Assembly: GCA_031280635.1 (NCBI GenBank)
Contig: JAITGK010000150.1
Span: 1-15,118, forward strand
From: Synergistaceae bacterium
GTDB taxonomy: Bacteria > Synergistota > Synergistia > Synergistales > Aminobacteriaceae
Direction of reading: 5' to 3'
DNA: 15,118 nt
Numbering within the stretch: the stretch's first letter is position 1; each line of letters opens with the position of its first letter. Below are positions 1-15,118 of this stretch, piece after piece. Below the pieces are notes generated by a model. It did no database searches. It had not been told where the DNA came from and saw only the letters and a list, made by a program, of their open reading frames with translations. Both the position numbers and the translations under genes were made by a program.

Positions 1-118
1 TGTGGCCCTGTGGCCCTGTGGCCCTGTGGCCCTGTGGCCCTGTGGCCCTGTGGCCCTGTGGCCCTGTGGCCCTGTGGCCCTGTGGCCCTGTGGCCCTGTG
101 GCCCTGTGGCCCTGTGGC
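1..118. repeat. Tandem 8-bp microsatellite (TGTGGCCC)n, ~14 perfect units, running off the window start
   Basis: Direct reading: tgtggccc repeats head-to-tail from base 1 to 112, then a degenerate tgtggcaa. The six-frame ORF 18..242 is just the in-frame translation of the repeat (VALWPCGP iterated), not a gene. Confidence 0.95.
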
Positions 119-420
119 AATTATATCGGATTCTTTGGGCGATCACATCCGTAAAATTCACTATTTTCATCTCATTCCCATAAAAACTTTCATGTTTCCC
201 CGAAACGGAAATTTCAAAGAAAGCTCAAAAACTTATGGGTAAGTTTACTTGATTTTTTCAAAAAAGCAAGACCAGTGAGTTTCGTAGGCAAACGCGTGAG
301 TCCTACGCTGAATCATTGCCGCAAAAGCAATAGCAGTTGTGATAAACTGCTCACTAATCCTTGCGGCGCATGGATTTTCCCTTGAAATAATCCTTACTTG
401 AGCCGCGCTCTCAATCAGCT

Positions 421-514
421 TATAGTGGCTTGCGTAATCACGGCGCGGAAATCAGAGACCAAAAACCGGACATAAATAGCAAAAACTTTGCGAAGAAAAG
501 AGCCAACCGCTATA
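421..514 (+). repeat. Intergenic repeat element, type I copy A (~95 bp), directly 3' of the Crp-family gene
   Basis: About 90% identical to 2085..2180 and to the reverse complement of 10981..11078. Starts tatagtggcttgcgtaatcacggcgcggaaatcagagacc and ends aaaagagccaaccgctata. Confidence 0.85.
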
Positions 515-521
515 ATCACGA

Positions 522-1184
522 TTATCGCGCATCATTGAAAAGTTCAAAGTGACTACGCTGATAGCGCAAGAGTCCTTCGTCTTTCATTCTCGACAACTCG
601 GCGGACATAGCGCTCCTGTCCACCGACAGGTAGTCCGCCAGTTCCTGACGGTTAAACGGTATGTCGAAAGCGTTTCCTCCTGTTAGTTTCGCCCGCTCGG
701 ATAAGTACGACAGCAATTTCTCCCGAGTAGTGCGCTGGGTAACGTGCTCCAGCTTCCGCGTTAGCATAACATTCTTTTCCGCCAATATTCGTGTCAGATT
801 GTAGATCAGCGCCGTATGGAAGTCGCGGAACGACGGACAAGCCGTGAGTATACGCTTGCAGTTCATCAGCAGGATTTCAGCTTCCTCAACGGTCGCTACA
901 CTGACCGGCAAATTCTTGACTCCCGCGCAGGCGAAGGCCTCCCCAAACAACCCACCAGATTCAACACGAGCCAAAATCGACCGGTTCCCCCAAAAATCCT
1001 CGCGCAGCACATGAATCGCTCCAGAAAGCACAATACCTACCGAATCGGCTTTATCCCCCGCCCTGAATATGAAGCCATTCTTCTCGAAACGCTTCTGAAC
1101 GGCGGACAGACAACCCAGTAGCCTCCGCAAATCAGCCTCCCCGATCCCGGCGAACAAAGGGCAAGTTCCCAAAGTCGAATCCAT
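522..1184 (-). CDS. Crp/Fnr-family transcriptional regulator (N-terminal cNMP-binding-like domain, C-terminal HTH)
   Basis: The 220-aa ORF has the family-typical layout: a beta-roll effector domain (GDKADSVGIVLSGAIHVLREDFWGNRSIL..GGLFGE) followed by a C-terminal HTH (TREKLLSYLSE...FDIPFNRQELADYLSVDRSAMSAELSRMKDEGLL). AGGAGGT lies 5 nt upstream of the ATG. Confidence 0.85.
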   Translation of the reverse strand: MDSTLGTCPLFAGIGEADLRRLLGCLSAVQKRFEKNGFIFRAGDKADSVGIVLSGAIHVLREDFWGNRSILARVESGGLFGEAFACAGVKNLPVSVATVEEAEILLMNCKRILTACPSFRDFHTALIYNLTRILAEKNVMLTRKLEHVTQRTTREKLLSYLSERAKLTGGNAFDIPFNRQELADYLSVDRSAMSAELSRMKDEGLLRYQRSHFELFNDAR

Positions 1185-1197
1185 CTCAACCTCCTAT

Positions 1198-1213
1198 GGT
1201 TGTAAAAACAACC
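1198..1213. promoter_or_regulatory. Candidate Crp/Fnr-type operator: inverted repeat GGTTGT-aaaa-ACAACC in the divergent intergenic region
   Basis: 6-4-6 inverted repeat read directly. Its centre is ~65 bp upstream of the ferredoxin ATG, which places it near the -40 position of a class II activation site if the TSS is ~25-30 bp upstream of that ATG. It lies immediately upstream of the regulator's own RBS. Confidence 0.4.
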
Positions 1214-1270
1214 GATTATTTGTTTTTAGGATAGTACGATAAAGCTACAAAATCAAGGGAGGCGCGGTAA

Positions 1271-2026
1271 ATGATACGAAAAATCATCAAGATTGACGAA
1301 GATAAGTGCGATGGGTGCGGACTGTGCGCCACCGCCTGCCACGAGTCCGCAATAGGCGTAGTGAACGGCAAAGCGAAACTCTTGAGGGACGATTACTGCG
1401 ACGGGCTGGGAAACTGCCTTCCCGCCTGCCCCACGAGAGCTATTTTTTTCGAGGAACGGGAAGCCGCGGAGTACGACGAGGAAGCTGTGAAGAAAAATAT
1501 CAAGGAAAAGAAAAAGACGGCGGCGAAAGGTGGCTGTCCCGGTTCCAACGCCCATACTATTCAGCGAGAAACTTCCCAGGCGTCAGGTAAAATGGCGATT
1601 ACCAGCCGCCTGAATCAATGGCCGATACAGATCAGGCTCGTGCCAATCAACGCGCCGTATTTTGAGAACGCGAACCTGTTGGTATCGGCGGACTGCTGCG
1701 CTTATGCCCAAGGCAATTTTCACGAGGAGTTCATGCGTAACAAGATCACTCTCATTGGTTGCTCCAAGCTGGACAATGTGGATTACAGCGAGAAATTGAC
1801 GGAGATCATCGCGCGCAACAACATCAAATCCGTTACAGTGGTAAGAATGGAAGTCCCCTGTTGCGGGGGCATCGAAAATGCCGCGAAGACCGCGCTTAAG
1901 AATTCCGGCAAGAGTCTCGGAGCCAAGATGATTCCCTGGCGAGTGATCACTCTGTCTACCGGTGGTGAGGTGTTGGAAGACTTTCATAGCGGATTGCGTA
2001 ATTGTGAACACCAAAATAGCGTGTAA
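1271..2026 (+). CDS. Iron-sulfur protein: N-terminal 2x[4Fe-4S] ferredoxin domain fused to a Cys-rich C-terminal domain resembling the MvhD/FlpD hydrogenase delta-subunit family
   Basis: CDGCGLCATAC and CDGLGNCLPACP cluster motifs occur at residues 13-55, followed by a Lys/Glu-rich linker. The C-terminal ~150 aa carry ADCCAY, GCSKLD and VPCCGG motifs that follow the MvhD pattern (hydrophobic-CxxCsY ... mCSgR ... C-C). AGGGAGG lies 8 nt upstream of the ATG. The last ~15 codons come from a repeat element (see 1980..2068). Confidence 0.75.
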   Translation: MIRKIIKIDEDKCDGCGLCATACHESAIGVVNGKAKLLRDDYCDGLGNCLPACPTRAIFFEEREAAEYDEEAVKKNIKEKKKTAAKGGCPGSNAHTIQRETSQASGKMAITSRLNQWPIQIRLVPINAPYFENANLLVSADCCAYAQGNFHEEFMRNKITLIGCSKLDNVDYSEKLTEIIARNNIKSVTVVRMEVPCCGGIENAAKTALKNSGKSLGAKMIPWRVITLSTGGEVLEDFHSGLRNCEHQNSV

Positions 2027-2068
2027 AAAGCAGCTACCGCAAAAGTTTTGTTCATAAAAGAGCCAATG
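1980..2068 (+). repeat. Intergenic repeat element, type II variant (~88 bp), overlapping the 3' end of the ferredoxin CDS
   Basis: Begins catagcggattgcgtaat and ends aaaagagccaatggcccc. The middle (agcgtgtaaaaag...cgcaaaagtttt) matches the 14469..14556 copy. Its termini match those of the type I copies. Confidence 0.6.
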
Positions 2069-2084
2069 GCCCCAGGGTGTGTTT

Positions 2085-2180
2085 TATAGTGGATTGCGTA
2101 ATCACGGCGCGGAAATCAGAGACCAAAAACCTGATATAAACACGGCAAAAACTTTGCGCGGAAAAGAGCCAACGGCTCTA
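2085..2180 (+). repeat. Intergenic repeat element, type I copy B (~96 bp), interrupted/abutted at its 3' end by the IS
   Basis: tatagtggattgcgtaatcacggcgcggaaatcagagaccaaaaacctgatataaacacggcaaaaactttgcgcggaaaagagccaacggctcta. Contains the internal direct repeat GCGCGGAAAtcAGAG / GCGCGGAAAagAGCC and a terminal hairpin AGAGCC-aac-GGCTCT. Confidence 0.85.
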
Positions 2181-2190
2181 GATACTGTCG

Positions 2191-2676
2191 TCACGAGACG
2201 CCGACCCAGAGAGCGACGCGTCTGATACGCGCGGCGGCTAGAAACAATGAGGTGTTTTTCGCGTACCTTGTGGCAATCCCTCGCCAGCGTTTTAAATATA
2301 AAAAAGCGTTTTCAACCAGATGCCTGAGTTTATATAAATATTCGTCATACCGCCGAGGCTCCTTACGCTTCCTCTTCGGCGGTATAACTACCCACATACC
2401 GGCTTCTTTCGCTTCGTTGATAATTCCGCCTCTATCATAAGCGCGATCCGCTATAAGATTTTCAGCGTCTATGCCGCCAATCAGAGCCGCGGCCTGAGCG
2501 CGGTCAGCTCCGGTACCTTCTGTAATATGCATTCTGACTGGCATACCATGCGCGTCCACGGCCGAATGTATCTTTGTGTTGAGCCCCCTTTTGTAACGCT
2601 CATATCCTGATTCCCTCCTCTCGCTCCCGTCGCGTGAGGGTGAACCTTGACGCGCGAGGCGTCTATCATCAGCCAC
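2191..2676 (-). CDS. IS5-family transposase OrfB (DDE catalytic C-terminal part), probably expressed as an OrfAB fusion by a -1 frameshift
   Basis: LNTKIHSAVDAHGMPVRMHITEGTGADRAQAAALIGGIDAENLIADRAYD...LKRWRGIATRYAK is typical IS5-family DDE transposase C-terminus. It overlaps orfA by ~195 nt in the -1 frame. An A4G5 tract on the minus strand (plus coordinates 2584..2592) is the likely slippage site. Confidence 0.75.
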   Translation of the reverse strand: MADDRRLARQGSPSRDGSERRESGYERYKRGLNTKIHSAVDAHGMPVRMHITEGTGADRAQAAALIGGIDAENLIADRAYDRGGIINEAKEAGMWVVIPPKRKRKEPRRYDEYLYKLRHLVENAFLYLKRWRGIATRYAKNTSLFLAAARIRRVALWVGVS

Positions 2677-2954
2677 TCAAAGTCCGGCTCAGTTATCAGC
2701 CGCTCCAGCGGGGACTCCCATATTCCCTTGTCCCTCCATCGGCAATAGCGGCGGCGCTTGGTTTTCCTGCCGCCGTAATCTGGCGGCAGGTCGCGCCAGG
2801 GCGCTCCGGCGCGTAAAATCCAGAATACAGCGTTAATGAACAGTCTGTTATCTCTGACTTTCCCTCCCCATGCGCCCTCCCTGCCGGGAAAGCGCGGCAC
2901 CAGAAGGTTCCAGACTCTGTCTGATATATCGTGGCGGTGACGCGCGTTATCCAT
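2481..2954 (-). CDS. IS5-family transposase OrfA (N-terminal DUF4096-like part)
   Basis: MDNARHRHDISDRVWNLLVPRFPGREGAWGGKVRDNRLFINAVFWILRAGAPWRDLPPDYGG...RWRDKGIW is the conserved N-terminal module of IS5/IS427-group transposases. RBS GGGGGAG lies 6 nt upstream. Confidence 0.8.
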   Translation of the reverse strand: MDNARHRHDISDRVWNLLVPRFPGREGAWGGKVRDNRLFINAVFWILRAGAPWRDLPPDYGGRKTKRRRYCRWRDKGIWESPLERLITEPDFEWLMIDASRVKVHPHATGARGGNQDMSVTKGGSTQRYIRPWTRMVCQSECILQKVPELTALRPRL

Positions 2955-3049
2955 ATATTACTCCCCCTGCGCTGTTGTATTTTATGGAGAGATAATAACA
3001 TGATAAATGTCTCGTGACGACAGTATCTAGGTTTTCAGCAGCGGCACAA

Positions 3050-3604
3050 ATGAGCGACGGGACAGGTAAAGGCGGCGCGCTTCTGGCGCTGGATTGTAGT
3101 TTGAAGCGGACCAACGCCGCCGTTCTCTCGCTTTCGGAAGGCGAATTGTTGGCGGTGAAACGGCTTGACATCGGGCGGCGGCAAGTGGTGGAACTCCCCT
3201 TAGCCATGGAGGGCCTCCTTGCCGAGACGGGGAGGAGCTTCGGAGACTTGGGGCTTGTGGCCGTGACCAACGGCCCCGGCTACTTTACGGGTATCCGCGT
3301 GGGAGTCTCTTACGGGGCAGCGCTGGCCCACGGGTTGGGCCTGAAAATCGCGCCGGCCTTCACACTTCACATGCTGACTTTCCCCTGGCTCTCTCAAGCC
3401 AAGACCGTCCTCGTTTTCGCCGATCCCCCCTATAACCAGGGTTGGGGGAAAACGCTGCCTCACACAAACGACCTGGAAAAAATCCTGAAGCGAGACGGGG
3501 TGCTGGTGATGGAATACTCAGCGCGGGAGGCGCTTGATGTCCCCCCCGGTTTGGGTCGTAACGAACACCTGCGCCTACCGCGAGACGGTCGAATGAAAAA
3601 GTAA
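3050..3604 (+). CDS. tsaB: tRNA threonylcarbamoyladenosine biosynthesis protein TsaB (YeaZ family), short form; start uncertain (in-frame ATG at 3014 lies inside the IS inverted repeat)
   Basis: ALLALDCS...AVLSLSEGELLAVKRLDIGRRQVVELPLAMEGLLAETGRSFGDLGLVAVTNGPGYFTGIRVGVSYGAALAHGLGLKIAPAFTLHMLT matches the YeaZ/TsaB core (ILAIDTS..., GRGPGSFTG[IV]RIG). VLVFADPPYNQGW aligns to the VLAAIDARMGEVYW region. The 184-aa length is at the short end for the family. Confidence 0.6.
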   Translation: MSDGTGKGGALLALDCSLKRTNAAVLSLSEGELLAVKRLDIGRRQVVELPLAMEGLLAETGRSFGDLGLVAVTNGPGYFTGIRVGVSYGAALAHGLGLKIAPAFTLHMLTFPWLSQAKTVLVFADPPYNQGWGKTLPHTNDLEKILKRDGVLVMEYSAREALDVPPGLGRNEHLRLPRDGRMKK

Positions 3605-3795
3605 CCGCAACTTAGTAGGAGGTAATCGCAACCTGAGGGAATTAGGATTGCGTTTAACAATGCAAAGCGTTAGAGAGTGAAAATATAAAGTAGATTTGAA
3701 AAAGTAACCGCCGCTTTGAAAGAGCAAGCGCAATGCTGGAAAAGTCGGAAAAAATCCTATTTTTACTTTTCAGCACTAATTTCTCAACAATTTAG

Positions 3796-3838
3796 ATCGC
3801 CGCGTTGATATACTTCGCGGCGGTTTTATTTTTCTTTT
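3796..3838 (+). terminator. Rho-independent terminator (CGCCGCG-ttgatatactt-CGCGGCG followed by GTTTTATTTTTCTTTT)
   Basis: A 7-bp GC stem with an 11-nt loop is followed by a T-rich tract on the plus strand only. It lies ~190 nt downstream of tsaB. Confidence 0.6.
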
Positions 3839-4061
3839 CCCGGAAAAACGCGTCTCGTTTTGCCTATACGGAAGAAATTTTGGGCACAACAAAGCAAAGC
3901 TTGGCGATTTACCAATTTTTTCGCAAATCTTATCGCAATCCCTCTTTTTAACCTATTCTCGGAACCCATCATTTCCCCAGCCACTACAACTTTACCGCCC
4001 GTTTTGTTTTATGCGCACGGCAATTCCGGCTTCAATATGTGGTTTTAGACAGGAAAAAACG

Positions 4062-4136
4062 TTAAAGACCGGAAGAATAAAATCCCACCCACCTCCAATT
4101 ATAGTATAGATGATCAAGATCAAGCGCTAAAACCAT
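4062..4136 (-). CDS. Candidate small protein/leader peptide, 24 aa (MVLALDLDHLYYNWRWVGFYSSGL)
   Basis: An ATG is preceded by AGAAGGAGGTG with an 8-nt spacer, a near-perfect RBS. It is driven by the near-consensus promoter at 4195..4221. It falls below the 60-aa cutoff of the supplied ORF track. Confidence 0.35.
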   Translation of the reverse strand: MVLALDLDHLYYNWRWVGFYSSGL

Positions 4137-4194
4137 ATTTTTTTCACCTCCTTCTATATCATTATCATTTTAGCTTTCAGTTTTATTTTTACCG

Positions 4195-4221
4195 ATTATA
4201 TCATAAATTCTCTTTTGTCAA
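4195..4221 (-). promoter_or_regulatory. Near-consensus sigma70 promoter on the minus strand: TTGACA-N15-TGaTATAAT
   Basis: The minus strand reads ccattgacaaaagagaatttatgatataatcgg. The -35 TTGACA is the complement of 4216..4221 and the extended -10 TGATATAAT is the complement of 4195..4203. The promoter points toward the 24-aa ORF. Confidence 0.5.
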
Positions 4222-4289
4222 TGGACTTGTTTATTTCCCAATTTTAACCTTATAGCGGGTTGCGGTAATGCTAGTATCCGCAAATCCCC

Positions 4290-4317
4290 TATAATGAAAG
4301 GCAATTCATAAAGGAGG
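4290..4317 (+). promoter_or_regulatory. TATAAT -10 box and AAAGGAGG RBS upstream of the Cdc48-like ATPase gene
   Basis: TATAAT lies at 4290..4295. AAAGGAGG at 4310..4317 ends 8 nt before the ATG at 4326. The upstream motif tatagcgggttgcggtaat (4248..4266) resembles the repeat-element 5' end. Confidence 0.45.
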
Positions 4318-4325
4318 AGTTAGGC

Positions 4326-6452
4326 ATGTTCAAGGTAAAAGAGGCCAGCACGGGCGACGCGCACAAGGGCATAGCGCGGATGGACGTCGCCGACATGGCG
4401 ATACTGGGCCTGTCCGAGGGGCAGATCGCCGAAATCTCCGGGAAGAAGACCACCGCCGCCCGTGTCCACGCGCTGAACCCGTCCGATGGGGAGAACTCCG
4501 GGAAGCGCTTCCTCCAAATCGACGGACTGATTCGCGAGAACGCCGTTGTCCTGTTGGAGGACACAGTGACGGTTAGGCGCGCGGAACATCATTTCGCTGG
4601 CAGCGTCACTTTACAACCCCTCACCTCCACCGCCCTGACAGACAAGGAGCGCGACGCGCCCTACATCCTGTCGCTGATGGAGGGTATGCCCCTCACAGCA
4701 GGCGACCGGGTACGGCTCAACCTCTTCGGAACGCGCGTCTGCGACTTCCGCGTGACGGAGACCACGCCGGAGGGAGCCGTGGTGGTCAGCAAGGTCACGT
4801 ATCTGAACCTTTTGAAGAACGCCAAGATCGCTCAGCCGAAAAAAATTTCCTACGAGGACATCGGCGGCCTGGGTTCCCAGATACGCCACATCCGCGAGAT
4901 GATCGAGCTGCCTCTGCGCTTCCCTCAGGTGTTTGAGCGACTGGGCATCCAGCCCCCCAAGGGCGTGTTGCTCTATGGCCCCCCTGGTACGGGCAAAACG
5001 GTCATCGCCCGCGCCGTGGCTAACGAGACCGACGCCTGGTTCACCCACATCTCCGGCCCGGAGATCATCGGGAAGTTCTATGGTGAAAGCGAGGAACGTC
5101 TGCGCAACATCTTCGAGGAGGCCCAGTCCCGCGCGCCATCCATCGTATTCATCGACGAGATCGACGCCATTGCCCCCAAACGGGAGGACATGGGTGGGGA
5201 AAAGCAAGTGGAGCGCCGAGTGGTGGCCCAACTCCTGGCCCTGATGGACGGCCTAGAGTCCCGCGGGCAAATTGTGGTCATCGGCGCGACCAACATCCCC
5301 AACTCCCTGGACCCGGCCCTGCGCCGTCCAGGACGCTTCGACCGCGAGATCTCCATTCCCATCCCCGACCGCAAGGGGCGATACGAAATTCTCCAAATTC
5401 ACACGCGGGGAATGCCCCTGGCCCAGGAGTCTGGAGCGGACGCGGTGGACTTGAAGCGAGTGGCCGATCTTTCCCACGGATTTGTGGGCGCGGACCTGGA
5501 GGTCCTGGCCAAGGAAGCGGCCATGGCCTGCGTGCGCGACGTTCTGCCTCACGTAAACCTCCAGACCCAGGAGATACCCTACGAGAAAGTCTCGACTCTG
5601 GAGGTGAGAATGAGCCACTTCATGTCCGCCCTGATGGAAATAGAGCCCTCCGCCATACGCGAGGTTTTTGTGGAGATACCAGACGTGACCTGGAACGACG
5701 TGGGCGGTTTGGACGCCGTCAAGGAAGAGCTCGTCAACGCCGTTCAGTGGCCCTTGCAGAGGCCGGAACTCTTTGAGCGCTACGCCATTCAGCCGCCTAA
5801 GGGGATTTTGCTGCATGGCCCATCGGGCACGGGGAAAACGCTGCTGGCTAAGGCTCTAGCCAAGGAGAGCGGAATCAACTTCATCTCGGTGAAGGGCCCA
5901 TCTCTGATGTCAAAGTACGTAGGCGAGTCGGAGCGGGCCATCCGTGAGGTGTTCCGCACGGCGAAACAGGCGGCCCCGTCGATTCTCTATTTCGACGAGA
6001 TCGAAACCCTGGTTCCCGTGCGGGGGCGTGACGCAGGCGGCGCGGCGGCCTTTACGGAGCGGGTCATCGGGCAGTTCCTGGCGGAGATGAGCGGCATTGA
6101 GGAGCTGACCGGCGTGGTGGTTCTAGCCACCACCAATCGGGTCGATTTGGTAGATCCAGCGCTTCTGACCGCGGGGCGCTTCGATCTGGTGCTAGAGCTT
6201 CCCCTGCCCGACCCGGCCGCGCGGGAGGCAATCTTCGGTATCGAACTGCGCAAAAAACCCCTGGCGTCCGACGTGGACGTGAAGGAACTGGCGCGTCTGA
6301 CCGAGGGACGTAGCGGCGCGGACATCGCCTTCGTCTGCCGCAAGGCTGCCATGCTGGCCCTGCGCGAGCGATTTTCTCAGGACATGGCGGAGTTTCACGT
6401 GGGTCGGGAACACTTCAACGCCGCGCTCTCATTGATCGCGCTCCGACGCTAG
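4326..6452 (+). CDS. Cdc48/VAT-type AAA+ ATPase (CDC48 N-domain plus tandem D1 and D2 AAA modules)
   Basis: The 708-aa product has an N-terminal double-psi-barrel-like region ([36 protein letters not shown]). It has two Walker A sites (GPPGTGKT at D1, GPSGTGKT at D2) and Walker B sites ([17 protein letters not shown]). SRH/arginine-finger regions ([23 protein letters not shown]) are present. Confidence 0.9.
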
Positions 6453-6462
6453 GAAACAGCGG

Positions 6463-14556: not shown

Positions 14557-15118
14557 AGAAATTATATTTTTTAAAGTGAAAATCCAAAAAATCTATTCTA
14601 TTATAGCAGATCGCGTAAATTTTGAACATATGGCGTTTTTCATAATCATACACAGAAATAAGAGGCTAAAAACCAGACCTCAATGACTATCGGCCAAAAC
14701 CGGTAGGTTAAATAGCTAATAACAACAACTTAAGCGTTTATGAGTGGGATTTCCTGTTGTGATGATACTTAGCTCTCCTCGAAGTAAGCAACCTTTCCAC
14801 AAAACGTCCCGGCCGTATGGGCACGACGGATTTTTCAATCTCAATGGCAATAATATCCAAAGCGCGAAGACGCTCCTCTGTTGAGGTCAACAGGATGCCG
14901 CGAGATGAGCCCGGAGTGTCGCGATAATCTGGTTCAAATTGGCCGCGTACTCGTATTTGTTATCTTTGCCGGCGCGTTTCTTTCGTATGGCCATGTTGGC
15001 TTCGCCTTTAGAGCTCCTAACATAACCCACCTGTTTGGGCCTTCAGGCTATAAAGCAATTTTTATAAATGCAGTATTTCAAAGTAAACTTTATCAAGATA
15101 GCATGGTTATGATAGATA

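Follow-up and report, generated by a model that had tools for sequence, protein, structure and literature searches.

A dispersed family of short repeats with conserved ends in Synergistaceae, probably non-autonomous mobile DNA of the broad MITE/REPIN class

What kind of element is the short repeat that recurs along a single 15-kb contig of a Synergistaceae bacterium, and how did it reach its present positions? The window analyzed here is the whole 15,118-bp contig of a metagenome-assembled genome (MAG) annotated as Synergistaceae bacterium. The initial annotation had reported five copies of an intergenic repeat in these 15 kb, and all of them proved to be present, with positions agreeing to within 1-5 nt. 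A composite pattern spanning both ends, ATAGYGGN{1,2}YGCGTAAN{50,75}AAAGAGCC, matched the window at exactly five places (422-504, 1986-2064, 2086-2170 and 14470-14546 on the plus strand, and 10991-11077 on the minus strand), against zero matches in 200 dinucleotide-preserving shuffles. The 3' motif was found five times with up to three mismatches (0.01 expected), the 5' motif six times with up to two mismatches (0.26 expected), and a profile HMM gave E-values of 4e-22 to 2e-15 over the five full copies. With the fragments included, the window holds five full copies, one decayed copy and two solo 5' motifs.

The first copy (421-515, plus strand) lies 6 nt past the stop of a convergent gene of the Crp/Fnr regulator family (522-1184, minus), and the element is absent after the orthologous crp gene in two relatives (L029 and L030; L-numbers designate fetched loci or contigs outside the window, L016 being the same as L010 and L013 the same as L014). 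The copy at 1985-2075 (plus) begins CATAGCGG and takes the place of the stop codon of a 4Fe-4S protein gene (1271-2026, plus), whose ferredoxin-like (Fer4) product is MDR2529423.1 at NCBI. Nine nucleotides beyond it, in tandem, comes the copy at 2085-2181 (plus), which originally lay ~35 nt upstream of a tsaB-like gene (3014-3604, plus), so that the Fer4 and tsaB genes flank the pair. In copy 2085-2181, the CTAG at the end has served as the target of an IS5-family insertion sequence (2178-3030, minus) that has 22-bp perfect terminal inverted repeats and two overlapping ORFs (DUF4096 and DDE_Tnp_1). This insertion sequence was ruled out as the parent of the repeat family, as its ends are unrelated.

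The fourth copy (10980-11078, minus, 99 nt) is in sense orientation within a minus-strand pyr operon (pyrR 12099-12707, pyrB 11079-12002, pyrC 9665-10963 and pyrF 8778-9668; the PyrC is MDR2529431.1), starting directly after the pyrB stop TAA and ending 16 nt before the pyrC ATG. A PyrR-attenuator-like RNA precedes pyrR. A divergent small ORF (14282-14452, minus), near an ankyrin-repeat protein gene (13067-14224, minus), starts 16 nt from the 5' end of the fifth copy (14469-14557, plus), whose 5' unit has the palindrome GCGGCCGC. This copy is followed by the solo 5' motif TATAGCAGATCGCGTAAA (14602-14619, plus, one mismatch) and then by a decayed sixth copy, TATGGCGTTTTTCATAATCA...AAATAGCTAATAA (14629-14722, plus; profile HMM E = 0.0045), which the initial annotation had overlooked while correctly noticing both solo motifs. 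Neighboring copies are thereby clustered at 1985/2085 and at 14469/14602-14722. The other solo motif, TTATAGCGGGTTGCGGTAAT (4250-4269, plus), has two mismatches that amount to a 1-nt insertion; it represents either a remnant or a singlet unit. It had been assigned to the -35 region upstream of the gene for a Cdc48-like AAA ATPase (4326-6452, plus), ~57 nt downstream; this relation turned out to be positional only, as no acceptable -35/-10 pair involves the motif. No tRNA or tmRNA genes were found in the window.

The family extends well beyond this contig. An exact-pattern scan of 185,579 species-representative genomes returned seven matches, one of which is a real copy (L003, in the Synergistaceae MAG Nc350_bin37); the other six, in unrelated taxa, fall within coding DNA and are due to chance. 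In general, most matches of the genome and metagenome scans (in Colwellia, Klebsiella, Alistipes, Treponema and others) were dismissed as chance occurrences inside coding sequence. Among JGI metagenome contigs, a scan identified genuine copies on L010, L011, L012, L014 and L022; when these loci were searched more loosely, L014 proved to have two copies, as did L010, where a solo 3' hairpin was also seen. One more full copy was located on L051, a relative of L010. These nine further copies (L003, L010 twice, L011, L012, L014 twice, L022 and L051) are at unrelated loci and bring the total to 14 full copies at 14 unrelated loci, where all neighbors are housekeeping genes. With unrelated flanks and copies on other contigs, the repeats are not the product of a single duplicated segment.

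All named hosts are Synergistaceae, including that of L010 as judged by its PurA, and the habitat is probably an insect gut, although the sample identifiers sought in Hervé et al. 2020 and Arora et al. 2022 for a termite-gut origin did not turn up there. No full copies were detected in ~100 kb from the Synergistaceae relatives L024-L030 and L049. Viral contigs searched with the composite, 5'-only and 3'-only patterns contained no copies, nine 5'-only matches there being chance hits with no continuation into the element, and BLAST against plasmids and phages gave no match. The family is thus dispersed yet restricted to few lineages. In the literature, no paper was found that connects Synergistetes/Synergistota with MITEs or such repeats. 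The description of an undescribed, dispersed MITE/REP-like family is supported by the 14 copies and by presence/absence polymorphism at four sites (below), and its undescribed status by the lack of anything matching in Rfam, in phage, plasmid and viral collections or in the searchable literature.

The element is 85-100 bp long and non-coding, with no ORF common to all copies. As the initial annotation had proposed, its termini are conserved: in an alignment of 13-14 copies, the information is confined to the first ~20 columns, a central AAAA and the last ~24 columns. The left end (~20 nt) reads TATAGCGGTTTGCGTAATC, preceded by T in the alignment. The right end (~24 nt) is AAAAGAGCC-AAC-GGCTCTAA, and the last ~24 alignment columns are ATAAAAGAGCCAACGGCTCTAA. 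Between the two ends, ~45 nt of interior are variable around the fixed AAAA run and usually include an A/T palindrome, which is paired in only 56% of cells.

Pairwise identities among the copies range from 49 to 94%, and at least four subfamilies were distinguished. Subfamily A contains the copies starting at 421, 2085 and 10980 in the window together with that on L022; subfamily B, those on L011 and L012; subfamily C, L010a and L014a; and subfamily D, L010b, L014b and L051. The copies at 1985, which is divergent, and at 14469 form a loose group E with L003. Near-identical pairs at different loci (421/2085, 91%; L011/L012, 94%; L010a/L014a, 90%) indicate recent copying. Three near-identical "type I" copies had been recognized in the window at first; this holds for 421 and 2085 but copy 10980 is only 76-78% identical to them. 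Likewise, the two "type II" copies (1985 and 14469) are real but only 67% alike. An internal direct repeat, GCGCGGAAA..AGAG, ascribed to all type I copies, is found in 2085 and 10980 and is degraded in 421.

Read on the opposite strand, each end imperfectly repeats the other (TTAKAGCSGTTKGC). This terminal inverted repeat is short and imperfect, matching at 11/14 positions in the best copies (TTATAGCGGTTTGC vs TTAGAGCCGTTGGC) and at 5-10/14 in others; with 8-11/14 in the better copies, the symmetry is somewhat stronger than the 8/13 noticed originally. Short palindromes looped by GTT/AAC are also present, one at each end. That of the right end, AGAGCC-AAC-GGCTCT, has 6 bp and is paired in 93% of cells, and a G-C pair has been replaced by U-A on both sides in subfamily D. 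Said at first to be general, this hairpin is intact in copies 2085 and 10980 and has one mismatch in 14469, whereas it is weakened in 1985 and broken in 421. The left mini-hairpin, GCG-GTT-TGC, is weak (three pairs, one of them G.T) and is paired in 100% of cells when G.U is counted; its third pair (position 8-12) is G.U in nine copies, A-U in three and G-C in two. With few independent events (one or two), the covariation of these helices is suggestive only. Where the right end varies, as CCGCTATAA in copy 421 or GGCTATA in subfamily D, the hairpin is lost or changed while the match to the left end is kept or raised (up to 11/14 in copy 421). The ends can also be written as REP-style units, TTAG-AGCC-GTT-GGCT on the right and TATAG-CG-GTT-TG-C on the left, both weaker than typical REPs.

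Evidence that the repeat has been inserted comes from four sites at which filled and empty versions could be compared: the pyrB-pyrC spacer, the site after a GNAT gene, the end of a small ORF, and the site after a cupin gene. The pyrB-pyrC spacer is 115 nt in the window vs 30, 12, 28 and 16 nt in L024, L025, L026 and L028, four relatives whose PyrC is 73-84% identical and in which the C-terminus of pyrB and its TAA stop align. The extra DNA is exactly a 99-nt unit, TATAGCGGG...GGCTCTAA, located between TAA and GGAAGG. The neighborhood of purA is syntenic in L010, L049 and L051, with the PurA proteins of L049 and L051 90-91% identical to that of L010. After the GNAT gene of this neighborhood, L010 has a full subfamily-C copy, L051 only the first ~27 nt and L049 only ~14 nt, and in both fragments the sequence resumes within 1 nt of the 3' boundary of the element. 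The subfamily-D copy L010b was inserted in the end of the next small ORF, at the position corresponding to ..CTGAA|ACAAC.. in L049, and truncated the ORF. After the cupin gene, L051 carries a full subfamily-D copy directly past the TAA stop, L049 has a terminator hairpin and L010 a rearranged remnant. The two non-pyrB sites that are imperfectly clean have 18 nt or 2 nt replaced.

The copy at 1985-2075 has left its mark on a protein as well. Six homologues of the Fer4 protein end in ..GE(I/V)LED, whereas the window protein runs 14 residues further (FHSGLRNCEHQNSV), a tail that is read from the element; among the homologues listed, coverage of the query is only 94-95% throughout. The "empty" Fer4 sites in L029 and L030 contain sequences similar to the 5' motif, so some solo motifs could be something other than remnants.

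The initial annotation had pointed to 2-bp flank duplications as a sign of transposition; they were looked for and not found. There was no target-site duplication at the four filled/empty sites, and an inspection of all flanks by eye revealed no direct repeats of 2 or more nt beyond the conserved TA of the termini. At pyrB-pyrC there may have been a TAA or TA duplication: TAA is common to the stop codon and the element end, and under a TA model the ancestral spacer must have had three more nucleotides. Whichever of the two plausible alignments is chosen, the empty site of L010b is free of TA, with a junction ambiguity of 1 nt, and the empty sites of pyrB-pyrC, L010b and L051 show no duplication beyond 1-3 nt of ambiguity. 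From these three reasonably clean sites, which are a small sample, we conclude that the inserted unit is TATAG...CT(C/A)TA(A/T) and that its insertion apparently made no duplication. The 5' flanks share a preference for T only, and three sites follow ..AA. The family resembles MITEs in its small, non-coding, dispersed copies and its presence/absence polymorphism (four sites), while as to the target-site duplication of MITEs, no matching flanks were seen at the 13-14 copies.

Could the copies instead be functional parts of the host genome? One explanation is a family of small-RNA genes in multiple copies or a structured RNA with a regulatory role in cis; the two conserved small helices, the one compensatory change in the 3' helix and the intergenic positions can be cited in its favor. 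The Rfam cmscan of the whole window returned no match on any copy at E <= 1, and the RNAalifold consensus consists of the two terminal mini-helices only (-6.3 kcal/mol, 9 pairs). Folded singly, the copies give structures that vary with subfamily and strand and are in most cases no more stable than shuffles (z-scores of -0.4 to -3.7), the sense strand has neither promoter nor terminator, and the interior, which would be the targeting part, is the least conserved. Small RNAs and riboswitches were thus rejected for their tiny terminal helices and inconsistent folds, and an RNA function of this kind is very improbable. The suggestion of a small-RNA or regulator-binding module finds no support in the family, which has no common overall fold, occurs in both orientations and lacks a consistent promoter. 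The elements are in sense between co-directional genes (pyrB-pyrC, Fer4-tsaB and L010a) or between convergent genes (L003 and L014a), and in antisense on L011, L012 and L022. A broader version of the same idea is a cis-acting module selected by the host, such as a protein-binding site, a hairpin that stabilizes or processes mRNA, or a terminator/promoter cassette, with mobility being incidental. It would account for ends that are conserved while interiors drift, for the six copies whose 5' end lies no more than 50 nt from where a divergent gene starts, and for solo 5' motifs after stop codons in relatives. Some copies do carry signals: the right end of copy 421 creates TTGCGA-17-TATAAT, and the reverse strand of the right end forms a weak terminator-like hairpin, AGAGCC-GTT-GGCTCT followed by TTTT, which comes after the gene stop in L011, L012, L022 and window copy 421. 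Neither signal is general to the family. The promoter/terminator scan picked the variant right end of copy 421 and none of the hairpins, and hand inspection found no -35/-10 pair conserved across copies, so a promoter/terminator cassette was rejected as a general function. Against any host-selected module, moreover, both orientations are used inside operons, the element is absent at orthologous sites of relatives with 73-91% protein identity, and copies disrupt or extend coding ends. We consider such a module improbable. Given the lack of an Rfam match and a common fold, the mixed orientations and the non-general signals, effects on expression are better seen as by-products of insertion.

Two further explanations invoke recombination. 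In the first, the copies would be site-specific recombination sites, of the integron attC type or another, by which gene cassettes are kept apart; such sites are also imperfect inverted structures of 60-140 bp between genes, with conserved ends and a variable center. The termini here (TATAGCGG.../...GGCTCTAA) contain no RYYYAAC / GTTRRRY core sites, the genes on either side belong to the housekeeping core and to conserved operons (pyrB/pyrC, the purA neighborhood) rather than to cassettes, the orientations are mixed and no integrase gene was found near the examined loci; on the grounds of core sites and context, this explanation is effectively refuted and has almost no probability left. The other is a classical DDE-type MITE (Tc1/IS630 or Correia type), in which the terminal TA would be the duplicated target, TAGCGG...GGCTC the mobile part, and a DDE transposase would bind the inverted repeats. 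It draws on the TA at both extremities of every copy (usually T-TA...TA-A), on the inverted ends, on a size class that matches the 105-107-bp Correia form, and on the 5' terminus of copy 2085, TATAGTGGATT, which equals the repeat of Correia, an element for which target duplication is reported, over 11 nt (PMC5039591, PMC2649163, PMC2229807). It is weakened by the TA-free empty site of L010b, by the extra nucleotides needed at pyrB-pyrC, by the missing direct repeats outside TA, and by an inverted repeat far shorter and poorer than that of Correia. Taken together, a DDE-type MITE is unlikely, yet it is the most probable of the alternatives considered here.

The Correia elements of Neisseria deserve a closer comparison. 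Variants of their repeat begin tatagtggattaa... (PMC5039591); the inverted repeats are 24-26 bp and near-perfect, and a target-site duplication is reported (PMC2229807, PMC2649163). Their termini are 5'-TA-3', 105 bp of the 107-bp repeat make up the mobile unit, and their transposase is unknown (PMC2649163, PMC2229807). Our comparison set had eight real copies, and real copies of 101-107 bp were taken from prophage contigs. We take the duplicated dinucleotide of Correia to be TA, in line with the published statements. The Correia tip TATAG[T/C]GG[A/T]TT is matched at 11/11 nt by copy 2085 and at 9/11 by the family consensus. Over the 24-26-bp Correia repeat, TATAGTGGATTAA(CAAAAA/ATTTAAA).., the best match is 17/28 (one copy), with 12-14/28 for most, and local-alignment scores of the interiors against the eight Correia copies are at the null level. 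The two families are alike in size class (Correia forms of 69-157 bp vs 85-100 bp here), in their intergenic sites or sites 5' of genes, and in solo ends, partial copies and insertions into coding ends. They differ in host phylum, in the inverted repeat (24-26 bp vs at most 11/14 here) and in the duplication, reported for Correia and not seen here. A Correia element was therefore rejected, based on the lack of a long inverted repeat and of a duplication and on the unrelated interiors, and the common tip may serve as a lead rather than as proof of kinship.

Other systems are closer in their probable mechanism. REPs and REPINs are mobilized by RAYTs, which are HUH Y1 transposases related to IS200/IS605. 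Like them, the present family consists of short extragenic repeats that appear to combine a conserved short 5' motif (TAKAG here) with a small palindrome, arranged as two inverted units ~60 nt apart that form a doublet of ~100 nt, with solo units also present, no target-site duplication and restriction to certain lineages. Unlike them, its palindromes are much weaker (3 bp left, 6 bp right), its two units are only ~75% alike, and the inverted arrangement does not form the one long end-to-end hairpin that is typical of MITEs and REPINs. Miniature elements derived from IS200/IS605 (palindrome-associated transposable elements) share subterminal hairpins at both ends, the absence of a duplication, a short sequence that immediately precedes the insertion (..AA at three sites here) and deletions anchored at one exact end; their end hairpins, however, have the same orientation on one strand, whereas the ends here are inverted, and a fixed target of 4-5 nt flanks their left end, in contrast to the preference for T in the 5' flanks here. 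By analogy, REP/REPIN doublets and IS200/IS605-derived miniature elements would be the closest mechanistic analogues. RUP, ERIC, Nezha, Chunjie and MITEAba12 share the small size, the non-coding and dispersed nature, the inverted ends, insertions that cluster or nest, and an influence on nearby genes; they differ by target duplications and, where known, by ends that match a resident IS, neither of which was found here.

Overall, the repeats probably represent an undescribed, lineage-restricted family of non-autonomous mobile DNA of the broad MITE/REPIN class, moved in trans via its two conserved ends. The element has landed both ways round, in the short spacers between genes or at their extreme ends, without detectable duplication. 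A transposase encoded elsewhere in the genome would recognize both ends and move it. As to the enzyme, we tentatively suggest, with somewhat less than even confidence, an HUH single-strand transposase (IS200/IS605- or RAYT-like) rather than DDE cut-and-paste; the absence of a duplication, the hairpins kept paired at both ends and the solo end units make HUH the likelier of the two. No autonomous partner or cognate transposase turned up in the sequences covered, and no Y1_Tnp genes among the called genes of the ~150 kb of fetched loci. It is a long shot that the Synergistaceae family and the Correia elements of Neisseria are cut by related members of one transposase family, their common tip then being no coincidence. 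If so, co-occurrence of genes and repeats in Synergistaceae and Neisseriaceae genomes could lead to the enzyme, and the movement of these elements might prove to be single-stranded (HUH-like).

Nearly all bacteria have small interspersed mobile repeats, and what is described here is a new family, yet a common kind of genomic parasite and not a new kind of system. Its side effects in the window include the 14 residues added to the ferredoxin-like protein, the 99 nt added to the pyrB-pyrC spacer, adjacent insertions and one copy turned into the landing site of an IS5-family element. The family thus explains several oddities of this contig, namely the foreign tail, the abnormally long operon spacer, the tandem copies and the IS landing site. 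For those who annotate Synergistaceae MAGs it is a reason for caution, since repeats of this sort fragment assemblies and give rise to false gene ends. Once the host lineage has complete genomes, its asymmetric, hairpin-bearing inverted ends, the lack of a duplication, the sharp subfamilies and the Correia-like tip would offer a comparative handle on how miniature elements are mobilized without duplication.

The Neisseria Correia repeat, a small mobile element of which real copies were compared (L031-L039), has a tip identical to the first 11 nt of the repeat copy starting at 2085 (TATAGTGGATT, window 2085-2095), and 9 of these 11 positions match the consensus of the Synergistaceae family. Beyond the tip, the two elements show no shared sequence.

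That copy (2085-2181, plus strand) ends in a terminal CTAG, which was the insertion point of an IS5-family insertion sequence (2178-3030) with 22-bp perfect inverted ends. The DUF4096 and DDE_Tnp_1 domains of the insertion sequence are carried by two overlapping ORFs, suggesting a frameshift, and the insertion lies between the tsaB-like gene and the sequence formerly upstream of it. Within the transposase coding region, 13 nt (2442-2456, minus strand; ATAGCGGATCGCG) match the 5' motif of the repeat, most likely by chance, since about three such matches are expected per window when three mismatches to the 16-mer are allowed.

A paired arrangement was observed at the purA-neighbourhood locus L010 (3508-3975), where two copies in inverted orientation, one of subfamily D (3508-3592) and one of subfamily C (3881-3975), flank an ORF of 83-85 aa (3590-3847, minus strand) without a Pfam match. 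The counterpart of this ORF was found without the copies at two syntenic loci (L049 and L051), and the layout of the L010 sequence resembles that of a composite transposon.

Elsewhere in the window, the sequence upstream of pyrR (12666-12778, minus strand) resembles a PyrR-binding-site/attenuator RNA; it is closed by a strong terminator hairpin and scored 50.5 bits against Rfam RF00515, slightly below the gathering score of 54. In the region 7040-8777, an SPFH/Band-7 gene on the opposite strand (7623-8768, plus) separates pyrF from a phosphoribosyltransferase gene (6463-7038, minus), and the two are direct neighbours in three Synergistaceae relatives (L024-L026). This region also includes a 25-nt inverted repeat (7092-7176) and a 456-aa minus-strand ORF that overlaps the SPFH/Band-7 gene, has no Pfam match and is probably spurious.

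Two perfect tandem arrays were also identified. TGTGGCCC is repeated 14.8 times at positions 1-118, reaching the contig end, and is probably the reason that the assembly stopped there. The heptamer CCTGGCT is repeated 13.3 times at 14310-14402, about 90 nt upstream of an ankyrin-repeat gene (13067-14224, minus strand) and within a small minus-strand ORF (14282-14452) in which it translates as EPGARSQ. This tract is a candidate for slipped-strand phase variation.

Two relatives without the repeat element carry stretches similar to the element's 5' tip directly past the stop codon of the orthologue of the ferredoxin-like (Fer4) gene (L029 8785-8810, TTAGCGGGCTTGTAAAA; L030 5325-5350, TTTTGTAGCGCC). 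These stretches may be remnants or singlet units, or they may mark a preferred target. In the window, positions 1985-2026 lie within a repeat element and encode the final 14 residues of the ferredoxin-like protein (FHSGLRNCEHQNSV), that is, the mobile repeat supplies this protein with a new C-terminus and stop codon.

What the first reader, a model, noticed from the sequence alone, without database searches (positions are those of the whole stretch)
1980..2068. Repeat element supplies the 3' end (last ~15 codons and stop) of the ferredoxin/MvhD-like CDS
The motif catagcggattgcgtaat that opens every repeat copy starts at 1980 inside the ORF, where it encodes ...HSGLRNCEHQNSV*. The type II element continues past the stop and is followed 17 bp later by a full type I copy. 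This suggests an element insertion replaced the native C-terminus of the Fe-S protein, remodelling the gene.
Basis: partly seen in the sequence, partly recalled or inferred. Interest (0 to 1): 0.55.

Follow-up and report, generated by a model that had tools for sequence, protein, structure and literature searches.

The report
Mobile repeat extends ferredoxin gene's end
A roughly 90-base mobile-looking repeat sits on the stop codon of an iron-sulfur protein gene in an uncultured Synergistaceae bacterium, so the last 13 amino acids and the stop come from the repeat; this is real, but it is a known kind of event.

Summary
A 90-nt repeat copy ("D", 1985-2074, + strand) begins inside CDS 1271..2026. 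It encodes residues 239-251 (HSGLRNCEHQNSV) and the stop codon TAA at 2024-2026.

- **Family membership.** A profile built only from copies in other metagenome contigs finds D at E = 9e-13, along with four other full copies in the window.
- **Unique tail.** All 119 homologues (64-80% identical) end at the position of query residues 235-239. None carries the tail.
- **Nature of the repeat.** It looks like a MITE: 88-115 nt, imperfect 14-nt terminal inverted repeats, TA at both ends (CA/CA in D), and both orientations. Copy C in the pyrB-pyrC spacer is absent from four orthologous loci.
- **Other genes affected.** Elsewhere, copies supply the stop codon of real genes (a GNAT, a GT9) or lie 0-5 nt from stop codons.
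- **Resemblance to Correia elements.** The first 11 nt of two window copies equal the Neisseria Correia repeat terminus. The full Correia repeat is not matched.

The conserved protein is complete; the insertion displaced the stop codon and at most 4 residues, adding a short tail. The same effect is documented for Coxiella QMITEs. I rate it a new member of a known kind, of modest interest.

The parts
1271..2026 (+). CDS of a 251-aa 4Fe-4S dicluster protein (N-terminal 2x[4Fe-4S] domain plus a Cys-rich C-terminal domain). It is divergent from a Crp/Fnr regulator gene (522..1184, - strand).
   Evidence: ORF and translation. Pfam Fer4 families. The protein is 100% identical to a database protein named '4Fe-4S binding protein [Synergistaceae bacterium]' on a 15118-nt contig. 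The crp-fd divergent pair is conserved in L001, L002, L126 and L127.
1271..1984 (+). Host-derived part of the CDS (M1-F238). It covers the whole region shared with homologues, whose proteins end at the equivalent of residues 235-239.
   Evidence: Alignment A1. End positions of 119 homologues. DNA ends of orthologues: GAG GAT TAG, GAA GAT TGA, GAT CAA TAA, GAC TGG TAA.
1985..2074 (+). Repeat copy D ('type II' subfamily, 90 nt), written CA|TAGCGGATTGCGTAAT...AAAGAGCCAATGGCCC|CA. Its first 42 nt (1985-2026) are read as codons 239-251 plus the stop.
   Evidence: nhmmer with an external-only model gives E = 9.4e-13 at 1984-2072. Family alignment. Flank table. The middle part is shared with copy E (1996-2029 vs 14479-14512, 79% identity).
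2024..2026 (+). Stop codon TAA of the CDS. It lies in the subfamily-specific middle of copy D (AGCGTGTAAAAA, also present in copy E).
2085..2180 (+). Repeat copy B ('type I', 96 nt), 10 nt downstream of copy D.
   Evidence: nhmmer E = 4.9e-14..
2178..3030 (-). IS5-family insertion sequence with perfect 22-nt terminal inverted repeats. Its transposase is split over two frames. It is inserted in the terminal CTAG of copy B.
   Evidence: Inverted repeat I8. PF13340 and PF01609. NF033580 IS5 family transposase on both ORFs.
421..514 (+). Repeat copy A (type I, 94 nt). Its 3' end lies 7 nt (5 nt if the adjacent conserved AT, 515-516, is counted with the element) from the stop codon of the convergent crp gene.
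   Evidence: (E = 5.1e-11).
10981..11078 (-). Repeat copy C (type I, 98 nt), lying between the pyrB stop codon (TAA directly abuts TATAGCGG) and the pyrC ribosome-binding site. It is absent from four orthologous loci.
   Evidence: (E = 8e-13).
14469..14556 (+). Repeat copy E (type II, 88 nt), in the same subfamily as copy D.
   Evidence: (E = 2.4e-10).
14602..14700 (+). Degenerate or rearranged copy F. It has a 5' end motif at 14602, and a second 5' half at 14629-14685 that lacks the 3' end.
   Evidence: E = 0.0023.

Best explanation
Copy D belongs to a family of short (88-115 nt), non-coding, MITE-like mobile repeats carried by uncultured Synergistaceae. The family has conserved ends (5' TA|TAGCGGTTTGCGTAATC ... 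CATAAAAGAGCCAACGGCTC|TA 3') that form imperfect terminal inverted repeats, and a variable middle.

Copy D inserted, in forward orientation, at the very end of the 4Fe-4S protein gene. The insertion separated the last native codon(s) from the native stop codon. Translation now runs on in the frame (C/T)AT AGC GGN TTG CGT AAT... for 13 codons, until the first in-frame stop inside the element (TAA, 2024-2026).

Shown:
- D is a family member.
- The family occurs in many unrelated contexts and in both orientations.
- A sister copy is an insertion relative to orthologous loci.
- The tail is absent from all homologues.
- The conserved protein is otherwise intact.

Inferred:
- The flanking dinucleotide is a target duplication (TA, here CA, as reported for Correia elements).
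- The preferred target is T-TA-A/G, which contains stop codons. This would explain why copies sit on or beside stop codons.
- The native end was either ...LEDF-TAG (insertion into the stop codon) or ...LEDFQGVF-TAG (insertion 4 codons before the stop).

The likely outcome is a tolerated, probably unstructured 13-residue tail. Nothing here indicates a new function.
For: - **Family is real.** The motif occurs 5 times against 0.03 expected. The window holds 5 full copies plus partial ones. A metagenome scan found 7 further loci (5 distinct) with the same ends and different middles. Two more copies lie in L128.
- **Independent profile.** The external-only model hits D at E = 9.4e-13.
- **Inverted-repeat ends.** The consensus ends TTATAGCGGTTTGC and the reverse complement TTAGAGCCGTTGGC match at 11 of 14 positions.
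- **Terminal dinucleotides.** All 13 distinct copies are bounded by TA...TA, except D with CA...CA.
- **Insertion status.** The pyrB-pyrC spacer is 115 nt with copy C, against 12-28 nt (82 nt in L124) in four loci with 88-90% identical PyrB. The empty site reads GGA TAA GGGGGA; the filled site reads GGA TAA|TATAGCGG...GGCTCTAA|GGAAGGA.
- **Absence in relatives.** No copy was found in about 60 kb of those relatives, nor downstream of fd in L001, L002, L126 or L127.
- **Tail is unique.** 119 of 119 homologues end at the equivalent of residues 235-239.
- **Same effect elsewhere.** A GNAT gene (L114) ends in the element's 5' TAG. A GT9 gene (L116) ends in the reverse-complement TAG of the 3' end. 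The pyrB, crp and L128 glycosyltransferase genes stop 0-5 nt from a copy.
- **Reading frame.** In forward orientation the frame TAT AGC GG... stays open, often through the whole element. In reverse orientation TA+G regenerates a stop codon.
- **Precedent.** Coxiella QMITE1 and QMITE2 overlap the 3' ends of functional genes by 1-50 bp, including a 42-bp overlap and a 33-aa EnhC extension (PMC5896051). Correia elements insert at TA and sometimes at CA, giving CA termini (PMC2649163).
Against: - No strain-level empty site exists for the fd locus itself. The closest orthologues are only 76-80% identical, so the exact pre-insertion sequence is a reconstruction.
- TA is palindromic, so a target duplication cannot be told apart from the outermost bases of the inverted repeats.
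- The pyrB-pyrC comparison fits a simple TA duplication only if the window lineage had TAATAA there.
- The inverted repeats are short and imperfect, and only copy A folds end to end.
- No autonomous element with the same ends was found, and transposition was not demonstrated.
- The contig comes from a metagenome assembly, and read support for the junction was not checked.
- The structural model of the protein is too poor (mean pLDDT 55) to say anything about the tail.
Confidence: 0.8

Rival explanations
1. Assembly chimera. The metagenome assembler joined the fd gene to a repeat copy that lies elsewhere in the genome, so the extended ORF does not exist in the organism.
For: The window is a 15-kb MAG contig. 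It is rich in repeats, contains an IS, ends in a tandem repeat, and carries a chimeric-looking TsaB/RsmD ORF next to the IS.
Against: A mis-join through a repeat swaps what lies beyond the repeat, not the boundary where unique sequence meets the element's first base. Here the gene-element junction is exactly at the element's terminus. Copy D is also distinct in sequence from every other copy in the window; the nearest, copy E, is 79% identical over 34 nt. That leaves little repeat identity to mislead an assembler.
Confidence: 0.05
2. The repeat is not mobile DNA but a functional RNA or regulatory module, such as a terminator, attenuator or small RNA, placed at gene ends. Its overlap with the CDS would then be a by-product of that role.
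For: - A 6-bp hairpin AGAGCC-AAC-GGCTCT is conserved at the 3' end, with one compensatory change (ATAGCC/GGCTAT in L118b).
- On the reverse strand this hairpin is followed by TTTT(A).
- Copies cluster at gene ends.
- Promoter-like hexamers use the element ends in copy A.
Against: - There is no Rfam match.
- Copies occur in both orientations relative to flanking genes.
- The middle is not conserved, and RNAalifold finds only 9 pairs.
- Window copies fold no better than shuffled sequence, with z from -0.5 to -0.9.
- The terminator scan did not pick these hairpins up.
- Copy C is an insertion inside the pyr operon that relatives do without.
Confidence: 0.1
3. The gene is decaying. The lost stop codon is one step in pseudogenisation, and the extended product is non-functional or degraded.
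For: The locus is hit three times (copies D and B, then the IS). The neighbouring tsaB looks truncated or fused.
Against: The reading frame is intact over 238 codons. All 82 columns that are invariant across 26 sequences, including every Cys motif, are kept. The extension is short, and comparable MITE-derived tails are found on functional Coxiella genes.
Confidence: 0.05

Closest known systems
Coxiella burnetii QMITE1 / QMITE2 (PMC5896051)
   Same: These are short non-autonomous repeats whose copies overlap the 3' ends of functional genes by 1-50 bp. They supply stop codons or C-terminal residues: pntAA has a 42-bp overlap, and Dugway EnhC has a 33-aa extension with the stop just after it. QMITE2 loci are also hot-spots for IS insertion. 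Here an IS5-family element sits in the end of copy B.
   Different: The sequences are unrelated, the host phylum differs, and QMITE2 forms a much more stable stem. The QMITE work rests on complete genomes and strain comparisons, whereas this case rests on one MAG contig and scattered metagenome contigs.
Neisseria Correia repeat-enclosed elements (CREE/NEMIS) (PMC5039591, PMC2649163, PMC10969869)
   Same: The size class is similar (about 100-155 bp against 88-115 nt). Both have terminal inverted repeats starting TATAG. The first 11 nt, TATAGTGGATT, are identical in window copies A and B. Correia elements insert at TA, occasionally at CA, which gives CA termini, as seen in copy D. They lie close to or inside coding sequences, and no cognate transposase is known.
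   Different: Beyond nucleotide 11 the 26-bp Correia repeat is not matched. By my own count, the family consensus TATAGCGGTTTGCG... agrees at about 12 of 26 positions. The inverted repeats here are only about 14 nt and imperfect. The host is Synergistaceae, not Neisseria. IHF sites, promoters and RNase III processing were not tested.
Rickettsia palindromic elements (RPE) and enterobacterial ERIC/RU elements inside genes (PMC10969869, PMC2759123)
   Same: Small repeats carrying an open frame that become translated as part of host proteins.
   Different: RPEs insert in-frame in the middle of genes and add an internal peptide. Here the element sits at the extreme 3' end and supplies the stop codon.

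Membership tests
Bacterial MITE (miniature inverted-repeat transposable element) | Short (tens to a few hundred bp) with no transposase gene | tested here: met
   Copies are 88-115 nt from end to end. The only open frames are 30-45 codons with no database relatives.
Bacterial MITE (miniature inverted-repeat transposable element) | Multiple dispersed copies in unrelated genomic contexts | tested here: met
   There are 5 full copies plus 1-2 partial ones in 15 kb of the window. A further 8 distinct copies lie on other metagenome contigs, next to unrelated genes and in both orientations.
Bacterial MITE (miniature inverted-repeat transposable element) | Terminal inverted repeats | tested here: met
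   The consensus ends match at 11 of 14 positions as inverted repeats (TTATAGCGGTTTGC against the reverse complement TTAGAGCCGTTGGC). Copy A pairs 9 of 9 at its tips. The repeats are short and imperfect.
Bacterial MITE (miniature inverted-repeat transposable element) | Target-site duplication | tested here: inconclusive
   TA bounds 12 of 13 copies and CA...CA bounds D. The matching CA pair argues for a duplication. TA is palindromic, however, and the pyrB-pyrC empty site fits TA, TAA or no duplication.
Bacterial MITE (miniature inverted-repeat transposable element) | Presence/absence at orthologous sites (evidence of insertion) | tested here: met
   Copy C is missing from four orthologous pyrB-pyrC junctions. 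Copies D and B are missing downstream of fd in four orthologous loci at 76-80% protein identity.
Bacterial MITE (miniature inverted-repeat transposable element) | An autonomous IS with the same ends that could mobilise it | not tested
   The IS5-family element in the window has unrelated ends (GATACTGTCGTCACGAGAC).
Correia repeat-enclosed element (Neisseria) | The 26-bp Correia inverted repeat (tatagtggattaacaaaaaccggtacgg and variants) at both ends | tested here: not met
   Only the first 11 nt are identical, and only in copies A and B. The rest diverges, and the 3' end is a different sequence.
Correia repeat-enclosed element (Neisseria) | Insertion at TA (sometimes CA) with duplication | tested here: inconclusive
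   The TA...TA and CA...CA termini are compatible. The caveat is the same as for the MITE target-duplication row.
Correia repeat-enclosed element (Neisseria) | Internal IHF site, outward promoters, RNase III-cleavable hairpin of paired ends | not testable with these tools
   Only consensus hexamer matches were seen in copy A. End-to-end pairing is weak in most copies.
REP / REPIN elements | Short G+C-rich imperfect palindrome forming a stable stem-loop, usually in inverted pairs, associated with a RAYT transposase | tested here: not met
   Folding energies of the window copies are within 1 sd of shuffled sequence. The only conserved stem has 6 bp.
Known structured RNA family (Rfam) | Match to a curated covariance model | tested here: not met
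   There is no hit on any copy at E <= 1.
   The Pfam scan at E <= 0.001 lists only 4Fe-4S families on residues 5-83. The precomputed annotation adds PF27217 (AF_0155).

The most novel reading that the evidence does not exclude
The family could be a cross-phylum relative of the Neisseria Correia elements, with the same terminal bases and the same TA/CA target choice. It could also have a built-in preference for T-TA-A/G sites, that is, for stop codons. Because one of its frames stays open through the element, forward insertions would then systematically add peptide tails to proteins, while reverse insertions would regenerate a TAG stop. If so, Synergistaceae genomes rich in this element might reveal the still unknown transposase class that moves Correia-type elements.
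Probability: 0.1. Interest if true: 0.6.

Novelty: new member of a known kind. Interest (0 to 1): 0.3.

Why it matters
The finding documents a previously undescribed MITE-like repeat family in uncultured Synergistaceae; at least one of the related contigs comes from a higher-termite gut metagenome. It gives a clean example of a mobile repeat rewriting the 3' end of a conserved redox-protein gene.

In practice it is a caution for annotation. The 251-aa '4Fe-4S binding protein' model is correct as an ORF, but its last 13 residues are repeat-derived and should not be used as family signal.

The phenomenon itself, MITEs supplying stop codons and C-terminal tails, is already described in Coxiella, Rickettsia and enterobacteria. 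The conceptual gain is therefore small, unless the link to Correia elements or a true stop-codon preference proves real.

Tried and rejected
- **Genome-collection scan.** The 17-nt 5' motif returned more than 111 unrelated genomes, each with a single chance match, and no Synergistaceae among those listed.
- **Viral-contig scans.** The 3' and 5' motifs gave one chance match (L121, with no 5' motif nearby) and nothing, respectively.
- **Peptide-profile search.** A profile of the element's open-frame peptides was searched against the protein database to look for other repeat-derived protein tails. It gave one weak hit, a 44-aa ORF called inside a copy. That was useful only because it led to two more copies. 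The search needs shared 5-residue words, so this negative is weak.
- **Rfam.** No family matched the repeats.
- **RNA or ssDNA structure.** Beyond a 6-bp hairpin there is no conserved structure, and the copies are no more stable than shuffled sequence.
- **AlphaFold model.** The 251-aa protein with 26 aligned sequences gave mean pLDDT 55 and pTM 0.39. That is too poor to judge whether the tail is exposed, so no fold search was run.
- **Resemblance in L001.** The sequence after the L001 stop (TAGCGGGCTTG) resembles the element's start. I rejected it as chance, because that stretch encodes the C-terminus of a convergent DAGK gene.
- **The IS5-family element as parent of the repeat.** I rejected this because its ends are unrelated.
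- **Crp C-terminus.** The comparison was uninformative, because the orthologue tails vary.

Full report
**What is in the sequence**

The window is a complete 15118-nt contig of a Synergistaceae MAG. The protein of ORF 1271..2026 is 100% identical to a database entry named '4Fe-4S binding protein [Synergistaceae bacterium]', whose longest contig is 15118 nt. The ORF encodes 251 aa ending ...GGEVLEDFHSGLRNCEHQNSV*. Its N-terminus matches the 4Fe-4S dicluster families. It is transcribed divergently from a Crp/Fnr-type regulator gene at 522..1184. That gene pair is conserved in four related loci.

With up to 3 mismatches it occurs 5 times in the window, against 0.03 expected from shuffles.

**The repeat family**

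Repeat finding and alignment give five full copies in the window:
- A, 421-514 (+)
- B, 2085-2180 (+)
- C, 10981-11078 (-)
- D, 1985-2074 (+)
- E, 14469-14556 (+)

There is also a rearranged copy F (14602-14700) and a weak short relic near 4250. Copies A, B and C share one middle ('type I'). Copies D and E share another ('type II').

A metagenome scan used a pattern combining the 5' motif, a gap and the 3' motif. It returned 7 loci, 5 of them distinct, from other samples. All have nearly identical ends, TTTATAGCGGTTTGCGTAATC...CATAAAAGAGCCAACGGCTCTAA, and different middles of about 50 nt. Three more copies turned up in L118 and L128. L129 duplicates part of L128 and comes from sample 3300010369, a higher-termite gut metagenome according to PMC7800795.

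A profile built only from the external copies finds D at 1984-2072 with E = 9.4e-13. It finds B, C, A and E with E between 5e-14 and 2e-10. Copy D is therefore a genuine family member, and the family is not confined to this contig.

**What kind of element it is**

- Copies are 88-115 nt long and encode nothing recognisable.
- The consensus ends are imperfect inverted repeats matching at 11 of 14 positions.
- Every one of the 13 distinct copies is bounded by TA at both ends. Copy D is the exception, bounded by CA at both ends.
- Copies occur in both orientations relative to neighbouring genes, and between co-directional, convergent and divergent genes.
- No Rfam family matches.
- The only conserved pairing is a 6-bp hairpin, AGAGCC-AAC-GGCTCT, at the 3' end, with one compensatory variant.
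- The window copies fold no better than shuffled sequence.

Direct evidence for insertion comes from copy C. It lies in the pyr operon between pyrB and pyrC. Four loci whose PyrB is 88-90% identical (L122-L125) have a 12-28 nt spacer (82 nt of unrelated G+C-rich sequence in L124). That spacer reads GGA TAA GGGGGA...ATG. The window reads GGA TAA|TATAGCGG...GGCTCTAA|GGAAGGA...ATG, with a 115-nt spacer. Those relatives carry no copy in about 60 kb.

I therefore call the element MITE-like. Three points remain open:
- TA, being palindromic, cannot be proven to be a target duplication.
- No autonomous partner was found.
- The IS5-family element at 2178-3030 has unrelated ends. It is a separate event that landed in the terminal CTAG of copy B.

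**The effect on the gene**

In an alignment with 25 homologues (70-80% identical), all end at ...GEILED, give or take one residue. This corresponds to query D237. Across all 119 listed homologues, the end falls at the equivalent of query residues 235-239 and never beyond.

At the DNA level, orthologues end GAG GAT TAG, GAA GAT TGA, GAT CAA TAA and GAC TGG TAA. None is followed by a repeat copy. The window gene keeps every invariant residue of the family.

Residues 239-251 and the stop TAA (2024-2026) are therefore element-derived. The stop lies in the type II-specific middle, AGCGTGTAAAAA, which is shared with copy E. The conserved protein is complete, so this is an extension and not a replacement of a conserved C-terminus.

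**How it probably happened (inference)**

If one flanking dinucleotide per copy belongs to the host, removing D, B and the IS leaves a natural stop under either of two readings.
1. The native protein would end ...LEDF, with a TA target inside the stop codon and later T-to-C changes at both ends of D. D's 3' end carries two more transitions: the family's GGCTCTAAGG reads GGCCCCAGGG in D (four transitions in all, counting the terminal T).
2. The second reading gives GAC TTT CAG GGT GTG TTT TAG. The native protein would end ...LEDFQGVF, with a CA target in codon 239. The native stop would be the TA where copy B now sits.

Reading 1 fits the homologues' lengths better. Reading 2 explains the matched CA...CA with one event. 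It also has a precedent: Correia elements usually insert at TA but sometimes at CA, leaving CA termini (PMC2649163). If no base belonged to the host, the pre-insertion gene would have had no nearby stop. That argues for a duplication.

Taking one TA per copy as host sequence, the reconstructed target is TTAA in 7 of 13 copies and TTAG in one more; D gives T-CA-G as it stands. These tetranucleotides contain stop codons. In forward orientation an insertion into a stop codon's TA gives TAT AGC GG..., which is exactly D's frame. That frame is open through the whole element in six copies. In reverse orientation TA+G regenerates a TAG stop.

This matches what is seen elsewhere:
- A GNAT gene in L114 ends in the element's 5' TAG.
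- A GT9 gene in L116 ends in the reverse-complement TAG of the 3' end.
- The pyrB, crp and an L128 glycosyltransferase gene stop 0-5 nt from a copy.

Whether this pattern reflects target choice or simply survival of harmless insertions was not tested.

**Comparison with known systems**

The closest functional parallel is Coxiella burnetii QMITE1 and QMITE2. All affected functional genes there carry the insertion at their 3' ends, with overlaps of 1-50 bp (42 bp in pntAA). EnhC of strain Dugway gains 33 residues from a QMITE2. QMITE2 loci also attract IS1111 (PMC5896051). In-frame MITE insertions are also known for Rickettsia RPEs and enterobacterial repeats (PMC10969869; PMC2759123).

In sequence, the first 11 nt of copies A and B (TATAGTGGATT) equal the start of the 26-bp Neisseria Correia repeat (PMC5039591), and the TA/CA termini match Correia behaviour. 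The rest of the Correia repeat is not matched, and the family consensus differs at two of those 11 positions. The element therefore fails membership of the Correia family. The resemblance is a lead only.

**Rivals**

- An assembly chimera is unlikely. The junction lies at the element's first base, and D is unlike the other copies.
- A regulatory RNA or terminator module is weakly supported by the conserved hairpin and the position at gene ends. It is contradicted by the two orientations, the variable middle, the lack of folding signal and the clean absence in relatives.
- Pseudogenisation cannot be excluded, but nothing in the 238 conserved codons suggests it.
- The AlphaFold model (mean pLDDT 55, tail below 30) is too weak to use.

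**Verdict**

This is a new member (a new MITE-like family in Synergistaceae) of a well-known kind of event. Interest is modest.

Noticed in passing
window 1-118: A perfect tandem array of the octamer TGTGGCCC (about 14 copies) runs off the 5' end of the contig. It could be a contingency-type simple repeat or simply the place where assembly broke.
   Followed up: no
window 14310-14403: A tandem array of the heptamer CCTGGCT (about 13 copies) lies in the intergenic region upstream of the ankyrin-repeat gene (13067..14224, - strand), next to repeat copies E and F.
   Followed up: no
window 3050-3604 (+): This ORF looks like a fusion. Residues 11-125 match the first half of TsaB (TIGR03725 positions 1-115 of 212). 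The C-terminal 70 residues contain an ADPPY motif and weakly match the RsmD family (PF03602, E = 5.6e-4, below its cut-off). It starts 20 nt after the IS, so it may reflect a deletion, a rearrangement or a mis-assembly.
   Followed up: partly
window 2178-3030 (-): An IS5-family element with perfect 22-nt inverted repeats is inserted exactly in the terminal CTAG of repeat copy B. Its transposase is split over two overlapping frames (2481..2954 and 2191..2676), which indicates either a programmed frameshift or decay.
   Followed up: partly
window 12666-12778 (-): A PyrR-binding attenuator (RF00515) scores 50.5 bits, just under the 54-bit gathering score. A terminator-like hairpin lies at 12707-12671. 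The site sits at the head of the pyrR-pyrB-pyrC-pyrF operon that carries repeat copy C.
   Followed up: no
window 4250-4296 (+): A short palindromic relic, TTATAGCGGGTTGCGG-12 nt-CCGCAAATCCCCTATAA, resembles two element 5' ends facing each other. It lies about 30 nt upstream of the CDC48-like AAA ATPase gene (4326..6452). It has only a weak profile hit (E about 0.5).
   Followed up: no
window 488-516 (+) and 398-426 (+): Two sigma-70-like hexamer pairs use the ends of copy A. One is TTGCGA-17-TATAAT, reading out of the 3' end (10 of 12 matches). The other is TTGAGC-17-TATAGT, whose -10 box is the element's 5' end. This recalls the promoters at Correia ends, but these are consensus matches only.
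   Followed up: no
L124 2945-3026: In one relative the pyrB-pyrC spacer holds an unrelated 82-nt G+C-rich insert with hairpin potential (GGGGGGGGCC...GCCCCCCTGAGC) instead of the repeat. The same spacer seems to accept different inserts in different lineages.
   Followed up: no
L122-L125 (PyrB relatives P0124, P0128, P0132, P0135, P0136): PyrB proteins 88-90% identical to the window's differ by a variable 5-10 residue insertion just before ...[10 protein letters not shown]. The window protein has the short form.
   Followed up: no

Follow-up and report, generated by a model that had tools for sequence, protein, structure and literature searches.

IS5 itself carries a DDE transposase of the same family as the element described here and prefers CTAG/YTAR targets. 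The REP-targeting elements IS1397 and ISKpn1 belong to another family, and all of their copies sit in repeats. Elements of the IS5 group generate 4-bp CTAG repeats (quoted in PMC9241763). The IS427-group elements that have been captured experimentally measure 832-853 bp, with inverted repeats of 14-21 bp and 2-bp direct repeats (PMC3281130, Table 2); the group is also characterized by two overlapping ORFs with a conserved frameshift motif and by the formation of cointegrates (PMC3281130).

The window analysed here, the whole of a 15,118-nt stretch of DNA from a Synergistaceae bacterium, contains one element that is, by its sequence features, a member of the IS5 family and of the IS427 group, whose length, two-ORF layout and 2-bp duplication it matches. 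The explanation that we favor overall, and that we consider likely, is an ordinary IS427-group insertion at a CTAG beside a non-working tsaB'-'rsmD remnant.

Boundaries of the element and its transposase

The features of the locus are collected in Table 1. A structurally complete IS5-family element had been proposed from the letters alone, and this is borne out by the inverted repeats and by the matches of both ORFs to the NCBIfam model NF033580, 'IS5 family transposase', for which orfA scores 112.6 bits (profile positions 2-128) and orfB 125.1 bits (positions 111-257 of 258), both above the cutoff of 110 bits. Pfam searches likewise recover PF13340 (E = 5e-20) and PF01609 (E = 7e-15). The anatomy of the element is directly visible in the window. 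Perfect terminal inverted repeats of 18-22 bp had been described, and we found a 22-nt inverted repeat, 100% complementary, at 2178-2199 and 3009-3030. This 22-nt palindrome consists of the 19-nt inverted repeat of the element, the duplicated TA and the C/G of the CTAG target. The boundaries were fixed by comparison with a related IS at eight sites, where the identity ends at GATAG...CTATC and TA is duplicated; the start previously placed at 2177 corresponds to one base outside the repeat. Within the window, the 19-mer core is confined to these two arms (200 shuffles gave an expectation of 0), and the same GATACTGTCGTCACGAGAC is also found at IS ends in three proteobacterial MAGs among the GTDB representative genomes scanned. 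As the transposase is encoded on the minus strand, the end at 3027 is the transposase-proximal one (IRL).

Table 1. Coordinates of the IS, its target and the neighbouring features in the window.
Feature	Position	Strand	Description
Insertion sequence proper	2181..3027	minus	847 bp; assigned to IS5 family, IS427 group
Terminal inverted repeat, transposase-distal end (IRR)	2181..2199	plus	GATACTGTCGTCACGAGAC; perfect, 19 nt
Terminal inverted repeat, transposase-proximal end (IRL)	3009..3027	minus	Overlapped by minus-strand promoter-like hexamers
orfA	2481..2954	minus	157 aa; DUF4096 DNA-binding part; first catalytic Asp, D98
orfB frame	2191..2676	minus	DDE_Tnp_1; D170, E215, Y-2-R-3-E-6-K motif; predicted to be used from ~2592 onward, after the frameshift
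Predicted -1 frameshift window	2581..2594	minus	ACAAAAGGGGGCTC; orfA + orfB would give a 254-aa transposase
Left TA copy of target duplication	2179..2180		With C2178, left CTAG
Right TA copy of target duplication	3028..3029		With G3030, right CTAG
Repeat copy A	1982..2081	plus	In tandem with B; CCAG where B has CTAG
Repeat copy B	2082..2181	plus	3' hairpin AGAGCC-AAC-GGCTCT at 2165-2179; last bases CTAG, the IS target
Putative tsaB' remnant	3050..3412	plus	N-terminal ~118 codons only; TIGR03725 positions 1-115 of 212
Putative 'rsmD remnant	3413..3590	plus	Last third including DPPY motif, fused in frame to tsaB'; 86% nucleotide identity to rsmD of L004 over 3413-3586

Between the repeat arms lie the two overlapping minus-strand ORFs that had been read as intact orfA and orfB, with the frame of orfB shifted by -1 from that of orfA. 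The complete DDE triad is present only in the fused 254-aa protein. In an alignment with 102 homologues, D98, D170, E215, Y208, R211 and K222 all fall in columns that are at least 97% conserved. L065-L068 share the frameshift window ACAAAAGGGGGCTCAACACAAAG letter for letter and L002 has it almost unchanged, in elements that are 20-30% divergent elsewhere, and the length of OrfA is kept at 157-162 aa in over 100 relatives. On this comparative evidence, a conserved programmed -1 frameshift is predicted to join the two ORFs. The transposase would be made only when the ribosome slips by -1 at the conserved A-AAA-G/GGGGG window, and this slip would join OrfA, with the DNA-binding part and the first Asp, to OrfB, with the second Asp and the Glu.

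The best full-length transposase matches in the database share 72% identity, the nearest OrfA 81%, and the nearest element 79% at the DNA level. A plasmid collection yielded only distant IS5-family matches (65-68% identity), whose names gave no information on the IS. Under the usual ISfinder criteria, the element would merit a new IS name.

OrfA is a singleton, found on one contig among ~15 billion proteins. A protein search with OrfA retrieved no close copy, and the scan of GTDB representative genomes with the 19-mer produced no further copies beyond its three matches in unrelated proteobacterial MAGs. The transposase also departs from the consensus at 10 of the 111 columns with a conservation of 90% or more, W63R being one such change. 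Therefore, with no second copy on record and with these unusual substitutions at strongly conserved positions, current mobility is unproven, contrary to the sequence-only reading, which took the IS to be recent and probably still mobile. A similarity of 28 nt at 3917-3944 was considered as a second, degenerate IS and rejected, because tblastn with the transposase found nothing there.

The intergenic repeat and the target site

The left junction had been placed on the last bases of a repeat, and the comparison confirms both this position, in copy B, and the repeat itself, which is ~100 nt long and present in the window at 418-516 and 14470-14558 in addition to the tandem copies A (1982-2081) and B (2082-2181). 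No Rfam family matched this repeat, either at the gathering threshold or at E <= 1, and RNAalifold supported only a 6-bp hairpin, which showed no covariation. It is possible, though unlikely, that this conserved repeat represents an undescribed mobile or regulatory element of the Synergistaceae. Copy A also provides the 3' end of the Fer4 ORF at 1271-2026.

A related IS provides a clean rule for the target of this clade from multi-site data. At its eight usable insertion sites, all from other metagenomes, we observed CTAG (five), TTAG (two) and CTAA (one), with TA duplicated within YTAR and no hairpin nearby. CTAG also flanks the IS ends in L003, L001, L065, L066 and L067. The outer bases can be unequal on the two sides, as in L069 (TTAG/CTAG) and L070 (CTAG/CTAA), and a 4-bp CTAG duplication as in IS5 is ruled out by these mismatches between the left and right 4-mers. 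In the window copy the 2-bp and 4-bp readings are indistinguishable, because the target is CTAG. One copy of the IS was examined here, and its own preference is taken from relatives whose OrfA shares 71-81% identity with it.

These observations agree with CTAG as the preferred target, as had been suggested, and the empty site to be expected is the one predicted from the sequence, ...GGCTCTAGGTTTTC.... The IS would have inserted by ordinary DDE transposition into CTAG, duplicating the central TA. The choice of this site is probably explained by the rarity of CTAG in the genome, by the presence of CTAG there in copy B alone among the repeat copies, and by dispensable surroundings. Indeed, the window contains 16 CTAG against 57 expected, and the ~14 sites that lie outside the IS, in 14 kb, include some in intergenic positions, such as the one at 4271, ahead of a gene whose start is at 4326. 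In the other repeat copies (four in the window and two from relatives were compared), the position of the CTAG of copy B is occupied by CCAG, ATAA or CTAA.

The repeat hairpin had been put forward as an alternative target, such that the IS would recognize the sequence or the structure of the repeat or of its 3' hairpin, beyond the mere tetranucleotide, in the manner of the REP-targeting ISs. The insertion does fall on the final paired bases of a conserved hairpin, and ISs that target REP-type repeats, such as IS1397 and ISKpn1, are known in other families. However, this is a single instance, the related ISs occupy YTAR in unrelated flanks that have no hairpin, and the three other repeat copies of the window, which do not have the CTAG, are unoccupied; the scarcity of CTAG outside the IS likewise speaks against it. 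The insertion point is therefore explained by the tetranucleotide, the hairpin being unnecessary, since related ISs use YTAR without hairpins and only copy B has CTAG there. We see only a slight chance that the hairpin was recognized as such.

The neighbouring ORF and the order of events

The right end of the IS was said to lie ~20 bp from the ATG of tsaB, and 19 nt indeed separate the right CTAG from the ATG at 3050, which opens an ORF of 184 codons (3050-3604). The identification of this ORF as the essential tsaB gene, in contrast, is not sustained, as it is truncated and encodes TsaB residues 1 to ~118 of ~230, followed by a piece of rsmD. It scores 76.7 bits with TIGR03725, the profile of TsaB (t6A complex dimerisation subunit), against a cutoff of 69.3, and this score comes from the N-terminal half alone. 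The public annotation of the ORF as TsaB (MDR2529425.1) thus follows from a score above the TIGR03725 cutoff. The profile TIGR00095, for RsmD (16S rRNA m2G966 methyltransferase, a SAM-dependent enzyme), matches only at positions 120-168 of 194 (17.1 bits vs. a cutoff of 117.5). With TsaB/YeaZ chains of solved structure (206-251 aa), the match is confined to the first ~97-129 residues. The closest intact TsaB (P0002, MDR2527523.1) has 230 aa, and the RsmD homologues P0084, P0086 and P0111 match residues ~120-165 of the ORF. In the closest relative, intact tsaB (P0002) and rsmD (P0111) lie on one contig of 38,785 bp; a single scan of metagenomes recovered no relatives above 67% identity. At the nucleotide level, the homology with the tsaB of L005 and L007 extends over 3048-3400, and the change to rsmD occurs between 3400 and 3413. 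Compared with the rsmD of L004, the C7 run at 3541-3547 contains one C too many, which shifts the frame, and the ORF ends at 3604. Being in a homopolymer run, this extra C could be a sequencing error.

The chimeric structure is apparent from these alignments, in which the ORF is the first half of tsaB fused to the tail of rsmD, and the same sequence comparison indicates a decayed remnant rather than a working tsaB. A deletion would have joined the first half of tsaB to the rsmD tail, and the ORF would have been cut off from the usual tsaE-tsaB operon, with no ribosome-binding site and evolving fast. In every relative with enough upstream sequence (~30 loci), tsaE directly precedes tsaB, abutting or overlapping it, and no tsaE is found anywhere in the window. 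Relatives carry GGAG-type Shine-Dalgarno sequences, but none precedes the ORF in the window. Unique amino-acid changes number 8-11 in the window lineage vs. 1-6 in P0002; those of the window lineage include W->R and Y->H, which affect positions that are invariant among the aligned homologues. Residual tsaE sequence was looked for in the 19 nt that separate the IS from the ATG, and inspection by eye showed no convincing similarity to relatives there. An independent 14-nt frameshifting deletion is also present at almost the same tsaB codon in L007, which comes from a related population.

The ORF may nevertheless retain some residual function, in that its N-terminal TsaB subdomain is complete and the TIGR03725 cutoff is passed. 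It seems improbable, however, that tsaB has truly been lost in this termite-gut Synergistaceae lineage or that the N-terminal subdomain is sufficient on its own; a true loss would mean that the lineage lives without the canonical TsaB-TsaD-TsaE route to t6A. In any case, MDR2529425.1, although public as a TsaB, should be left out of the t6A genes when the pathways or the completeness of this MAG are analysed.

The sequence-only reading had further proposed that tsaB is functional and essential and that, after the insertion, it is transcribed through read-out from the IS, through a hybrid promoter or from an in-frame ATG inside the inverted repeat at 3014. The proximity of the IS end, ~20 nt from the ATG, would fit with this proposal, as would an uninterrupted frame of 184 codons that scores above the NCBIfam cutoff for TsaB, and outward or hybrid promoters are well documented in other IS groups (PMC3281130). 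However, the C-terminal half of TsaB is missing from the ORF, the end of which consists of a piece of rsmD with a frameshift. Neither tsaE nor a Shine-Dalgarno sequence accompanies the ORF, and its conserved residues have been substituted faster. The codon at 3014 is GTG, not ATG, and no ribosome-binding site accompanies it. Our promoter scan detected no plus-strand promoter-like site at 2990-3050, those near that end being on the minus strand only. Transcription of the transposase proceeds in the opposite direction, and read-through from the IS therefore cannot reach the ORF. Moreover, IS1248, an element of the same IS427 group, did not activate a promoterless tetA placed downstream (PMC3281130). 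We thus consider expression of a functional tsaB from the IS very improbable. The IS probably does not drive the ORF, which would be silent, and it need not drive an essential gene, because its neighbour is a truncated tsaB'-'rsmD remnant. The argument of an essential gene next to an IS collapses on comparison with intact homologues.

According to the explanation that we prefer, the break would have preceded the arrival of the IS, and the insertion would most likely be neutral, in a part of a termite-gut-type Synergistaceae genome that had been rearranged before. The IS is located exactly at the tsaE-tsaB synteny break, which could mean that it caused the break instead of arriving later. In that case, either two copies would have recombined or a deletion would have occurred next to the IS, removing tsaE and everything upstream and joining the repeat array to tsaB'. 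This scenario would account for the synteny of ~30 relatives being broken within the 20 nt between the IS and the ATG, and it agrees with the formation of cointegrates in the group (PMC3281130) and with two related ISs in which the same left flank is associated with different right flanks (L065 vs. L066 and L071 vs. L075). Since every copy is flanked by TA within YTAR, matching 'duplications' are no proof of a simple insertion. Nevertheless, no second copy of the IS is on record, and the tsaB'/'rsmD junction, 380 bp away, is not associated with the IS, so that at least one deletion happened without it. A role of the IS as the agent of the rearrangement is therefore possible but on the whole unlikely, and it would be compatible with the preferred explanation except for the order of events.

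The same break could also result from the assembly, if two flanks of different origin had been joined in the contig through a multicopy IS collapsed into one, in which case the repeat array would not truly adjoin tsaB'. The window is a whole 15-kb MAG contig, its synteny break coincides with the IS, and the related ISs of similar metagenome assemblies include contig pairs with the same left and different right flanks. Assemblers, however, usually break at multicopy ISs rather than bridging them, and OrfA is a singleton in the protein collection. Such an artefact, to which we give little credence, would not rescue tsaB, as the truncation and the fusion to rsmD are located outside the IS.

Comparison with described elements

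Among named transposases, those of the ISThsp6 and ISThsp20 families of Thiomonas (P0138 and P0139; NCBI names) resemble the one described here in having 254 aa and the PF13340 and PF01609 domains, and they align over 100% of the fused protein, yet with only 66% amino-acid identity. The location of the IS at the hairpin of an intergenic repeat recalls IS1397 and ISKpn1, but there is one copy here and its relatives occur at plain YTAR. With the IS5 group, the differences are more structural: elements of the IS5 group are of greater length, with one ORF and a 4-bp duplication, whereas here the transposase is predicted to require a frameshift and the relatives duplicate only TA. The closest likeness is with IS1248, ISPaes1 and ISPaes2 of Paracoccus (PMC3281130), which share with this element the size, two overlapping ORFs with the conserved -1 frameshift motif and a DDE triad completed only in the fusion, as well as the length class of the inverted repeats (14-21 bp) and the 2-bp target duplication. 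The sequence itself differs from that of these IS427-group elements, and the host is here a Synergistaceae MAG. The element represents one more member of the IS427 group, of little importance for biology at large, that behaves as is known for the group.

The reading frame beside the insertion sequence

In a profile search, the ORF at 3050-3604, whose protein is publicly annotated as TsaB (MDR2529425.1), matches only positions 1-115 of the 212 in the TsaB model and then positions 120-168 of the 194 in the RsmD model. Two thirds of the query, counted from its start, are 84% identical to the closest intact TsaB (P0002, 230 aa), and the tail of the ORF shows an 85% match to the RsmD proteins P0084, P0086, and P0111, whose genes share the 38.8-kb contig of P0002, at a distance of four accession numbers. 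At the DNA level, homology to tsaB (75%, loci L005/L007) covers 3048-3400 and homology to rsmD (86%, locus L004) covers 3413-3586, with the tsaB'/'rsmD junction falling between GTCCTCGTT and TTCGCCGAT. The rsmD part has C7 in the window (3541-3547) against C6 in L004, so that the ORF leaves the RsmD frame for its last 19 codons. Solved TsaB/YeaZ structures (206-251 aa) are matched over the first ~97-129 residues only, and the predicted product lacks the second TsaB subdomain.

About 30 related loci extend far enough upstream to show the gene ahead of tsaB; in all of them it is tsaE, which adjoins the tsaB start or overlaps it, mostly with acpS before it. tsaE is absent from the entire window. 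Relatives also carry a GGAG-type Shine-Dalgarno sequence ahead of the tsaB ATG, where the window has GGTTTTCAGCAGCGGCACAA and no ribosome-binding site. Over the retained 118 residues, the window lineage accumulated 8-11 unique amino-acid changes against 1-6 for P0002 (seven outgroups), including W to R in LKWTN and Y to H in ALAYGLG, both at positions conserved in all homologues aligned. A hand-calculated Tajima-type test gave chi-square values of 5.3 (outgroup P0004) and 8.3 (outgroup P0010). Taken together, the truncation to half a TsaB, the rsmD fusion, the frameshift, the missing tsaE and ribosome-binding site, and the fast evolution point to a decaying gene fragment, a tsaB'-'rsmD pseudogene, and not to the intact essential gene, in need of a promoter, that was assumed in the sequence-only reading.

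The closest relatives with sequence compared come from termite-gut metagenomes. In one such related population, the L007 tsaB (P0003, 160 aa) has lost 14 nt just after codon ~117, with a shift of frame (L007 ~440-450, compared with L005 ~3620-3635), almost at the position of the window junction, which makes this a second, independent disruption of tsaB in the lineage.

The gene remnant is followed by 720 nt of AT-rich non-coding DNA (3605-4325; 39-41% GC, 56% overall), which contains two units ~103 nt apart, each beginning with TGAAAAAGTAACCGC, and a terminator-like CGCCGCG...CGCGGCGG with a T-run near 3800-3835. Further along, at 12666-12778 on the minus strand, the PyrR-binding RNA leader (RF00515) is matched over its full length, just below the gathering score (50.5 against 54 bits). 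The match sits at the 5' end of the pyrR-pyrB-pyrC-pyrF cluster, ahead of the annotated pyrR start, which it also overlaps. A 456-aa ORF between a phosphoribosyltransferase gene and pyrF (7407-8777, minus strand) has no Pfam match. The window is a whole contig (15,118 bp) from a "Synergistaceae bacterium" assembled from a metagenome. Perfect short tandem arrays, (TGTGGCCC)n and (CCTGGCT)n, occur close to its two ends (1-118 and 14310-14402) and are the probable reason why the assembly stopped there.

Insertion ends, target rule and the intergenic repeat

The window junctions, CTAG-ATACTG...CAGTAT-CTAG, allow three readings: a duplication of all 4 bp, a duplication of TA alone within CTAG, or an inverted repeat that includes CTAG. 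For end mapping we used a related IS with a 71% identical OrfA (P0347), of which about nine sites were recovered and eight were usable. Identity between its copies ends at GATAGTG...CACTATC, with TA on both sides, and its targets were CTAG (five), TTAG (two), and CTAA (one), with varying outer bases. Since the left and right 4-mers differ at L069 (TTAG/CTAG) and L070 (CTAG/CTAA), a 4-bp CTAG duplication is ruled out in this related IS; TA alone is duplicated and the target rule is YTAR, with which L003, L001, L065, L066, and L067 are consistent. By analogy, the window element would span 847 bp, and the pre-insertion site would be ...GGCTCTAGGTTTTC..., the same empty site as had been predicted from the sequence alone.

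Features of the insertion sequence and of the ~100-nt repeat (window coordinates unless a locus is named)
Feature	Position	Strand	Remark
Repeat copy	418-516		
Repeat copies A and B	1982-2081 and 2082-2181		tandem pair
Repeat copy	14470-14558		
Repeat copy	about 14599-14700		weaker
Repeat copy, L022	3322-3414		
Repeat copy, L032	about 3717-3818		
Inverted-repeat arms	2178-2199 and 3009-3030		22 nt, 100% complementary (repeat search)
Element, by analogy	2181-3027		
TA duplication, by analogy	2179-2180 and 3028-3029		
orfA	2954 to 2481	minus	157 aa; DUF4096 match
orfB frame	2676 to 2191	minus	DDE_Tnp_1 match

The ~100-nt intergenic repeat is real, and is dispersed as well as tandem in the window. 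It also occurs in the distantly related Synergistaceae contigs L022 and L032, where TsaB is only 46-58% identical. Its 3' end, AAAAGAGCCAACGGCTCTAA, is almost invariant, L022 and L032 included, and its 5' end is conserved as TATAGYGG..TTGCGTAAT; the consensus structure holds only a 6-bp 3' hairpin, with no covariation, and an Rfam search with the repeat gave no match. Its first 11 nt may resemble the start of the inverted repeat of the Neisseria Correia element. Copy A provides the last codons and stop of the Fer4 ORF at 1271-2026.

In copy B, the IS target takes in the last two bases paired in the hairpin, and the hairpin or CTAG had been proposed as the preferred target. Structure-specific targeting of the hairpin, with one IS copy as its sample, is not supported: no such hairpin was found in the flanks of related ISs, and copy B is the only repeat copy with CTAG at the target position, the others having CCAG, ATAA, or CTAA. 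The CTAG alternative is supported by the related ISs, which sit at YTAR, mostly CTAG (5/8). CTAG occurs far less often in the contig than base composition predicts (16 times, 57 expected), and the IS with its duplication accounts for three of these 16. Read economically, the data call for no more than a YTAR-specific element striking one of the CTAG sites in dispensable DNA, which makes structure-specific targeting unnecessary.

Expression and order of events

Read-out or a hybrid promoter from the IS end had been suggested for tsaB. The transposase gene lies on the strand opposite to the ORF and points away from it, so read-through into the ORF is impossible. In a consensus scan, promoter-like hexamers of the IS end (2979-3029) occurred on the minus strand only, as expected of a putative transposase promoter, and no plus-strand promoter-like site was found before 3805; the supposed ATG at 3014 is a GTG codon. 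In the single experimental test found for the IS427 group, IS1248 inserted ahead of a promoterless tetA failed to confer resistance (PMC3281130). We infer that the IS probably does not drive the ORF.

The IS is located exactly at the tsaE-tsaB synteny break, and tsaE could have been lost through recombination between two IS copies or through a deletion next to the IS. Every copy of such an element is flanked by TA within YTAR, so matching flanks are no proof of a simple insertion. Moreover, for two IS427-group elements, paired contigs (L065 and L066; L071 and L075) have identical left flanks and different right flanks, indicating that these data commonly contain either such rearrangements or contigs joined across multicopy ISs; the assembly could likewise have joined the window flanks across the IS. 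Neither event would give back an intact tsaB, since both the truncation and the fusion to rsmD are located 380 bp outside the IS.

Anatomy, age and family of the insertion sequence

The 19-nt core of the inverted repeat, GATACTGTCGTCACGAGAC, occurs in the window only in the two arms (expected 0, 200 shuffles). Between the arms lie two overlapping ORFs, each above the cutoff of NCBIfam NF033580 "IS5 family transposase" and jointly tiling profile positions 2-257 of 258. The anatomy described from the sequence alone, an IS5-family element with perfect terminal repeats and orfA/orfB, therefore largely stands, except that its start at 2177 is one base outside the repeat. The orfB frame is -1 relative to orfA, and joining them at ACA-AAA-GGG-GGC (2594-2581, minus strand) yields a protein of 254 aa whose alignment with IS5-family transposases of 245-262 aa runs from end to end (best 72% identical; matches named by NCBI include members of the ISThsp6 and ISThsp20 families). 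When it is aligned with 102 of these proteins, D98, D170, E215, and the Y208-R211-E215-K222 signature fall in columns at least 97% conserved; D98 comes from orfA and the remaining residues from orfB, so the enzyme is complete only as a frameshift product. The frameshift window ACAAAAGGGGGCTCAACACAAAG recurs unchanged in four copies whose sequences otherwise diverge by 20-25%, and almost unchanged in a fifth, and OrfA of 157-162 aa with the same end point occurs in >100 distinct relatives. By these comparisons, the frameshift is a family feature and not a lesion.

The element had been considered a recent arrival that probably still moves. Structurally it is complete, but the protein collection has its OrfA as a singleton from one contig (next relative 81% identical), and its transposase departs from the family at 10 of 111 columns at least 90% conserved (top 9%). 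Five of the lineage-specific changes fall in a ten-residue stretch of the DNA-binding region (DYGDWKNTHRRF to DYGGRKTKRRRY), and among species-representative genomes the 19-mer is found in only three unrelated MAGs. Perfect 19-nt repeats with a 2-bp duplication carry almost no age information, and the evidence that the IS may be active is thin. In a Gallionella MAG, L003 3545-3895 is a ~350-bp internally deleted derivative with the same 19-nt ends and CTAG on both sides, which looks like a MITE-like non-autonomous relative.

Members of the IS427 group of the IS5 family possess two overlapping ORFs with a conserved frameshift motif and a DDE triad complete only in the fusion, measure 832-853 bp, and have inverted repeats of 14-21 bp and 2-bp direct repeats (PMC3281130). 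The window IS matches these published features in its two ORFs, frameshift, DDE residues in the fusion, size, and repeats, and is a new member of the IS427 group, inserted at a CTAG site.

Follow-up and report, generated by a model that had tools for sequence, protein, structure and literature searches.

What are a perfect -35 hexamer, an extended -10 element and a strong ribosome-binding site doing in front of a reading frame of only 24 codons? The question arises in the window analysed here (the whole stretch of 15,118 bp, a complete contig of a metagenome-assembled Synergistaceae genome from a termite gut), on the minus strand of the spacer that precedes a CDC48-type AAA ATPase gene. The original prediction, made from the sequence letters, offered as candidate functions a small protein or toxin, a RiPP-like precursor, or a leader peptide whose downstream target is an RNA or was lost. 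We weighed these readings together with those of a non-coding RNA, a chance assembly of motifs and a gene start left behind by rearrangement.

Signals of the minus-strand cassette

Direct reading of the minus strand gave, in order, a -35 hexamer, an extended -10, a Shine-Dalgarno sequence (SD), an ATG, a 24-codon ORF and a stop codon, which confirmed the observation. The -35 hexamer TTGACA (4216..4221) is a perfect consensus, and the extended -10 TGaTATAAT occupies 4195..4203 (TATAAT 4200-4195), with TGn directly upstream of the TATAAT-like hexamer as in extended -10 promoters of the sigma-70 type. The two elements are separated by 15 nt, below the usual 16-18 nt of sigma-70 promoters and hence suboptimal, and because the consensus promoter scanner demands 16-18 nt between -35 and -10, this promoter was not listed by it. 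Promoters with a TGn extended -10 can largely do without a -35. The predicted transcription start lies near 4188, which would leave a leader of about 50 nt before the ORF.

The SD AGAAGGAGGTGA (4144..4155, minus strand) forms 10 Watson-Crick pairs and one G-U pair with the canonical anti-SD sequence, and it is the strongest on the contig when compared with the SDs of 11 other contig ORFs. The ATG (4136-4134) lies 10 nt from GGAGG and 8 nt from GGAGGTG, and the start therefore shows complementarity to the 16S 3' end (AAGGAGGTGA), a spacing within 5-13 nt and an ATG, as an SD-led start should. The ORF (4062..4136, minus strand; direct reading and ORF list) encodes the peptide MVLALDLDHLYYNWRWVGFYSSGL and ends with TAA (4064-4062). 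Its C-terminal end is rich in aromatic residues as predicted, with six of them, the three Tyr falling in the last 14 residues and not in the last 13. A further SD-like GGAGGTG is found inside the ORF, within 4103-4090 (repeat D5). The surrounding spacer (3605-4325) measured 721 bp with 38% G+C, in agreement with the AT-rich spacer of about 720 bp first described.

An inverted repeat (I11) could fold the 5'-UTR into a hairpin at 4126..4174 (minus strand), in which 4174-4163 pairs with 4137-4126, containing the AUG, and the SD lies in the loop. Its fold of -8.2 kcal/mol (z = -3.3, equalled by 1 of 200 shuffles) was obtained in a sub-window picked post hoc and is weak evidence, and the stability of the entire 191-nt 5' RNA was not unusual (z = +0.74). 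The hairpin may be regulatory according to this folding model.

Chance expectation and empirical control

The chance model was a first-order Markov model of the spacer itself, evaluated analytically for both strands. Per spacer it expects TATAAT alone about once, TGnTATAAT 0.04 times, AAGGAGGTGA 7e-4 times, TTGACA with the extended -10 3e-5 times, a lenient composite (extended -10, then GGAGG-N5-12-ATG within 20-150 nt) 2.6e-4 times and the exact composite jointly about 2e-10 times, all of these being upper-bound impressions, with patterns defined after the site was seen. The empirical control agreed with the Markov expectations. Related Synergistales loci, 0.96 Mb in total, contained 8 further instances in which promoter, GGAGG and ATG are combined, every one of them before an ORF of 56-472 codons, and AGGAGGTG-N3-10-ATG headed an ORF of at least 53 codons at 24 of 26 sites in related DNA. 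Further, the promoter of the pyr operon on this contig reads TTGACT-17-TATAAT, which shows that promoters of the sigma-70 consensus are native here. Since the signals exceed chance and the control concurs, the site is a genuine, non-random gene-start cassette, and such signals are diagnostic of gene starts in this clade; the claim that their combination is improbable by chance thus stood on both counts.

AT-rich DNA is known to generate spurious promoters and -10 elements (PMC7229825). That the cassette is no biological unit at all, its motifs having met by chance in AT-rich DNA or its spacer being an assembly chimera, draws on the abundance of -10-like hexamers in such DNA, with TATAAT alone expected about once here, and on a difference in G+C and GC3 across the spacer (GC3 0.61-0.64 in the left genes, 1-3000, and 0.72-0.81 in most right genes, 4300-12700). 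This contrast could reflect a foreign left part or a mis-join. Spurious -10 elements nevertheless leave the full promoter, the 11-bp SD and the well-placed ATG unexplained, the lenient and exact joint expectations speak against coincidence, the composites of the control mark real genes, both flanks are Synergistaceae-like and the join does not lie at a repeat. We give this explanation hardly any credence.

Coding status of the 24-codon ORF

The length of the ORF is unremarkable, as the probability of 23 further open codons after an ATG in spacer composition is about 0.25. Its GC3 is 0.33 versus 0.56-0.81 in the contig genes, and its CAI-like index of 0.40 stands against 0.59-0.75 for the contig genes and lies below that of random open 25-codon spacer windows (0.476 +/- 0.055). 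The 24-mer MVLALDLDHLYYNWRWVGFYSSGL gave no match in NCBIfam (E up to 10), Pfam (E up to 1), PHROGs or PADLOC, and tblastn gave none in plasmids, phages and 94 related loci (among the matches listed). A search of 5.8 billion protein clusters for a known protein with this N-terminus, for which the query was a tandem duplicate of the 24-mer owing to the 40-aa minimum, returned only two clusters with shared 5-residue words, neither of which scored. The original prediction had named conservation of the reading frame in relatives as a touchstone, and by tblastn and blastn no relative holds the sequence, which formally counts against it; the comparison is a weak one, since CDC48 protein identity to the nearest known relative is no higher than 90%. 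The 24-codon frame is thus without support as a conserved gene, having neither relatives nor a coding signature nor partner genes.

Could the ORF still be a young, lineage-specific small-protein gene, its 24-aa aromatic-rich peptide a selected product that is strongly transcribed and translated and perhaps controlled by the AUG-sequestering hairpin? The strongest SD on the contig combined with a full-consensus extended -10 would suit such a gene, signals of this kind are nearly always true gene starts in the clade, and the 5'-UTR hairpin pairs the AUG (z = -3.3). ORFs so short are unreported by gene callers, hence their absence from databases says little. The missing coding signature, a length compatible with chance and the absence of the sequence from all relatives searched argue in the other direction, as do the lack of an own terminator, of a signal peptide, of a transmembrane segment and of a partner gene, and the location in a recently rearranged, derived spacer. 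On this evidence we regard such a gene as the main and a serious rival, though less likely than not. The stronger version, in which a newly born or acquired, strongly expressed Trp/Tyr-rich peptide of 24 aa has a real role, for example in signalling or as an antimicrobial, and arose where a spacer recently took the place of an ancestral gene in an uncultured termite-gut Synergistaceae, appears unlikely.

Two other frames of the region were considered as genes and rejected. A hydrophobic 43-aa frame with a basic tail (LILIIYTIIGGGWDFILPVFNVF...KPHIEAGIAVRIKQNGR; 3992-4123, minus strand, TTG start) overlaps the ORF; as a hok/mok-like gene it is without SD and without relatives, and an exhaustive HMMER search against 1.84 billion representatives returned one hit only, a spurious one that a repeat protein had inflated. 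The frame has probably arisen as a by-product of the T-rich sequence here. A frameshifted 100-aa gene (4136->3826) gave no Pfam or PHROGs match with its spliced translation, and the AT-rich composition also speaks against it.

The downstream stretch and RNA elements

Behind the ORF lies an AT-rich untranslated stretch (3605..4061, minus strand) in which the ORF list, Rfam and folding revealed neither a gene nor a recognised RNA nor a terminator on the minus strand. The longest minus-strand ORF between 4061 and the convergent pseudogene has 52 aa, without SD and without family, and fragments of the stretch had no match in Pfam, PHROGs or PADLOC. The claim that no minus-strand gene precedes the convergent tsaB therefore holds in that nothing exceeds 52 aa, and it needs amending in that the supposed tsaB is an in-frame tsaB'-'rsmD chimera. 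Rfam gave no match at the gathering score over the window and nothing above noise when 3500-4400 was searched at E up to 10. As a positive control it detected a PyrR leader at 12666-12778 with 50.5 bits, which is just below the Rfam gathering score of 54 and for that reason absent from the default search. Folding of the 273-nt downstream stretch was no better than its shuffles (z = -0.57), and a terminator scan of 3400-4500 gave no terminator-like site. By folding, an intrinsic terminator composed of a GC-rich hairpin (3797-3826) and a T-run is located on the plus strand at 3794..3840; its hairpin reaches -21 kcal/mol (z = -4.1), and in the minus orientation -16.6 kcal/mol (z = -1.7) without a U-tract. 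No alternative terminator/antiterminator hairpins were found on the minus strand.

These results bear on two readings that place the function in RNA or in regulation. The first holds that the promoter's product is a non-coding or antisense RNA, for instance one that extends into the tsaB'-'rsmD transcript at its 3' end, with an incidental SD and ORF. Some 450 nt of RNA behind the ORF would be left untranslated, and the transcript would converge on a plus-strand unit whose end is the terminator 3794-3840. Chance would nevertheless supply an 11-bp SD followed at 10 nt by an ATG only about 7e-4 times or less, the two RNA segments fold no better than their shuffles (z = +0.74 and -0.57), Rfam gave no match, conservation is lacking, and the antisense target is a pseudogene, all of which makes this reading very unlikely.

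The second takes the peptide for a leader that sensed the supply of aromatic amino acids for a since-deleted operon, with ribosomes stalling at Y-Y-N-W-R-W-V-G-F-Y. Six aromatic codons in ten positions, a length equal to that of TnaC, an AT-rich composition typical of leaders and gene loss in the neighbourhood accord with it. Against it stand the absence of a co-directional gene downstream, of alternative hairpins and a minus-strand U-tract and of an Rfam leader match; no relative keeps an operon behind a similar leader, and no attenuator is known to mix Tyr, Trp and Phe codons. A leader acting on an RNA target within 3605..4060, as was first proposed, found no backing in Rfam, in the fold (z = -0.57) or in a minus-strand terminator, while the variant with a lost target is compatible with a rearranged spacer that bears an IS element and a pseudogene. 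We consider a leader of this sort improbable.

Gene order of the contig

From left to right the contig carries genes for a Crp-type regulator and a ferredoxin-domain (Fer4) protein, an IS5-family element, tsaB'-'rsmD, the spacer and CDC48 (4326-6452, plus strand), which diverges from the cassette; a phosphoribosyltransferase, a 456-aa protein, the minus-strand pyrR-pyrB-pyrC-pyrF operon and an ankyrin-repeat protein follow to the right of CDC48. The insertion sequence (853 bp, 2178..3030, minus strand) has perfect 22-nt terminal inverted repeats CTAGATACTGTCGTCACGAGAC (repeat I1), CTAG at both ends and two overlapping minus-strand transposase ORFs in a frameshift-type arrangement (DUF4096, 2481-2954; DDE_Tnp_1, 2191-2676), and its insertion lies 19 nt before the tsaB ATG (3050). 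This IS5-type element looks young or recently active.

The frame at 3050..3604 (plus strand) is, by its profile matches, an in-frame chimera of the N-terminal half of tsaB and a C-terminal part of rsmD. Residues 23-137 match positions 1-115 of the 212 of the TsaB profile TIGR03725, residues 128-174 match positions 120-168 of the RsmD profile TIGR00095, and residues 133-178 share 85% identity with P0122, the sole RsmD relative found. The RsmD part comprises about 70 C-terminal residues and includes the DPPY motif. Judged from these matches, tsaB'-'rsmD is most simply read as a deletion-fusion pseudogene that is open throughout its length. P0122, which might have led to the ancestral rsmD neighbourhood, could be placed on no contig.

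Several further features of the contig were observed. A direct repeat of 28 nt with 82% identity (TGAAAAAGTAACCGC...) occurs at 3594-3621 and 3697-3724 (plus strand), where the first shares sequence with the stop codon of the rsmD fragment and the second is found 103 nt further downstream; the repeat is possibly a scar of the rearrangement. At 4260-4283 (plus strand), in the expected place of the CDC48 -35 and just upstream of the conserved TATAAT 4290-4295, there is an imperfect palindrome TTGCGGTAATGCTAGTATCCGCAA, which from its position could be an operator for the CDC48 promoter. A related motif, GTAAYCGCAA, is also present at 3601 and 3622, and its 4 matches in the spacer versus 1.6 expected are not a significant enrichment. 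The pyr operon has its promoter at 12824-12796 (minus strand, 11/12 consensus), followed by the PyrR-binding leader with a terminator-like hairpin (12707-12671) and then pyrR. The 456-aa ORF (7407-8777, minus strand) has a GC3 of 0.56, below its neighbours, and gave no match in Pfam, NCBIfam or PADLOC. The best NCBIfam matches of the ankyrin-repeat protein (13067-14224, minus strand) were Legionella Dot/Icm Ank effectors, all far below cutoff, and ankyrin-repeat proteins of such kind are typical of host- or protist-associated bacteria.

Related loci and the origin of the spacer

Genome and metagenome scans with the CDC48 protein yielded 94 related loci, which three further relatives brought to 97 (among the matches listed). 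The closest relatives were termite-gut Synergistaceae MAGs with a CDC48 identity of at most 90%, and the 5.8-billion-cluster protein set held no relative above 90%. By blastn and tblastn, spacer positions 3605-4288 were unalignable to any of the 97 loci (among the matches listed). The only part of the spacer region that aligned with a relative was 4289-4330, which contains the CDC48 TATAAT and 5'-UTR (-10 at 4290-4295; element 4289..4325, plus strand; alignment A1) and shares 93% identity with the nearest relative, L001. This relative itself carries IS4-like transposase remnants in its own CDC48-upstream region (520-936).

When the gene order upstream of CDC48 was compared, relatives with 86% CDC48 identity (L095 3268-4001, L096 2-507) were found to have a co-directional polysaccharide deacetylase gene that ends 35-70 nt before CDC48, and the same kind of ORF lies upstream of CDC48 in the Fretibacterium loci L007, L009, L016, L019 and L022. 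On the basis of these alignments, a co-directional polysaccharide deacetylase is the putative ancestral neighbour of CDC48 in Synergistaceae and Fretibacterium, and the spacer is best seen as a derived feature of the window's lineage that replaces the arrangement polysaccharide deacetylase -> CDC48. In the termite-gut clade nearest the window, the deacetylase-CDC48 context is broken in several different ways. Given these broken contexts and the transposase remnants of L001, the CDC48-upstream region looks like a rearrangement hot spot. Two other origins of the spacer were tried and rejected: a decayed ancestral deacetylase gene, for which tblastn against the window gave noise only, and the leader of a mobile element or resistance gene, for which blastn of the spacer against phages and plasmids gave no match and two pattern scans of viral contigs came back empty.

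A proposed orphaned gene start

Taken together, the cassette lost, or never had, its gene body, which narrows the choice to a relic or a very young small ORF. We favour a gene start that was orphaned by rearrangement and is probably still transcribed and translated, and would put its likelihood a little short of even. A sigma-70-type RNA polymerase would initiate at about 4188 from the extended -10 promoter, the leader of about 50 nt would present the 11-bp SD, and ribosomes would initiate at AUG 4136 and terminate 24 codons later. The transcript would continue through AT-rich untranslated DNA without an intrinsic terminator and presumably end by Rho or decay. We infer that the promoter, the RBS and the first codons of a gene (or of an operon leader) remain, and that the body would have been removed when the ancestral deacetylase -> CDC48 arrangement gave way to the present spacer. 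If the orphaned start is the right explanation, the 24-aa peptide is probably still made, as an incidental product without selected function.

Several lines of evidence argue for the orphaned start. Its signals go beyond chance and all 8 of the other composites head ORFs of 56-472 codons; the coding signature is absent (length P ~0.25, GC3 0.33, codon adaptation below random spacer windows); the spacer is derived and is neighboured by an IS with perfect 22-nt repeats and by the tsaB'-'rsmD fusion; and no relative of the peptide was found. Other points weaken it. There is no recognisable remnant of a gene body downstream, so the reading requires a clean deletion just after the start. From the start codon onward the composition is AT-rich, which leaves room for no more than a few codons from a typical GC-rich native gene. 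Three perfect signals would not outlast long neutral decay, which implies either a recent event or selection, and selection that keeps the signals intact would favour a young small gene instead. Lastly, pairing of the AUG in the 5'-UTR hairpin (z = -3.3) could serve to regulate a gene that is still alive.

An active cassette would illustrate that, in the rearranging genome of a symbiont, promoter and RBS signals of full strength can be retained, or can emerge, where no conventional gene follows, and such sites would be a source of unannotated micro-peptides and of pervasive transcription. Were the peptide new and functional, the origin of a small gene would have been caught in the act with its expression signals fully mature. 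As it stands, the observation is useful for annotation, adding to a rearranged locus a small ORF so far unannotated, a pseudogene and an IS, and it opens no new question; features of this kind are ordinary in genomes that undergo rearrangement.

Comparison with known systems

In its working the cassette resembles any SD-led gene start of bacteria. We compared it with type I toxins, RiPP precursors, attenuator leaders and peptide pheromones; most of these readings fail a defining feature and none gains positive evidence. With D6, D8, H9 and R15 in its sequence, the 24-mer offers no unbroken run of about 18-20 hydrophobic residues that could span a membrane, and an antisense promoter scan (consensus only) gave as its sole nearby plus-strand match 4141-4168 (9/12), which points away from the ORF; the suggestion of a toxin is thereby left without a transmembrane stretch and without a consensus promoter placed to make an antisense RNA. 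The proposal of a RiPP precursor fared no better, since no maturase, peptidase or exporter (radical SAM, YcaO and Lan proteins included) was present among the 13 large contig ORFs scanned with Pfam or NCBIfam, and the 24-mer had no similarity to RiPP precursor families in NCBIfam (E up to 10) or Pfam (E up to 1).

Attenuator leader peptides such as TnaC (24 aa) and TrpL/PheL resemble the cassette in their similar length, their cluster of aromatic codons and an AT-rich leader-like region behind a strong promoter, but the cassette lacks their downstream gene, terminator/antiterminator pair and Rfam match. The ComS/XIP and SHP precursors of RRNPP systems have 17-35 aa and aromatic C-terminal halves. 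Like them, the cassette consists of a very short ORF standing by itself behind strong signals, with aromatic residues concentrated in the C-terminal half (NWRWVGFY); unlike them, its peptide has no basic-hydrophobic N-terminal export region and its host belongs to the Synergistaceae and not to the Firmicutes. No Rgg/ComR-type or TPR/HTH receptor gene was adjacent or among the large contig ORFs scanned. The resemblances to TnaC and to ComS/XIP may serve as leads only.

Bacterial small proteins of < 50 aa found by ribosome profiling share with the cassette an own promoter, a strong SD, an ATG and a short unannotated frame. Most of the validated ones are membrane-spanning or conserved in at least a genus, whereas the 24-mer lacks a transmembrane segment, conservation and a coding signature alike. 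Orphaned gene starts are 5' stumps beside IS elements and pseudogenes in bacterial genomes that decay or rearrange; here no remnant of a lost gene was identified, and the AT-rich composition starts at the ATG. With such stumps the cassette shares an intact promoter, RBS and start codon and a short out-of-context frame, as well as a young IS and a deletion-fused pseudogene nearby and a gene order that differs from the ancestral one.
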